64,000 nt of DNA from Alphaproteobacteria bacterium. Lineage in GTDB: Bacteria > Pseudomonadota > Alphaproteobacteria > UBA828. Within the stretch, counting starts at the first letter, position 1. The number at the start of each line of letters is the position of its first letter. Shown in pieces: positions 1 to 64,000 of the stretch. Both the position numbers and the translations under genes were made by a program. Under the pieces are notes generated by a model. It searched no databases. It worked only from the letters and a program-made list of their open reading frames with translations, and was not told the DNA's origin. The stretch lies in assembly GCA_963422645.2 (NCBI GenBank), contig CAXXVO010000014.1, positions 256,001 to 320,000 on the forward strand, read 5' to 3'.

Positions 1-558
1 GGGGCGCACCTTTGCCGTGTTGATCACGGCGCCGACTCCGGTGGTCACACCGCAGCCGATGTAGCAGATCGTCTCGAAGGGCGCGTCGTCGCGGACCTTG
101 GCGACGGAGTATTCCGAGACCACCGTGTAGTTCGCGAAGGTCGACGTGCCCATGTAGTGGAAGATCTTGTCGCCGCCGAGCGAGAAACGGCTGGAGCCGT
201 CCGGCATCACGCCCGCCCCCTGGGTCAGGCGGATCGACTGGCAGAGGTTGGTCTTGCCGCTCAGGCAGTATTCGCACTGGCGGCATTCGGGCACGTAGAG
301 CGGGATCACGTGATCCCCGGGCGCGACGCTCGTCACGCCTTCGCCCACTTCCGCCACCACGCCTGCGCCCTCGTGCCCGAGGATGGCGGGGAAGAGCCCT
401 TCCGGGTCATCGCCCGAGAGGGTGAAGGCATCGGTGTGGCAGACCCCGGTGGCCTTGACCTCGATCAGCACCTCGCCGGCCCGTGGGCCGTCGAGGTTCA
501 CGGTTTCGATGCTGAGCGGCTTGCCTGCGCCGGTCGCCAGCGCCGCGCGGACCTCCAT
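1..558 (-). CDS. frmA: S-(hydroxymethyl)glutathione dehydrogenase / class III alcohol dehydrogenase, runs off the left edge
   Basis: Manual translation from ATG at 558: [66 protein letters not shown], then [11 protein letters not shown] Zn motif; GAGGAGG RBS upstream. Confidence 0.95.
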
Positions 559-636
559 CGCACCCTCCTCACGTCGATTCGTCAGTGAGATTTACTGTCT
601 CACCGGGCGCAGGCGCGGGCAACACCGCACGCGATC

Positions 637-759
637 CTAGAGCGCGTCCGTCTTTGACGGACGCGCGACAGGCCGCGCCCGCGCAGGCGCCGGACGCAGG
701 CCGGCTGCCGTGAGCGACAAAGAAGCAGAGCGTTTCCGTGTTAAACGGATACGCTCTAG
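637..759. repeat. CIR/RIME-like palindromic intergenic element bounded by CTAG
   Basis: CTAGAGCG...CGCTCTAG termini with two internal hairpins (gcgcgtccgtc-ttt-gacggacgcgc; agagcgtttccgt-gttaa-acggatacgctct); the right CTAG supplies the betA stop codon. Confidence 0.75.
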
Positions 760-2426
760 CGCTGCCGGTTCTCCCAGTCGGGGTGGACCCAGGGTACGTC
801 GTTCGCCGGCGGCAGCGGCTCGCGGCCGAGGATGTGGTCCGATGCCTTCTCGCCCACCATGATGGAGGGTGCGTTGAGGTTGCCGTTGGTGATGTGCGGG
901 AAGATCGAGCTGTCGGCCACGCGCAGCCCGTCCACCCCGATCACGCGGCAGGTCGGGTCGACCACCGCGTCCGCATCGTCGGCCGCGCCCATGCGGCAGG
1001 TGCCGCAGGGGTGGTAGGCGCTTTCGACGGCGCCCTTCACGAAGCCGTCGATTTCGTCGTCGGACTGGACCGCCGCGCCCGGCGCGATCTCGTCGCCGGT
1101 GTAGTCGGCGAGCGCCGGCTGGGAGAGGATCTCCCGCGTCAGCCGGATACAGGCCCGGAAGGTTTGCCGATCCTCCTCGTGGGACATGTAGTTGAAGAGG
1201 ATCGAGGGCGCCGCCGCGGGCTCGGACGAGGTAAGCCGCACGCGGCCCCGCGACTTCGAGCGCATCGGCCCGACATGGGTCTGGAAGCCGTGGCCCTCGG
1301 CGGCGGCCTTGCCGTCGTAGCGCACCGCGAAGGGCAGGAAGTGGTACTGTATGTTCGGGTACTTCACGCCGGCGCGGGAGCGGATGAAGCCGCATGACTC
1401 GAAGTGGTTGGTGGCGCCAAGGCCGTTCCTGAACATGAGCCAGCGCGCGCCGATCAGCGCCTTGGAGAACAGGTTCCAGTGGCGATAGAGCGTGATCGCC
1501 TGCCGGCACTTCACCTGAAGGTAGACTTCCAGATGGTCCTGCAGGTTGGCGCCGACGCCAGGCCGGTCGGCGACAACATCGATGGCCTGCTCCCGCAGGT
1601 GCTCGGCCGGGCCGATGCCGGAGAGCATGAGCAGCTTCGGCGAGTTGATCGAGGAGGCGGCGAGGATGACTTCGGCCTTGGCGCGCACGCGGCGGACCGT
1701 GCCGCCTGTCTCGTACTCGACGCCGATCGCGCGCCCGTCCTCCATGACCACGCGGCGGACGTGCGCATGGGTCCGGAGCGCCAGGTTGCGGCGCTGCAGC
1801 GCTGGCTTGAGGTAGGCGTTGGCGGCTGACCAGCGGCGGCCGCGCCACACGGTCATCTCCATCGCCCCAAAACCTTCCTGGCGCTCGCCGTTGTAGTCGG
1901 CGGTCATCGCGTAGCCGGCCTGCTCGCCCGCCTCGATGAAGCTCTGGTAGAGCGGGTTCTCCATGTGCCCGCGAGTGACGTGCAGGGGGCCCTCGCTGCC
2001 GCGCCATCCGGCCTGGCCGCCGTGCGCGTGCTCCATGCGGCGGTAGTAGGGCAGCACGTGGCGATAGCCCCAGCCCGCCGCGCCCAGCTCCTCCCAGGTG
2101 TCGAAGTCGCAGGCGTTGCCGCGCACGTAGACCATGCCGTTGACGGACGACGAGCCGCCGATCACCTTGCCGCGCGGCGTCGCAAGCCGCCGCCCGCCGA
2201 GGTGAGGTTCAGGCTCGGTCGCGAAGCCCCAATCGTAGCGCCGCATGTTCATGGGGTAGGAGAGGGCGGCCGGCATCTGGATCAGCGGGCCCGCGTCGCT
2301 CCCGCCATGTTCCAACACGAGCACGCGGTTGCGAGAATCCTCGGAGAGCCGTGCGGCGAGCACGCAGCCGGCGGACCCCGAGCCCACGATCACATAGTCG
2401 AACTCGTCGTCGAAGCGGGCGGTCAT
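756..2426 (-). CDS. betA: choline dehydrogenase (GMC oxidoreductase)
   Basis: GSGSAG FAD motif, [36 protein letters not shown]; next to betI and choXWV. Confidence 0.96.
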
Positions 2427-2623
2427 TGAGCTGCAGTCTTTGAGGTCACGCGCCTACAGCCGCTCGGTTGCGAGCACCGGGCCGAAGGCCCGGACGGCGC
2501 GAACGCGCGTCGCACGGCCACGTGCGCGGGCGCACGATGCGCCGAATGGCGCGTAGCGTCGCGCGGTTACGCGCGCAGGGGCGCGCAATGCGAGCGGAGC
2601 GAACGCCCGGCGCTTGAGGGACA

Positions 2624-3205
2624 TCAAGAAGGCTCGAGCTGGCTGTCGATGTGCGCTTCCATGATCGCGATGGCACTCTCGCCGCAGGGCTCCGCATCGC
2701 CGAGCACGCGGCGCAGCCAGAGCCCGTCGATCATGGCGGCAGTGGACTCGGCTGCGACCTCCGCGGTCTCCCGCGTCGGCAGGCGCTTGTACTCGTGGCG
2801 CAGATTGCTGGTGAGCCGGCGCGCGTAGATGTGGAGCAGGCGGCGCACCTCGGGCTCGGTATGTGCCTGAACGTAGAAGGTGAGCCAGGCGGAGATCACC
2901 TCGGGGCGAAGCTGGTCGTCGCAGAAGCTGCCGTCCACGATGGCGGACAGCCGCTTGCGCGGGGTGTTGGCTTCACGCAGCCGCTCCCTGATGCCGGTGC
3001 CGAACTCGATGAGCAGGTGGCGCATGGTCGCGATGATGAGCGCGCCCTTGGAGCCGAAGTAGTGATGGACGAGCCCCTGGGAGAGGCCGGCCTCGCGCGC
3101 GACAGCGCCGGTGGTCAGCTCGACGAACCCCCGGTCGTGAATGCTCCTGATCGCGGCCTCGACGAAGGCGCGACGGCGCACGGGCGCTATTCCGGTCTTT
3201 GGCAT
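2624..3205 (-). CDS. betI: choline-responsive TetR-family repressor
   Basis: MPKTGIAPVRR N-terminus, HTH, WLTFYVQA, AAMIDGLWLR; bet context. Confidence 0.93.
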   Translation of the reverse strand: MPKTGIAPVRRRAFVEAAIRSIHDRGFVELTTGAVAREAGLSQGLVHHYFGSKGALIIATMRHLLIEFGTGIRERLREANTPRKRLSAIVDGSFCDDQLRPEVISAWLTFYVQAHTEPEVRRLLHIYARRLTSNLRHEYKRLPTRETAEVAAESTAAMIDGLWLRRVLGDAEPCGESAIAIMEAHIDSQLEPS

Positions 3206-3234
3206 CGGCTGCTCCTGTACTCCCCGTCATTATA

Positions 3235-3254
3235 TTGGTTGGTTGACCAATCAA
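3235..3254. promoter_or_regulatory. probable BetI operator
   Basis: AT-rich imperfect palindrome TTGGTTGGT-TG-ACCAATCAA (1 mismatch) between divergent betI and choX; resembles known BetI boxes. Confidence 0.75.
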
Positions 3255-3304
3255 CAAAAGATTGCGAGAGTCGCTGCAACGTAGCGAGCGTGAGGGAGGG
3301 TTCA

Positions 3305-4255
3305 ATGCACATTCGGATGACATCCGCAATTGCCGCCGTCGCCATGGGCGCCGCGGTCATGGCGGGAAATGCCTATGCCGACGACGCCGCCACCTGCAGT
3401 GAGGTGGAATTCTCGGACGTCGGCTGGAGCTGCATCACGGCGACCACCGCCGTGGCCACCACGGTTCTCGAAGGGCTCGGCTATGAGCCCAAGGCGACCG
3501 TGCTCTCGGTGCCGGTGACCTTCGCCAGCCTTTCCAACGGCGACATCGACGCCTTCCTCGGCCTCTGGCTGCCGACCCAGCAGAGCATGATCGACCCCTA
3601 CTTCAACGACGGCACCATCGAGAACGTGGCCGTCAATCTCGAGGGCGCCAAGTACACCCTCGCCGTGCCCACCTATGTTTACGAGGCCGGGGTCAAGACC
3701 TTCGGCGACATCGCCGCCCACGCCGACAAGTTCGACAGCAAGTTCTACGGCATCGAGCCCGGCAACGACGGCAATCAGATCATCCAGGGCATGATCGACG
3801 GCGACGCCTTCGGCCTCAGCGGCTTCGAGGTCGTGGAGTCGAGCGAGCAGGGCATGCTGTCCCAGGTCGAGGCCGCGGTCAGGAGCGACGAGTGGATCGT
3901 CTTCCTCGGCTGGGAGCCGCATCCCATGAACCGCCGCTTCGACATGAGCTATCTCGATGGCGGCGACGACTACTTCGGCGCCAACTTCGGCGGCGCCACG
4001 GTCTACACGCTGGCCCACGCCGGCTATTCCGAGGCCTGCCCCAACGTCGGCGCGCTGCTGAAGAACATGCGCTTCTCGTTGGCGCTTGAGAACGAGATGA
4101 TGGGCTATATGCTCGACGACGGGATGGACCCGCAGGCGGCCGCCCGGAAGCTCGTCGAGATGCACCCCGAGCTGGTCGACGAGTGGCTCGCGGGCGTGAC
4201 CACGCTTGACGGTCAGGATGGCGCGGCTGCCGTGAAGGCCCATCTCAGCATGTAG
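3305..4255 (+). CDS. choX: choline ABC transporter substrate-binding protein
   Basis: Signal peptide, FSDVGWSCITATT, YGIEPGNDGN, FLGWEPHPMN; start moved to ATG 3305 after GGAGGG RBS. Confidence 0.93.
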   Translation: MHIRMTSAIAAVAMGAAVMAGNAYADDAATCSEVEFSDVGWSCITATTAVATTVLEGLGYEPKATVLSVPVTFASLSNGDIDAFLGLWLPTQQSMIDPYFNDGTIENVAVNLEGAKYTLAVPTYVYEAGVKTFGDIAAHADKFDSKFYGIEPGNDGNQIIQGMIDGDAFGLSGFEVVESSEQGMLSQVEAAVRSDEWIVFLGWEPHPMNRRFDMSYLDGGDDYFGANFGGATVYTLAHAGYSEACPNVGALLKNMRFSLALENEMMGYMLDDGMDPQAAARKLVEMHPELVDEWLAGVTTLDGQDGAAAVKAHLSM

Positions 4256-4351
4256 CGGCCGATTACGCGGGCGGTCCAAGGGGCCGAATTCGCGGGCGGT
4301 CGGCGCTGAGAGGCGTCGGCCGCCCGTCCCGTCCGGTCGGGGAGGGGCGTC

Positions 4352-5227
4352 ATGGGCACCGACGATCTCGGAGTCCTTACCGAGAAAATTCCGATCGGCA
4401 AGTGGGTCGCCAACGCAATCGAGTTCATCAAGGACAACTTCTTCCACGAGCTCCGAGCGTTCTCCGGCGGTCTGGACTGGCTGCTCGAATCCTTCGCCTA
4501 CTTCCTCGGCCTGATCCCGCCGCTGGCCTTCATCGCCATGGTGGCGGGCGTGGCATTCTGGCTGCACCGAAGCATCGTGCTCGTGATCGGCGTGGTCATC
4601 GGGCTGCTGCTGGTCCTCAACATCGGCTACTGGGAAGAGATGCTGTTCACGGTGGTGCTGGTCTCGGCCTCCACCATCGTGTGCATCCTGGTGGGCGTGC
4701 CCATGGGCATCGCGGCGGCGCACCGGCCCTGGCTCTACCGGATGCTGCGGCCGATCCTCGACCTGATGCAGACCATCCCGCCCTTCGTCTATCTGATCCC
4801 GACACTCACCTTCTTCGGGCTGGGCCTGGTGCCGGGGCTGATCTCCACCGTGATCTTCGCCATCCCGGCGCCCGTTCGGCTCACCCATCTCGGCATCTCC
4901 AGCGCGCCCCGGCCGCTCCTGGAGGCGGGCCGCGCTTTCGGCGCCAGCGACATGCAGCTCCTGCTCAAGGTCGAGCTTCCTCATGCGATGCCGACCATCA
5001 TGCAGGGCATCACCCAGTGCATCATGCTCTCGCTCTCGATGGTGGTGATCGCCGCGCTGGTGGGGGCGGACGGGCTCGGCGTGCCGGTGGTCCGCGCGCT
5101 CACCACGGTCAACGTCGCGCAGGGCTTCGAGGCCGGGCTGGCCATCGTGGTCGTCGCCATCGTGCTCGATCGCATCCTGAAGCAGTCCGAGAGACGCAAG
5201 GGCAGGGGCGGCACCGCCACACACTGA
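4352..5227 (+). CDS. choW: choline ABC transporter permease
   Basis: ProW-type LDLMQTIPPFVYLIP, EAGRAFG loop. Confidence 0.92.
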   Translation: MGTDDLGVLTEKIPIGKWVANAIEFIKDNFFHELRAFSGGLDWLLESFAYFLGLIPPLAFIAMVAGVAFWLHRSIVLVIGVVIGLLLVLNIGYWEEMLFTVVLVSASTIVCILVGVPMGIAAAHRPWLYRMLRPILDLMQTIPPFVYLIPTLTFFGLGLVPGLISTVIFAIPAPVRLTHLGISSAPRPLLEAGRAFGASDMQLLLKVELPHAMPTIMQGITQCIMLSLSMVVIAALVGADGLGVPVVRALTTVNVAQGFEAGLAIVVVAIVLDRILKQSERRKGRGGTATH

Positions 5228-6468
5228 TGGCCGTCATCACCTTCGATCGGGTCGATGTGATCTTTGGCCGGCGGGTCAAGGAGGCGCTGGCCCTGCTCGA
5301 TGCCGGCGCCGACAAGGACCGCATCTTCGAAGAGACCGGTCAGGTGGTGGGCGTGCAGGACGCCTCGCTCCAGGTCGAGGCCGGCGAAATCTTCGTCCTC
5401 ATGGGGCTCTCGGGCTCCGGCAAGTCGACGCTGCTGCGCTGCGTCAACGGGCTCAACCAGGCCACGCGCGGGCGGGTGCTGATCGACGACGGCGGCACGG
5501 AAATCGACGTGACCGACTGCGACCCCAAGCTGATGCGCACGCTTCGCATGAACCGGGTCTCCATGGTCTTCCAGCAATTCGCGCTGATGCCGTGGCGCAC
5601 CATCGGCGCCAATGTCGCCTTCGGGCTGGAGGTGCGCGGCGTGCCCAAGGCCGAGCGCCGCAAGCGGGTGGCGGAGGTGCTCGACCAGGTCGGGCTGGGC
5701 TCCTGGCTCGGCCACTATCCGCACGAGCTCTCCGGCGGCATGCAGCAGCGCGTGGGCCTCGCCCGCGCGTTCGCCACCAATGCCGAGATCCTGCTGATGG
5801 ACGAGCCCTTCTCGGCCCTCGATCCGCTGATCCGCGAGCGCCTGCAGGACGAGCTGCTGGCGTTGCAGAAGACGCTGCGCCGGACCATCCTCTTCGTCAG
5901 CCACGACCTCGACGAAGCGCTCAAGATCGGCACCCGGATCGCCATCATGGAGGGCGGGCGCATCATCCAGGTGGGGCCTCCGGAACAGATCGTCACCGAG
6001 CCGGCGGACGAGTACGTGCGCCAGTTCGTCGCCAACGTGAATCCGCTCAACGTCTTGCGCGGGGTCTCTCTGATGCGCCCGTTGGCCGAGCTCCGCAGCG
6101 AGGACGGCGTTCACCTGCTCGACGACGCATCGGCCATGTTCTGCCGGCTGGATAATGAGAGGCGACCGGAGGCGTTCGGCCTCGAAGGCGCGCCGGCTGA
6201 GCTCGTGCCGTATCGGGAAGACCTCGATCTCGCCTCGCTCGACAATGGCGCGATCGTCGCGGGCAGCCCCGAGACGACCATGCGCACCGCCCTTGAGGTG
6301 CGCCACGAGACCGGGCGTGCGATGCCGCTGCTCGACGACGACGGCCGCCTGATCGGCGTGATCGGCGCCGCCGAGCTGCTGGCCGCGCTGGTGCACCGGG
6401 GCGCCGGCGCCGCGCCGCCCAAGGACGAGGACGTGCCGGCGGCCGATCCGGCACCGCCCGAACGATGA
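5227..6468 (+). CDS. choV: choline ABC transporter ATP-binding protein
   Basis: GLSGSGKS, LSGGMQQR, LLMDEPFSALDP; TGATG overlap with choW stop. Confidence 0.92.
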   Translation: MAVITFDRVDVIFGRRVKEALALLDAGADKDRIFEETGQVVGVQDASLQVEAGEIFVLMGLSGSGKSTLLRCVNGLNQATRGRVLIDDGGTEIDVTDCDPKLMRTLRMNRVSMVFQQFALMPWRTIGANVAFGLEVRGVPKAERRKRVAEVLDQVGLGSWLGHYPHELSGGMQQRVGLARAFATNAEILLMDEPFSALDPLIRERLQDELLALQKTLRRTILFVSHDLDEALKIGTRIAIMEGGRIIQVGPPEQIVTEPADEYVRQFVANVNPLNVLRGVSLMRPLAELRSEDGVHLLDDASAMFCRLDNERRPEAFGLEGAPAELVPYREDLDLASLDNGAIVAGSPETTMRTALEVRHETGRAMPLLDDDGRLIGVIGAAELLAALVHRGAGAAPPKDEDVPAADPAPPER

Positions 6469-6479
6469 AGGGGACCATC

Positions 6480-7289
6480 ATGGCACGCAGGGTCCGCAAC
6501 CTCGCGCTGTTCCTGCTCGCGCTGCTCGCAGCACCGGCGGCCTTGGCGCACTACGTCGATCTGAACCAGGCGCTGCACAGCAGGAACACGCTGACCGTCG
6601 GTATCGCGCTCACCGGCACGCCCTTCGCCTACAAGAAGGACGGCGTGGTCCGGGGCTTCGAGGTCGAGATGGCGCAGGCCGTCGCCGAGGCCCACGGGCT
6701 CGCGCTGGAGGTCGTCCGCCTGCCGCGGGCGCGGCTGGCGGCGGCGCTCGCCGCAGGCGAGGTGGACGTCGCCAACACGCTCGCCATGGACGCGGAACCG
6801 GCGGACATCAAGACCGTGCCCTATCTGGTGGTCGGCGATCACCTGATGGTGCTCCGGGGCAACCCCTTTCGCATCCGGGAGACGGACGACCTGAGCGGCC
6901 GGGTCACTTCGGTCACCTCGGGCTCGAGCGCCGAGCGCTTCGCCCACGCCCTCAACCGGGAGTTCGAGGAAGCAGGCCGGGCCCCGATGCATGTCCATTC
7001 CTTCCCCGAAGACCGCTGGACCCACTTCCCGGTCTCCATGGGGCACGCGCAGGGCTACTTCATCCAGACCGTGAGCGCGGTGGCGGTGAATGCCGATCCC
7101 AACTCGCGCAACCGTCTCGTCGAAGGCGTGTTCCGCCCGGTGCGCGAGGTGGGCTTCGCCGTGCGCAAGGACAACGACAAGCTGCACCACGCAGTCGAGC
7201 ACGCCGTCGCCGCCATGGTCGCCACAGGCAAGTACCGCAAGCTGCGGGAGTCCTACGACCTGCCGCCCGAGCTTTCGCCTTACCGCTAG
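6480..7289 (+). CDS. amino-acid ABC substrate-binding protein (family 3), orphan
   Basis: Signal peptide, GTPFAYKKDGVVRGFEVEMAQAVA, GFAVRKDN; start 6465 also possible. Confidence 0.8.
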   Translation: MARRVRNLALFLLALLAAPAALAHYVDLNQALHSRNTLTVGIALTGTPFAYKKDGVVRGFEVEMAQAVAEAHGLALEVVRLPRARLAAALAAGEVDVANTLAMDAEPADIKTVPYLVVGDHLMVLRGNPFRIRETDDLSGRVTSVTSGSSAERFAHALNREFEEAGRAPMHVHSFPEDRWTHFPVSMGHAQGYFIQTVSAVAVNADPNSRNRLVEGVFRPVREVGFAVRKDNDKLHHAVEHAVAAMVATGKYRKLRESYDLPPELSPYR

Positions 7290-7302
7290 GGCGTCCCTCT
7301 CC

Positions 7303-8232
7303 CTACACACCCCGCAGCCGCGGGTCGAGCGCATCCCGCAGGCCGTCGCCGATGTAGTTGACGCTCAGAACCGTGAGCGAGATCGCCAATCCTGGCCAGA
7401 GCACCCGCGCCGGCGTGACGGAGATGAAGTTGGCGCCGTCGAAGAGCAGCCGCCCCCAGGTCGGGAAGTCCGGCGGGAAGCCGAGCCCCAAGAACGAGAG
7501 CGCCGACTCCGTGATGATCGCGTTGGCGATGCCAAGCGTCGCAGACACCATGATCGGGCTCAGCACGTTGGGCAGGATGTGGCGGGTGATGATGCGCCGC
7601 CTGCGGGTACCGATGCTGCGCGCAGCGGTCACGAACTCGCGTTCCCTGAGCGCCAGCACGTCGCCCCGCACGATGCGCGCGGTCTGCATCCAGCTCGTGA
7701 TGCCGATAATGAACACCACCAGCAGGAAGATCCCGGTCTCCGGGCCGAAGGCGGCGCGTAGGCTGTCGCGGAAGAGCATGATGACGACCAGAAGGAGCGG
7801 CAGCAGCGGCAGCGCCAGGAACATGTCGGTGAGCCGCATCAAGAGGCCGTCGAGCCCCCTGAAAAATCCGGCGAGCATACCCACCAGGGTGCCGAGCACC
7901 AGCGCGATCGTCATCGCGGTGAAGCCGACCGCGAGCGATATGCGACCGCCCGCCAGCACCTGGGCCAGCGTGTCGCGGCCCAGGTTGTCGGTCCCCATCG
8001 GATGCTTGAGGGAGGGGCCCTCGTTCTTCGCCAGGATGTCGAGGTAGTGCGGGTCCAGGGTGTGGATCAGCGGGCCGATTGCGACCGCGAGCGCGATGGC
8101 GACGAAGACTCCCGCGCCCGCCAGCGCGCCGGTGTGGTTGCGGAAGGCGAGCCACACGTCCATCCAGAGCGAACGGTGGCGTTGCGCTCCGCGCGAGGGG
8201 GCGGAGAGGCTGGATGAGGGCGCCGCCGGCAT
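7303..8232 (-). CDS. peptide ABC permease (OppC/DppC family)
   Basis: HPMGTDNLGRD, EFVTAARSIG, ESALSFLGLG, GDGLRDALDPR. Confidence 0.92.
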   Translation of the reverse strand: MPAAPSSSLSAPSRGAQRHRSLWMDVWLAFRNHTGALAGAGVFVAIALAVAIGPLIHTLDPHYLDILAKNEGPSLKHPMGTDNLGRDTLAQVLAGGRISLAVGFTAMTIALVLGTLVGMLAGFFRGLDGLLMRLTDMFLALPLLPLLLVVIMLFRDSLRAAFGPETGIFLLVVFIIGITSWMQTARIVRGDVLALREREFVTAARSIGTRRRRIITRHILPNVLSPIMVSATLGIANAIITESALSFLGLGFPPDFPTWGRLLFDGANFISVTPARVLWPGLAISLTVLSVNYIGDGLRDALDPRLRGV

Positions 8233-8235
8233 CGC

Positions 8236-9249
8236 TCAGCCGTAGCGGATGCGCGGATCGAAGATGCCCTAGAGCACATCCGCGATCAGGTTGAAGAGCA
8301 CGATCAGCACCGCGAAGAGGAAGGAGAGCGTCTGCACCAGGGGAATGTCGGCGCCCTGGATGGCGGTGATGAGAAGCTCGCCGATGCCGTTCACCCGAAA
8401 GATTTTCTCCGTGATGATGGCGCCGCCGAAGACGGTGGGGATGCCGAGCGCGATCAGCGTCACCACCGGGATCAGGCTGTTGCGCAGCACGTGGATGAAG
8501 AGCACGACCCGCTCGCGCAGGCCCTTGGCGCGGGCGGTGCGCACGTAGTCCTGCGTCAGGTTGTCCAGCACGGCGGCCCGCATGAAGCGGCTGATCTGGG
8601 CCGCGTTGAAGAGCGCGAGCACCATCACCGGCATCGCCATCTGCTTGATCTGCACCCAGAAGCTTCCGAGGTCGGTGACCCGGTGCGTGGTGTCGTAGAT
8701 CGACGGCAGCCACTGCAGGGTGACGCTGAAGACGATGATCGCGAGCAGGCCGGTGAAGAAGGTCGGCACCGAGAAGCCGATCATGGAGACGAAGGTGCCC
8801 AGCTGGTCGAACCAGGAATACTGCCGGTAGGCCGAGACGATGCCGATCGGGATCGCGATGAGGATGCCGATCAGGTAGGAGAGGCCGACCACCCAGAGCG
8901 TCTGCGGCAGGCGCTCGACGATGAGGTCCACGACCGGGCTGCGCGTCGCCCAGGAGCGCACCCGCAGGCGCTCCTCGGAAGCGCCGATCTCCACACCGAA
9001 GGCGCGTTCGACGAGGTTGAGCGGCTCGTTGACGAAGAACTGCTCCATCCACTTGGCGTAGCGGATGTGGAAGGCCTCCCCGAGCCCGAGCGACTCGCGG
9101 ATCTGCTCGCGCGCTTCCGCCGGGATGGTGAGCGGCAGCTGGCCGGTAGGGTCGTTGGGCGCGAGGTCGAGGAGGGCGAAGAGGATGAAGCTGATCGCGA
9201 TCAGCGTCGGCACCGCGAAGAGCAGGCGGCGAATGATGTAGTGGGTCAT
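8236..9249 (-). CDS. peptide ABC permease (OppB/DppB family) with in-frame TAG at 8269-8271
   Basis: DYVRTARAKGL motif; C-terminus reads IADVL*GIFDPRIRYG-TGA, so the family's Tyr codon is a TAG, 11 codons before the natural stop. Confidence 0.88.
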
Positions 9250-9289
9250 CGCCCGCACCGATAGAGAGGGCGGCGCTCGTACAAGAACA

Positions 9290-9403
9290 CCCCCACCTCA
9301 CCCCGGCCCTCTCCGCCCCCAGGGGCGGAGAGGGAGAGCGGGCCGGTGCCGCCTACGTTCCCCCTCCGCCCTTCAGGGGGGAGGGGGGCAGGGGGAGGTG
9401 GGT
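9290..9403. repeat. pair of inverted REP-like palindromes (CCTCACCCCGGCCCTCTCC type)
   Basis: ccctctccgcccc-ca-ggggcggagaggg hairpin followed by an inverted degenerate unit; related copy near 59000-59035. Confidence 0.7.
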
Positions 9404-9500
9404 GTCGTCCGGCTCCCAATGTGCCCCTGTATGGCGCCCGTGTATTGGCCAGTCGCTCGGACAACAGCCCGCAGACCATGACCCCGCCGAGTAATCCGGG

Positions 9501-11213
9501 CTACCGATGCCAGTCCGCCGCGTTCCACAGCTCCGAATCCCACGGGTTCATGCGCACGCCCTTCAGTGTGTTCGCGTGCGCCGAGATCTTCGCCCGCCAG
9601 ATCAGCGGGATCACATACTGGTTCTGGACGATGATGTCGTTCATCCGCTTGCCGATGGCGGCGCGTTGCTCCAGTGAGGCGGTCACGGCCAACTTGTCCG
9701 CGAGGGCGTCGTATTCGGCATTGCAGGCGCGCGCGATGTTGCCGCCGAGCCACTGGTTGTCGGGCCCGGGGATCTCCGAGCACATCCAGTTGGCCATGTA
9801 GGCCTCGGGGTCCACGCCGTCGAAGTTGTTCGTGTACATCTGGATGTCGGCGTAGAACTTCATGTAGGTGTCGGAGCTGGAAGGGTCGCCGCCGAAGTAC
9901 ACCGCAGCGTCGATGTTGCGCAGCTCCGTCTCGACCCCGATCTGCCCCCACATCTGCTTGACCAGCGCTTGCGTGCCCTGGCGTACCGAGTTGGTGGAGG
10001 TCTGGTAGAGGATCGAGAGGCGCACGCCGTCCTTCTCGCGCACGCCGTCCTCGCCCGGCAGCCAGCCGGCCTCGTCGAGGATGCGCTTCGCCTCCTCGAT
10101 ATCCTGGGTCATGCAGGCGTCGTTGGCGGTGGATGAGTAGGCCGGCGGCGCCGGCAGCACGTTGCAGGTGACCTGGCCCGCCGCGCCGTAGCCGAAATCG
10201 ACCAGGATCTGCCGGTCGATAGCCAGCGAGAGCGCGCGGCGTACTGCCGGGTCGGAGAGGAAGGGGTGCGGATTGGCGCCGTCGAGGTGGAGCGAGCGTT
10301 CGTCCTTTCCGAGGTCGGGAGAGTTGTTGGTCTGGTTGACCACCAGGCGCTCCACCATGGTGCCGAAGCCGGCGACCACCCTTCCCATGCCCTTTGCCAC
10401 CATCTGCTCCAGCACCTCGGGCTCGATCTGCAGGTTCCAGGCGTAATCGAACTCGCCGGTGGCAAGCACGGCGCGGGCTGCCGAGGTGGCATCGCCGCCG
10501 CCCTTGAAGGCGACGCTGGCGAAGGCCGGCTTGTCCGGCTCGCGGTAGTTCTCGTTGGCCGAGAAGATGATCACGTCGTTGGCGCGGAACTCGTCCACCT
10601 TGAAGGGGCCGGTGCCGATGGGCCCGAAGTTCTGCTCCGTGCAGGTCTGCGCCATGGCGCCCGTGCAGCTCTCGAACTGCGCCTTCTGAATGATCGGCGC
10701 GTTGGAGCCCACGAAGGGCCCGTAGGGGAAGGGCTTGGCCACGCCGAAGTTGATGCGCACGGTGTGGTCGTCCAGCGCCTCCACCCCGGTGACATCGGTG
10801 AAGCTGGAGAGGGGGTTGCAGCCCATCTCCTCGTTCAGGCAGTACTCGGCGGAGAACACCACGTCGGCGGCGGTGAAGGGCGTGCCGTCGGACCATACGA
10901 TGTCCTGCCTGAGCGGCCATGTGATGGACATGAGGTCGGCCGCCACGCCGCCCTTCTCCACGGTGGGAATGTCGGCGGCGAGCGCGGGGATCATGGTCCC
11001 CGTCTCGTCGTAGCGGGCCAGCGGCTCCAGCACCAGGGACGCCGCTTCGATGTCCTTGGTGCCGCCGGAGAGGTAGGGATTGACGGTCGAGACCGCCTGC
11101 CAATAGAGGATCCTGAGTTGGCCGTCGCGGCCGCGCTCGGCCTGGGCCGAGGTCGAGAGCATTGCCGCCGCGAGCGCCGCGATGGCCAGACCGATTACGT
11201 ATTTTCCGAACAT
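9501..11213 (-). CDS. peptide ABC substrate-binding protein (family 5)
   Basis: Signal peptide, WSDGTPFTAADVVF, PIGTGPF, VRRALSLAIDR. Confidence 0.92.
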   Translation of the reverse strand: MFGKYVIGLAIAALAAAMLSTSAQAERGRDGQLRILYWQAVSTVNPYLSGGTKDIEAASLVLEPLARYDETGTMIPALAADIPTVEKGGVAADLMSITWPLRQDIVWSDGTPFTAADVVFSAEYCLNEEMGCNPLSSFTDVTGVEALDDHTVRINFGVAKPFPYGPFVGSNAPIIQKAQFESCTGAMAQTCTEQNFGPIGTGPFKVDEFRANDVIIFSANENYREPDKPAFASVAFKGGGDATSAARAVLATGEFDYAWNLQIEPEVLEQMVAKGMGRVVAGFGTMVERLVVNQTNNSPDLGKDERSLHLDGANPHPFLSDPAVRRALSLAIDRQILVDFGYGAAGQVTCNVLPAPPAYSSTANDACMTQDIEEAKRILDEAGWLPGEDGVREKDGVRLSILYQTSTNSVRQGTQALVKQMWGQIGVETELRNIDAAVYFGGDPSSSDTYMKFYADIQMYTNNFDGVDPEAYMANWMCSEIPGPDNQWLGGNIARACNAEYDALADKLAVTASLEQRAAIGKRMNDIIVQNQYVIPLIWRAKISAHANTLKGVRMNPWDSELWNAADWHR

Positions 11214-11278
11214 GTCGCGGTCCTCCTATCGGGAGGGATGGGGTGTGCGTCTGTCAGCACACCCCGCATCATCTGTCA

Positions 11279-12262
11279 TCATTCCGCCAGGTGACAAGCG
11301 ACCTGGTGGCCGGGGCGGAGCGTGCGCCACTCCGGCGCCCTCTCCGAGCACTCCGCCACCGCCACCGGGCAGCGGGTGCTGAAGCGGCAGCCCGGCGGCG
11401 GCGCGGCCGGGCTCGGCACGTCGCCCTCCAGGATGATGCGCTTGCGCGTGGCCTCGCGCTCGGGATCGTGCGTGGGCACGGCCGAGAGCAGGGCGCGCGT
11501 ATAGGGGTGCAGCGGCTCCTCGTAGAGCGCATCGCTGGTCGCGAGCTCGACGATCTTGCCGAGATACATCACCGCCACGCGGTCGGCGACGTGGCGCACC
11601 ATGCGCAGGTCGTGGGAGATGAAGAGGTAGGTGAGGCCGAGGCGCTCCTGCAGCTCCTTCAGGAGGTTCACCACCTGCGCCTGAATCGAGACGTCGAGCG
11701 CCGCGATCGGCTCGTCGCAGACGACGAACTCGGGGTTGAGCGCGAGCGCGCGCGCCACGCCGATGCGCTGGCGCTGCCCGCCGGAGAACTCGTGCGGGTA
11801 GCGGTTGGCGAAGGCGGGATCGAGGCCCACCGCGTCCAGCAGCGCCTCGACGCGCTCCCTCAAGCCGGCGCCTGCCGCCACCCCGTGCTCGCGCAGCGGC
11901 TCGCCGACGATGCTGCCCACGGTCATGCGCGGGTTCAGGCTGTCCTGCGGATCCTGGAAAATCATCTGCATGTGCGGGCGCAGCTTCCGCAGCGCCTCGC
12001 CCTGGAGAGCCGTGATGTCCTCGCCGCGAAACCTCACCCGCCCCGCCGTCGGCGTGTAGAGGCGGAGGATCATGCGGCCGACCGTCGACTTGCCGCAGCC
12101 GCTCTCGCCGACGAGGCCCAGCGTCTCGCGCGGTTGAATCGCGAAGTCGAGCCCGTCCACCGCCCGCACGCTGCCCACCTGGCGGCGCAGGACCCCGCGC
12201 AGGATCGGGAAGTGCTTGGTCAGGTTCTCGACCGCGACGAGAGGCGCTGGCTCAGGCGGCAC
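11279..12262 (-). CDS. peptide ABC ATP-binding protein (OppF/DppF family)
   Basis: [38 protein letters not shown]; start set at GTG 12262. Confidence 0.9.
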
Positions 12263-13147
12263 GGGGCTCTCCCGCGTACGTGTCGTACCAGCAGGCGACC
12301 TCGTGGCCCTCCGCCACCGGGGCAAGCGCCGGGTTCTCCGCCCGGCAGCGGTCGAAGGCGTGGACGCAGCGGGGCGCGAAGGCGCAGGCATCGGGCGCGT
12401 GCAGCAGTATCGGCGGCTGGCCGGGAATGCTGGCGAGGCGTTCGCCGCTGCCGCCGCCTTCGAGCTTCGGCAACGCGCGCAACAGGCTCCGCGTATAGGG
12501 GTGCTGGGGCCTCGCGTAGAGGGAACGGACGTCCGCGCGTTCGACCGCCTGGCCGCCGTACATCACCATCACGCGGTCCGCGAGCCCGGCCACCACGCCG
12601 AGATCGTGGGTGATCCAGATGATCGCCATGCCGCGCTCGCGCCTGAGCCGCTGCAGCAGGTCCAGGATCTGGGCCTGTATGGTGGCGTCGAGCGCTGTCG
12701 TGGGCTCGTCGGCGATCAGCACCTTGGGATCGCAGGCGAGCGCCATCGCGATCATCACGCGCTGGCGCATCCCGCCCGAGAACTGGTGGGGAAAGTCGCC
12801 GAGGCGGCTATCGGCCGCAGGAATCCCCACCCCCTCCAGCAGCGCCGCCGCCCGCCGCCGCGCACGCGACGGAGACGCGCCGGGTCGAGCGCGAGCAGGT
12901 CCTCGCCGTCAAGCAACGCCTGGCCCGAAGCGATCTCGGCGGGTGGCATGGGCAGCAGCTTGAGCAGCGAGAGCATGGTGACGCTCTTGCCCGAGCCGCT
13001 CTCCCCCACGACACCCAGCAGCTCGCCCTCGTGCAGGTCGAAGCTGATGCCGTTGACCGCGTGCACCCTGCCGCCGCCCGGGGTGCGAAAGCGCGTGCGC
13101 ACGTCGCGGACGGAAAGCACGGGCGGCCGGGCGGTGGGGCGAGGCAC
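12252..13147 (-). pseudogene. peptide ABC ATP-binding protein (OppD/DppD family), internal deletion plus frameshift near 12850
   Basis: N-half (GESGSGKS...RRVRGG) and C-half ([12 protein letters not shown]...FSGGMRQR...DEPTTALD) are in different frames; the IFQDP Q-loop segment is absent. Confidence 0.85.
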
Positions 13148-13324
13148 CAGTCAGCCCCTAAGCGAGAGCCGGGGCGCCGCTCGTCTCTGGTCGGTCGTCA
13201 ATCAACCGTCGCGGCCCTCGACCCTGCCCTGTCCCGATGGTCCGCGATCCTAACCGCCACGTCGCCGCGCATGCTAGTCTCCCGCGCCGGAATCGGGCAC
13301 GGCGAGGGAGGAGGGCGGGAGGCG

Positions 13325-14524
13325 ATGACGGTGCAGGGCAGGGGGCGGCTGGCGTCCGCCGACATCGTGGTGGTCGGCGCGGGGATCATGGGGGCGAGCA
13401 TCGCCTTTCAGCTCACGCGGCAATCCGGCCGCAGGGTCGTGGTGGTGGACGAGCGGCCACCAGTCAGCGGCATGTCGGGCCGCACCTTCGGCCAGATCCG
13501 CCAGCATTACTCGAACGCGCTCATGGTCGAGATGGCGATCCGCGGCTTCGACGTGCTCAACAACTGGCAGAGGGAGGTCGGCGTCGGCGACCCCGGCTAC
13601 GTCAAGCTCGGCTACATGCTGCTGGTCGTCGAGGCGCAGGTGGCGGCCTGCCGGCGCAACGTCGAGCTCGGCCGCCAGCTTGGAGTCGACACGCGCTTCG
13701 CCAGCCCCGACGAGATCAAGGCGCTGGAGCCCGCGCTGGTCACCGACGATCTCGCAGGCGGCGCCTGGGAGCCCAACGGCGGCTATATCGACGTGACTCG
13801 CATGGTGCTGAGCTGGCTGGGCGCGGCCCAGGCGGCCGGCGCGACGCTCCATTCCGGGCTCCGGGTGGAGGGCATCGCCACGGATGGCGGCAAGGTCGTG
13901 GGCGTGGACACAGCGCAAGGCCGTATCGAGGCGCCCACCGTGATCGCCGCGACCGGTGCGTGGATCACCGATCTGACGGGGCCGCTCGGCATCCATGCGC
14001 CGATCGAGCGCCGCCGGCTCGACATGGCCTATCTGGAACAGCCGCCGGGCCGGCCCACGATCCGCACCTGCATCACCGATGGAAACTCCAACGTCGTGAT
14101 GCGTCCCGACATGGGGCCCTACCTGCTGGCCGTGGCCTATCCCGACGAGATGCCCGAGGTCGTCGATCCGGCCGCGCCCGCGCCGGCGGAAGACGAGGCC
14201 CGCCACCGCGCGCGTCTCGACAAGGCGCTGGCCGAGCGGCTGCCGGATTTCGTCGATGCCAGGGTCGCGCGCACGGTCTCCGGCGCCTACGACATCACGC
14301 CGGACTTCCACCCGATTCTGGGCTGGGCGCCTGGGGTAGACGGGCTCTATCTCGCCGCCGGCTTCTCCGGCCACGGGCTCAAGCTCTCGCCGGCGGTCGG
14401 CGAATGCGTCGCCGCCGCCGTGCTCGGCGCCCAATCGCCCTTCGACATCCACCCGCTCCGGCCCACGCGCTTCGCAGAGGGCGAGCCCATGTACCTCGCC
14501 TACGGGCCCTCCGCGCGCGCCTGA
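13325..14524 (+). CDS. FAD-dependent oxidoreductase, DAO / sarcosine oxidase beta-like
   Basis: VVGAGIMG, YDITPDFHPILG, AAGFSGHGLKLSPAVG. Confidence 0.88.
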   Translation: MTVQGRGRLASADIVVVGAGIMGASIAFQLTRQSGRRVVVVDERPPVSGMSGRTFGQIRQHYSNALMVEMAIRGFDVLNNWQREVGVGDPGYVKLGYMLLVVEAQVAACRRNVELGRQLGVDTRFASPDEIKALEPALVTDDLAGGAWEPNGGYIDVTRMVLSWLGAAQAAGATLHSGLRVEGIATDGGKVVGVDTAQGRIEAPTVIAATGAWITDLTGPLGIHAPIERRRLDMAYLEQPPGRPTIRTCITDGNSNVVMRPDMGPYLLAVAYPDEMPEVVDPAAPAPAEDEARHRARLDKALAERLPDFVDARVARTVSGAYDITPDFHPILGWAPGVDGLYLAAGFSGHGLKLSPAVGECVAAAVLGAQSPFDIHPLRPTRFAEGEPMYLAYGPSARA

Positions 14525-14612
14525 CAACACCGGACGACCTATACCGCCCGAGTCAGGAGTGGCATAATCCCCGCGTCGCATCGTGTGCTCCCAACCGGAC
14601 GAGGACCCCGCC

Positions 14613-15479
14613 ATGTCGACCTTGACCGATGAGCAGCGCCGCCAGTGGGCGGTCGATGGCTACATCCACCTGGAGGGCGCGTTGGATCCGCAGGAGGTGT
14701 CCCTCTATTGCGAACTGATCGACTCCCTGCGCCATCGGGCGGGCTGGGAGAAGGTACCGGGTTTGCCCTTCGGCCATTACGGCTGGGTGGAGCACAACGC
14801 GACCGCGAACGACCTCGACTCCTTCATGGATCGCCGCGATCTCCTGGGCTACGCCCAGCCCTTCCGGGACCTTATCGACCGGCCCAACGTCTTCGATCCG
14901 GTTCTCGAGCTCATGGGCCCCAACATCGTGCTCAGCATGTCGCAGGCCATCGTTCGCGCGTCCACGACCGAGTTCCCCGGCTTCATCCACACGGACGGCG
15001 GGCAGGCGCTGCGGCAGATTCGCGTGACCGAGACCAGCAAGCCGCTGGCGATGAAGGCCATGTATCTGCTCACCGATGTCGAGGGCACGGACTGCGGCAA
15101 TTTTACGGTCTTCCCCCGCAGCCATCTTCGGCAGATCCCCTTCGACTCCGACGCGGCTCCCAACCCCCACACGCCGGGAGCCGTCCAATTGGGTGGAAAG
15201 GCGGGCGATTGCTATCTGTTCAGTCACGCGCTGTGGCACGGCCCGGCACCGAACCGCTCCGGCAGAGGCCGCAAGTCGCTGCTTTACAATTACGCGCAGA
15301 TGTTCGTGAAGCCCTACGACTTTCCCACCATGGCCGGCGTCATGGATGCCTGCACGCCGCGTCAGCGCAGGCTCCTCGGCGATCTCGGGCACGACCCCAG
15401 GCTGGGCGACTACTTCTACGTCCCCGAAGACCAGGAGGACGTCATGTTTCAGCGATCCGGGGCCCGGCGAGCGGCCTGA
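14613..15479 (+). CDS. phytanoyl-CoA dioxygenase (PhyH) family Fe/2OG dioxygenase
   Basis: DGYIHLEGAL, HxD (IHTDG), GDCYLFSHALWHG. Confidence 0.88.
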   Translation: MSTLTDEQRRQWAVDGYIHLEGALDPQEVSLYCELIDSLRHRAGWEKVPGLPFGHYGWVEHNATANDLDSFMDRRDLLGYAQPFRDLIDRPNVFDPVLELMGPNIVLSMSQAIVRASTTEFPGFIHTDGGQALRQIRVTETSKPLAMKAMYLLTDVEGTDCGNFTVFPRSHLRQIPFDSDAAPNPHTPGAVQLGGKAGDCYLFSHALWHGPAPNRSGRGRKSLLYNYAQMFVKPYDFPTMAGVMDACTPRQRRLLGDLGHDPRLGDYFYVPEDQEDVMFQRSGARRAA

Positions 15480-15545
15480 CTGATCCTGAATCGGCTCTGG
15501 GCGGGCCGGCGTCCGGTTCCGCCGACCGAGCCTCACCTACTCTAT

Positions 15546-15640
15546 CGTCATGCCCGGACGTGTTCCGGGCATCTTGCTTGGCCAGGCCCTTCGGACGCTC
15601 GTCAGACACGTGGATGGCCGGGACAAGCCCGGCCATGACG
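15546..15640. repeat. GTCAT-type REP doublet
   Basis: cgtcatgcccggacgtgttccgggcatc ... gatggccgggacaagcccggccatgacg; second copy at 29277-29371. Confidence 0.85.
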
Positions 15641-15729
15641 TGATGGGGCACCGTGGCCATGACGTGATTGGGGGGCGCCGTGCCCATGGATAGAAATTTC
15701 CCGAACGGGAAAACTGGCCGAATCGCGTT

Positions 15730-16101
15730 CTAGGGGTCGCGGCTCAGGCCCCGCTCCTCCAGCGCATCGAGGTAGGTGCGCCAGACTTCGTCGCGGTGTT
15801 CCGCCAAGTGCCTCAGGTAGGACCAGGTGTAGATGCCGGTGGTGTGCAGGTCGTCGAAATGGAGGCGCACGGCGTAGTTGCCCACCGGCTCGATCAGGGT
15901 GATGCCGACGTGGCGGCGGCCGGGCACGATGGTCTTGCCCTCGCCGTGCCCCCTGACCTCGGCCGAGGGGCTCTCCACCCGCAGCAGCTCGGCCGGCAGG
16001 GTGCACCGGAGGTCGTCGTCGAAGTCGATCTCGAGCGTCTTCTCGGCGCTCCTGTAGCGGAGCTCGACCGGCCAGGGCTGATCCTCGAAGGGCGTGCTCA
16101 C
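15730..16101 (-). CDS. DUF971 / GBBH N-terminal-like protein
   Basis: [42 protein letters not shown]. Confidence 0.9.
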
Positions 16102-16298
16102 CGGGCCTCGCCCTCCTCCAGCGGCCGGGCCTCGTCCGGCAGCATGATCGGGATGCCGTCCCGAATCGGGAACGCGAGCTTCGCCTTGTCGCTGATCAGC
16201 TCCTGCCGCTCGGCGTCATAGCGCAGCGGCTCCTTGGTCAGCGGGCAGACCAGGATCTCCAGCAGCTTGGGGTCGACCGTGGCCCCTTCCTCTCCCAT
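16098..16298 (-). CDS. Trm112/YcaR family protein
   Basis: [14 protein letters not shown]...[17 protein letters not shown]. Confidence 0.92.
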
Positions 16299-16312
16299 CC
16301 GCGCGGTCTCCT

Positions 16313-16951
16313 TCACTGCAGCCGCGACTTCGGCCCGGACCTGCCGTGAGCCGCCATCTCGAACAGCGCCTGCATCATGGCCACCCGCTGGCTCTCGCTC
16401 GGACATTCGAGCAGTGCCTGCTTCTCGCTCGCTTCGAAGGGGCAGGCCATTGCAAGGCAGGTGACCAAGGGCTCGTCGTTGGCCCGGTCGATCGCGTCCC
16501 AATCCGCAGTGAGCCCGTGCCGGTCGAAGTAGGCCCTGAGTGCCGGGAGCAGGCTGCTGCGGTCGACGGTGATCGGCGCCGGTTCCGGCAGGTCGCCGGC
16601 GAAGCGGCTGTAGTCGGGACGGACGCGCCGATAGAGCAGGCCGTCCAGCTCCAGCTCGCGCACGATGGCGAAGCGGCAGACGCCGGTCAGCGTGATCAGG
16701 AAGCGGTTGTCCGGCGTCTCGGAGAACGAGGTGATGCGGCCGATGCAGCCCACCGGATAGACCTCCGGCGCATCGAGCTTCGCCTGCGGGTCGGCCGGCT
16801 GGATCATGCCGATCATCCGGTGCGAGGCCATCGCGTCCTGGGTCATCTGCAGGTAGCGGGGCTCGAAGATGTTGAGCGGCAGCCGCCCGCGCGGCAGCAG
16901 CAGGACCCCCGGAAGGGGGAAGATCGGGATGACACGCGGCAGATCGTCCAT
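16313..16951 (-). CDS. stand-alone LON peptidase substrate-binding domain protein
   Basis: [33 protein letters not shown]. Confidence 0.9.
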
Positions 16952-16986
16952 GCCACCCGGTTCCGTGCCGGCGGTCACGGCATGCC

Positions 16987-17892
16987 TCAGGAGAACAGGA
17001 TCGACGAAAGCTTGCGCCGGCCTGCAACCGAGAGCGGGTCGGTATGGCCCAAGGCCTCGAACAACTTGAGCAGCTGCTGGCGCGCGGCCTGCTCGTTCCA
17101 CTCCCGATCCCGGCGGATGATCTCGATCAGCTCGTCGATGGCTTGCTCGTTGCGCCCAGCGCCGTGATTGGCCATGGCTAGGTCGAAGCGCGCCTGATGG
17201 TCGCCGGGGTCCTGGGCGAGCCGCGCCTGAAGTTCGGCGGTGTCGCCGTCGGCCTCGCCGGCCTGCTCGGCGAGCGTGAGAGCCGTTACCGCGCTCTCGA
17301 TGTTGGCGTTCTTCCGTGCGTCGTCGTCGAGCCCGTCCACCAGCTCGCGGGCCTCCTGGAGATCGCCGGCACCGACGAGGCAGCGCACCAGTCCCGCGAT
17401 CGCCGCCGTCTCGCCCGGCACCTGGCGCAGAATTTGGCCGTAGATGTTAGACGCGGTGGTGAAGTCGCCGGCATCCAGCGCGTCCTTGGCCTGCTCCAGC
17501 GCCTGCTCCAGCGGCGAGGGGCCCATGGGCCCGACCAGCCGCTCCACGAAGCGCTTGATCTGGCTTTCCGACTGGGCGCCCATGAAGCCGTCGACCGGCT
17601 GCCCCTTGTCGAAGGCGAACACGGCCGGGATCGACTGAATGCGAAGCTGCTGCGCGATCTCCGGATTCTCGTCGATGTTGATCTTGACCAGCGCCACCTT
17701 GCCGTCGGCGTCTCTGACCGTCTTCTCCAGAATCGGCGCGAGCTGCTTGCAGGGGCCGCACCAGGGCGCCCAGAAATCGACGATCACCGGCGTCTGTTGC
17801 GACGCCTCGATCACGTCGGCGGCGAAGCTCTGAGTGGTCGCGTCCTTCGGCCGCGTCGCGCCGCCGCCCGACTGGCCAATAAGGGTATCCAT
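16987..17892 (-). CDS. ybbN: thioredoxin-TPR co-chaperone (YbbN/CnoX)
   Basis: [11 protein letters not shown] plus TPR region and C-terminal [11 protein letters not shown]. Confidence 0.9.
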
Positions 17893-17987
17893 ACCCGCAT
17901 GCTCCCGGCTGGAGAGGATTCGGTTGAGAAAAATCTACATGGCAGCTTGCAACGGGCCATGCAAGCCCGCCTCAGTGCGGGCTCCAC

Positions 17988-18028
17988 AAAACGAAGGGCC
18001 GGACGGGGTTGTCCCGCCCGGCCCTCGT
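17988..18028 (-). terminator. intrinsic terminator downstream of the 18112-18609 gene
   Basis: Minus strand agggccgggcggg-acaac-cccgtccggccct followed by tcgtttt. Confidence 0.65.
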
Positions 18029-18111
18029 GACTGCCCCGCGATACCGCCGCGGGTTAGCGTGGAGTGGGACGCACCGCCGCCAACGAGGCGAAGGGCGCGC
18101 CCCTCTGCCCA

Positions 18112-18609
18112 CTACTTGATCATGGAGAAGATGATTGCCGGCACCAGCGGCTCGCCGGCCGGTTGAATCGCCTCGATGCAGATGTTCGCCTCAGGGTTGC
18201 TGGCCGACATCATGACTTCCAGCATGTCACCCGCCTCCATGGGAACGATGCCCTGGGAGATGATGACGTCCTTGGCCATGCTGCCTTCGTCCTGACAAAG
18301 CTGAACGTTGGAGTTGGCAACGTCCGCACCGTTGATGCGCAGCCACAGGTCGAAGCACCCGTAAGGCCCGCCGCCTTCGCGTCCCACCTGGGGCGCGGCG
18401 ACGATCAGGTAAGGCCCGGCTTTGCTGACGGTGATCTGATTGTTGGCCATGTCGACACCATTGGCTGCATCAATGATGTCCATGGCGACAACTTCGGGCG
18501 CCGTGCCCGGGCACTGGGTCACCGTCGACGATGCCTGAAGATACTGGGCGGCATTAGCCACACTGGCCGACGCGACAAGAACCACCAATGCTAAGAGAAG
18601 CTTCTTCAT
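18112..18609 (-). CDS. secreted protein, probable C1q/TNF/BclA-CTD-like beta sandwich
   Basis: MKKLLLAL signal peptide; QITVSKAGPYLI, LWLRINGADVANS, IVPMEAGDMLEV pattern; GGGAGG RBS. Confidence 0.65.
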   Translation of the reverse strand: MKKLLLALVVLVASASVANAAQYLQASSTVTQCPGTAPEVVAMDIIDAANGVDMANNQITVSKAGPYLIVAAPQVGREGGGPYGCFDLWLRINGADVANSNVQLCQDEGSMAKDVIISQGIVPMEAGDMLEVMMSASNPEANICIEAIQPAGEPLVPAIIFSMIK

Positions 18610-18830
18610 GGTCAGATCCTCCCTGTTGGACTTGACCGCCAACCAGAGTAGGGGGCTGGGCCGGGGTTGACAATTAAGCTTATCGACCCGTCACGTAAAC
18701 TTTGGCGCGGCTCATAGCCCTGGCACCTCATTACCTAACCTTCAGGACTGTTTTCGCGTCTCGATCGCGGGTCGCGGCACTCAATTCGGGAGGCGCGCGG
18801 CGTCTCGCCTTCGTATTCGGATCGGCTCGC

Positions 18831-19184
18831 CTAGTGCGTCGCGGGCACCTGCTCACCCGGCGTGACGCGGCGCAGCGTGTCGAGCAGGGCCGGGTCCAGC
18901 GGGTCGAGGGGCCGCCCGGCGATCTCCTCGGCTGCAGCCCAGATTTGCGGCAGGTGCGTCACCATGGCGGTGCGGCCCGCGTGGCTCTTGACGACGTACT
19001 GGTTGTTGGTCCAGTCCGACGCCGCGCAGCCGTAGTGATCGAGGATGCGGTTGATCAGGGCGACGCGCTTCAGGCGACCCAGATAACGGGCGCGCCCGGT
19101 CTCAGGCTCGGCCGCGCGGCCCGCGTCGGTGCCGGCCTCGGTCCAGTGCGTGCCGCCCGCCATCATCGTACAGAACGCACACAC
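18831..19184 (-). CDS. conserved hypothetical protein (CxxC...HW...PLDPLDP)
   Basis: GTG start after AAGGGGAG RBS; MCAFC...HWTE...DW...IW...RPLDPLDP. Confidence 0.7.
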   Translation of the reverse strand: MCAFCTMMAGGTHWTEAGTDAGRAAEPETGRARYLGRLKRVALINRILDHYGCAASDWTNNQYVVKSHAGRTAMVTHLPQIWAAAEEIAGRPLDPLDPALLDTLRRVTPGEQVPATH

Positions 19185-19351
19185 GGCAGCTGCTCCCCTT
19201 GCGTGCGCGGCCCCGCGCCGCCTCAGCGCACGTGCGAACGTAGCGCGGTGTGTGGGCCTGGAGAAGCCGGAAAGAGCGCGGACTCTTCAGGCTGACTGAC
19301 GATATCCGGTGGTGCTGCCGGCTTCGGCTCAGCGCAAATCACGCAACCTCT

Positions 19352-19381
19352 TTGACAAATTTGCAATCCGTATTACATATT
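19352..19381 (+). promoter_or_regulatory. candidate sigma70 promoter of higBA
   Basis: TTGACA at 19352 and CATATT at 19376, just ahead of the higB ATG (19386), with no RBS. Confidence 0.45.
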
Positions 19382-19523
19382 GCCAATGGCAATTCGGTCG
19401 TTTGCCGACAAAGACACGGAGACCGTTTGGCTCGATAGGCGGGTGCGCCCTTTCCAGCACATTCAGGCCCAGGCCAAGCGCCGGCTGAACGTCCTGAATG
19501 CAGCAACCTCTTTGGATGACTTG

Positions 19524-21446
19524 CCTGACTTCGACGGTTGATTCGCGTAAGTATTTGAAATTGGCCGGTTCTCATTTCCGGCCAGGCACTACATCCGGCG
19601 GCGCTGCGAGACCGGGCCGGGTTTCGTCGGCGGTCAGTCGAGCTGGTACGGGGTGATCGTCAGGGGCAGCCCCATGGTCGCATAGATCTGTTCCGCCGCC
19701 GGTGTCGGCTTGGAGGGGATGACGTAGCGGTTGCCTGATTGGCGGCAGCGCAGGACCGAGCATTGGCGGTGGACGAGGGCGGAGCGGATGACTTCCGGGG
19801 ACATCCGCCGCTTCTGGATGGCGACGCGGTAGGCGAGGTGGCGGACGCAGGCGAAGGCCATGAAGGCGATGGCGATGTGGGCGCGGATCCGGTCCGGGTT
19901 CCAGTGCCAGATGGGGCGCACCCGCAGGTCGTGCTTGGTGATCCGGAAGCTCTCCTCGACCTGCCAGAGCCCGTGGTAGTGAGACATCACTTCGGTGACG
20001 CTGGCGTCGCGCAGATTGGTGATGACGCCGGCGAGCCCGTCCCATCGCTCGGCCTCGGCGATCTTCTCCGGGTTCACCGTGAGCCGGGCTTCGCCCTCGA
20101 CGGCGATGAAGCGCTTCGCCCCGTGATTGGAGAGCAGCTCCTTCGGATTGTCGCTGCGGGCCAGCCTGTCGAGCAGGCGCTCCACCTGCTTGCGGCGCTC
20201 GTGTGCGTCCGTGCGCGCGCGCACGGGGCAGAAGACGACGATCAGGCGCCGGCCCTTGTGCTCCCATTCGCCGACCCGGCGCTTCTCCGGGCCCTCCAGC
20301 GGGGCATAGGTGCCCGGGTCGAGAATCTGCTTCCGCAGCGCGAGCGGCAGCTTGCGCAGCCGCGCGCCGACGACGTACTCGCCGCCGATCGTGTCCATGG
20401 CGTCGAGGTTGTCGGCGCTCAGCATGCCCCGGTCGGCCACGCACACCGTGCGCTCCACCTGGTGGCGGCGCTGCATGTCCTGCAAGACCGGGACCAGGCT
20501 GTGCCCCTCGTAGGTGGCGCCGGGAAAGACCTCGTAGCCGATCGGCAGCCCTTCGCGCGTCACCATCAATGCCAGCAGGACCTGCGAGTCCTTGTGCTTG
20601 CCGTCCTTGCTGAAGCCGTGCTGGCGAAGCTCGTCCTCAACCGCGGTCTCGAAGTAGAGCGTGGTGCAATCGAAGAAGAGGAGCGCGACCGGCTCCGGCA
20701 GCAGCGATCGGCTCGCCTCGCCCACCTGCGTGCGCAGACGCTCGATCACGGTCGCGCCGAGTTGGTCCATCATGCGGTAGACCTTCTCAAGGGGAAGGCT
20801 CACGCCGAAGTCCTCCTCGAGCCGGCGCACGCTGCCCCGCTTGCTGTCGGGGTTGGCGATGCGTGCCATCACCACGTGGAACAGCGCGTCGTGCGAGGCC
20901 CGGTAGCGCGATCGCGGCAGCAGCGCATCGAGGCCCAGCAGGCGGTACATCTCGCCGTAGACCTCGTGGACGCCAGTGATCAGGCGCTGCTCCTCTTCGA
21001 GTTGCTTGAGATCGACCGGGAGTTCCTGCTTGCCGTCGCCCTGGCGTCCGACGCGGATCACCTGGTCTGCGATCTTCTCGGGCGCAAACAGCAAAGGCTG
21101 GCGCTGGTCCTCCAGCTTCGCCTTGACGTACTCGCCGAGCTGCCTCAGGCGCTCGAGCTCGTCCTCGTCCATGGCCACGCCGATGTGGCGAACGATGCGC
21201 TGTCGGACCTTGCCGCCGTCGCGCACGGCCTCGACGAGCTGGACCGAGCGTCGCGGGCTGTTGGGCGTGGTCTTGATGCGAACGAACACGGGGAAAGTGT
21301 AGCGCGCGGCGGGGGTATCGACAACCACATATACCTACTAGGCACTACAAAGCGGCTTGACCGCACCGCAACTTCTAAGTCATTGTCTTTGCAGAAAACT
21401 CCAGACGGGAGATCAGCCAAAATCCGGCCCAACCGTCGAAGTCAGG
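19524..21446 (-). mobile_element. IS1634-family insertion sequence (1923 bp)
   Basis: Perfect 17-bp IRs CCTGACTTCGACGGTTG; flanked by 133-bp direct repeats 19391-19523 and 21447-21579. Confidence 0.95.
19634..21289 (-). CDS. IS1634-family DDE transposase
   Basis: FFDCTTLYFE, GFSKDGK, VADRGM, YHGLWQVEESFRITKHDLRVRPIWHW. Confidence 0.93.
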   Translation of the reverse strand: MFVRIKTTPNSPRRSVQLVEAVRDGGKVRQRIVRHIGVAMDEDELERLRQLGEYVKAKLEDQRQPLLFAPEKIADQVIRVGRQGDGKQELPVDLKQLEEEQRLITGVHEVYGEMYRLLGLDALLPRSRYRASHDALFHVVMARIANPDSKRGSVRRLEEDFGVSLPLEKVYRMMDQLGATVIERLRTQVGEASRSLLPEPVALLFFDCTTLYFETAVEDELRQHGFSKDGKHKDSQVLLALMVTREGLPIGYEVFPGATYEGHSLVPVLQDMQRRHQVERTVCVADRGMLSADNLDAMDTIGGEYVVGARLRKLPLALRKQILDPGTYAPLEGPEKRRVGEWEHKGRRLIVVFCPVRARTDAHERRKQVERLLDRLARSDNPKELLSNHGAKRFIAVEGEARLTVNPEKIAEAERWDGLAGVITNLRDASVTEVMSHYHGLWQVEESFRITKHDLRVRPIWHWNPDRIRAHIAIAFMAFACVRHLAYRVAIQKRRMSPEVIRSALVHRQCSVLRCRQSGNRYVIPSKPTPAAEQIYATMGLPLTITPYQLD

Positions 21447-21719
21447 AATTCGGTCGTTTGCCGACAAAGACACGGAGACCGTTTGGCTCGATAGGCGGGT
21501 GCGCCCTTTCCAGCACATTCAGGCCCAGGCCAAGCGCCGGCTGAACGTCCTGAATGCAGCAACCTCTTTGGATGACTTGCGGAACAACCCCGGCGCGAGG
21601 CTCCACAAGCTGCGGGGCGGCCGCGCTGGCCAATGGGCCATCGCCATCAACGAGCAGTACCGCATCACCTTCGGTTGGAAGGACGGACCCCTAAACGTAC
21701 AGATAACGGACTATCACCG

Positions 21720-22013
21720 ATGATCGGACCGATACACCCGGGCGTCACCCTGCGCGAAGACTTCATGGAGCCGCTCAACCTGAGCGCGAACGGCCTCGCG
21801 GAGGCCCTCGGCGTCCCCCAGAATCGCATCAGCGATATCGTTCGCGGCCGTCGCGGGGTCACCGCCGACACTGCGCTCAGGCTCGAGCGCGCCTTCGGCG
21901 TCTCTGCCGACTTCTGGCTCAACCTGCAGTCCCACTACGAGCTCGAGGTCGCCAGGCGGGACGCCGGGAAGGTGATCGAGAAGTCGGTGAGGCGGCTTTC
22001 CAGCGCCGCCTGA
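21720..22013 (+). CDS. higA: HigA antitoxin
   Basis: IHPGVTLREDFM, TADTALRL, FWLNLQ; ATGA overlap with higB. Confidence 0.93.
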   Translation: MIGPIHPGVTLREDFMEPLNLSANGLAEALGVPQNRISDIVRGRRGVTADTALRLERAFGVSADFWLNLQSHYELEVARRDAGKVIEKSVRRLSSAA

Positions 22014-22024
22014 GACGCACGCCC

Positions 22025-22880
22025 TCAGGAAACGGCGAGTTCGGCGAGAAGGCCGTAGTGATCCGATACCGGTGAGCGGCTCGCCATCGGGGCGCGGCAC
22101 CAGCGGCTCGTCGAGAACGGTGCGAACAGTGCTGACCGCCACTCTGCGACTGCCGCCCGGCCGCACGAAGATGTGGTCGACTCGGCGGGCGGGACCGGCG
22201 GCCCGGCCTCGGTTGAGCGGATTGGCGGGATCCCACGTGCCTTGAGGCCGGGCGTCATCCGGCAGGGCGGCGGCAACTTCCGTAAACCCGGCGGCCTGAA
22301 GGAGGCGGTCGGTCACGGCGTCCGCGGCCGGGTCGCAGTTGAAGTCGCCGGCGAGCACGACCGTGCCTTCGAGGGCTGCGCCGGCGGCCTCGATCGCCTG
22401 GGCGATCTGCGCGCTCCGCCGGTCGGGCGCGCCCCGGCGCCGCTTGCGCCGATAGGCGCCGCCGGCGGTGGCGTGGAGGTTGACGACGCGAACCCGGCCG
22501 AGGTCGGGCGTATCCACCGTGCAGGCGAGCATCCCGCGCGGTCCGAAGAGGCCTTCTTCCAGCGTCTGCTGTGCGAAGGACGTGCACGAGGCGTTTGCCA
22601 CCGGATGGCGCGAAAGGGTGAGCAGCCCGGTGCCGTAGAAGCGGCTGTCCTCGGCGATGCCGGCGCTGTGGGGGTAGAGATCGCGCAGCTCCGCGGCCAG
22701 CCTCACTTTGACGCGCTGCGGCACCAGCTCCTGCAAGAGGACGATATCGGCGTCCACGCCGCGCAGCGCGGGCGCGAGGTGCGCGGCGCGGGCGATAACA
22801 TGGGGCACGTCCTCGTAGAGCGCGGCGCCGAAGAGCCGAATTTCGGTCAGGCCGGTATTGAAGGTCAGGATGCGCAGCAC
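22025..22880 (-). pseudogene. endonuclease/exonuclease/phosphatase (EEP) family protein, frameshifted near 22075
   Basis: LTFNT, LLQE, NLH, AGDFN, RVDHIF in one frame; catalytic SDHYG lies in another frame ending at 22025. Confidence 0.82.
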
Positions 22881-22893
22881 CGGCGCAGCCAGG

Positions 22894-23820
22894 CTATGGC
22901 CCCGCCCCGGCCGACGGTGCAGGCGGGGGGCTGCGGTTCACCAGGAAGAGCCCGGCGAAGAGCAGGCCGACGGCGAGGCCGATCCAGGGGCTCGGCACCT
23001 CGCCGAAATAGAGCGCCGCCCAGCCCATCCCGCAGAGCGGGCCGATGTAGCCGTTGGTCGAGAAGAAGACCGGCCCCGCCATGCGAATGATTTCGAGCCC
23101 GAGCACGAAGAAGCACGCCGTGAGCGCGCCGCCGCCGATCAGCGACCAGTCGCCGTCGCTCATGGTGCCGTCGAAGAGCCACCAGCTGTCGGCGGCAGCC
23201 ATCACCGGCAGCATCAGGATCGCGCCCGCGAAAGCGATGCCGCAGGTCAGCGGGATCGGCTGGCTGCCGGCCGGGCGCAGGAACACCACCGTGACGCTGC
23301 CGAAGGCGTAGCAGACGGGTGAGCCGAAGGCCAAGAGCAGCCAGGGCGCCATGCCTGGCTCCGGCAGGCTCGACCCCGGCGCCAGCACCACCAGGATGCC
23401 TGCGAGGCCAAGCAGGATTCCCGTGACGCGCAGCAGCCGCATGGCGTCGAGCTTGAACAGGATCGAGAAGGCGTAGGTGAGGATCGGTGAGAGCGTGAGG
23501 GTGAGCGCGACCGCGCCGGCCGGCACCTTGGGCGCGGCCAGCGCCAGCAGGGTGTAAGGGACACCGATGCCGATGAAGCCGAAGATCAAATAGAAGCGAA
23601 GGTAGGCGCCGCTCAGTTTCGGTCGCTGTCCCATTGAGAGACCGGCGATCAGGGCGATCGTCCCCGCCAGCACGCCTTGCCAAAAGACGAAGGGAAAGAC
23701 CGGGATGCCCTCGGTAATGGCGATCCGGTTGAGCGAGAAGGTCATGGCGTAGCTGGATGAGCCGAAGAGCAACATTGCGAGCGGCAACAGCCGCCCGCTC
23801 TGGCGCTCGGCGACGTTCAC
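22894..23820 (-). CDS. DMT/EamA family transporter
   Basis: About 10 hydrophobic segments in two repeats, C-terminal FGEVPS. Confidence 0.87.
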   Translation of the reverse strand: MNVAERQSGRLLPLAMLLFGSSSYAMTFSLNRIAITEGIPVFPFVFWQGVLAGTIALIAGLSMGQRPKLSGAYLRFYLIFGFIGIGVPYTLLALAAPKVPAGAVALTLTLSPILTYAFSILFKLDAMRLLRVTGILLGLAGILVVLAPGSSLPEPGMAPWLLLAFGSPVCYAFGSVTVVFLRPAGSQPIPLTCGIAFAGAILMLPVMAAADSWWLFDGTMSDGDWSLIGGGALTACFFVLGLEIIRMAGPVFFSTNGYIGPLCGMGWAALYFGEVPSPWIGLAVGLLFAGLFLVNRSPPPAPSAGAGP

Positions 23821-23832
23821 GAGGCTCGCCCG

Positions 23833-24603
23833 CTATTCCGCAAGCCCGGCGGTGAGTCCGCCGTCGATCACGAGTGCGGTGCCGGTAATCCAACGGGCGT
23901 CGTCGGAGGCGAGGTAGACAAAGCCGTCGGCGATGTCGCGCGGCGTCCCGATACGGCCCAGGGGCGTGTGGCCCGCTGCGCGGGCGAGGGCGGCTTCGGG
24001 GTCCGGCTGATCTGCGAGGTAGCCATCGAACATCGGCGTAGCCACGAAGCCGGGGCAGATGCAGTTGGCGCGGATGCCGTGCGGCGCTCCGTCGAGCGCC
24101 ATGCAGCGGGTGAGCATGATCAGGCCTGCCTTGGAGGCGACGTAGGCGGCATCCTGCCGGACGCCTACGACGCCGGCGATCGAGGCCGTGCTCAGGATCG
24201 TGCCCCCGCCTGCCGCAGCGAAGTGCGGCCAGAACGCCTTCGAGACCCGATAGGCGCCGCTCAGGTTGATGTCGATTTCGCGCTGCCAGTCGGTTTCCGT
24301 GAGCTCCGCCACACCGCCCAGGATGGTGACGCCGGCATTGTTCACCAGCACGTCGATCCGGCCCAGCGCCGCCAGCGCCTCCTCGGCAAGGCGCGCTACC
24401 TCCCGCTCGCTGGTGATGTCGACGCTTGCGGCGACCGCGTCGGCCCCCTTCGCGACGATCGATGCAGCGACGGCGACGGCGCCTTCGGCGTCCAGGTCGG
24501 CGCAGACGACCGCCGCACCTTCCTCTGCGAAGCGGAGCGATGTTTCGCGGCCGATGCCCGATGCGGCACCGGTGACGACGGCGTTCCTGCCGGCGAGTCT
24601 CAC
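23833..24603 (-). CDS. SDR family oxidoreductase
   Basis: TGAASGIG, NNAG, YVASK. Confidence 0.92.
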   Translation of the reverse strand: MRLAGRNAVVTGAASGIGRETSLRFAEEGAAVVCADLDAEGAVAVAASIVAKGADAVAASVDITSEREVARLAEEALAALGRIDVLVNNAGVTILGGVAELTETDWQREIDINLSGAYRVSKAFWPHFAAAGGGTILSTASIAGVVGVRQDAAYVASKAGLIMLTRCMALDGAPHGIRANCICPGFVATPMFDGYLADQPDPEAALARAAGHTPLGRIGTPRDIADGFVYLASDDARWITGTALVIDGGLTAGLAE

Positions 24604-24625
24604 TGGGGAGGGCCGGCGCGCCCGC

Positions 24626-25579
24626 CTACGCGGGCATGGTCTCGTTCCGGCGCTGGGCGCGCTGCATCAGGATCATGCCGATCACCGCGAACACGCTGAG
24701 GCAGATCAGGATGAAGAGGCCGAGTGCCGCCACGTAGGCCCAATCGAGGTCCTTGAATGTGAGGTCGAGGATGTAGACGGAGATCGACTTGGTGGCCACG
24801 CCCGGCCCGCCGCCGGTCATTACGTAAAGAACATCGAAGATCTTGATGCACTCGATGGTGCGGATGACCAGCGCGATGATCATCACCATCTTCATGCGCG
24901 GCAGCACGATGCGCCAGAAGCGTTGCCACGCGTTCGCGCCCAGCAGCGTCGCCGCTTTCATCTGGTCCTCGGGCACGCCCACCATGCCTGCGAGCAGGAT
25001 CAGGAACATCAGCGGCGTCCACTGCCAGATGTCGGCGATCATTACCGAGATCATCGCCAGCGTGCCGTCGGCCAGCCACAGGATCTCGACTTCGCTGCCG
25101 CTGATCCGGCTGAGCAGGTCGTTGATGGGGCCCGAGCTCTGGAAGAGCATGAAGAACATGTAGCCGGCGACCGCGGGCACGATCATCATCGGCATCAGCA
25201 TGATCGAGTAGAAGAGCCGCTTGCCCACGAATTTCTCGGCGAACAGGATGGCGAGGCCCAGGCCCAGCAGGAACTCGATGGGCACGCAGACGGCGACGAT
25301 CAGGAAGGTGCGCCCGATCGAGCCCCAGAGCTTCGAGTCGTCGAAGAGGTCGCCGTAGTTGCCGAAGAGGTTGGCGCTCTCATAGGCCATGTACCAGGGC
25401 GTGCCGTCGAGCGGCCCCCACCAGGTGAAGCTCACGTAGAGCTGCATCACCAGCGGGAAGGCGACGATGAAGAGCAGCAGCAGCTGGGCCGGGAGCGTCA
25501 GGTAGAGCCCGAGCACCTTGCCCTGGCGTTCCAGCGGCGTGAGCGCGGGCCGTCTGGCCTTTGTCGCCGCCTTGCTCAT
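24626..25579 (-). CDS. carbohydrate ABC permease
   Basis: ADIWQWTPLMFLILLAG, KIFDVLYVMTGGGPG. Confidence 0.9.
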   Translation of the reverse strand: MSKAATKARRPALTPLERQGKVLGLYLTLPAQLLLLFIVAFPLVMQLYVSFTWWGPLDGTPWYMAYESANLFGNYGDLFDDSKLWGSIGRTFLIVAVCVPIEFLLGLGLAILFAEKFVGKRLFYSIMLMPMMIVPAVAGYMFFMLFQSSGPINDLLSRISGSEVEILWLADGTLAMISVMIADIWQWTPLMFLILLAGMVGVPEDQMKAATLLGANAWQRFWRIVLPRMKMVMIIALVIRTIECIKIFDVLYVMTGGGPGVATKSISVYILDLTFKDLDWAYVAALGLFILICLSVFAVIGMILMQRAQRRNETMPA

Positions 25580-26436
25580 TGCTTCAGCGCCCCGAAGGTG
25601 AGCCCGCGCACCAGATACTTCTGGATCGCGATGCCGAAGACCACCGGCGGCACCACGGCGATGAGGCCGAGCGCGGCCTTGGCGCCGTACATCTGCCCCG
25701 TCATCGCCGACGAGAGCGAGTTCATGTAGACCGGAATGGTCACCCACTCCTTGCGGGTCAGCAGCAGGGCGATGACGTAGTCGCTCCAGTTGAGGATGAA
25801 GACGAAGAGCGTGGTGCTGGCGAGCGCCGCCTTCACCATCGGCAGCGTGATCTTCCAGAACACGCGGAACCAGCTGCAGCCCTCGACGAGCGCGGCCTCC
25901 TCGATCTCCCGCGGCACTTCATCGAAGAAGGTCTTCATCAGCCAGAAGGCGAAGGGCAGCGTGACGATGCCGTAGATGAGCGAGAGCCCCCACCAGGAAT
26001 CCATGGCGCCGATGAAGGCCCACATGATCATCACCGGGATCATCACCGCGAGCGGCGGGAAGAGCCGGAGCTGGAGCACGCCCAGGGGCAGGTTGCGCCC
26101 GACCATGAAGCGGGAGACCGCATAGGCGCCGAGGGTGCCGGCGATGACGGCGATCGCAGTACCAAGCAGCGCAGTGACGAGGCTGGAGATGATCGGTTTG
26201 GTGGCGGTCCGCTCGTGGGTGATGGAGTAGGCGTCCGTCTCGCCCGTGAAGATGTATTCGAAATTGGCGAAGGTGGGCTCACGCGGCAGCCAGTGCAGGT
26301 CGCCTGCGGTCGACACCCACTCGGTGTGGGGCTTGAAGGCCATCGTGGCCATCCACACCACCGGCAGCAGCGCCAGGCCGACGGCGACAAGGATCAGCGC
26401 GTAGCGCCAGAGGTGGGAGGTGTACGCTCTTTGCAT
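25576..26436 (-). CDS. carbohydrate ABC permease
   Basis: EIEEAALVEG (EAA loop), FILNWSDY. Confidence 0.9.
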   Translation of the reverse strand: MQRAYTSHLWRYALILVAVGLALLPVVWMATMAFKPHTEWVSTAGDLHWLPREPTFANFEYIFTGETDAYSITHERTATKPIISSLVTALLGTAIAVIAGTLGAYAVSRFMVGRNLPLGVLQLRLFPPLAVMIPVMIMWAFIGAMDSWWGLSLIYGIVTLPFAFWLMKTFFDEVPREIEEAALVEGCSWFRVFWKITLPMVKAALASTTLFVFILNWSDYVIALLLTRKEWVTIPVYMNSLSSAMTGQMYGAKAALGLIAVVPPVVFGIAIQKYLVRGLTFGALKQ

Positions 26437-26582
26437 CGCTACTCAGGCCGCGGTCCCGGGCCGCTCACGGTGCTCACGGGCGACCGATCATCGCCTTGAA
26501 CTGAAAACACGATCGGGAGAGGAGCGGGCGGCGCGCAAACGCTGCGCACCGCCCACCAGGGACCGCTTCGGCGCTTTTCGGA

Positions 26583-28160
26583 TCAGGCTTGGTCGATGAC
26601 CGTCGACCAGCCGGACTTCGCGGCGTTGATCAGTTCGGTCATCTTGTCCTCGCCCTTCTTCCGGATGTGCCGGCGCCACGACTTGGCGGTGTTCTCCATC
26701 GCCTCCTGCGCCGAGATCTCGCCTGCCAGGGCGGAGACGAGGTTCTCGCTCAGCGTGTTGTGCATCGCGAATTGACCCGGGATGGCAATGGTGGGCACCG
26801 CGCGCGCCACCGTGCCCTCGATGACCGGCACGTGGTAGGGCTTGTAGGACTGGATGACCAGCGGATCCTGGAAGTTGGCAAGCTGGAAGGGATCGAAGAA
26901 CCCGCCCGGATTGCCGGTCAGCAGGCTGAAGATCCGCGTGGACCCCGACCACTGCAGCCAGAGATACGCGGCCTCCTGATACTCGCTCTGGGTCGAGACG
27001 CCGCCGTTATTGCCGAGATAGATCGTGGAGCGGCGCACCAGGTCTTGGCCGAACTGATGGCCCGGCGGCAGGAACGAGCCCATCTTGCCGCCGATCGCAG
27101 TTTCGGAATTGTCGAGGAACTTCGGACAGTTGGAGAAGGTGCCGAGCATGAACGAGTTGCCGTTGGCCATGTTCCCGTAATACTCGGGCCAGCTCCAGCC
27201 GAGGCCGCCCCTGTCCGACCAGTCGAGGCTCTTGACGTGCTCCTCGGTGGCCTGGATGCCGGCGTCGGTGTCGATGATCGGGTTGCCCTCGTCGTCGAAC
27301 AGGTGCTGGTTGGGATTGTCCTTGCTGACGTAGCGGTTGTACCAGGTGCTGATGCCCCAGAAGTGGCTCATCATGTTGCCGTTGCCGAGCATGCCCTTCG
27401 AGGTGAAGAACTCGGCCAGCTGGTCGCATTCGCCCCAGGTACGCGGCGGCCCGATCTCCCAGCCGTACTTGTCGCCGAACTCCTTCTGGTTCGCCGGGTC
27501 TTCCGTCAGGTCTCTGCGATAGACCCAGACCTGGGCGTCGCCGTCGTAGCAGACCGAGCGGGGCTCGCCGCCGTACTTGTAGAGCATGTCGTAGGATTCC
27601 GGCGTCGGCATCCCACGTTGGGGGTCGGCGAAGTCGGCGCCGTGCTTCTCGATCCATTCGCCGAGCGGCGCGATGCCGTTGGCCTCGGACAGATCGCCCA
27701 TGGCCGCGTAGCCGAAGGTGTAGACGTCGTAAGCCGCGGAGCTGGTGGTGACGTCCTGGATCACCTTGTTGAACTGCTCCTCCGGCGAGACCGGGATGAA
27801 CTCGAGCTTCACACCGGTCTCGGCTTCCCAGATCGACTGCAGCGTCGGCCCGTCCGGCGGCCAGGGATTTGTGAAGTGGCCGATGGCGCCGTCGGTCATC
27901 AGGATGTTGAGTTTTTCGGGCGCCTTGCCTTCGGCCTTGAGCTTGCGGATGCCCTCGACCGCGCGCCCTTCGGACATGGTCTCGTTGTACTGGTAGCGCT
28001 CTGCCCCCTCGAAGCCCGTGGGGCCGCCCGTCATGCCCTCTGCCAGCCCTGCGGCCCGCGCGGGGCGGATGAACTTGGGCGCGATCCCGATGGGCGAGGT
28101 GAGCACCACGCCTGCTGCGCCAGCCTTCAACGCCTGCCGCCGCGTAATCTTCATCGCCAT
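26583..28160 (-). CDS. carbohydrate ABC substrate-binding protein, Tat-exported
   Basis: ITRRQALK twin-arginine signal, WVYRRDL, PPRTW; GGAGG RBS before 28160. Confidence 0.88.
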   Translation of the reverse strand: MAMKITRRQALKAGAAGVVLTSPIGIAPKFIRPARAAGLAEGMTGGPTGFEGAERYQYNETMSEGRAVEGIRKLKAEGKAPEKLNILMTDGAIGHFTNPWPPDGPTLQSIWEAETGVKLEFIPVSPEEQFNKVIQDVTTSSAAYDVYTFGYAAMGDLSEANGIAPLGEWIEKHGADFADPQRGMPTPESYDMLYKYGGEPRSVCYDGDAQVWVYRRDLTEDPANQKEFGDKYGWEIGPPRTWGECDQLAEFFTSKGMLGNGNMMSHFWGISTWYNRYVSKDNPNQHLFDDEGNPIIDTDAGIQATEEHVKSLDWSDRGGLGWSWPEYYGNMANGNSFMLGTFSNCPKFLDNSETAIGGKMGSFLPPGHQFGQDLVRRSTIYLGNNGGVSTQSEYQEAAYLWLQWSGSTRIFSLLTGNPGGFFDPFQLANFQDPLVIQSYKPYHVPVIEGTVARAVPTIAIPGQFAMHNTLSENLVSALAGEISAQEAMENTAKSWRRHIRKKGEDKMTELINAAKSGWSTVIDQA

Positions 28161-28446
28161 TGATGCCTCCCGTGGTTCTTCCCGATGAGTGGCCCGAGCC
28201 GTCGAGCCGGCGCTTGGGTACCATCCAACCCTATACCACGCGTGCGCGCCGCTATGCATCCTCCAAGCGCCACCGATGTCGCGACCGGTCTTCGCGCCAG
28301 CCGCCGATGGGAAGCGACCGACTCTGGTGGCGCATGCCTGCTCATGGCGGTTTACGAGTAAAGTTCGCGGGTCTATCGGGCGGGCGATGTCGAAGGCATG
28401 ATGGCGCTCGACCGCGACAATCGCCCCGAATCAGCCCGGCCCTGCG

Positions 28447-29145
28447 ATGAGCATTCGAGACTCCGTCATTGCCGCCTTGCGCGAAGCCGCCGACCCGGCG
28501 AGAGCACCGCAGCAACAGGCATACATGAAGTCGGACATGCCCTACTTTGGCGTGGGCGTGCCCCAATGCCGGCGTCTCGCCGGTGCCGTGTTCAGGACGC
28601 ACCCGCTGCCCGACGCCCGCGCCTGGGAGGCGGCGATTCTCGATCTTTGGCGCAGCGCCGCCCACCGCGAGGAGCGCTACGCGGCGGTCGAGCTGCTGCT
28701 CTTCGGGCGCTATTCAAGCTGGCTGGAGCCGGCGAGAGTTCCGTTGATCGAGGAGCTGGTGGTCACCGGCGCCTGGTGGGACTACGTGGACGCGATCGCC
28801 GGCCGCGGAGTAGGGACCATGCTCGCCGCTCACCCGCGCCCGATGAAGGCCGTGCTGCGTGCATGGGCAAGGGACGACGACATCTGGAAGCGGCGGACCG
28901 CGATCCTCGCTCAGCTCAAGTCCAAGCGCGCGACGGACACCAAACTGTTGGCCGACGCGATCCGGCCGTCCATCGGCGAGTCCGAGTTCTTCCTTCGCAA
29001 AGGCATCGGCTGGGCGTTGCGCGAGTACTCCAAGACCGATCCGGCCTGGGTGCTGGCCTTCGTCAAAGCCCACCCCGAACTCTCGGACCTGAGCCGGCGC
29101 GAGGCGCTCAAGCACCTGGAACGCACGAAAGCGGCCAGTCGTTAG
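28447..29145 (+). CDS. DNA alkylation repair protein (AlkD-like HEAT-repeat glycosylase family)
   Basis: AYMKSDMPYFGV, HREERY, WWDYVD, EFFLRKGIGWALREYSK. Confidence 0.9.
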   Translation: MSIRDSVIAALREAADPARAPQQQAYMKSDMPYFGVGVPQCRRLAGAVFRTHPLPDARAWEAAILDLWRSAAHREERYAAVELLLFGRYSSWLEPARVPLIEELVVTGAWWDYVDAIAGRGVGTMLAAHPRPMKAVLRAWARDDDIWKRRTAILAQLKSKRATDTKLLADAIRPSIGESEFFLRKGIGWALREYSKTDPAWVLAFVKAHPELSDLSRREALKHLERTKAASR

Positions 29146-29276
29146 ACAATGCAAGCCCCGGCGCGCCGCAGGCCGTGACCCTGGTGAGAAATGCGGGCTT
29201 GTGTCGTGTTTCCGAAGTTCATTCGCATAGGGTCGGGCCGGCGCGCGGTCTCTCCAACCGAGCCTCTACAACACGT

Positions 29277-29371
29277 CGTCATGCCCGGACTGGTTCCGGG
29301 CATCTCGCTCGGCCAGGCACGCCGAATGCTGGGCAAACACGTGGATGGCCGCAACAATTGCGGCCATGACG
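29277..29371. repeat. GTCAT-type REP doublet, second copy
   Basis: cgtcatgcccggactggttccgggcatc ... gatggccgcaacaattgcggccatgacg. Confidence 0.85.
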
Positions 29372-29697
29372 TGTTAGGGGGGCGATGCAATCGGATAGAA
29401 ACTTCTCGTACAGAACACTGGCTGTGGAGCATCAAAGGGTTGTCCGTGGGCAGCCGCGGTCTGCAGATGGGTGCATCGGCATTCAAGATACTGATCGGCC
29501 CCCACTGTGTGGTCCGGTCGGGCCGGGTCTATGTGAGGGGTCCCGGCCGCAGCACAGCGGCGGCAGCAGCGGGAACCTGTCGGCCGAGCGCGGGGAGGAT
29601 ATTGCTCAACCTGCGCCGTTACGGATTTGACGATCTGAGTCTCGAAGAGTAGAGGAAGTGCATAGGTGTTTATGCGCTTATGTGCGGGAGTGTGGCC

Positions 29698-29934
29698 ATG
29701 ACTCGATGGAATCTCTCCATCTCGGAAGAGACCGACCGGGCGCTTCGTACCTTTCTTGCCCGCAACGGCGGCAAGAAGGGCGATCTGTCCCGATTCGTCG
29801 ATGAAGCTGTGCGCCGCCGCGTATTCGATCTCACTGTCAGCCAGGTCAAGGAGCGCAATGCCGGATTGAACCAGCGGGAGAGTCTCGGCCTGATCGACGA
29901 TGAGGTGTACGCGGCGCGTGCGGGTCGTTCTTGA
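29698..29934 (+). CDS. ribbon-helix-helix putative antitoxin
   Basis: MTRWNLSISEETDRALRTFLA...KKGDLSRFVDEAV; overlaps the PIN gene. Confidence 0.8.
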   Translation: MTRWNLSISEETDRALRTFLARNGGKKGDLSRFVDEAVRRRVFDLTVSQVKERNAGLNQRESLGLIDDEVYAARAGRS

Positions 29935-30334
29935 CACCAACATCTTGATCGGCGCCCTGATCACCAAGGGCACCCCACCGGACAACTTGTATCAGGCCTG
30001 GCTCCGCGGCGAGATCGAGCTTGTGACATCCACCGCGCAGATTCGTGAACTGGCCGATGTCCTCGCCAGAGAGCGTCTCCAGAGCTTTCTCGACGCCGAT
30101 GAGGCAGCGGCCATAATCGAAAACATCGGTACCCGCGCTGTCATCCTCGATGAACTCCCGAGCGTGTCTCACTCTCCCGATCCCATGGACAATGAGGTTT
30201 TGGCGACGGCTATCGCTGGAGGCGTCGACCTGATCGTCTCCGGAGACAAGAAGCACATGCTTGCGCTCCGGGAAGTCGATGACATTCCTATTGTCACCGC
30301 TCGCCAGGCTCTGGAGCTGCTGCGTCAGGTCTGA
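29918..30334 (+). CDS. PIN-domain putative toxin
   Basis: RVVLDTNILI, SPDPMDNEVL, LIVSGDKKHML. Confidence 0.88.
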   Translation: MRVVLDTNILIGALITKGTPPDNLYQAWLRGEIELVTSTAQIRELADVLARERLQSFLDADEAAAIIENIGTRAVILDELPSVSHSPDPMDNEVLATAIAGGVDLIVSGDKKHMLALREVDDIPIVTARQALELLRQV

Positions 30335-30397
30335 TAACCGGAGCGACTCCGCGGCTGCCGCCAGGGCAGCGCGTGATCGCCGTACGTCGCGATCAGA

Positions 30398-31645
30398 TCA
30401 CGAGCGGGCCGTGTCCGCGCCGATGTGTGTGGCCAAATGGTCGGTGAGGTCGCGGGCATCGTCCGCGGTGCCGTGGATGAAGCTCGACTTGCGGCGGCGC
30501 AGGAAGTTGAGGCCGATGCGGTAGACGCCCGGCGCCTCCGTCACCACGCCGCCGTCGTGGCGCAGCCGGCCCTTGCGGTCGAAGACGGGAAGATCGACCC
30601 AGGAATGATCCGGCTCGTATCCGGTCGCCCAGATCACCGTCCGCGTCCCTTCGCTGGCGAGGTCGAGGGTCAGCGGCGGCGAGTCCTCCACCCGTGTCGG
30701 CTCGAAGCGGTGCGGCGGCTCGAATTCGTCGCCGCACCCCTTCTCGTCGACCCATTCGTCGATGGTGTCGAGCAGCCGGCCCTGTTTCAGATCCGCGAGG
30801 TTGCACTTGTTGCGGAGCGAGCCCGAGAACTGCGCCTTGCCCTCCGAGAACCCGGCGATCGAGCCCACGAGCCGCACCCCGCGGGCGGTGAGGTCGTTGA
30901 GATTGAGCGTGGCCCGCTCGGGCGTGCCGACGAGTTGCGGGGACGGAACCCGGCGCGCGCGGAGGATGTCGTCCACCTCGTCGTAACGCTCGTCGTGCAG
31001 TCCGGTGCGGTCCATCCACCACAGGATGTCCTTGCCGCGATAGGTGCGCGGCATGCGCACGTGCTCGCCCACGGCGAGGGTCACGGGGCGGCCCGAGCGG
31101 TGCACCTCGTCGGCGATCTGGACGCCGGTCGCGGACGCGCCCACCACCAGCACGGCGCCCTCCGGCAAGGCAGACGGCCGCGTATAGTCCATCGGCGTCA
31201 CGGATTCGATGGTGTCGGGAAGCGCCGCCGCGACGGGCGGAAACTTCGGAATGTTGAAGCCGCCGGAGGCGATCACCACGCACGCGCAGCGCCAGGTGCC
31301 CCGGTCCGTGACCACCTCGTAGCCGTCGCCGTACTTCGTGAGCGATTCGACGGTGGTGCCGGTTTCCAGCGGTGGCGCAACCAGCCGGGCGTAGCGCTCG
31401 ATGAACGCCACCACCTCGGCCGCGGTCATGAAGCCGTCGGGATCGTCGCCGTCGTAGGCGAGGCCGGGCACCCGGGTCTGCCAGTTCGGCGTGAGCAGAC
31501 GGAGCGATTCCCAGCGCTCCGTCCGCCACGTGTGGGCCACCTCGCCGCGCTCGATCACCACATGGTCGATCGCACGCGCGGCGAGGCAATGGCTCACGGC
31601 GAGGCCGGCATGACCGGCCCCGACCACGATGGTCGTCGTCTGCAT
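30398..31645 (-). CDS. flavin-dependent oxidoreductase / monooxygenase-like
   Basis: VVGAGHAG, ERWESLRLLTPNW, VVGASATG, IWATGY. Confidence 0.85.
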   Translation of the reverse strand: MQTTTIVVGAGHAGLAVSHCLAARAIDHVVIERGEVAHTWRTERWESLRLLTPNWQTRVPGLAYDGDDPDGFMTAAEVVAFIERYARLVAPPLETGTTVESLTKYGDGYEVVTDRGTWRCACVVIASGGFNIPKFPPVAAALPDTIESVTPMDYTRPSALPEGAVLVVGASATGVQIADEVHRSGRPVTLAVGEHVRMPRTYRGKDILWWMDRTGLHDERYDEVDDILRARRVPSPQLVGTPERATLNLNDLTARGVRLVGSIAGFSEGKAQFSGSLRNKCNLADLKQGRLLDTIDEWVDEKGCGDEFEPPHRFEPTRVEDSPPLTLDLASEGTRTVIWATGYEPDHSWVDLPVFDRKGRLRHDGGVVTEAPGVYRIGLNFLRRRKSSFIHGTADDARDLTDHLATHIGADTARS

Positions 31646-31653
31646 GACGCCGG

Positions 31654-32217
31654 TCAGTTGACCTCGACGGTGACGTTCGTGGGATTGGTCAGGATATCGT
31701 ACACCGCCGAGCGCTTCTGCGACTGGGCGACCAGCGCCTCGATATCGGCAGGCGTGGCGTCGGCGTCGATATCGTAGCTGACCTTGACGTTGCTGAAGCC
31801 GTTCCGGACTTCCGGATCGGCACCCAGGATGCCCGCGATATCCATGTCGGCTTCGACCGTGGCCTTGACCGAACGCAGCTGAATCTCTCTCACCTGCGCG
31901 ACGGCGGCGACGCCCGCGGTCAGGCAGCTCGCCAGGCCCGTGAGCACGATTTCCACCGGCGTGGCGGCGTTGTCCTCGGCCGCGAACACCAGGGGATGAT
32001 CGGACTCGAACGAGTAGCTCGCCTTGTGGTCGTTCTCCTGGCCGAGGCCGAAATAGCCTTCCACCTGTGTCTTGCTGTGCGTGCCGTGGAGCCACTCGTT
32101 GGTGACCCGCCACTTGAACTGGCCTGCTTCGGGCTGGTCGCCCAGGATGTTGCGGGCGCCGAGCAGATGCTCGACGTTGACGCCGTTAAGGCCGGGGGGT
32201 GTGCTGGTGTCGGACAT
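31654..32217 (-). CDS. OsmC family protein
   Basis: NGVNVEHL, DHPLVF, TPVEIVLTGLASCL, SAVYDILTNP. Confidence 0.85.
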   Translation of the reverse strand: MSDTSTPPGLNGVNVEHLLGARNILGDQPEAGQFKWRVTNEWLHGTHSKTQVEGYFGLGQENDHKASYSFESDHPLVFAAEDNAATPVEIVLTGLASCLTAGVAAVAQVREIQLRSVKATVEADMDIAGILGADPEVRNGFSNVKVSYDIDADATPADIEALVAQSQKRSAVYDILTNPTNVTVEVN

Positions 32218-32643
32218 GTGACTTCTCCTGTTGAGCATGGTTGTCGGGCGTTGGTACCGCTCCTCTCGGCGGCGGTGCCAGAGGCTTCGAGGACCGCGAG
32301 GCCCCCATCGGTCTCACCCGGTGGGATCGGCTACGAGAGGTAGCCTAGGTACAGAGGCAGCAGGACGCGGCCCCCGGAGGGGCGAATGGTTGGGCACACA
32401 GAGTCATCATCCGGCGGTACTCCTCTCGTCTCCTACGCGCTCTACGAGCGCCGTGAGCGGAGCTCCGCCTCCGGCTAACTCATCGATCAGGCATTGGCAC
32501 CGCTCTCGGCGGTTGCCGCGGCTTCGAAGGGCCTGTCCCTCCACCGCTCTGGATGAGCGCGTCCTGTGCGCGGATGGAAACACAATCCGATCGGGGAGGT
32601 CAACAAATTGTCGCCGCGGCGGCGCACCGCCGCGCGGGGCGTC

Positions 32644-33849
32644 TCAGGCCCCCGCCTTGGCCACGGCTGGCTGCGGCGCACCGGCTCCGCCGCTCGGCAG
32701 CCAGAAGGCGATGATGCCCACCAGCGCCGCCGAGCCGCCCAGTCCCACGAAGAGCCAGAGGAAGCCGCCGGAGACACCGTGGAGGCCCGCGACCAGCGGT
32801 GCCGCCACCGCGCTCGCGCCAAGGCCCAGCAGGAACTTGACGCCGAAGATCCGCGCCCGCCAGCTTTCCGCCGTGTAGCGCGTGACCAGCGCGTCCTGAA
32901 TCGGAATCTCGCCCACCACCACCATCATCATGGCCAGGGCGACAATGATCAGTCCGTGTCCCGCGAGCACGCCGGCGGCGGCGATCAGCGGCGCCTGGGC
33001 GAAGAGCACCGCGATCCAGACCGGCTTCGCCGGGTAGCGGTCGATCAGCCAGCCGACCCCGATCTGGGCGAAGGCGGCGATGGCGATGACGACCGAGACC
33101 AGCCCGCCGATACCGAGGGCGCTGTCGGTGATGCCGGTGAGCCCGTCGTCGAAGAGCTTGGGGAGCGCGATGGTCGTGGTCTGGAAGGTGAGCCCGGTGA
33201 GCGTCGTCGCAATGCCGATCACCAGCACCAGCCGCAGCAGGGTGCCCGAGGGCTGGCCCCATCGCCCACCCACGGTGGGGCGGGAGGGCGCCGCGTCGAT
33301 GTTGCGCCATTGCCGGCAGACCGCGATGAACCAGAGCCCGACGACCAGCGAGACCGCGCCCGGCACCATGAAGGCCGCGCGCCAGCTGATCGCATCGCTC
33401 AGCGCCGCCGCGACGATCGCCGCCGCCGCAAGCCCGAAGTTCCCGGCGACCCCGTTGATGCCGAGCAGCTTGCCGACCTTCTCCCGCCCCTCGACCAGCA
33501 TGGCGATGCCGACGGGATGATAGATCGAGGCGAAGAGGCCGATCAGTGTGAGCCCGCCCGCCAGCTCGAAGGGCGTGCGCGCGAACCCGGTGAGGATGGA
33601 CGCGGCCCCGATGCCGACGAAGAAGATCGCGAGCATCGCGGGCCGGCTCCAGCGGTCCCCGAGCCAGCCCGCCGGCAGTGTGCCTGCGGCGAAGGCGATG
33701 AAGCCGGGCACCGCGAGTGAAAGAAGCTCGCCGTAGGAGCGGTCGAACACCCCTTCGAGAGTGAGCACCACCGTCGGGTAGAGCAGCAGGAAGAGGTGGT
33801 CGAGCCCGTGCCCAACGTTGATGAAGAGAATGCGGGAGCGGTCCGACAT
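32644..33849 (-). CDS. MFS transporter
   Basis: GHGLDH, GWLGDRWSR motif A, about 12 TM segments. Confidence 0.88.
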   Translation of the reverse strand: MSDRSRILFINVGHGLDHLFLLLYPTVVLTLEGVFDRSYGELLSLAVPGFIAFAAGTLPAGWLGDRWSRPAMLAIFFVGIGAASILTGFARTPFELAGGLTLIGLFASIYHPVGIAMLVEGREKVGKLLGINGVAGNFGLAAAAIVAAALSDAISWRAAFMVPGAVSLVVGLWFIAVCRQWRNIDAAPSRPTVGGRWGQPSGTLLRLVLVIGIATTLTGLTFQTTTIALPKLFDDGLTGITDSALGIGGLVSVVIAIAAFAQIGVGWLIDRYPAKPVWIAVLFAQAPLIAAAGVLAGHGLIIVALAMMMVVVGEIPIQDALVTRYTAESWRARIFGVKFLLGLGASAVAAPLVAGLHGVSGGFLWLFVGLGGSAALVGIIAFWLPSGGAGAPQPAVAKAGA

Positions 33850-33960
33850 CGCGTCCTCAGCCGCAGGGCACCGGCGAGACTCCCCCGGCGGGACTCACCC
33901 CTGGCCGGTCGTCCGGTGCCGGGGGCCGGGCCGCACCCGCGACGCGGGACGGGCACGCTA

Positions 33961-34034
33961 TGGAGCGGGTGAAGGGAATCGAACCCTCGTCGTAAGCTTG
34001 GGAAGCTTCTGCTCTACCATTGAGCTACACCCGC
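33961..34034 (-). tRNA. tRNA-Gly (CCC)
   Basis: GCGGGTGTAGCTCAATGGTAGAGCAGAAGCTTCCCAAGCTTACGACGAGGGTTCGATTCCCTTCACCCGCTCCA; full cloverleaf with encoded CCA. Confidence 0.97.
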
Positions 34035-34100
34035 CCACCTCGCGAGGATAGGGGCCCCACACGCCCCCGGCAAGCAAGTCGGCCGCCGAGCCCGGGTGCG

Positions 34101-34709
34101 TCATCGCCGCGCCCTCGGCGTCCTGTTCCTGTGGGCGATGCGTCCCTCCTTTTGGGATAGCGCCTCTTCGATCAGCTCCTCCCTCGAGTGCAGGAGATCG
34201 CCTGCGGGCAGCCCCACGGAGTCCAGCAAGCGGTCCATGGCGTCGTCGTGGGGCTCGAGTGCGCCGTCCGCGAGGATGTGGGTCACGGTGACGCCGCGCT
34301 CGGCGAGGCTGCGGCCGACCAGCAGCGTTCGGTGGCAGTCGAGCGGCTCCCTCTCCGCGCACATCAGGGCAAGGCGCTCGACCTCTGCCCTCTCCACCAC
34401 CTGATCGATCCCCTCGCGGTAGAGCGGCGTTCGTGCCAGGCGGTCGTAGCGCACGCGCCCCTTCTCGTAGCACGAGCGATCTTCGGGGCGCCCACCGAGC
34501 GCGTGCCCCATGAAGAGATACGCGATGTTGTGCGCTTGCAGCGCGGCGTCGAGGGACTTGCGGTTGAAGTGCGGATTGAAGCGGCTGTAGGGCGCCGAGC
34601 GGACGTCGGCGAGTGTCGTCACATCGTGTTGCCGAAGCAGCGAGACGAAGGTCTCCAGCGGGTGGTTGGAATGCCCGACGGTCAGAACGCGCGTCTCAAT
34701 CACGGTCAT
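34101..34709 (-). CDS. DUF488 family protein
   Basis: TVGHSNH, DVRSAPYS, LGGRP, LMCAEREPLDCHR. Confidence 0.9.
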   Translation of the reverse strand: MTVIETRVLTVGHSNHPLETFVSLLRQHDVTTLADVRSAPYSRFNPHFNRKSLDAALQAHNIAYLFMGHALGGRPEDRSCYEKGRVRYDRLARTPLYREGIDQVVERAEVERLALMCAEREPLDCHRTLLVGRSLAERGVTVTHILADGALEPHDDAMDRLLDSVGLPAGDLLHSREELIEEALSQKEGRIAHRNRTPRARR

Positions 34710-34822
34710 GGGGCCATTCCACCGTCGGGCCGGTCGATGCCCTGTTTCGGGCGATGGCGTTTCGCGTGGGCATGTGGTGAGGTGCGCCCAGCACCGCAAC
34801 ACAGGGCTGAAGGAGGGGAACG

Positions 34823-35248
34823 ATGACACAGGACGCCACGGCGGAAGGCTTGGAGGCTGCCTTCCACGCATGGGCGCGCGGGCTCAACGAGGGCGACCTC
34901 GACGCCTTCTGGAGCGCCTTCGACGACGGCGCCGAGATTCTGGACGAGGACTACCCCTGGCGGATGACGCTGGAGGAGTTCAAGGACCATATCGATTTCC
35001 ACGCCGGCGGCGAGGGGATGTGGGAGCACTTCAAGTGGATCCCGCGGGAGCTGAACGTCAAGGTCTGGGGCACCACGGGCCATGTCAGCGGTTTCTCGAC
35101 CTTCCGCGGCAAGCCGCGCGACGCCGGCTTCCGGCAGCGCTTCATGGGTTTCACCCAGACCTGGTACCACAAGGACGGCAAGTGGCTTCAGGTCTGCTGG
35201 CATCAGAGCCCCTTGCTCGGTCGCATCCACGGCGCATCGCCTAGCTGA
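34823..35248 (+). CDS. NTF2/SnoaL-like protein
   Basis: 141 aa, W...N.GDLD start, GKWLQVCWHQS end; strong RBS. Confidence 0.8.
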   Translation: MTQDATAEGLEAAFHAWARGLNEGDLDAFWSAFDDGAEILDEDYPWRMTLEEFKDHIDFHAGGEGMWEHFKWIPRELNVKVWGTTGHVSGFSTFRGKPRDAGFRQRFMGFTQTWYHKDGKWLQVCWHQSPLLGRIHGASPS

Positions 35249-35320
35249 CCGCCGCGACCAGCCTGCGTTAGCCAAGGCGGTCGCCGACCGCTGCCGCCCG
35301 GCCTTCGTGGCCTGACGCCG

Positions 35321-37219
35321 TCACGCATCGTCGCGGGCCCGCTCGCGCGCGGCCAAGGCCCACGGTGCGAACTCGGGCGGACGCGGCGCGGGGAGGCCTG
35401 TCTCCTCCTCGCAGCGGGCCACGATCTCCTCGATGTCGCCGCCCATGTCGAAGAGATCGGGGGTGCCCCGCTCCAGCTGCATGCTCTCACGCAGCGCCCG
35501 CGTGGCTTCTTCGTCGACGGCAAAGTCCTCGTCCACGACCACGCCGTAACGTCGAGCGCCTGCGATCGTGACGAGGCCGGCTGCCGCGTCGAATGCGACT
35601 TGCTCGACCGGACGCTCCAGCGGATCGCCCCAGCCACCGCCGCCCCACGTGCAGTAGTGCACGACATCCCCCGGCTCGACCCGCACGCGATCGCACTTCG
35701 AGGGAAGAACCTCGATCCTTCCATCCCTGCGCTCGACGTATTTCCGGCTTCGCGCGCCCGGCAGCCCGCCCCTCACGCCCCACGGGTACGAGAGCCAGCG
35801 ATCGTCATGGATTGAAACGTCGCCGGCATTGAGGGTGCGATAGGCGGTGTGCACGCCGTTGCCGCCGCGGTGCAGCCCGGGGCCTCCCGAATCGGGGATC
35901 ACCTCGTGGGCGTCCATGCGCAGCGGGCAAATCGCTTCGAGATACTCGCAGGGCACATTCGTGAAATCCGGCCACATGCCGTGGCCATCGGCGCCATCGC
36001 CCGAGGGCGCGGCGGCGATGCCGCCGAACGCGATGTGGAAGAGCTGGAACCACTCGCCGCGCGAATCGTATCCCGAATAGAGGAAATGCGGGCTCGCCGA
36101 GAATCCGGCCGCGCACATGTAGTCGGGGTTGCTCTGCCCGAAGAGCCCGGCGAGCACATCCATGCAGCGCGCCAGACCGTGCGTTCTGCAGGAGAGCGCC
36201 GCAGGCCTGATGGGCTTGTAGAGCGTGCCTTCGGGAATGCGCACATCCATCAGATCGTAAAAGCCGTCGTTGAAAAGAATCTGAGGGTCCGCGAGCATGA
36301 TGAGGAAAACGCCGCAATGCATCTTGGTCATTTCTTCGTTGCAATAGAAATTAATCGAGCTCTGCGACTGCGGATCGGTTCCCTCGAAATCGATGATCAA
36401 CTTGTCGTCTTCGCGCCACATGGTGCAGGCGATCTTGTAGGGGCCCATGCCGACGCCGTCGTCGTCCAAGTAATCCTCGAAGTACTGCTTTTCCTCTGAG
36501 ATGCCCGTCAGGATGATGTGGCGCATCGCCCGGCGCGTTCGCTCCAGCAGCTCCTCCAATGCGGAATAATAGATGTCGTCGCCGAAGCGGTCGGAGAGTT
36601 CGATGACGCGTATCGCCGCGAGACGACAGCCTGCGATTAACGCGTCAAGATCGCTCCGGTTCCAGTGCGGCATGCGGCAGTTGCGCAGGATGAGCTGCAG
36701 AATTTCTTCCTGACGCTCACCGCGCCGATAGATCTTGGTCGGCGGGATGATGATGCCCTCTTCGAAAATCTGCTGCGCATCCGTCGGCATGCTGCCGGGG
36801 ACGCGGCCTCCCGTATCGGTCATGTGGCCGAACATCGCGGCCCAGCCGATCACCCGGCCCTTCTTGAAGATTGGCAGCAATACCAGCCAATCGGGCGTGT
36901 GGCTGATGGCGCCGTCGCAGGAATAGGGATCGTTGGTGAGAAAGACGTCGCCCTCGTGAATCTCTCCTTCGTAGGAATTGAGGAACACGTTGATGAAGGC
37001 GCCGAACTGACCGACCACCATCTTGCCGTCGCGGTTTGCGATCAGGGGAAACTCGTCGTGCTGCTCACGGATACCGGGCGACATGGCGGTGCGGAAGAGA
37101 ACGGCATCCATCTCGTGACGCGCGTTGCGCAGCGCGTTCTCGATGATGTCGAGATCGACCGGATCGACGTCGACCCGGCGAAAGGGTGTGTGACTGCTCT
37201 CGATGACGGTTGCCGCCAT
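35321..37219 (-). CDS. hydantoinase B / oxoprolinase family protein
   Basis: TNDPY, HTPD, GHMTDTGGRVPGS, DSGGPGLHRGG, GGGGWGDP. Confidence 0.93.
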   Translation of the reverse strand: MAATVIESSHTPFRRVDVDPVDLDIIENALRNARHEMDAVLFRTAMSPGIREQHDEFPLIANRDGKMVVGQFGAFINVFLNSYEGEIHEGDVFLTNDPYSCDGAISHTPDWLVLLPIFKKGRVIGWAAMFGHMTDTGGRVPGSMPTDAQQIFEEGIIIPPTKIYRRGERQEEILQLILRNCRMPHWNRSDLDALIAGCRLAAIRVIELSDRFGDDIYYSALEELLERTRRAMRHIILTGISEEKQYFEDYLDDDGVGMGPYKIACTMWREDDKLIIDFEGTDPQSQSSINFYCNEEMTKMHCGVFLIMLADPQILFNDGFYDLMDVRIPEGTLYKPIRPAALSCRTHGLARCMDVLAGLFGQSNPDYMCAAGFSASPHFLYSGYDSRGEWFQLFHIAFGGIAAAPSGDGADGHGMWPDFTNVPCEYLEAICPLRMDAHEVIPDSGGPGLHRGGNGVHTAYRTLNAGDVSIHDDRWLSYPWGVRGGLPGARSRKYVERRDGRIEVLPSKCDRVRVEPGDVVHYCTWGGGGWGDPLERPVEQVAFDAAAGLVTIAGARRYGVVVDEDFAVDEEATRALRESMQLERGTPDLFDMGGDIEEIVARCEEETGLPAPRPPEFAPWALAARERARDDA

Positions 37220-37232
37220 GGTCGTCCCTCGC

Positions 37233-39292
37233 TCACGCCGCCCGCGGGCGAATCAGAATGTTCCCGATTTCGTCGATTTCACCATCATGGCCCGGCAACA
37301 GGACCGTGGTGGAATCGAGCTGCATCACGATCGCCGGGCCCTCGAGGACATTGCCTGCCACGAGCTTGGCGCGGTCGTAGACCGGCACGTCGCGATGGGC
37401 ACTCTCTCGACGTAGACGGTCTGGCTTCCCACCCGAGCGGCGGAGGCGTCGCGCGTGCCGGGCGCCATGCGCGGTGCGCGAAGGGGCGTCTCCTTGCCTT
37501 GCACGATGGCGCGCAGGTTGATGATCTCCCGGTCCATGTCGAGCGCGAAGGTGTAGAGACGTTCGTGTAGCGCATCGAATTCCTTTTCGATGCAATCGAG
37601 ACCGCGTCGGCGGAGGTCCTCCATCTCCACAATCACCGTCAGATGAAGGACCTGACCTGCATAGCGGATGTCGATCTCGAAGTGTGCAGATTGATCGGAG
37701 CGGGGGATACCCTCGGCATCGAGGGACTTCGAGGCCTGTTCCGCGAGCTCCTCCAGAATCGCCAGGACGTCAGCATGACTGGTCTCCGAGAACCGCCGCA
37801 TGAGGCTGCGCGATGCTTCGTCCCTGGTTCGAGTCGTCGCGTCACCATAGGCGCAGAGCACGCCGGGACTCGGCGGCACGATCACCGGCCAGCACCCGAG
37901 TATTCGCGCCAACGCGTTGGCATGCATCGGGCCTGCGCCGCCGAACGCGACCAGCGCAAAATCACGCGGATCGAAGCCCTGCTGCACGGATACGAGGCGC
38001 AGCGCGCCGATCATGGTCTCGTTGACGATGTCGTAGATGCCCGCGGCGGCGCGCTCCGTCGAGAAACCCAATGCGCTCGCAATCTTGCCGACTGCGTCCG
38101 CCGACTTTTCCCGGTCGAGTGCGAGGTCGCCGCCGAGCAGCGACGCTTCGGGCAAATGGCCGAGGACGATATTCGCGTCGGTCACGGTCGGCTCCATGCC
38201 TCCCTTGCCGTAGCCCGCCGGGCCAGGATCTGCGCCGGCGCTCTCCGGCCCCACGCGAAGCGCCTTCGTCAGCGCGGGCACATGCGCAATCGAGCCGCCG
38301 CCCGCACCGACCGAGCGCACGTCGACCGACGAGGCGCGCACGGTGAGATCGCCGACCGTCGTCTCGCGCCGGATTTGCGCGACACCGTCCCTGACGAGGC
38401 ACACGTCCGTCGAGGTGCCCCCCATGTCGAAGGTGAGAAGGTTGTCGAAACCGGCTTGCCGCGCGATCCAGAGCGCGCCGGTGACGCCGCCGGCGGGTCC
38501 GCTCATCAGCAGATTGACAGGAACCGTCTCGGCGCCCACCGGCGAGGTCAGGCCTCCGTCGGAGCGCAAGATGTGCAGATTGACGTCACCGGATATCGTG
38601 CCCAGCTCCCGGTTAAGGTTGCGGACGTAACGTGACACGATCGGACGAACGTACGAGTTGCATACCGTCGTTATCGTGCGTTCGTACTCCTGCATTTCGG
38701 GAATCACTTGGGAGGAGAGCGAGATTGGAATCCCGGGTAGCTCGTCTGCTGCTATGCGGCCGGCAGCCTTCTCATGCGAGTCATTGGTGTAAGAATTGAT
38801 CAGCGAAATGGTCAGTGCGTCGATCCCATTTTTCTTTAGCGATCGCAGTGATTCGCGCAGAGAGTCTTCGTCGAGTGTCTCGATGACTTCGCCTCTGGCG
38901 TCGATTCGCTCATGCGCTTCCACCGTTAGCGCCAGGGGCGCAAGAGGCGGTGTCTTGTTGAAGATAACCCAGGCGCCGAGACCGCCGGGGACGAAGGAGC
39001 GAGCGATTTGCAGGACATGCCGATAGCCCTTCGTCGTGACCAGGCCCACGCGCGCGCCCCTGCCGGTCAGGATCGCGTTGGTCGCGACCGTCGTACCGTG
39101 CATGACGTTCTGAATCGCGCTGGGCCCGATGTTGGCCAACTCGCAAACGCGGGCGATCCCATGCAGCACGCCAATCGATGAGTCTGCTGGGGTGGACGGG
39201 ACCTTGGCGACGTGAAAGCTGCTGTCCGCTTCGTTGATCAGGAGCACGTCCGTGAAGGTGCCTCCCACGTCGACTCCCAGCCGATAGGCCAT
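37233..39292 (-). CDS. hydantoinase A / oxoprolinase family protein, frameshifted near 37405
   Basis: GVDVGGTFTD, HGTTVATN, DMGGTSTD; conserved tail PVYDR...GPAIV..DSTT...GNILI is in another frame after a GAGAGAG run. Confidence 0.9.
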
Positions 39293-39517
39293 CGTCCCCT
39301 CACCTCGGTTGGTAACGGTCATTTCCCGTTCAGCCCGCCGGGCGCAAAGGCTACTTCCACCAGCGCCGCCGCACCAAGGGCTTTCCTGCCTCGCCGTTGC
39401 ATGAGCCGGGATCGGGATTGTTCTGCGAAAGGGGTCGCTCGCGCCGAGCCCCAATCCGGATTGGCTCGTCGCGAAAAGATGTTGCGCGATATTTCTAATT
39501 CATCGCGCGAGATAGAT

Positions 39518-39592
39518 TCAGACTTCCTGACCTCTGCTGATTTTAGGTGACACGAGCCGCGCGGATTCCGAGGCCCCGTCGATGTCGTAGAC
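39518..39592 (-). mobile_element. 75-bp remnant of the 3' end of the unclassified transposase element
   Basis: Identical to 53446-53520 (TCAGACTTCCTGACC...TCGTAGAC). Confidence 0.9.
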
Positions 39593-40084
39593 CTCGGCGC
39601 CCAGCGCCGGGGCGAGAGCCTGTTCTGGGCCTGCCCCAGCGCCGAGGGATGGACCCGCGGCACGCTCGCCGGCGCGGCCCTCGACTTCTCCTGGGCCGAT
39701 CCCGCCACCGGCGCCGCCGACTACGCCTGGCGCGGCCTCGCCACCTGGGACGCCTGGACCGGATGGGCGCTCCCCGGCGCGGGCTGGACGGCGGAGCCCA
39801 CCGTCTACACCTCCATGCCGGCGGCCCTCGGCCAGGACGGCGTCGTCTCGCTACTGACCTGGGAGTCCGATTCCCCTGTCCAGCCGACGGTGCGCGTGCG
39901 CGCCGCCGACTACCGCGACGACCTCGACGACGCCGCCTGGACCGGCTACGCCGCCGGCGACGCGATTACCGGTCGCGTGGTCCAGGTCGAGTGGACCTGG
40001 ACCTGGGAACGGGGGCAGATTCCCACCGTCAAGTACCTCTGCTTCGGCCTCGCCCGCGCCCATATCGCCGCGCCGGCGAGCTGA
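39593..40084 (+). pseudogene. 5'-truncated probable phage tail protein
   Basis: Open frame from the junction: LGAQRRGESLFWACPSAEGW...LATWDAWTGW...AAWTGYAAGDAITGRVVQVEW; no start codon. Confidence 0.55.
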
Positions 40085-40105
40085 GTGGGCGCGAAAGGAA
40101 ACCCA

Positions 40106-40801
40106 ATGACCGCATGGCCCACCCGGAAGATCGACACCACCCACCTCGACCAGGACAGCGATTCGCCCGCCCACGCCCGGGCCGCCATCAAGGCCATGGC
40201 CGACACAATCAACGCCATGATCGACGCCTTCGGCGATCCGAACGGCGTCGCCACCCTCGACGGCTCCGGCCTGCACCCCTTCCGCCAGATGCGGGGCGAG
40301 GTATTCACCGCCGCCGAGCGCACGCGGCTGGCCAACCTCAGCGAGCGCACGGCGCCGCCGCGTCCCGGGCCCGAGCCGGCGCCCCGGCCCACGCCGCGCG
40401 GGCGCAAGACCTTCACCGCGCCCGGCTCCGGGCACTGGCGCGCGCCCACGGGCGTGACCCGCGTGCGCGTGCAGTTGCGGGGCGGCGACGGCGGCGGCGC
40501 CGGCTTCATCTACTTCGAGATCGCGGTCTCGCCGGGCACCTCCTACAGCTTGACCGTGGGAGACAACGGCGTGGACGGAGCGCGATTGAGGGACGGCGGC
40601 GACGGCAGCAACACCGCCGTCCTCGGCGGCACGGCGCGCGGCGGCAAGGGCGGCAAGAGAGCGTATGGCCGACGCAACGGCGCAGACGGCGCAGACGGAA
40701 CCGCCTCCGCCCCCGCCGGCGCAAGCGGCGTCAGCCGACACACCCAGCTCACCGTGCCCTCCCCGGTCTCCGCCGGCTATATCGTCATCGAGTGGGGCTG
40801 A
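40106..40801 (+). CDS. phage tail-fibre-like protein with glycine-rich domain
   Basis: NGVATLDGSG motif, Pro-rich linker, TFTAPGSGHWRAPTGVTRVRVQLRGG...VSPGTSYSLTVG...GYIVIEW; AAGGA RBS. Confidence 0.75.
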   Translation: MTAWPTRKIDTTHLDQDSDSPAHARAAIKAMADTINAMIDAFGDPNGVATLDGSGLHPFRQMRGEVFTAAERTRLANLSERTAPPRPGPEPAPRPTPRGRKTFTAPGSGHWRAPTGVTRVRVQLRGGDGGGAGFIYFEIAVSPGTSYSLTVGDNGVDGARLRDGGDGSNTAVLGGTARGGKGGKRAYGRRNGADGADGTASAPAGASGVSRHTQLTVPSPVSAGYIVIEWG

Positions 40802-40806
40802 TCGCG

Positions 40807-41688
40807 ATGCGCCGCACCCTCGTCCCCGCAGGCGGCGGCATCGACAGCACCGCCCTCGCCCTCCTCGTCCTGCGCGAGACCGAAGACGAGGTCGTCCTCT
40901 CCTGCTACCGCGAGCCCGCCCGCGAGCTGCCGGAGCGCATCGCCCGCGGGCAGGCCGCAAGCGAGGCCGTCGCAGACTGGCTCTCCCGCAACGTCCGGCC
41001 CGTGCGCCACGTGTCGCGCGACGCCCTGCGCCTCGACCTCGACGCCGGCGCCGAATACCCGATCAGGGACGGGAGAGGGTGGGAGGGCGTCTGCGACCCC
41101 ACATTCGGCCCCTGGGGCCTCGACCGGTACGCAACCCACGCCGACGAGGCCGAGCGCCACCGCGCCGACCGGGTGATGCTCGGCATCACCTCGTGGGACA
41201 CCGCCGACGACATGCACCGCATGTACTGGCATCCGGCCTACCGCGCGCGCACCGCCGTCCCCATGGAACTCCCCTTCTTCCCCGGCTGGGAGGACGGCGC
41301 GCAGTGGCCGCCGTCGCGGGACGACCCCTTCGGACCCGTCGCCGGGCGCTTCATGCTCCAGGCCCTGCTCCCGCCCGGGCTGGAGGCGCTCACCTGGCGA
41401 TGCACCGTCGCGGTGAGCGCGCGCGGACGCTGCCCCCGATGCCGCCTCAACGCCTTCTTCGAGCGCTTCTGCCGGGGACGCCCGGCGGACCAGGTCGCCC
41501 GCATCGACGACGCCCTCGAGCGACACCGCGGCGCAGGCCGGTGGTACGCCGACGCCGACCCCGGAAGATGGACCGGTCACGACGGATACGACGCCGCAGA
41601 ACGCGCCGTCGAAGACCCCGAATGGTGGAAGGCCGAACTCGAACGCCCGTGCCGCCCCGGCGCCCGCCCCGGTCCCGACCGCGCCTGA
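40807..41688 (+). CDS. divergent QueC-like PP-loop (adenine nucleotide alpha-hydrolase) protein
   Basis: N-terminal LVPAGGGIDST (SGGxDS-like) and TWRC...RGRCPRC Cys cluster; 293 aa. Confidence 0.65.
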   Translation: MRRTLVPAGGGIDSTALALLVLRETEDEVVLSCYREPARELPERIARGQAASEAVADWLSRNVRPVRHVSRDALRLDLDAGAEYPIRDGRGWEGVCDPTFGPWGLDRYATHADEAERHRADRVMLGITSWDTADDMHRMYWHPAYRARTAVPMELPFFPGWEDGAQWPPSRDDPFGPVAGRFMLQALLPPGLEALTWRCTVAVSARGRCPRCRLNAFFERFCRGRPADQVARIDDALERHRGAGRWYADADPGRWTGHDGYDAAERAVEDPEWWKAELERPCRPGARPGPDRA

Positions 41689-41860
41689 AACCCCCACGCA
41701 CCGCCCGTGCACGGGCCCCGAAACCCCCGCGCAGCGCTCCTTCATGGCCCATGCACAGGCCGGTTTTTCCAGCCCGGTTCAGCCCCGAAAACCAGCCGAT
41801 TTTCCAGGCCATTCGCAAAGACTTCCGGCCGCGATTCGCAAAGACTTTCGTCCGGCTACA

Positions 41861-42521
41861 GAGCGCCTTCGGCGGCGAGCTGGTGGTGCACGGCGCGGAT
41901 TTCGAGGCCGCGTACGAGCATGCCCGGGCGCTCGCGGCCGAGCGGAACCTGGTCTTGGTCCCCTCCTTCGACGAGCGCCTCGTGCGCGGCGTCGGCACCT
42001 ACGCGCTGGAGCTCTTCACCGCAGCACCCGATCTCGACGCGGTCTATGTGCCGGTCGGGCTGGGCTCCGGCATCTGCGGGCTGATGGGCGTGCGCGATGC
42101 GCTCGGGCTCAAGACCGAGATCATCGGCGTGGTCGCCGAAGGCGCCAACTGCTACGCGCTCAGCTACGAGGCGAGGCGGCCGGTCTCGATCAACCGGGCC
42201 ACAACCGTGGTGGGCGACGGCATCGCGACGCGCGTGCCCTCGCCCGAGGCCCTCGACCTCATCCTCGCCGGTTGCGCGCGCATCGTCAGCGTCTCCGACG
42301 ACGAGATGCTCGACGCCATTGCCGCCTACCACGCCGACACCCACAACCTCGCCGAGGGCGCGGGTGCCTCCCCGCTCGCGGCGCTGATGCAGGAGCGGGA
42401 CACGATGGCCGACAAGAAGGTCGGGCTGATCCTCTCGGGCGGCAACGTGGACCCCGGCGTCTATGCCCGCGCGCTCGCGCGGCTCGATGCCGGCCCCGCC
42501 GCGCAGGCGGCCGCCGAATAG
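41861..42521 (+). pseudogene. threonine/serine dehydratase (PLP fold II), 5' part missing
   Basis: SAFGGELVVHGADF, VPVGLGSG, DGIATR, LAEGAGA, LSGGNVD; the N-terminal catalytic-Lys region is replaced by the phage end. Confidence 0.9.
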
Positions 42522-42527
42522 AGGAGC

Positions 42528-43583
42528 TTAGGCCCGGGCCTGGCCCTGGACCCAGTCCATCAGGCGCCCGTAGAGCGCGCGGGCCTGGGCGGTGACGCCC
42601 TCCGGCACCGCCAGCACGAAGATTACGAGGATGACGCCCAAGATCAGGTTGACGTCGACGGTCTGCTGGGTGCCGAGCTCGATGGTGGCGAAGCCCAAGG
42701 CCATCGCGCCCACCAGCGGCCCCACCAGGGTGCCGAGCCCGCCGACCACCACCCAGATGATGATCTGCGCGCTGAAGCCCAGGTCGAACACGGTGGGGCT
42801 CACGTAGGAGTTCCAGTTGGCGTAGAGCACGCCCGCCAAACCTGCCACGGCACCGCCGATCCCGAAGACCGCCATCTTGTAGAGCCGCGTGTCGTAGCCG
42901 AGCAGCTCGGCCCGGAGCTCGTTCTCCCGCATCGCGGCGACCGCGCGGCCGAAGCTGGAGTACATGAGCAGGCGTAGCGCCACGTAAACCAGAATCAGGC
43001 AGATCCCGGTGATGACGAACATGTCCTCGGGCCAGATGATGCTCATGGGATTGCCCGGCGTGTTGATCGGGGGCAGCGCGGGCATGCCGTTGAAGCCGCC
43101 GAGATGGGCGGTGCCGATGGTGTATTCGTAACCCGCCGTGTGGCCCAGGAACTTGTAGAAGATCAGCGACACGACGAGCGTGATAACGGCGACATAGACC
43201 GTGCTGATGCGGCCGTAGAACATGAAGTAGCCGAGCAGGAGGGCGGCGCCGGCGGGCACGGCGACGCCGGCGGCGAGCGCGGCTGTGCTGCCCCCCATGT
43301 TGATGGAGACCACGGCATAGGTGTAGCCGCCGAGGCCGTAGAACGCGGCCTGGCCGAAGCTGAAGATACCGCCGTAACCCCAGACCCAGCCGAGGCTCAT
43401 GGCGAGGATGCCGTAGGCCATGAAGAGCGTGAGCTGGAGCAGGATGAAGATGTCGGAGACGAGCAGCGGCAGGATGACGAGGACCAGCGCGATGACCGCG
43501 ACGAGCGCGATCGGCCCGGTGAGCGCCGGTTGGAGGCGCCCGACCGTCAGGCCGTCGGCGGTGAGGCCTAGCTTCAGAGCCAT
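42528..43583 (-). CDS. branched-chain/urea/amide ABC permease (LivM/UrtC family)
   Basis: GYGGIFSFGQAAFYGLGGY, RENELRAELLGY, VVGGLGTLVGP. Confidence 0.9.
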   Translation of the reverse strand: MALKLGLTADGLTVGRLQPALTGPIALVAVIALVLVILPLLVSDIFILLQLTLFMAYGILAMSLGWVWGYGGIFSFGQAAFYGLGGYTYAVVSINMGGSTAALAAGVAVPAGAALLLGYFMFYGRISTVYVAVITLVVSLIFYKFLGHTAGYEYTIGTAHLGGFNGMPALPPINTPGNPMSIIWPEDMFVITGICLILVYVALRLLMYSSFGRAVAAMRENELRAELLGYDTRLYKMAVFGIGGAVAGLAGVLYANWNSYVSPTVFDLGFSAQIIIWVVVGGLGTLVGPLVGAMALGFATIELGTQQTVDVNLILGVILVIFVLAVPEGVTAQARALYGRLMDWVQGQARA

Positions 43584-44440
43584 CGGCGGAAGAAGCGCCC
43601 GGTGATGCCCTGGGGCAGCAGCCTGAGCAGGATCACGGCGGCAATCAGCAGCGCGACATCGCCCATGACCGGCGTCCAGAGAAAGGTGGTCACCTGGTTG
43701 ACGGTGCCGAAGATCGCCGACGCGGACGAGGTGCCGGTGACGATGGCCTCGCCGCCCCCGATCACGGTGATGAAGGCCTTGGCGATGAAGGCCGCGCCCA
43801 TGGTGGGCAGCAGGCCGGTCACCGGCGCGAGCGCTGCGCCTGCGAGCCCGGTCAATGCGGCGCCCACGCCAAAGGTGATGGTGTAGACCCGCTGCGGGCT
43901 GATCCCGAGAGCGGCTGCCATGTCGGCGTTCTGCATCGTGCCTCGAGCAATGAGCCCTGCGCGCGAGTAGCGCAGCACGACGAAGATCACCCCGATCACG
44001 AGCACGCCAAGGAAGATGATGAAGAGCCTGTACTGGCTCTCGACGAATTCGCCGATCTCGAAGCTGCCGAGCGGCGAAACCACGCTTTCGGTCGCATTGC
44101 CGAAGATGGTCGTAATGATGCCGATGAAGAGCAGGGAGAGCCCCCAGGTCGCAATCAGGGTGTCCATCATGCGGCCATAGAGGAAGCGGACGACGAAGCG
44201 CTCGACGATGACGCCGACGATGCCGACGAAGAGCGGCGCGATCACCAGCATCGACACCCAGAAGTTGATGCCGGCCTTGGTCGAGACGACGACCGCGTAG
44301 GCGCCGAGCATCAGGAACTCGCCGTGGGCCAGGTTGATGACCCGCATCATGCCGAAAATGACCGCCAGCCCCGCGCTGATCAGCGCGAGGCTGGCGATGG
44401 TGTAGCCGATCTGGACGGCGATGATGCCGGCGAGATCCAT
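43574..44440 (-). CDS. branched-chain/urea/amide ABC permease (LivH/UrtB family)
   Basis: GLAVIFGMMRVINLAHGEF. Confidence 0.9.
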   Translation of the reverse strand: MDLAGIIAVQIGYTIASLALISAGLAVIFGMMRVINLAHGEFLMLGAYAVVVSTKAGINFWVSMLVIAPLFVGIVGVIVERFVVRFLYGRMMDTLIATWGLSLLFIGIITTIFGNATESVVSPLGSFEIGEFVESQYRLFIIFLGVLVIGVIFVVLRYSRAGLIARGTMQNADMAAALGISPQRVYTITFGVGAALTGLAGAALAPVTGLLPTMGAAFIAKAFITVIGGGEAIVTGTSSASAIFGTVNQVTTFLWTPVMGDVALLIAAVILLRLLPQGITGRFFRRWL

Positions 44441-44463
44441 GATCGCTAACGATCAGGTTGGGG

Positions 44464-45705
44464 TCAGTCGACCTCGATCCTGTACTGGGTCGCCTGATCC
44501 GGGTTGCTGATCAGGTCACAGACCGTGGCGGTGTCGTCCGGGTGCCGGTTCTCGGCGACCTCGACGATGTCGAAATTGCCGCCCCGGACCTCGGCGATGG
44601 CGGCGCTCATGATGGTGTGGTGGGTCGGCGGATCCATCGTCACCATGCCGCCCGGCCCCTCGACCGAGATGCCGGTCTCCAGCGCCTCGATCACCGCCAT
44701 GCGGTCGATGGAGCCGGCCTGCTCGACGGCCTTCTTCCACATGTTGACTGAGTTGTAGGTGCAGATCGCGAGCGTGCCGATCTCCGCCGCGTCGGCCCCG
44801 TAGCGTCCGCGCCAGCTCTCCAGGAAGGCCGCGTTCGCCGGCGTGTCGATGCTTTGGAAGTAGTGGTAGGAGCACATGATACCCTCGGCCTCCTCGGCCG
44901 AGACGAAGGCATTCTCCCACGGGCCGAACACGGTCGAGGCGACCGGAATCTTGTCCTGCATCCCCGCCGCCGGCCACTGCCGGTAGAAGCCGATGTGGTT
45001 GCCGCCCACCAGCGCCGAGACCACCAGGTCGGGGGCGGCCTGCTGGATCTTGGTGATGGTCGACGCGAAGTCGCCGACATCGAGGGGGAAGAACTCTTCG
45101 GCGATGACCTCGCCCCCGAAGTCTTTGGCGTACTTCTTGATCCAGTCGGCGGTGATCTGCCCGTAGATGTAGTCGGCAGCGATGGTGTAGACGGTCTTGG
45201 CGCCGAACTTTTTCATCGCGTACTGCAGCAGCGGGCCGTTGATCTGGGCCGGCGTCTCCGCATTGCAGAAGACGGTCCTGTCGCACACGCCGCCCTCGTA
45301 GAAGGTGCTGTAAAAGTAGAGCTTGCGGAAACGGTCGAAGACCGGGCGGATGGATTCGCGCGATGCGCTGGTGATGCCGCCGAAGATCACGTCGACCTGG
45401 TCGCTGGTCGACAGCCGCTGCGCGTACTGCGAGTAGTTGGCCATGGTCGACTGGGCGTCGTACTCGACGAGCTCGAGCTGCTGGCCCATGACCCCGCCGG
45501 CTGCGTTGATCTCGTTCACGGCGAAGACCAGTGCGTCGGCCATCTCGTTGCCGTAGATGCCGATCGGGCCGGTGCGGTCATGCAGCCCGCCGACCCTGAT
45601 CGTGTCCGCGCGCGCGGGGCGCACGATGATGGTCGGCGCGGCGACCACCGCCGCGCCGCCGATTCCGGCCGCCTTCAGGAACGTGCGACGATTGACTTTG
45701 CTCAT
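44464..45705 (-). CDS. AmiC/UrtA-family substrate-binding protein, Tat-exported
   Basis: NRRTFLK signal, EINAAGGV, GGITSASRE, YEGG. Confidence 0.88.
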   Translation of the reverse strand: MSKVNRRTFLKAAGIGGAAVVAAPTIIVRPARADTIRVGGLHDRTGPIGIYGNEMADALVFAVNEINAAGGVMGQQLELVEYDAQSTMANYSQYAQRLSTSDQVDVIFGGITSASRESIRPVFDRFRKLYFYSTFYEGGVCDRTVFCNAETPAQINGPLLQYAMKKFGAKTVYTIAADYIYGQITADWIKKYAKDFGGEVIAEEFFPLDVGDFASTITKIQQAAPDLVVSALVGGNHIGFYRQWPAAGMQDKIPVASTVFGPWENAFVSAEEAEGIMCSYHYFQSIDTPANAAFLESWRGRYGADAAEIGTLAICTYNSVNMWKKAVEQAGSIDRMAVIEALETGISVEGPGGMVTMDPPTHHTIMSAAIAEVRGGNFDIVEVAENRHPDDTATVCDLISNPDQATQYRIEVD

Positions 45706-45901
45706 CGTTATCCTCCCAGTGTCGGTGCATCCTGCCGTCCGTGCCGGACGCGGCGCGGCCGGGCGCCGGCCTCCTTGCCCGGCGCATTGCCGATGATCGT
45801 AGCCACCTTCAACCTTGGCGACAATCGGCAGCCGATCAGAGCGCGCCAAACGGACAAATCGAACAAACGCTTGCCCAAACCCGCCGAGTCCGGAATGATC
45901 C

Positions 45902-46492
45902 ATGGCTGTGGCGGAAACCGACGGGAAGCGCAGGGACAACCGCCGGGGACGCATCCTCGACGCGGCCGCGGTGGAGTTCGCGCGCTCGGGCTACAGCGCC
46001 ACCTCGGTGCGCGATATCGCCGCCGCGGCAGGCATCCTGCCCGGCTCGATGTACTACCACTTCGCCTCCAAGGAGGACCTGCTGGCGGCGGTTCACGCGG
46101 CCGGCATCCAGCGGATCAAGGAGCGCGTGCTCGCGGCCATCGAGACGGTGAACGATCCCTGGGGCAGGCTGGAGGCCGCCTGCGCCGCCCACGTCGAGAC
46201 CTTGCACCAGAGCAAGGACTACGGCTCGGTCATCGCGACCGAGTTCCCGCGCCGGCATTCGCCGAAGCTCCGCGCGCGGATGATCGAGGAGCGCGACGAT
46301 TACGAGAACATCTTTCGCGCGCTGATCGACGACCTGCCGCTGCCCGAGGGCACGAGCCGCAAGTATTTTCGGCTCGCACTGATCGGCGCAATGGCCTGGT
46401 CGATCGCCTGGTACAAGCCGGGCGAGGATTCGGCGGAGGAGATCGCGCGCCAGATCGTCAACCTGTTCCGCCCGGTGAAGGAGAAGGGATGA
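45902..46492 (+). CDS. TetR family regulator
   Basis: GYSATSVRDIA...GSMYYHFASKEDLL. Confidence 0.92.
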   Translation: MAVAETDGKRRDNRRGRILDAAAVEFARSGYSATSVRDIAAAAGILPGSMYYHFASKEDLLAAVHAAGIQRIKERVLAAIETVNDPWGRLEAACAAHVETLHQSKDYGSVIATEFPRRHSPKLRARMIEERDDYENIFRALIDDLPLPEGTSRKYFRLALIGAMAWSIAWYKPGEDSAEEIARQIVNLFRPVKEKG

Positions 46493-47268
46493 GGCTCGAA
46501 GGCAAGGTCGCGGTGGTGACCGGTGCGGCCCGCGGCATCGGCGCCGCCTGCGCCCGGCGCTTCGCTGCCGAAGGTGCTGCGGTCGTCATCGGCGACATCC
46601 TCGAAGAGCTGGGCGAAGCGACCGCGCAGTCGATCCGCGACGCCGGCGCTACCGCCGCCTTCGTCGCCTGCGACACCGGCGAGGGCCCGCAGGCGCGCGC
46701 GCTGATCGCAGAGACGGTCTCGCGCCACGGGCGCATCGACGTGCTGGTGAACAACGCCGGCATCTTCACCATCGCGGACTTCCTCGACGTGACCGAGGAG
46801 GACTTCGACCGGGTGCTGCGCGTCAACCTTCGGGGCTACTTCCTGGTGGGTCAGGCGGCGGCGCGGGTGATGGCGGATGCAGGCTCGGGCAGCATCATCA
46901 ACATGTCGTCCGTCAATGGGGTAATGGCGATCGATTCGATCGCTGCCTATGTGGTCAGTAAGGGCGGGGTGAACCAGCTCACCTCGGTCATGTCGCTTGC
47001 GCTGGCGCCTCGCGGCGTCCGCGTGAACGCGATCGGCCCGGGCACGATCCTCACCGAGCTGTCGGGCTCGCTGCTCACCGACGAGGCGGCGCGGCGTCGG
47101 GTGCTCTCCCGCACCCCCATGGGCCGTGTCGGCCAGCCGGAGGAGATCGCCGGTATCGCGGTCTTTCTCGCGAGCGACGATTCGTCTTACGTCACAGGGC
47201 AGGTAATATACGCAGACGGCGGTCGCATGAGGCTCAACTACACCATGCCGGTGGAGGGCGACGGATAG
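46489..47268 (+). CDS. SDR family oxidoreductase
   Basis: TGAARGIG, NNAG, YVVSK; ATGA overlap with TetR gene. Confidence 0.92.
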   Translation: MRLEGKVAVVTGAARGIGAACARRFAAEGAAVVIGDILEELGEATAQSIRDAGATAAFVACDTGEGPQARALIAETVSRHGRIDVLVNNAGIFTIADFLDVTEEDFDRVLRVNLRGYFLVGQAAARVMADAGSGSIINMSSVNGVMAIDSIAAYVVSKGGVNQLTSVMSLALAPRGVRVNAIGPGTILTELSGSLLTDEAARRRVLSRTPMGRVGQPEEIAGIAVFLASDDSSYVTGQVIYADGGRMRLNYTMPVEGDG

Positions 47269-47279
47269 GGAGAGCGGCC

Positions 47280-48017
47280 ATGGCGGACGAGCGGAGAACG
47301 CTGATTCTCACCGGCGCGAGCCAGGGGATCGGTCACGCGACGGTCAAGCGCTTCAGCGCGGCCGGCTGGCGGGTCATCACAGCCTCGCGCCGGGCCTTCT
47401 CGGAGGATTGCCCGTGGGAGGCCGGACCCGAGGACCACATCCGGATCGACCTCTCTGACCCGGAGGACGTGCGTCACGGCATCGAGGAGATGCGCGCCCG
47501 CCTCAATGGCGCACCGCTGAGCGCGCTCGTCAACAACGCGGGCATCTCGCCCAAGGGCGGGGACGGCATACGGCTGGACAGCCAGAACACCGATCTCGAC
47601 GTCTGGCGCGAAGTCTTCCAGGTCAACTTTTTCGCGCCGCTGGCGCTGGCGCGCGGTCTCTTCGAGGAGCTGAAGCAAGGCCAGGGCAGCGTCGTCAACG
47701 TGACATCGATCGCGGGCGGCCGGGTCCACCGCTTCGCGGGCAGCGCTTATGCGACCTCGAAGGCGGCGCTGGCGTCGCTCACCCGCGAGATGGCGGCTGA
47801 TTTCGGCCCGCTCGGGATCCGCGTCAACGCCATCGCGCCGGGGGAGATCGACACGCCCATCCTCTCGCCCCAGGCCAACGACCTGCTGCCGGCCATTCCG
47901 ATGGCACGCCTCGGCAAGCCCTCCGAGGTGGCGTCGGCGATCTACTTCCTCTGCTCGGATACCGCCGCCTACATCACCGGCGGCGAGCTGCACGTTAACG
48001 GCGGCCAGCACGTGTAG
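47280..48017 (+). CDS. SDR family oxidoreductase
   Basis: TGASQGIG, NNAG, YATSK. Confidence 0.92.
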   Translation: MADERRTLILTGASQGIGHATVKRFSAAGWRVITASRRAFSEDCPWEAGPEDHIRIDLSDPEDVRHGIEEMRARLNGAPLSALVNNAGISPKGGDGIRLDSQNTDLDVWREVFQVNFFAPLALARGLFEELKQGQGSVVNVTSIAGGRVHRFAGSAYATSKAALASLTREMAADFGPLGIRVNAIAPGEIDTPILSPQANDLLPAIPMARLGKPSEVASAIYFLCSDTAAYITGGELHVNGGQHV

Positions 48018-48719
48018 CGGTCAAAAAGAACTGCGGCGCCTCGAAAGGCGCCGCAGCAATCGTGACAGCTTTGTCTACGCGGTCTGGAACTCGTTCCAGC
48101 GTTTCACGACGAGGATGTTCTCGTCCATGATCGAGTTCCACACGGCGACCCGGCCCATGCGGTTCGCGAACGAGCCGCCGTCGCGGACGTGGCCGGGCTG
48201 CTCCATGACGTTGCCGAAGGGATCCTTGACCTCGCCTTCCGCCGGCTTGCCCTCGTACCAGTAATCCCACTCCCAGGGCTCCATGAACCCGCGCGAGTTC
48301 TCGGGCGTGCACATGTAGTAGCCCTGCTTGGAGAAGTAGGCGCCCGCCGGGCCCGAGTGGTACCAGTTGAAGTAGTCGTAGAGGGCGCCGAGCTTCTTGC
48401 CCTCGACGTGGCGCGGGATCATCGCGCCGAGCGCCCAGGCCCGGTAGCCTTCCTTGAGGTCGAGGTAGATGCAGGGCACGCCGCGTGCGCGCACCGCCGC
48501 CACCGCCGGCGACCACATGGACTGCAGCACCACCTCGCCAGAGGTCATCAGATTGACGGAATCGTTGAAGGTGCTCCAGAAGGCGCGGAAGTGCCCGTCC
48601 TTCTTGTAACTGCCCAGGTCGTCTGATTTGTCATTTTGGGCCAGTGGATTGAGGCGTTTCTCGTTCGGAGTTGGTGGAAAGGGCTTGACGGGAATTTCGG
48701 GAAATGACTCAACAACGAC

Positions 48720-50227
48720 ATGAGCAATCCCGAGTCGCCGCGCGGCCCTTCGACGGGAGCAGCGCCCGAAACGCCCGCGCAGAAGATCGCCCGCCTGGAG
48801 GAGGAGAACGCCCGGCTTCGGGAGGAAAATGCCTGGCTTCGGCAGCAGAACGCGCGGCTGGAAGAGCAAGTCGCGCGTCTCGTCGAGCGCATCGAGGAGT
48901 TGGAGCGCCGTCTCGGCCTCAACAGCGGCAACAGCGGCAAGCCGCCTTCGAGCGATGGGCTGAGGAAGCCGAATTCGAAGCGGCGAACCCGAAGCCTGCG
49001 CGGCAAATCGGGCCGCAAGCCCGGTGGCCAGCCCGGCCACAAGGGCAAGACGCTGCGCCGCGCCGATCACCCGGATCGGGTGAAGGATCACGTCCCGGCT
49101 TCCTGCAAGGGATGCGGTTCGCCGCTTTCGGACGCGGCCAGGGCGGGAACGCCCGTCGCCCGCCAGGTGTTCGATCTGCCCGAGCCGAGCCCCCTGGAGG
49201 TGACCGAGCACCGGGCGCATGCCAAGTGCTGCGGGCATTGCGGGACGGTGACCCGGGCGGCGTTCCCCGACGGGGTGTCGGCGCCGGTGCAGTACGGCCC
49301 GCGCATTGCCGGGGTGGCGGTCTACCTTCAGCACGCTCACTTCCTGCCGGAGGATCGGCTGTCGCAGGTGATGGCCGAGCTCTTCGGCGCGCCGGTGACG
49401 GCTGCGACGTTGGCGACGATGAGCGAGAGGGCGGCCGAGCGGCTGTGCGGGACGCGGCCTTGCACATACAGGACCTGGCGGCGGGCACGGCGCGGGTGAA
49501 ACACATGGACGAGACCGGCTTGCGGATCGGCGGTCAGACGCAGTGGCTTCATGTGATCTGCACGCCGCTGCTGGCGGCGTACCGGGTCAGCGGCAAGCGC
49601 GGCGCCCTGCTCTCGGGTGTCTCCGGCATCGTCGTGCACGATCACTGGAAGCCGTACTTCGCGATGGAAGGGGTGGAGCACGGCCTGTGCAACGCCCATC
49701 ACCTGCGGGAGTTGCAGGCGCTGGTGGACATCGAAGGGGAGGCTTGGGCCCGGCGGATGCAGCAGCTCCTGCGCCGAGCCAATCGCGCCGCCCGCATCGC
49801 GCTGGACAAGGATATCGCCGTTCCGGCGAGGCTTGTGGCGCTGATCGAGCGCCGATACGACGAGATCATCGCCGATGCGCTGGCCTTTCACGAGAGCCAA
49901 CCACCGTTCTCGCCTGGCAAGAGGAAGAAGCGCCGGAAGCGAAGGATCGGTCACAATCCGGCCTTGAGGCTGCGCGACCACAAATGCGCGGTGCTCCGGT
50001 TCCTGATCGACCTCGAGGTCGGGTTCACGAACAACGAGGCCGAGCGCGACCTTCGGATGATGAAGCTGCGCCAGAAGATCTCCGGGGGCTTCCGGTCCGC
50101 GCAGGGGGCCGAGAACTTCGCCATCCTGCGCAGCGTCATCACCACCGCCAGAAAGCAGGGCTGGAATATCATCGAAGCCCTGACCAGCCCATCGGATCGG
50201 CTCATCGCCACCGTCAAGTGCGCGTAA
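48720..50227 (+). pseudogene. IS66 transposase, frameshifted near 49445
   Basis: NSGKPPSSD, GGQPGHKG, zinc ribbon; then HMDETG, CNAHHLREL, FTNNEAERDLR in another frame. Confidence 0.9.
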
Positions 50228-50271
50228 GCTCACCTGGCACGGGTTCTCCAACAGCGGAGCCATTCTCATAA

Positions 50272-50479
50272 ACGATCATGGTCGACGCCGTGCTGGACCA
50301 CCCCATAGAATGAAAATCGGTGCCCGTCGCGCGGGCGGACTTCGGGCCACATCGGGGTAGCTTACCGGTCGCAGTCCGCAAGAGGGGCATCGTGAGCTGT
50401 GAAACCCGGCGACCCCAGAGGAGCACACGGGCGTCGCGTGGGTAGCGTTGTGCCGAATCCCAGAGAATTTTCACAGCAA
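50272..50479 (+). mobile_element. non-autonomous mini-IS110 (208 bp) nested in the IS66 right end
   Basis: Both ends align with the ends of the IS110 at 61054-62821 and have the same AA core on each side. Confidence 0.75.
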
Positions 50480-51516
50480 GAACCTGGGCAGTTACTCCTT
50501 CTTGAGCTGGATCAGCCGGTCGAAGGTGTAGTTGATCTCGTCGACCGTCATGTTGCCCTTGTCGCTGTACTCGAGCTCGCCGTTGGCCTCGAGCGCCATG
50601 GCGATATCCATGATGCCGATGCCCGGGAAGTTCTGCAGCGCCGTCCTGCCGCTGAACTCGGGGTTGACGAACTCGGCCCAGGTCTCGATCGGGCGGCCGA
50701 TCTTTTCCGGCTGCGCGCCGAGGGTATCGGCGTTGAAGGTACCGGGCACGATGGTCATCCATTGGCTGGACTCCGGCTCGACGAAGTCCCTGCCTTCGAT
50801 GGCTGAGGTCCAGCAGTAGCGAGACGGGTTCATGCCGTCCCCGTACCAGGCGTCGGCATGGATCTTGCCGCTCTTCTTGAAGATCCCGAGCAGCTGGTCG
50901 AAATGCTCCAGCCTCGTGACGTCGATCGCCTGCATGTTCCCGCTCGGGAAGATCTGCGGGAACTGCTCGAGATCCGGCTCGAAGAGGTCGGCCGATCTCG
51001 GCTGAGTGATGGCGCGCTGGCCGATGGTGTTGAGGTCTACCGCCGACATGTTGAACTGGAAGCCGAGCGCCTCTTCGGCCATCGCCTCGTAGGCGCTGGA
51101 GATCGTCACCGCCGTGCCGATCATGTTGATCTCGATGTCCTGGATGTCCTGCGACCAGACGGTCGGGAATCCGCCGATGCTCGCGCCGGCCGCCACGCCG
51201 GCAACCGCTGCCGAGCCCTTGAGCACGGACCGCCTGGAAATTCCTGTCTTCTTGAGATCCGCCATGAGCTTGCTCCTCCCCATTGTTGCGTTCTTGTCGC
51301 ACCGCAAGCGACGCGATCGGGAAGGAGCCGACGAGCAGGGCGCCCGTCGGCGCCGCCCGTCGCGTCGGAGCAGCACCTCTCCACGCCTAAGTGACTCGCC
51401 CGGAAGTATGCGGCGCTGCGCCAGGTGGCGCAAGCGCGGCACGGGGCCACCCGGCGGCTGTCGATCCCCGAGCCGGAGCGTCAACCGCGCCCGACCCTCA
51501 AGCCGGGATCACTCGC

Positions 51517-51819
51517 TCAGCCAGCGTGCGAGTCGAGCGTGGGGATCCCGGAGACATCGACCGTGCGCTCCGCGAGCGCGAGATCGCGGGCTCTCTGCAG
51601 ATTGAGCCAGAAAGCCGCGCCATTGCCGAACAGCTTGCCAAAGCGAACCGCCATCTCGGCCGTGACAGGCTGCTTCTCGCTGATGATGTCGTAGAGCGTC
51701 TGCCGGGAAATCCCGAGAGCGCCGGCAACGGCCGTCTTGGTCATGCCGAGCGCCGGCAGGACATCCTCCCGGAGAATTTCCCCCGGATGTGCGGGGATCA
51801 GGGACGGGTGTCTCTTCAT
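51517..51819 (-). CDS. higA: HigA antitoxin
   Basis: PAHPGEILREDVL, VTAEMAVRFGKLFG, FWLNLQ. Confidence 0.92.
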   Translation of the reverse strand: MKRHPSLIPAHPGEILREDVLPALGMTKTAVAGALGISRQTLYDIISEKQPVTAEMAVRFGKLFGNGAAFWLNLQRARDLALAERTVDVSGIPTLDSHAG

Positions 51820-52097
51820 CAGTGATAGTCCTCAATGTCTACGGTGATGGCACCATCGTCGTCCCACCCGAACGTTACGCGGACATTAGCCGTCAGGCGG
51901 ACGGAATAGCGGCCGGCACGATTACCGCTCAGTGAATGGAAATGCGATCCGGGATAGTTCATGTCCTCTGGTCTGTCGGAGGCATCGAGCGCTGAAAGGA
52001 TTCGGTGCAACTTCCCGATCCACTGGGCGTTCAGGCCCTTCGTCTGCCCCTTGGTCCAGTACTGTCGCAGCGCCTTGTGTCGAATGCTGCCGATCAC
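51819..52097 (-). CDS. higB: HigB (RelE/ParE family) toxin
   Basis: IGSIRHKAL, FHSLSGNRAGRYSVRLTANVRVTF, EDYH; TGATG coupling to higA. Confidence 0.92.
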   Translation of the reverse strand: MIGSIRHKALRQYWTKGQTKGLNAQWIGKLHRILSALDASDRPEDMNYPGSHFHSLSGNRAGRYSVRLTANVRVTFGWDDDGAITVDIEDYH

Positions 52098-52266
52098 CAC
52101 TGCAGCGTGATTGAGCCGGGCGTTATTGTCAAGTGTCGCCTTACAGATCTCGTCGCTCTGGATGCGACACTGCCGCAATCCGCTCGGCTGCAACGGTCAC
52201 TTGAGAGGCAGACCCGGCAGAATGCCCACAAGCTGCGACCGTGCGCTCGAACGCTCAGCGGAAGCG

Positions 52267-52306
52267 TGGCACGCCCGGCAGGACTCGAAGCTGCAACCCC
52301 AGGCTT
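52267..52306 (-). other. degenerate tRNA 3'-half (att-like remnant)
   Basis: Minus strand ...GGTTGCAGCTTCGAGTCCTGCCGGGCGTGCCA: T-arm, acceptor 3' strand and CCA, with no 5' half. Confidence 0.7.
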
Positions 52307-52365
52307 GGCCGAAAATCCGTCCGTGCACTAAGATTCGAACCGGACCGGTCCCCGGGCTCGCGCCA

Positions 52366-53445
52366 ATGACTTCACCGGACAGCGTCGTACTGATCGAACG
52401 GACTCCCCTCCTCGACCGCATTCAGGAAAATCTTGGGCGGCGTCTGACACTGATCGACGCACCGGCCGGGTATGGCAAGACGACCCTTCTGAATCAGCTG
52501 CGCGCCAGGTTGAGCCGCTGCGGCATTACCCGGGCCTGGGTTCAGATTGGACGCCGCGATCGCGATCCGACCTCGTTGGTCGCGCTCCTGGAGCAGGCAG
52601 CGCGGGCCGACCTGGGAATTCACGCGACCGTATCGGGCGATCTGGACCCGCTTGTGCGCCTCTCGATGCTGACATCGATCATGGCTGAAAGCGGTGAGGA
52701 GGCATGCCTGATCATCGACGATGCGCATTTCGCTCATAACGACGCATGCCTTGAGCTCTTCGAATACCTCATCCACAACAGCCCGCGCACCATTCATATT
52801 GTCATTGCGACCAGAGAGCGGTCGGGAATTCCGGTCTCAGGCCTGAGATTGCAGGGTGAAGTTCACGAGATCACCGTCAACGACCTCAGATTCGACGAGG
52901 GGGACATCGGAGCACTGTTCGATCAGCCGCTGGACGAGCAGGTTTCGAGGCAGCTGATCGAGCGGACCGAGGGGTGGCCGGTCGCGGTTCAACTAACGCA
53001 GCTGACCCACGATTGCAGCGTGCCGCTGGCGCGCGATGTCAACGGCTTGTCCGGATCGCGGGCCGAGCTGGCCGATTATCTGAATGAACGCGTGTTCAAA
53101 CAGCTTCCGGAAGACCTGCAGAAATTTTTGCTCGAAACGGCGCACCTGGAGCGTTTGAACGGCGATCTTGCGGATGCCGTTCGCGCGCGAAGCGACGGAT
53201 GGGCGAGACTGCTCGAGATTTGGACGGCCGGAGTCCTGCTGTCCAGGAGCGACGCTCCCGAGGACGGGTGGTTCAAGCATCATCAGCTGTTCCTGGAATT
53301 CCTGCGGCAACAGCAAGTTTATCTCGGCAGAGAGCTCGTCGATACATTGCATCGACGCGCCGCCGATTGGTTCTTCGATACCAATGACCTTCAGTCCGCA
53401 ATACACCACGCCAAGGCGGGAAACGATTACGCGCGGGCGATAGGG
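52366..53445 (+). pseudogene. MalT-like ATP-dependent LuxR-type regulator, 3' truncated
   Basis: APAGYGKTTL, LIIDDAH, DLRF, RTEGWP, WFKHHQLF, LHRRAADWF; cut at 53446 before the TPR/HTH region. Confidence 0.88.
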
Positions 53446-54684
53446 TCAGACTTCCTGACCTCTGCTGATTTTAGGTGACACGAGCCGCGCGGATTCCGAG
53501 GCCCCGTCGATGTCGTAGACTATGCGCAGACGGGTGCCGGGGAAGACCGTTTCGGTGGCGTTCAGGTCGCTCAGAACCGCATCGATCCAACGGTCGCAGG
53601 CGTCGTTTGCGAGGCCAAGAATGTGGACCCGCAGGAGGCCATTGCCAGGATCCGGCAGGATGTCGGCATCGGCGGTGAGCAGCGCTTGAAGCAGTTTCCG
53701 GGGATGGGGCTTGTGGCCCTGCGCCTGCATGACGGGAAGCATCATGCGGGTTTCGGCGCGGTAGGCGATCATCCGGATGACGTCGAGGAGGAGGCGCTCG
53801 CGCGCGGGCAAGGCATCGAGCTGCTCGGCTTCGTCGAGGTCGCCGGCCCGGCAGTGCTTGGGCGTCTCCCTGCGGCTGGCCCTGACGATGTCGCGGACAT
53901 CCTGGAGGTCCCTGACTTCCCTCCTGAGTTCCGCCGTCGGCTGCTTCTTCCGGGCCGTGTCGGCGATGCGGTTGCGCAGGCGGCCAAGCTGGCGGTCGAG
54001 GCGATGGATTGCCTTGTCATAGGCCCGCCGCAGCGGGTTGACGACCATGGCGGCGGGATCGAGAGGCTCGAGCTCGTGGGTCGGCAGGGCGTCGAGATTG
54101 AACTCGTCACGCATGTACTTGAAGAAGTTCTCCTGCGACCAGCGCGAGAACATGGCGCCCGCAACCTCAGCCATCGGCTTGTGCGGATCGGTGGTGATCA
54201 GCGGCACCTGACGGCCGTTGTCGAGCAGGCGGCGGATCTGGCGCACCCTGAAGCCGTTCGGCAACGTCACCGGCTTCTCAGCCAGCCGCATGGTGGCGCT
54301 GCCGTCCGCCGCCGGTCCGTGAATGGGAACGGTCATCGCGCCGAAGTCCTCGGCCGGCCAGTCCTCGCCCCTGAAGTTCTTGTGCCAGGTCAGGCAGGCG
54401 ACGCCGCGCCTCGCCAGCCGGCGGAACAGATCCGGGCTCCAGCCCTCGCGGTCGAAGACCAGGGTGAGCGCCGGCTGGCCGGGATGCTCGGCGGTCAGGT
54501 CCGGCGCCCCGGCGCCAACGATCCCAAGCTCCTGCAGCGCCGGCACCACGTCGGCTTCGATGGCCGCGACCATCTTCGGGTCCAGCGGCTTGTGCAGACA
54601 GAGCAGCGGCTTGCCGCCCAGAGCGTTGATCCAGTAGCTGGCGCTCGCCGGCAGGCACAGCTTCTCGCGCGAGACGAAGTGCTT
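53446..54684 (-). mobile_element. 3' part of an unclassified DDE-type transposase element, interrupted by IS66
   Basis: KHFVSREKLCL, LVFDREG, MFSRWSQENFFKY, ends GQEV-TGA at the element boundary. Confidence 0.8.
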
Positions 54685-55975
54685 GTAACTGCCCAGGTCG
54701 TCTGATTTGTCATTTTGGGCCAGTGGATTGAGGCGTTTCTCGTTCGGAGTTGGTGGAAAGGGCTTGACGGGAATTTCGGGAAATGACTCAACAACGACAT
54801 GAGCAATCCCGAGTCGCCGCGCGGCCCTTCGACGGGAGCAGCGCCCGAAACGCCCGCGCAGAAGATCGCCCGCCTGGAGGAGGAGAACGCCCGGCTTCGG
54901 GAGGAAAATGCCTGGCTTCGGCAGCAGAACGCGCGGCTGGAAGAGCAAGTCGCGCGTCTCGTCGAGCGCATCGAGGAGTTGGAGCGCCGTCTCGGCCTCA
55001 ACAGCGGCAACAGCGGCAAGCCGCCTTCGAGCGATGGGCTGAGGAAGCCGAATTCGAAGCGGCGAACCCGAAGCCTGCGCGGCAAATCGGGCCGCAAGCC
55101 CGGTGGCCAGCCCGGCCACAAGGGCAAGACGCTGCGCCGCGCCGATCACCCGGATCGGGTGAAGGATCACGTCCCGGCTTCCTGCAAGGGATGCGGTTCG
55201 CCGCTTTCGGACGCGGCCAGGGCGGGAACGCCCGTCGCCCGCCAGGTGTTCGATCTGCCCGAGCCGAGCCCCCTGGAGGTGACCGAGCACCGGGCGCATG
55301 CCAAGTGCTGCGGGCATTGCGGGACGGTGACCCGGGCGGCGTTCCCCGACGGGGTGTCGGCGCCGGTGCAGTACGGCCCGCGCATTGCCGGGGTGGCGGT
55401 CTACCTTCAGCACGCTCACTTCCTGCCGGAGGATCGGCTGTCGCAGGTGATGGCCGAGCTCTTCGGCGCGCCGGTGACGGCTGCGACGTTGGCGACGATG
55501 AGCGAGAGGGCGGCCGAGCGGCTTGCGGGACGCGGCCTTGCACATACAGGACCTGGCGGCGGGCACGGCGCGGGTGAAACACATGGACGAGACCGGCTTG
55601 CGGATCGGCGGTCAGACGCAGTGGCTTCATGTGATCTGCACGCCGCTGCTGGCGGCGTACCGGGTCAGCGGCAAGCGCGGCGCCCTGCTCTCGGGTGTCT
55701 CCGGCATCGTCGTGCACGATCACTGGAAGCCGTACTTCGCGATGGAAGGGGTGGAGCACGGCCTGTGCAACGCCCATCACCTGCGGGAGTTGCAGGCGCT
55801 GGTGGACATCGAAGGGGAGGCTTGGGCCCGGCGGATGCAGCAGCTCCTGCGCCGAGCCAATCGCGCCGCCCGCATCGCGCTGGACAAGGATATCGCCGTT
55901 CCGGCGAGGCTTGTGGCGCTGATCGAGCGCCGATACGACGAGATCATCGCCGATGCGCTGGCCTTTCACGAGAGC
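54685..55975 (+). mobile_element. IS66 copy 2, truncated by IS21
   Basis: Same left IR and near-identical sequence to copy 1; ends at ...CACGAGAGC where IS21 starts. Confidence 0.93.
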
Positions 55976-56177
55976 TGTCAATCGGCTTTCAATACTGACC
56001 CCCGATCGGCGTGCAAAATTGACCCCCCTGAGTGGCACGGCGGAGGTTGTCCCGGTAGCCAATAGGGGGGACCCGCGCGGCTTCGTGTGGCGCCCTGCGC
56101 TACGCGGAGCGAAGCCGCGTGGGGGGTCCCTGTTGGCCCACCGGGGCAACCGGGCCGCAAGGGAGGCCGGCGGCGGG

Positions 56178-56906
56178 TCAGGAGCGGTTCTTGAAGCGCC
56201 AGCTCTCGTTGCCGGTCTCGATGATCTCGCAATGATGGGTGAGGCGATCGAGCAGCGCTGTGGTCATCTTGGGGTCGCCGAAGACGGATGGCCATTCGCC
56301 GAAGGCGAGGTTTGTGGTGATGACGATCGAGGTGCGCTCGTAGAGCCGGCTCATCAGATGGAAGAGCAGCTGCCCACCGGCCTGGGCGAAGGGCAGGTAG
56401 CCGAGCTCGTCGAGGATGACGAAGTCGCGGCGGACGAGCTGGTCTGCAGTGCGGCCCTGGCGTCCGGCGCGAAGCTCGGCCTCGAGGAGGTTGACCAGGT
56501 CGACGACGTTGTAGCACCGGCCGCGCGCGCCCTTGCGGATGCAGGACCGCGCGATGGCGACGGCGAGATGGGTCTTGCCGGTACCGGTGCCGCCGACCAG
56601 CACGATGTTGCGTTTGCCCTCGAGGAAGCCGCCGCCGGCGAGCTCCTGGATCAGGGGCTCGTTGACCGGCGAGGCGGCGAAGTCGAAGTCGGCCAGCTCC
56701 TTGACCGTCGGCAGCTTGGCGGAGGCCATCTGGTACTTGATCGAGCGGGCCCTCTTGTCGGCGATCTCGACCTGCAGCAGCGTACCGATGATCTGTTGCA
56801 CCGGATGGCGGCGCTTGAGCCCGTCGGCAAGGATGTCGTCGTAAGCGGCGCGCATACCTGCGAGCTTCAGCTGGGTCATCATCTCCAGCACATCATGACG
56901 CTCCAT
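56178..56906 (-). CDS. istB: IS21 helper ATPase
   Basis: [28 protein letters not shown]. Confidence 0.95.
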
Positions 56907-58407
56907 GACCGGCCTCCCTCAGGCTGTCGTAGCGCTGACAGTCGGCTACCGGCTTGTGGCGAAGCTGCAGGCCCTCGGGCGTCGGGATGATTGCCGGCGG
57001 TGCCGGCTGGCGCTGCCGGGCGAGGATGTTGAGCACCACGTCGGCGCTGCAGGCACCGCAGTCGAGCGTCTCGGCACAGGCCGCCTCAACCGCCTCCAGT
57101 CCGTCCTCCAGCACCGCCGCGAGCACCTTGACGAACTGCCGGTCGCCGTCGTCGTGGCCCGCGAGCCGGGTTCGCAGGCGGCCGAGCGCGTTGGGCAACT
57201 GCCAGTCCTTGAAGGGCGCGCCATTGCGTAGCGCGCCGGGCTTCCGCGTCAGGATCGGCACGTAATGCCACGGATCGTAGACGAACCGGCCGCGCCCGAA
57301 GCTGCGGGGGTGCTCGGCAACGGTCTCGCCGTCCTGGCGGATGACGATCCGATCGGCATAGGCCCGCACGTCCACCGGCCGGCCGACGGCGCGGGCCGCG
57401 ACGCTGTACTGGTTGTTGTCGAAGCGCACCAGACAGGTCTTCGAGACCGACACCTCGCTGGCATGGAAGCCGTCGAAGGGGCCGCGATACGCCATCAGGA
57501 AGGGCTGCTCCTCCTCGAACACCTGCCACACCGTCTTGCCCGGGATTGTCGGATGCGGATGCTTCTTGGCGTCCTCGATGCACCGATCCATCAGCCACTC
57601 GTTGATCTCGGCGTAGGAGCGGCCCCGCGGGATGGGCACGAACAGGCGGCCGCGAAGGTCACCCACCTGCTTCTCGACCTGCCCCTTCTCCCAGCCAGCC
57701 CCTGGCGTGCACGCCACAGGCTCCACCAGATGGTGCGAGCACAGCTCCTGGAAGCGGCGGTTGTAGTCCCGCTTCTTGCCCACGAAGATCGTGCTCACCG
57801 CCGTCTTCATGTTGTCGTAGATGCCCCGCCGGCAGACCCCGCCGAAGAAGCGGAAGGCACGCTCGTGCGCCTCGAAGACCATCTCCTGGCTCTCGCGGGG
57901 AAAGATCTGGACCAGATACATCCGGCTGTGGCACAGCCGCATGTGCGCCGCCTTCACCCTGGTCGTCGCGCCCGACAGACGCGCGTACTCGTGGCTCCAG
58001 TCGAACTGGTAGGCCTCGCCGGGATCGAAGATCAGCGGCACATAGGCCTGCGCCGGCGACAACAGCCGCCACCGGCGCCGCCAGGCCCTGGCATAGCGGC
58101 GAACCGCGTCATAGCCGCCCTTGTAGCCCAGCGACACAAGGTCTTCATGAATCCGCAGAAGAGACAGCCGATCCTTGCGTGCCTTCTTCTCGTTGGCCTT
58201 CAGCTGGCGCTCAAGCTCCTCCACCCACAGCCCAAGCTTCGGCATCGGCTGGATCTTGCGCTCGTAGCTGTGCGAGGTCGCATCGCCCCGCACCACCTTG
58301 CGTATCGTGTTCTTGGAAACCCTCAAATCCCGGGCGAGCTTCTTGATCGGAACGCCCTTCACCAGATGATCCCGACGGATCTTCGCGATCGTTTCCACAA
58401 CCAGCAT
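56893..58407 (-). CDS. istA: IS21 transposase
   Basis: [27 protein letters not shown]. Confidence 0.95.
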
Positions 58408-58526
58408 CTCCCCCACCACCCCGTCCGTCCAAACGACGAGGTGTGTTCATGGACACAAATCCAAGGGGGTCAATTTTGGACGCCGATCACCCCCAATAGG
58501 GGGTCACTTTTCCACGCTTAACAACA

Positions 58527-58731
58527 ATCAGGCCACCATCGAAGGCGGCACTCACCTTCTTGCGTTGGACGCTTGGCAGATCGAAGGGGAGAAGGCTATC
58601 GTCGGTCATGGCGGGCGTGGCGTTTTCGTTGTTCGGAGAGGAAGACGCTCGGACAACGAATTCCTACCCGATGGCAACGGCTTACGCTACGTCCGCCACC
58701 CCAAAATCAGACACGCCGTGAATAATTGGGG
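58527..58731 (-). mobile_element. IS1380-family 5' remnant
   Basis: ATG 58609: MTDDSLLPFDLPSVQRKKVSAAFDGGL; end CCCCAATTATTCAC next to CTAG. Confidence 0.8.
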
Positions 58732-58861
58732 CTAGCGCTTTGCACCCTGAGGGCAGGACCCTGATGCCGAAGCCCTTGAGGTCCCGGTCGCGGATGTCGT
58801 AGGCGGACTTGCGGGGCTTGAGGGCGTCGACGCGGCGGTCGTTGAGGCGAAGCGTCGCCAT
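58732..58861 (-). pseudogene. tyrosine integrase N-terminal arm-binding domain fragment
   Basis: GGAGG RBS, MATLRLNDRRVDALKPRKSAYDIRDRDLKGFGIRVLPSGCK, cut by IS1380. Confidence 0.8.
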
Positions 58862-58999
58862 TGGTATTCCTCCTGGGCTGCGAGTTGCTGCCGGGGCGAA
58901 AACGGGGAGCGGTTTCGCCGTCCCCGGCCGAATCAGGAGGAAATAAACAAAGCTATTTCAGTGTCTTAGCACCGAAGGTGCGCTTCGGGGTGTACTCTT

Positions 59000-59035
59000 T
59001 CCTCTCCACGGGGGAGGAGAGAGCCGGGGTGAGGA
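59000..59035. repeat. REP-like palindrome related to 9290-9403
   Basis: ctctcc...ggagagagccggggtgagg is the reverse complement of the cctcaccccggccctctcc unit. Confidence 0.55.
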
Positions 59036-59045
59036 GGGGGCAGCC

Positions 59046-59834
59046 CTACCAGCTGTTTCGGAGCTCGCGGAGCTTGAGGAAGACCTCGCGCGGGCCGGGG
59101 GTGTCCGAGAGATCGGGGAAGGCCTCGCGCAGGCGCGCGATCACCGTGGGGTTGTGGAGACGGAAGAAGGTGTTGATCTCCTTCTCCAGCGCGAGCGTCG
59201 AGACCATGGCGTCGTCGGGGTCCTGCGGCCCGACATCCTCAAGTAGGGACGCCGCCCGCTCGTTGTCGGGCTCCCGGTCCAGGGTGAAGCCCAGGTTGTG
59301 CGCAATATAGTCGTGGCCCGGATAGATCAGGGTCTTGTCCGGCAGCTTCGCGAGCTGGCCGGCGAAGGTCTCGAAGAGCTCCGCCGGATGACCGCCGGAA
59401 TGGCAGTTGCCCGCGCCGGCATTGAAGAGGGTATCGCCGCAGAAGAGGGCGGGTGTGTCGGTGCGCGAGAGCAGGCAGACGTGGCTCATGGTGTGCCCGG
59501 GGGTGTCCAAAGCCTCGAGCTCCATGGCGCCCACCTTGATCACGTCGCCCGCACCGAGCCCGCGGTCGATGCCGGGGATCTTGCCCTTGGCGTTGGCGTG
59601 GGCGAGCAGGCTGGCGCCGGTGGCCTTGATCATCGCCTGGTTGCCGCCCGTGTGATCGCCGTGCTCGTGGGTGTTTAGTATCTGGGTGATCTGCCAGCCC
59701 TTGCCCTTGGCCGCCTTGAGGCAGCGGCGGTGATCGAGCGGGTCGACCGCGAGCGCCTCGCCGGTCTCCGGACAGGCGATCAGGTAGTTGAAGTTGCGAT
59801 AGTCGTTGGCGGTCCAGATCTGCTCGACGAGCAT
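59046..59834 (-). CDS. gloB: hydroxyacylglutathione hydrolase (glyoxalase II)
   Basis: THEHGDHTGG, TPGHT, FCGDTLF, PGHDY, EKEINTFFR. Confidence 0.9.
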   Translation of the reverse strand: MLVEQIWTANDYRNFNYLIACPETGEALAVDPLDHRRCLKAAKGKGWQITQILNTHEHGDHTGGNQAMIKATGASLLAHANAKGKIPGIDRGLGAGDVIKVGAMELEALDTPGHTMSHVCLLSRTDTPALFCGDTLFNAGAGNCHSGGHPAELFETFAGQLAKLPDKTLIYPGHDYIAHNLGFTLDREPDNERAASLLEDVGPQDPDDAMVSTLALEKEINTFFRLHNPTVIARLREAFPDLSDTPGPREVFLKLRELRNSW

Positions 59835-59858
59835 GCGCGCTCTCCCGGTTCGGCGGCG

Positions 59859-60422
59859 TCAGTCGGGGTCCAGTTCGGAATCCCAGTAGAGGTAGTCGCC
59901 CCAGCTTTCGTGCAGGTAGCGGGGCGGGAAGCGCCGTCCCGCCTCGTGCAGGTCGTAGGCGCTGGGCGGCTTGGGCTTGCGCGCCGGTCGCATGCCGCAC
60001 TCCCGCGGCAGCCGGTTGCTCTTCGCGAGGTTACAGGCGCTGCAGGCGGCGACGACGTTGTCCCAGGTGGTGCGCCCACCGCGCGAGCGCGGCACCAGGT
60101 GGTCGAAGGTGAGGTCCTCCACCGGAAAGGGCGTCACGCAATACTGGCAGGAGAACGAATCGCGCAGGAAGACGTTGAACCGCGTGAAGGCGGGCCGGCG
60201 CGCGAGCGGGCGGTAGCGCTTGAGCGCGACCACGCTCGGCAGCCGGATCGCCGTGCTGGGCGAGCGGATCGCCCGGTCGTATTCCGAGAGGATGGTCACC
60301 CGGTCGAGGAACGCCGCCTTGATCGCATCCTGCCAGCCCCAGACCGAGAGCGGGAAGTAGCTGAGCGGCCGGTAGTCGGCGTTGAGCACGAGGGCTGGGC
60401 AGCTCTCCAAGGATGCTTGCAC
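59859..60422 (-). CDS. HNH endonuclease (McrA-like)
   Basis: ALVLNADYRPL, RDSFSCQYC, TFDHLVPRSRGG...WDNVVAACSACN; start uncertain. Confidence 0.9.
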   Translation of the reverse strand: MQASLESCPALVLNADYRPLSYFPLSVWGWQDAIKAAFLDRVTILSEYDRAIRSPSTAIRLPSVVALKRYRPLARRPAFTRFNVFLRDSFSCQYCVTPFPVEDLTFDHLVPRSRGGRTTWDNVVAACSACNLAKSNRLPRECGMRPARKPKPPSAYDLHEAGRRFPPRYLHESWGDYLYWDSELDPD

Positions 60423-61133
60423 GGTTCCAGGCCCCCTCAACGCGGCTCCGGTGCGCCCACCAGCGGCCTAATCTCCGACGGCGCGCCAGATTTGCGGGCG
60501 CATCATGCCAAAGTGCGGGCGCAGCGCAAACCCGCAGCGGAGCAAAGGGGCAGGGCGTGATGCGACCCGTGGCGCCTGTCGGTGCCTATTCGACCACGAA
60601 TGTCGGCGAGAAGTCGGCGGGCGCGAGCGAAAGGCGCGTGTTGAACGAGTCGAGATTGGCTTGCTCCACGACGTGGATCAAAGGCCCGGCGTGCGGGTGC
60701 TCGAGCTTGCCTTCGAGAAACCGAACCGCCATCTCGATACCCATCCGGCCTTGCAGGGCGGGGAAATCGGTGGGCGCCGCGAGGATCTTGTCGCGCTTGA
60801 TGCCGCGATACACCGCATGCGTGAAGTAGTCCGCCAACACCCGGATCTGCCCGGTGAGGCCGCGCGCCCTGAGCAGGCTCACCGCGGCGCCCGCGGTGAC
60901 CGCGCTGCCCACGATGTAGTCGACATCGGGGCGTTCCTCCAGCGCCTCCTCGACTAGGATCAGCTGGATTTCGCGGCCGGTGTCGCCCCACTTCTTCACG
61001 ACGATGTCGACGGCGCTGCCCGCGAGCGCCTCGGTGAATCCCTCCTCGACAAAACAGTCATGGTCCCCGCGGTTCTGAGCCACCCCGTGGCATGAAACAG
61101 GAGCGGTTCGGCTGACGTTTTCCTTGCGCTTGC

Positions 61134-61345
61134 ACCCATTTGCCGTGTCAGGATGGGTATTGGCGGAGGTGGGGACGTGTGAGCGTCGTTATATCGGTGA
61201 CGTAGTTCCCGATGACAAAACTGCTTCCGGCGGCCGGCTCCGCACCCCGTATTGTACCCGGCCCGTGGCCGTGGACGCGCGGCAAATTGCACCGCACCCG
61301 CTCGTCGGATGCGTGTTCTTCCGACCGCTGTCCCCGCCTCCACCG
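61134..61345 (+). ncRNA. candidate IS110 bridge RNA
   Basis: Structured non-coding left end: 12-bp stem 61165-61176/61330-61341; short matches to target (GACAAA, 61214) and circle junction (CGGCAAA, 61280). Confidence 0.5.
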
Positions 61346-61406
61346 TGGCGATGCCACGGCGTGATCGTACGCCGCCGTGGCGAGAGCGCAAATGAGGAGG
61401 AAGGCG

Positions 61407-62657
61407 ATGAAGACGGAAGGCTTGCACGTCGTCCGGCCGCGCGCGGCGGGTCTGGACGTGCACAAGATGGAGATCACCGCGACGGTTCGCCTCTGTGAGG
61501 GCGAGGGTGAGCCGGTGGTGGAGACGCGCTGCTTCGGCACGCTGCCGAGCGGTCTGGAGGAGATGGTCGCGTGGCTGACCGGTCACGGCGTCGAGGCTGC
61601 GGTGATGGAAGGGACCGGGGTCTACTGGCAGGCGCCCTTCGCGGCCCTGGAGGCGGCCGGGCTCGAGGCGATCCTGGTGCATGCGCGTCAGGTGAAGCAG
61701 TTGAAGGGGCGCAAGACCGACGTGGCGGACAGCGTGTGGCTGGCCTGCGTGTGCCAGTTCGGGCTCTGCACGCCTTCCCACGTTCCGCCTGAGCCGTTCC
61801 GGGAGCTGCGCGCACTGAGCCGCCAGCGCCGCGTCCTGGTCAGGCAGCGCTCCGCCGTGCGCAACCGCGTGCAGAAGATCATCGACCGCGCCGGTGCGCG
61901 CATCGGCGGCATCCTCTCCGACGTCTTCGGCGTCAACGGCCGGAAGATCCTCGACGGCCTGGCGCAGGGGACGGCGCGCGAGGTCATCCTCGCCTCGCTC
62001 ACCAGCCACGTTGCGAACAAGCTGGAGGGGCTCGGCGAGGCGCTCACCCTGAGCCTGGGCGACAACGACCGCTTCATGCTCAACGACCTGCTGGAGGAGC
62101 ATGACGCGCTTGAGGCGCGCATCGCGTCCTACACCAGGAAGATCGACGGGCAGATGACACCGTGGGAGGAGCAGCTCCGTCTGCTGACCACCATCCCCGG
62201 CATCGACCGCACCGCCGCCTCGACCATCCTCATCGAGATCGGCCCCGACATCGGCGTGTTCGCCTCCAAGGAGCACTTCGCCGCCTGGGCCGGGCTCTGC
62301 CCCGGCAACAACGAGAGCGGGGGCAAGCGCCGCAACGCACGCACCCGCATGGGCTCCAAGACCCTGCGCGCCTGCCTCGTCGAGTGTGCCCACGGCGCGG
62401 CCCGAACCAAGGGGTGCCAGTTCGAGGCTCATCACCGCGCCCTCGCCGCCCGGCGCGGCTACAAGCGCGCCATCGTCGCCGGCGCTCACAAGATGCTGCG
62501 CATCATCTATGTGGTGCTCAAGACCGGCAGGCCCTACTACGACCGCACGGCCGACTACGACGCTCTGATGGTCAAGCGCAACGCTCCTCGGTGGATCCGC
62601 ATGCTCCGCCGCTACGGCTACATCGAGCCCGTAGGCGCGGAACTCAAGGCCGCCTGA
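61407..62657 (+). CDS. IS110 DEDD recombinase
   Basis: GLDVHK, MEGTGVYW, KTDVAD, TIPGI, AGLCPGNNESGG; GAGGAGG RBS. Confidence 0.96.
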   Translation: MKTEGLHVVRPRAAGLDVHKMEITATVRLCEGEGEPVVETRCFGTLPSGLEEMVAWLTGHGVEAAVMEGTGVYWQAPFAALEAAGLEAILVHARQVKQLKGRKTDVADSVWLACVCQFGLCTPSHVPPEPFRELRALSRQRRVLVRQRSAVRNRVQKIIDRAGARIGGILSDVFGVNGRKILDGLAQGTAREVILASLTSHVANKLEGLGEALTLSLGDNDRFMLNDLLEEHDALEARIASYTRKIDGQMTPWEEQLRLLTTIPGIDRTAASTILIEIGPDIGVFASKEHFAAWAGLCPGNNESGGKRRNARTRMGSKTLRACLVECAHGAARTKGCQFEAHHRALAARRGYKRAIVAGAHKMLRIIYVVLKTGRPYYDRTADYDALMVKRNAPRWIRMLRRYGYIEPVGAELKAA

Positions 62658-63510
62658 GCGGCCCGCATCTCGTCAGCCGGCTACGCGGGACCGCTTCGGA
62701 CCACATCGGGGAAGTCCACCGCTCGTCTCCGCCGCGCCGACCCTGGCGGTCTCAGCCAACGCCGTGACCTCGGGGTTGGAGCGTCACCGCGCGTCCCTCG
62801 CCAGAATCTGTTTCACGGCAAGTAGGCCCACTGCGACTCCCGCGGGCCGGGGAACCACGCCACCTTGACCGGCGGCGTGCCGGCCGGATGGAGGTTGGCA
62901 AGGTAGGCTCCGGTCACTTCTCCCATCGTGACCCAGGAGACGGCGGCCTTGGCGCTGATGCCGGGGTCGGCGATGTCGTTGACCACGGCGAGCACCGGAA
63001 TCTTCTCGCTGATCGCGAGCACCGCCTCGGTCAGCCCGTCGAAGCTCACCGCGCCCAGCGCCAGGATGTCCGCGTCCTGGGCGCATTCGGTGATCTGGGC
63101 AATTTGGCGTTCGAGGTTGGGGTAGCCGCCCGCCTCGACCACGCGGAGCGCGACGCCGAGCCGCTTCGCCTCCTCGACCATGCCGTAGTTGACGCTCAGC
63201 CAGTACGAATCCTTGAGGTGAGGATAGGAGGCGCAGATGCGCCATTTCTGCGACGCCCGCTCGAGGGGGCGATAGGTGATGGTCGTCGTCGGGCTGCGGA
63301 AATCGAAGGGCGGCGACCAGACTTCGAGCGCCCACTCCGAGGGGGACGCAGTAGTCTCAACCGCTTGCTGGTCAGACCCGAGCGTCGGGCCTGCGGCCAG
63401 CACCAGGCTCGCGAGGAGACCAGGAATCAGTCTTGATAGGCGCCAAAGTCTCATGGCCGGCATGATGCGGCCGATTGCCTTTTGAATCCAACCGGTGTTC
63501 TAATTTCACG

Positions 63511-64000
63511 ATGTTCGGCCGCTTCGGCATCGCAAGTCGCCTCTTCGCCTCGTTTGCGGGGGTGGCGGCTCTCTCGATCGCAGCCGGGATCATCGGCTGG
63601 GTCGTTCTGCGCAACGTCGATACCGCGCAGACCACCATCGTGGACGAGGCCATGCCGGCGATCGCCGAGGGGCGGATCATCGCCGAGACCTCGACACAGA
63701 TCGCGGCGCACGGCGCCCGGCTCGCCACTGCCGAGAGCCAGGCGGAGCGGCGGTCTCAGGCCTACTTCCTGCGGTCCACGACCGATCTGCTCTCTGCCCG
63801 CCTCGATGCGTTGGAGGGGTACGGCTTCCCCGAACAGGAAGTCGCCGAGATTCGGGGCGTGGTGTCGGCGCTCGCCGCGAACCTGGACCGGCAGGACGAG
63901 ATCGTCGCCGCGCGGATCGGGATGAATGACGTGCTGGCCGCTTCGGTCGCGCGCACGCTGGACGTGGCCGGCGAACTCTCCGCGCTCTCCGAGACTCTCA
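63511..64000 (+). CDS. torS: TorS-like sensor histidine kinase, N-terminal part, runs off the right edge
   Basis: MFGRFGIASRLFASFAGVAALSIAAGIIGW...AMPA TM plus helical periplasmic region; divergent from torT. Confidence 0.75.
   Translation, partial: MFGRFGIASRLFASFAGVAALSIAAGIIGWVVLRNVDTAQTTIVDEAMPAIAEGRIIAETSTQIAAHGARLATAESQAERRSQAYFLRSTTDLLSARLDALEGYGFPEQEVAEIRGVVSALAANLDRQDEIVAARIGMNDVLAASVARTLDVAGELSALSETL

What the first reader, a model, noticed from the sequence alone, without database searches (positions are those of the whole stretch)
50272..50479. 208-bp recombinase-less mini-IS110 hitch-hiking inside IS66
Seen: its first 44 bp match the left end of the IS110 at 61054 (33/44 ungapped; ACGATCATGGTC vs ACAGTCATGGTC). 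A block at 50330 matches the IS110 right end at 62684 (32/42, including CCACATCGGGG). It ends TTTCACAGC-AA versus TTTCACGGC-AA. Both elements sit between AA cores but in different targets (TTCTCAT-AA-GAACCTG vs CTCGACA-AA-GTAGGCC). The internal complement of the terminus covaries (GCTGTGA with TCACAGC; GCCGTGA with TCACGGC). It lacks the recombinase and the long structured left region. Inference: a MITE-like parasite mobilised in trans by a related bridge recombinase, which would define minimal donor ends; the retained right end may encode its own structured RNA.
Basis: partly seen in the sequence, partly recalled or inferred. Interest (0 to 1): 0.75.

Follow-up and report, generated by a model that had tools for sequence, protein, structure and literature searches.

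The report
Miniature IS110 riding inside IS66
A 208-bp stub of an RNA-guided (IS110-type) jumping gene, lacking both its enzyme and its guide RNA, landed once inside the end of another jumping gene (IS66 type) and was copied about a hundred times as a passenger; a rare but already known kind of element.

Summary

Window 50272-50479 has both ends of an IS110-family element: 33/44 anchored identities at the left and 32/42 in the right-end block, with matching termini. It has no recombinase. It also lacks the left-end region where the full-length IS110 carries its target guide (GATGACAAAAC, 61211-61221).

It belongs to a family of 200-211-bp miniature elements. Family members sit at unrelated sites in a congener (4 copies), a gammaproteobacterial MAG (17 copies) and another alphaproteobacterium (a tandem dimer).

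Homologues of the host IS66 in four congeners lack the segment (20 of 20 loci). One contig of a public run joins across it.

Corrections:
1. In this genome all 114 hits lie at one spot, 16 bp inside the right inverted repeat of a 1890-bp IS66-family element. There are no empty sites and no solo copies. The roughly 100 copies therefore come from IS66 transposition, not from the mini moving.
2. The "covarying internal complement" lies in non-homologous alignment columns and is absent in relatives. What does covary is a 7-9-bp subterminal inverted repeat and one right-end hairpin.
3. The resident IS110 is not the parent, and its guide does not fit the IS66 site.

Precedent: MITEPpu9 of ISPpu9.

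The parts
50272..50479 (+). Miniature IS110-family element (208 bp, one AA core counted; the start is ambiguous by 1 nt). It has no recombinase and no bridge-RNA guide region.
   Evidence: Homology to both IS110 ends. Family alignment with minis from 3 other genomes. Absent from IS66 homologues.
50272..50281 (+). Left terminus (right-donor side), ACGATCATGG. The resident IS110 has ACAGTCATGG.
50279..50300 (+). Left-end hairpin or inverted repeat, TGGTC...GACCA. It becomes TGGCC...GGCCA in other minis.
   Evidence: Pair 11/26 is UA in 6 sequences and CG in 4.
50282..50311 (+). Sigma-70-like promoter match, TCGACG-18 nt-TAGAAT, reading rightwards towards the IS66 tip.
   Evidence: 9/12 matches, 1 found against 0.1 expected. 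The -10-like box is TAGAAT in 9 minis and TATCAT in the tenth. No transcript evidence.
50311..50317 (+). Left copy of the subterminal inverted repeat, TGAAAAT.
   Evidence: Covaries with the right copy across lineages.
50409..50437 (+). Right-end hairpin H4 (GCGACCC...GCGTCGC). It is conserved in the minis and in full-length IS110 right ends.
   Evidence: 4 of 7 pairs change on both sides. G321's right end has a perfect 9-bp version.
50467..50473 (+). Right copy of the subterminal inverted repeat, ATTTTCA.
50470..50479 (+). Right terminus (left-donor side) TTCACAGC plus the core AA. Every other family member has TTCACGGC.
48606..50495 (+). Host element: a 1890-bp single-ORF IS66-family IS with inverted repeats GTAACTGCCCAGGT. 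The mini lies 16 bp from its right tip. This copy carries a private 2-bp insertion near 49446 that breaks the reading frame.
   Evidence: Pfam DUF6444, zf-IS66 and DDE_Tnp_IS66. Frame variants.
48598..48605 (.). Left copy of the 8-bp target duplication of the IS66 copy (TCCTTCTT). The right copy is at 50496-50503.
61054..62821 (+). Full-length IS110-family element (1768 bp). The recombinase gene is at 61407-62657. There are 48 copies in the genome.
   Evidence: Pfam PF01548 and PF02371.
61211..61221 (+). Candidate left-target guide of the IS110 bridge RNA, GATGACAAAAC. It equals the left-flank consensus GACAAA. No counterpart exists in the mini.
   Evidence: Flank consensus from 33 unique sites. 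The homologous position in the gammaproteobacterial IS110 reads GTTACCCAAAC, and its targets are ACCCAA|.
61093..61100 (+). Left subterminal repeat of the IS110, TGAAACAG. The right copy, CTGTTTCA, is at 62808-62815.

Best explanation
The segment is a non-autonomous, MITE-like derivative of an IS110-family (bridge-recombinase) element.

What it keeps:
- About 50 bp of the left end: the terminus, a small hairpin, a -10-like box and the left subterminal repeat.
- About 150 bp of the right end: a conserved hairpin, the right subterminal repeat, the terminus and the AA core.

What it has lost:
- The recombinase gene.
- The left-end stretch that encodes the bridge RNA guides.

It can therefore move only if a related autonomous IS110 supplies both protein and guide RNA in trans (inferred).

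History:
1. One such mini inserted once at ...CTCAT(A)AA|GAACC, 16 bp inside the right inverted repeat of a single-ORF IS66-family element (shown by comparison with empty homologues).
2. That IS66 then multiplied to about 100 copies through its own DDE transposase, carrying the mini along (shown: every copy has identical junctions).

In this genome the mini looks immobile. Its ends differ from those of the resident IS110 (CACAGC versus CACGGC; ACGATC versus ACAGTC). Its IS66 site does not fit the resident guide's target consensus.
For: 1. Homology to both IS110 ends, in register: 33/44 and 32/42, with shuffle controls.

2. Copies in this genome.
- 93 near-full copies and 21 partial copies; all keep IS66 sequence on every side that is intact.
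- 93/93 share the same 40-nt left flank.
- The left junction occurs 103 times, the right junction 106 times and the empty site 0 times.

3. The segment is absent from related IS66 elements.
- Sister IS66 types in the same genome (43 and 20 hits) lack it.
- IS66 homologues at 87-95% identity in 4 congeners lack it, 20/20 loci.
- In run X11 one contig lies on 50269 and 50478 with a single G between them. Another runs from 50272 straight into GAACCTGGGCAGTTAC.

4. The same architecture occurs at unrelated sites elsewhere.
- G034: 4 full copies plus 2 truncated.
- Gammaproteobacterial MAG G446: 17 copies at 90% identity or more.
- G321: a tandem dimer plus one broken copy.

5. The guide lies in the part of the left end that the mini lacks.
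- GATGACAAAAC matches the flank consensus: C at -4 in 33/33 flanks and A at -5 in 29/33.
- In G446 it covaries, reading GTTACCCAAAC with targets ...ACCCAA|. A full-length copy and 5 minis share one REP-like target there.

6. The LE and RE motifs occur in G000 only in the mini copies and in the 48 IS110 copies.

7. The IS66 host is a real, recently active IS.
- 65 full-length hits; 8-bp target duplication.
- 75 copies are in frame at the site where the window copy is frameshifted.
Against: - No circle junction, excision product or transposition event of any mini was observed directly. Only contigs could be laid, and these drop rare variants.
- No intact autonomous partner with ends identical to any mini was found. 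The G446 copy is broken: it has 1 TGA and is cut by another IS. G321 has only fragments.
- The right end of the G446 IS110 lacks the CTTCGGGCCACATCGGGG block that its minis carry. The minis are therefore not simple recent deletion products of the co-resident element.
- Retention of about 150 bp of conserved right end, far more than the ~14-nt donor a bridge RNA reads, hints at a further function that this explanation leaves open.
- The left boundary is off by one base relative to the empty sites in X11.
Confidence: 0.85

Rival explanations
1. The mini is more than a passenger. Its left-end promoter-like site and structured right end were co-opted by the IS66 host. They could act as an outward promoter near the right tip that raises transposase expression from circles or tandem copies, or that drives neighbouring genes. 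This would help explain why this IS66 type is the most abundant in the genome.
For: - A promoter-like match TCGACG-18-TAGAAT points towards the IS66 tip. The -10-like box is kept in all 10 minis aligned.
- The IS66 type carrying the mini has about 100 copies. Its two sister types without it have 43 and 20 hits.
- An insertion 16 bp inside the inverted repeat did not stop transposition.
Against: - There is no transcript evidence.
- Copy number differences between IS types have many possible causes.
- The promoter match is 9/12 and rests on consensus only.
- Whether this IS66 type forms circles was not tested.
Confidence: 0.1
2. The mini carries its own functional RNA, transcribed from the retained right end. 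This could be a regulatory small RNA like Ssr9 of MITEPpu9, or a second guide. On this view it is a selfish RNA gene with IS110 ends rather than a bare pair of ends.
For: - Hairpin H4 keeps pairing through changes on both sides in 4 of 7 pairs. The named structure pairs 93-94% of cells, against 37-50% when the partners are slid.
- Several G-U pairs fit only the + strand.
- The right end is conserved across alpha- and gammaproteobacterial hosts, about 85% identity between own and G446 minis.
- Precedent: MITEPpu9 carries ssr9 (PMC12288879, passages and section 15 read).
Against: - No stretch in the mini matches target flanks in the way the left-end guide does (reading).
- Single-sequence folds are no better than shuffles, z = 0.26 and 0.00.
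- No Rfam family matches.
- The structure was derived from the same sequences, so the controls flatter it.
- The invariant helix CTTCGG/TCGGGG is broken in G321's IS110 right end, which reads CCAAGG.
- The hairpins could equally act at the DNA level.
Confidence: 0.12
3. A full-length IS110 inserted into the IS66 and was then cut down in place by an internal deletion. On this view the 208 bp never moved as a miniature element.
For: Internal deletion is the usual origin of MITE-like elements, and the resident IS110 is abundant with 48 copies.
Against: - Minis with the same join between left and right parts exist outside IS66 in other genomes, at 85-87% identity to this one. The deletion therefore predates this insertion.
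- The mini is only 52-54% identical to the resident IS110 over the right end.
- Its IS66 site does not fit the resident guide.
Confidence: 0.03
4. The segment is an original part of this IS66 type, and the likeness to IS110 ends is chance or convergence.
For: Every IS66 copy of this type in the genome carries it.
Against: - 20/20 homologous IS66 loci in 4 congeners and both sister types lack it.
- A contig in X11 joins across it.
- The same 200-211-bp unit, with the same boundaries, occurs outside any IS66.
- The anchored identity has P of about 6e-11.
Confidence: 0.01

Closest known systems
MITEPpu9 (the ssr9 module) of ISPpu9, Pseudomonas putida KT2440. Source: Pares-Guillen et al. 2025, NAR, PMC12288879 (abstract, passages and section 15 read).
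   Same: - A small recombinase-less element whose two ends resemble those of an IS110-family IS.
- Copies occur away from the IS.
- The authors propose that it hitch-hikes on the IS110 transposase. They detected minicircles that depended on the transposase.
   Different: - MITEPpu9 carries a known abundant small RNA gene. It often sits in tandem directly downstream of the ISPpu9 transposase gene.
- The element here has no known RNA. It is nested inside an unrelated IS66-family element and owes its copy number to that host.
- No experiment exists for it.
IS621 / IS110 bridge recombination. Sources: Durrant et al. 2024, PMC11208160 (passages read); Hiraizumi et al. 2026, PMC13626964 (abstract read).
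   Same: - A core dinucleotide at both junctions, with no terminal inverted repeats.
- A guide in the left end of the full-length relative has the same sense as left target plus core, as described for the left target guide.
- Donor ends are flanked by a subterminal inverted repeat.
   Different: - The mini has neither the recombinase nor the bridge RNA.
- The subterminal repeat is 7-9 bp, a length Durrant et al. give for the IS1111 group (7-17 bp), while the guide lies in the left end as in the IS110 group.
- The left repeat copy lies 39 nt inside the element.
Compact and expanded natural IS110 loci. Source: Hu et al. 2026 preprint, 10.64898/2026.08.14.744561 (abstract and passages read).
   Same: - They report ~800-bp elements with a recombinase but no 5' untranslated region, which suggests that bridge RNA can act in trans.
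- They also report tandem duplication of whole IS110 modules, as seen here in 11 head-to-tail junctions.
   Different: Their small elements still encode the recombinase. The passages I read do not describe a form lacking both recombinase and guide. Their supplements could not be seen.
Classical bacterial MITEs derived from DDE transposons (recalled general knowledge; a review appeared in the search listing only)
   Same: A short, non-coding, multi-copy deletion derivative that depends on a transposase supplied in trans.
   Different: - It has no terminal inverted repeats and makes no target duplication beyond the core.
- Mobilisation would need an RNA guide as well as a protein.

Membership tests
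Non-autonomous (MITE-like) IS110-family element | Both termini are homologous to those of an autonomous IS110-family element, in the same order and orientation. | tested here: met
   33/44 and 32/42 identities, termini 10/12, with shuffle controls. Family alignment.
Non-autonomous (MITE-like) IS110-family element | No recombinase gene. | tested here: met
   The element is 208 bp in all. The IS110 recombinase (PF01548 plus PF02371) is 416 aa. The only ORF of 80 aa or more touching the segment runs out of it into the flank.
Non-autonomous (MITE-like) IS110-family element | Related sequences exist with the site empty. | tested here: met
   20/20 IS66 homologue loci in 4 congeners. Sister IS66 types. 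A contig in X11.
Non-autonomous (MITE-like) IS110-family element | Copies at unrelated sites, as a trace of mobility. | tested here: inconclusive
   Not met in this genome: 0 of 114 hits lie outside the one IS66 site. Met for the family: G034 has 4 copies, G446 has 17 and G321 has 3.
Non-autonomous (MITE-like) IS110-family element | Excision to a circle and insertion depend on a recombinase and bridge RNA supplied in trans. | not testable with these tools
   Only contigs could be laid. The inference rests on the shared target in G446.
MITE in the strict sense | Terminal inverted repeats and a target-site duplication. | tested here: not met
   The ends ACGATCATGG and TTCACAGCAA are not inverted repeats. 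Only a subterminal 7-bp repeat exists. Only the AA core is shared by the two junctions.
Bridge RNA (IS110 guide RNA) | A loop with a guide that has the same sense as left target plus core. | tested here: not met
   The guide is found in the full-length element's left end (61211-61221). No counterpart exists in the mini alignment. No Rfam family matches; whether Rfam holds such a family was not checked.
IS66 family (host element) | IS66-type DDE transposase with zinc finger, inverted repeats and an 8-bp target duplication. | tested here: met
   PF03050, PF13005 and PF20042. Inverted repeats GTAACTGCCCAGGT. Target duplication TCCTTCTT. Assignment to the single-ORF (ISBst12-like) group is recalled, not tested.
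IS110 family (full-length comparator at 61054-62821) | DEDD recombinase with the IS110 C-terminal domain, and site-specific insertion without a large duplication. | tested here: met
   PF01548 (83.5 bits) and PF02371 (75.4 bits). 48 copies with left flank ACAAA in 28/33 unique sites. Empty site in congeners.

The most novel reading that the evidence does not exclude
The ~200-bp unit is a maintained functional module rather than a decayed stub. It consists of a left-end promoter driving a ~150-nt structured right-end RNA, bracketed by a covarying subterminal repeat. It has been kept across alpha- and gammaproteobacterial hosts even where the autonomous IS110 is dead. It could take part in bridge recombination, for example as a cis or trans accessory RNA or a recombinase landing pad beyond the ~14-nt donor. 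Lodged in the IS66 inverted repeat, it could also give that IS an outward promoter that helped its expansion to about 100 copies.
Probability: 0.12. Interest if true: 0.7.

Novelty: new member of a known kind. Interest (0 to 1): 0.42.

Why it matters
Bridge recombinases are being developed as programmable genome editors. The donor they read is usually taken to be a few bases either side of the core.

This natural family of elements has lost both the enzyme and the guide RNA, yet spread to many sites in at least three other genomes. That shows what evolution keeps in cis: about 50 bp of the left end and about 150 bp of the right end. The kept parts include a covarying 7-9-bp subterminal repeat and a conserved hairpin. 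This is a ready-made deletion series for asking what a donor needs beyond guide complementarity.

It also shows a route to high copy number that needs no IS110 activity at all, namely nesting inside another active IS.

For genome annotation it explains an odd 208-bp block in about 100 IS66 copies. The finding is a second example of a kind already described (MITEPpu9), not a new principle.

Tried and rejected
Rfam. Six weak hits at E up to 1. All are below the gathering score and none overlaps the mini or the IS110 ends.

Single-sequence folds. The folds of the mini on both strands and of the IS110 left end are no more stable than shuffles (z = 0.03, 0.26, 0.00). No use was made of them.

Metagenome scan. 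The pattern was an 18-letter right-end motif. Of 58 loci, only L110 shows the family's right terminus at the expected distance. I judged the other 57 to be chance matches from their context and did not examine them further. No mini was found in this scan.

Plasmid collection. No match.

Class-level protein search. Only distant recombinases turned up, at 37-40% identity in 3 of 400 other genomes. They were of no use for the ends.

Parent in G000. There are 68 PF01548 hits, 48 of them from this IS110. The mini's LE and RE motifs occur nowhere else in the genome.

- The two heptamers lie in non-homologous columns.
- No complement of the terminus of 7 nt or more is present in L031 or in the G034 and G031 IS110 right ends (reading).
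- L110 carries TCACGGC in the same sense, not as a complement.

A 9-nt identity between L031's interior (CTCATAAGA) and this mini's IS66 target site looked like a guide at first. It lies in a self-complementary hairpin, CCTC-ATAA-GAGG. By my rough count a match this long is expected about 1 time in 10 over the comparisons I made. It was dropped.

A junction promoter across the right and left ends was looked for by eye. No convincing -35/-10 pair was found.

Reads and runs.
- Run X13 has no cover over 50275-50495. Runs X15-X20 (RNA) hold only 0.11-0.15 of the words. None of this is used as evidence.
- In one search, four of nine loci were printed on the wrong strand by my script and are uninformative.

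Supplements of the papers were not available. The supplementary figures of PMC12288879 and the tables of Durrant et al. may list further IS110-derived miniature elements.

Full report
**What is at the coordinates**

Window 50272-50479 reads ACGATCATGG...TTTTCACAGCAA and lies between ...CATTCTCATAA and GAACCTGGGCAGTTAC. The IS110 at 61054-62821 reads ACAGTCATGG...GTTTCACGGCAA and lies between ...CTCGACAAA and GTAGGCC.
- 33/44 ungapped identities at the left, with binomial P about 6e-11 for an anchored comparison.
- 32/42 ungapped identities for 50330 against 62684, while neighbouring offsets give 11-14/42.
- Local alignment scores of 35 and 37, reached by 1 and 0 of 2000 shuffles.

The full-length element encodes a 416-aa protein with PF01548 and PF02371.

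**The host element**

The mini lies in a 1890-bp element at 48606-50495.
- It is bounded by inverted GTAACTGCCCAGGT and by an 8-bp duplication, TCCTTCTT.
- Its single gene carries DUF6444, zf-IS66 and DDE_Tnp_IS66.
- The window copy has a private 2-bp insertion near 49446 that splits the frame. Over that stretch, 75 copies carry the in-frame version and 33 carry a +1 version.
- The mini sits 16 bp from the right tip, inside the right inverted repeat, in the same orientation as the transposase gene.

**Copies in the window's own genome**

BLAST of the 208 bp finds 114 hits. Of these, 93 cover 200 nt or more at 98.6-100% identity (53 are identical), and 21 are partial.
- All 93 have the same 40-nt IS66 left flank.
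- 88 run into the IS66 tip. The other 5 are cut about 8 nt before their right end by the left end of another IS66-family copy.
- The 21 partial hits also keep IS66 sequence on their intact side. They are cut by contig ends or by other insertion sequences.
All 103 copies of the 20-nt left flank are followed by the mini.

So within this genome the segment occurs at one site of one element only. Its copy number is the copy number of that IS66.

**Is it an insertion?**

Yes, on three lines of evidence.
- Two sister IS66 types in the same genome (43 and 20 hits at 65-67% identity) end ...ATCAGACCTGGGCAGTTAC without it.
- Homologues of this IS66 type at 87-95% identity occur in congeners G025, G033, G034 and G043. 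All 20 loci I printed read straight through the site, for example CCCATGAACAACCTGGGCAGTTAC. Nineteen are shown to the tip. One was cut by my print 10 nt short of the tip but reads past the site.
- Public runs were laid as contigs. In X11, one record lies on 50269 and 50478 with one G between them (depth 4.6). Another record runs from 50272 into GAACCTGGGCAGTTAC. These give empty sites CTCAT(G/A)AAGAACC. In X13, an IS66 homologue continues into an uninterrupted end. X5 and X9 hold the IS66-plus-mini composite with 0 and 1 differences.

**Does the unit exist on its own?**

Yes, in other genomes.
- G034, a congener, has four full copies outside any IS66. One is 87% identical to this one and three belong to a 66-69% identical subtype. 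It also has two 41-bp remnants.
- A strict pattern scan of 185,579 species genomes hit two records. One is the G034 chromosome. The other is a gammaproteobacterial MAG (G446), where BLAST finds 17 copies at 90% identity or more and 6 fragments.
- The G446 flanks differ from copy to copy. Several copies lie in a REP-like repeat, CCTCACCCC-AA(A)-CCCCTCTCC, which is itself present 97 times unoccupied.
- In a sample of 400 other genomes of the class, one (G321) has a head-to-tail dimer of a 204-bp variant plus a broken copy.
- X11 also holds mini-like contigs with a non-IS66 left flank.

All these units share the same architecture and boundaries. The internal deletion therefore predates the insertion into IS66.

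**Where the guide RNA is**

The 48 IS110 copies in the genome, 46 of them identical over 1768 nt, give 33 unique non-tandem left flanks.
- The consensus is (G)ACA-AA. C at -4 occurs in 33/33, A at -5 in 29/33 and G at -6 in 17/33. The first base to the right is A in 23/33.
- The left end contains GATGACAAAAC at 61211-61221. It has the same sense as left target plus core, as Durrant et al. describe for the left target guide (PMC11208160, passages).
- The homologous position in the G446 full-length relative (66% aa identity) reads GTTACCCAAAC. That copy and five minis sit at ...CACCCCAA|.

The guide therefore covaries with the target, and it lies in the stretch that the minis lack. A conserved CGCGGCAAA at 61278-61286 resembles the right terminus plus core and may be the donor guide (inference). 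Hence the minis need both the protein and the RNA in trans.

**Fit to the resident IS110**

The fit is poor.
- The IS66 site has T where 33/33 IS110 targets have C.
- The mini's right terminus is CACAGC, whereas all other family members have CACGGC.
- Its left terminus is ACGATC against ACAGTC.
- The LE and RE motifs occur in this genome only in the mini and in the 48 IS110 copies.
- Over the right end, the mini is only 52-54% identical to the IS110 right ends.

So the resident IS110 is a cousin, not the parent. The insertion was probably made by another guide, possibly in another host. Present immobility is plausible (inference).

**What is conserved in cis**

A subterminal inverted repeat covaries between lineages:
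- This IS110: TGAAACAG and CTGTTTCA.
- G446 IS110: TGAAAGTG and CACTTTCA (the left and right ends come from different broken copies).
- Most minis: TGAAAAT and ATTTTCA.
- One mini subtype: TGAAAATGT and ACATTTTCA.

RNAalifold on 13 sequences proposes small hairpins. Counting pairs on the named structure gives 93-94% of cells paired, against 37-50% for slid partners.
- H4 (50409-50437) changes on both sides in 4 of 7 pairs. It is a perfect 9-bp stem in G321's IS110 right end.
- The left hairpin changes UA to CG in 4 of 10 sequences.
- These controls are flattered because the structure came from the same sequences, and the changes reflect few evolutionary events.
- The invariant CTTCGG/TCGGGG pairing is not supported, because G321's right end reads CCAAGG there.

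The second is part of the stem and loop of H4.

A promoter-like TCGACG-18-TAGAAT match points rightwards. No RNA evidence was obtained.

**Comparison with what is known**

- MITEPpu9 is a recombinase-less module with ISPpu9-like ends. It carries ssr9, occurs away from the IS and forms transposase-dependent minicircles (PMC12288879; abstract, passages and section 15 read).
- Hu et al. describe ~800-bp IS110 elements that lack the 5' untranslated region, and tandem duplication of IS110 modules (10.64898/2026.08.14.744561; abstract and passages).
- My three literature searches turned up no other IS110-derived miniature element and no case nested in an IS66. Supplements were not visible.

I therefore file this as a new member of a known kind. 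Its particular features are the loss of the guide as well as the enzyme, spread across two proteobacterial classes, a long covarying subterminal repeat, and amplification purely by riding in another IS.

**Verdict**

- Best explanation (0.85): a trans-dependent IS110 stub inserted once into the IS66 right inverted repeat and multiplied as a passenger.
- Interest is moderate.

Noticed in passing
G000 contigs, e.g. C11:48115-56956 (five copies), C16:27179-32482, C10:44759-50063; the IS110 in the window is at 61054-62821: The 1768-bp IS110 forms head-to-tail tandem arrays of up to five copies. There are 11 tandem junctions, 6 with AAA and 5 with AAAA between the ends. The right terminus plus the first base (GGCAAA) resembles the element's own target ACAAA, which may explain self-adjacent insertion.
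   Followed up: partly
window 49441-49453: The IS66 copy in the window has a private 2-bp insertion (TG) that splits its transposase into two frames. Over the same stretch, 75 copies carry an in-frame version and 33 copies carry a +1 version.
   Followed up: partly
window 54685-55975: A second copy of the same IS66 type matches only nt 1-1292 (99.9% identity) and so lacks its right part and the mini. What cuts it was not examined.
   Followed up: no
G000, e.g. C19:46419, C15:4378, C11:32096, C9:511248, C16:41031; also C5:328972/331485 and C8:518888/517864: The mini is itself a target for other insertion sequences. Five copies are cut at position 39/40 by the right end of IS66-family elements. 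Four are split at positions 88-92 by another IS whose end reads CAGACTTCCTGACC. Several IS66 copies have also inserted at GAATTTTC near the mini's right end.
   Followed up: partly
L031:1580-1600 (minus strand) versus window 50262-50271 and 50480-50484: The closest relative of the mini carries CCTCATAAGAGG internally. Nine of these letters equal the uninterrupted IS66 target of the window's mini. The stretch folds as a small hairpin. By my rough estimate the match is expected about 1 time in 10 over the comparisons I made.
   Followed up: partly
window 61048-61053 versus L189, L190, L193, L194, L196: Congeners have the IS110 site of the window empty, reading CTCGACGAA|GTAGG. The occupied site reads CTCGACAAA, a G-to-A difference at the base just left of the core. 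In the IS66 site the empty forms in run X11 likewise carry G or A at that place.
   Followed up: no
G446 (L198-L209 and 85 further matches): The gammaproteobacterial MAG carries about 97 copies of a REP-like repeat, CCTCACCCC(AA/AAA/CGG)CCCCTCTCC, often in inverted pairs about 40 bp apart. The AAA form is the target of its IS110 and of several minis.
   Followed up: partly
L210:1478-1886: G321 holds two 204-bp minis head to tail sharing one AA(A) junction. This mirrors the tandem arrays of the full-length IS110. The genome has only fragments of an IS110 recombinase gene.
   Followed up: partly
L049 and L050 (G034), about 1501-1541: Two paralogous loci next to a tyrosine-integrase gene keep only the first 41 bp of a mini, joined directly to the right flank seen at the full copy in L034. 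These look like internal deletions of an inserted mini.
   Followed up: partly
L154:2532-3100 (G446): The only near-full IS110 relative in G446 has one in-frame TGA. It is interrupted after nt 1382 by an element starting GTAAGCG that encodes an IS66 TnpA-like protein. This is the reverse nesting of the one in the window.
   Followed up: no
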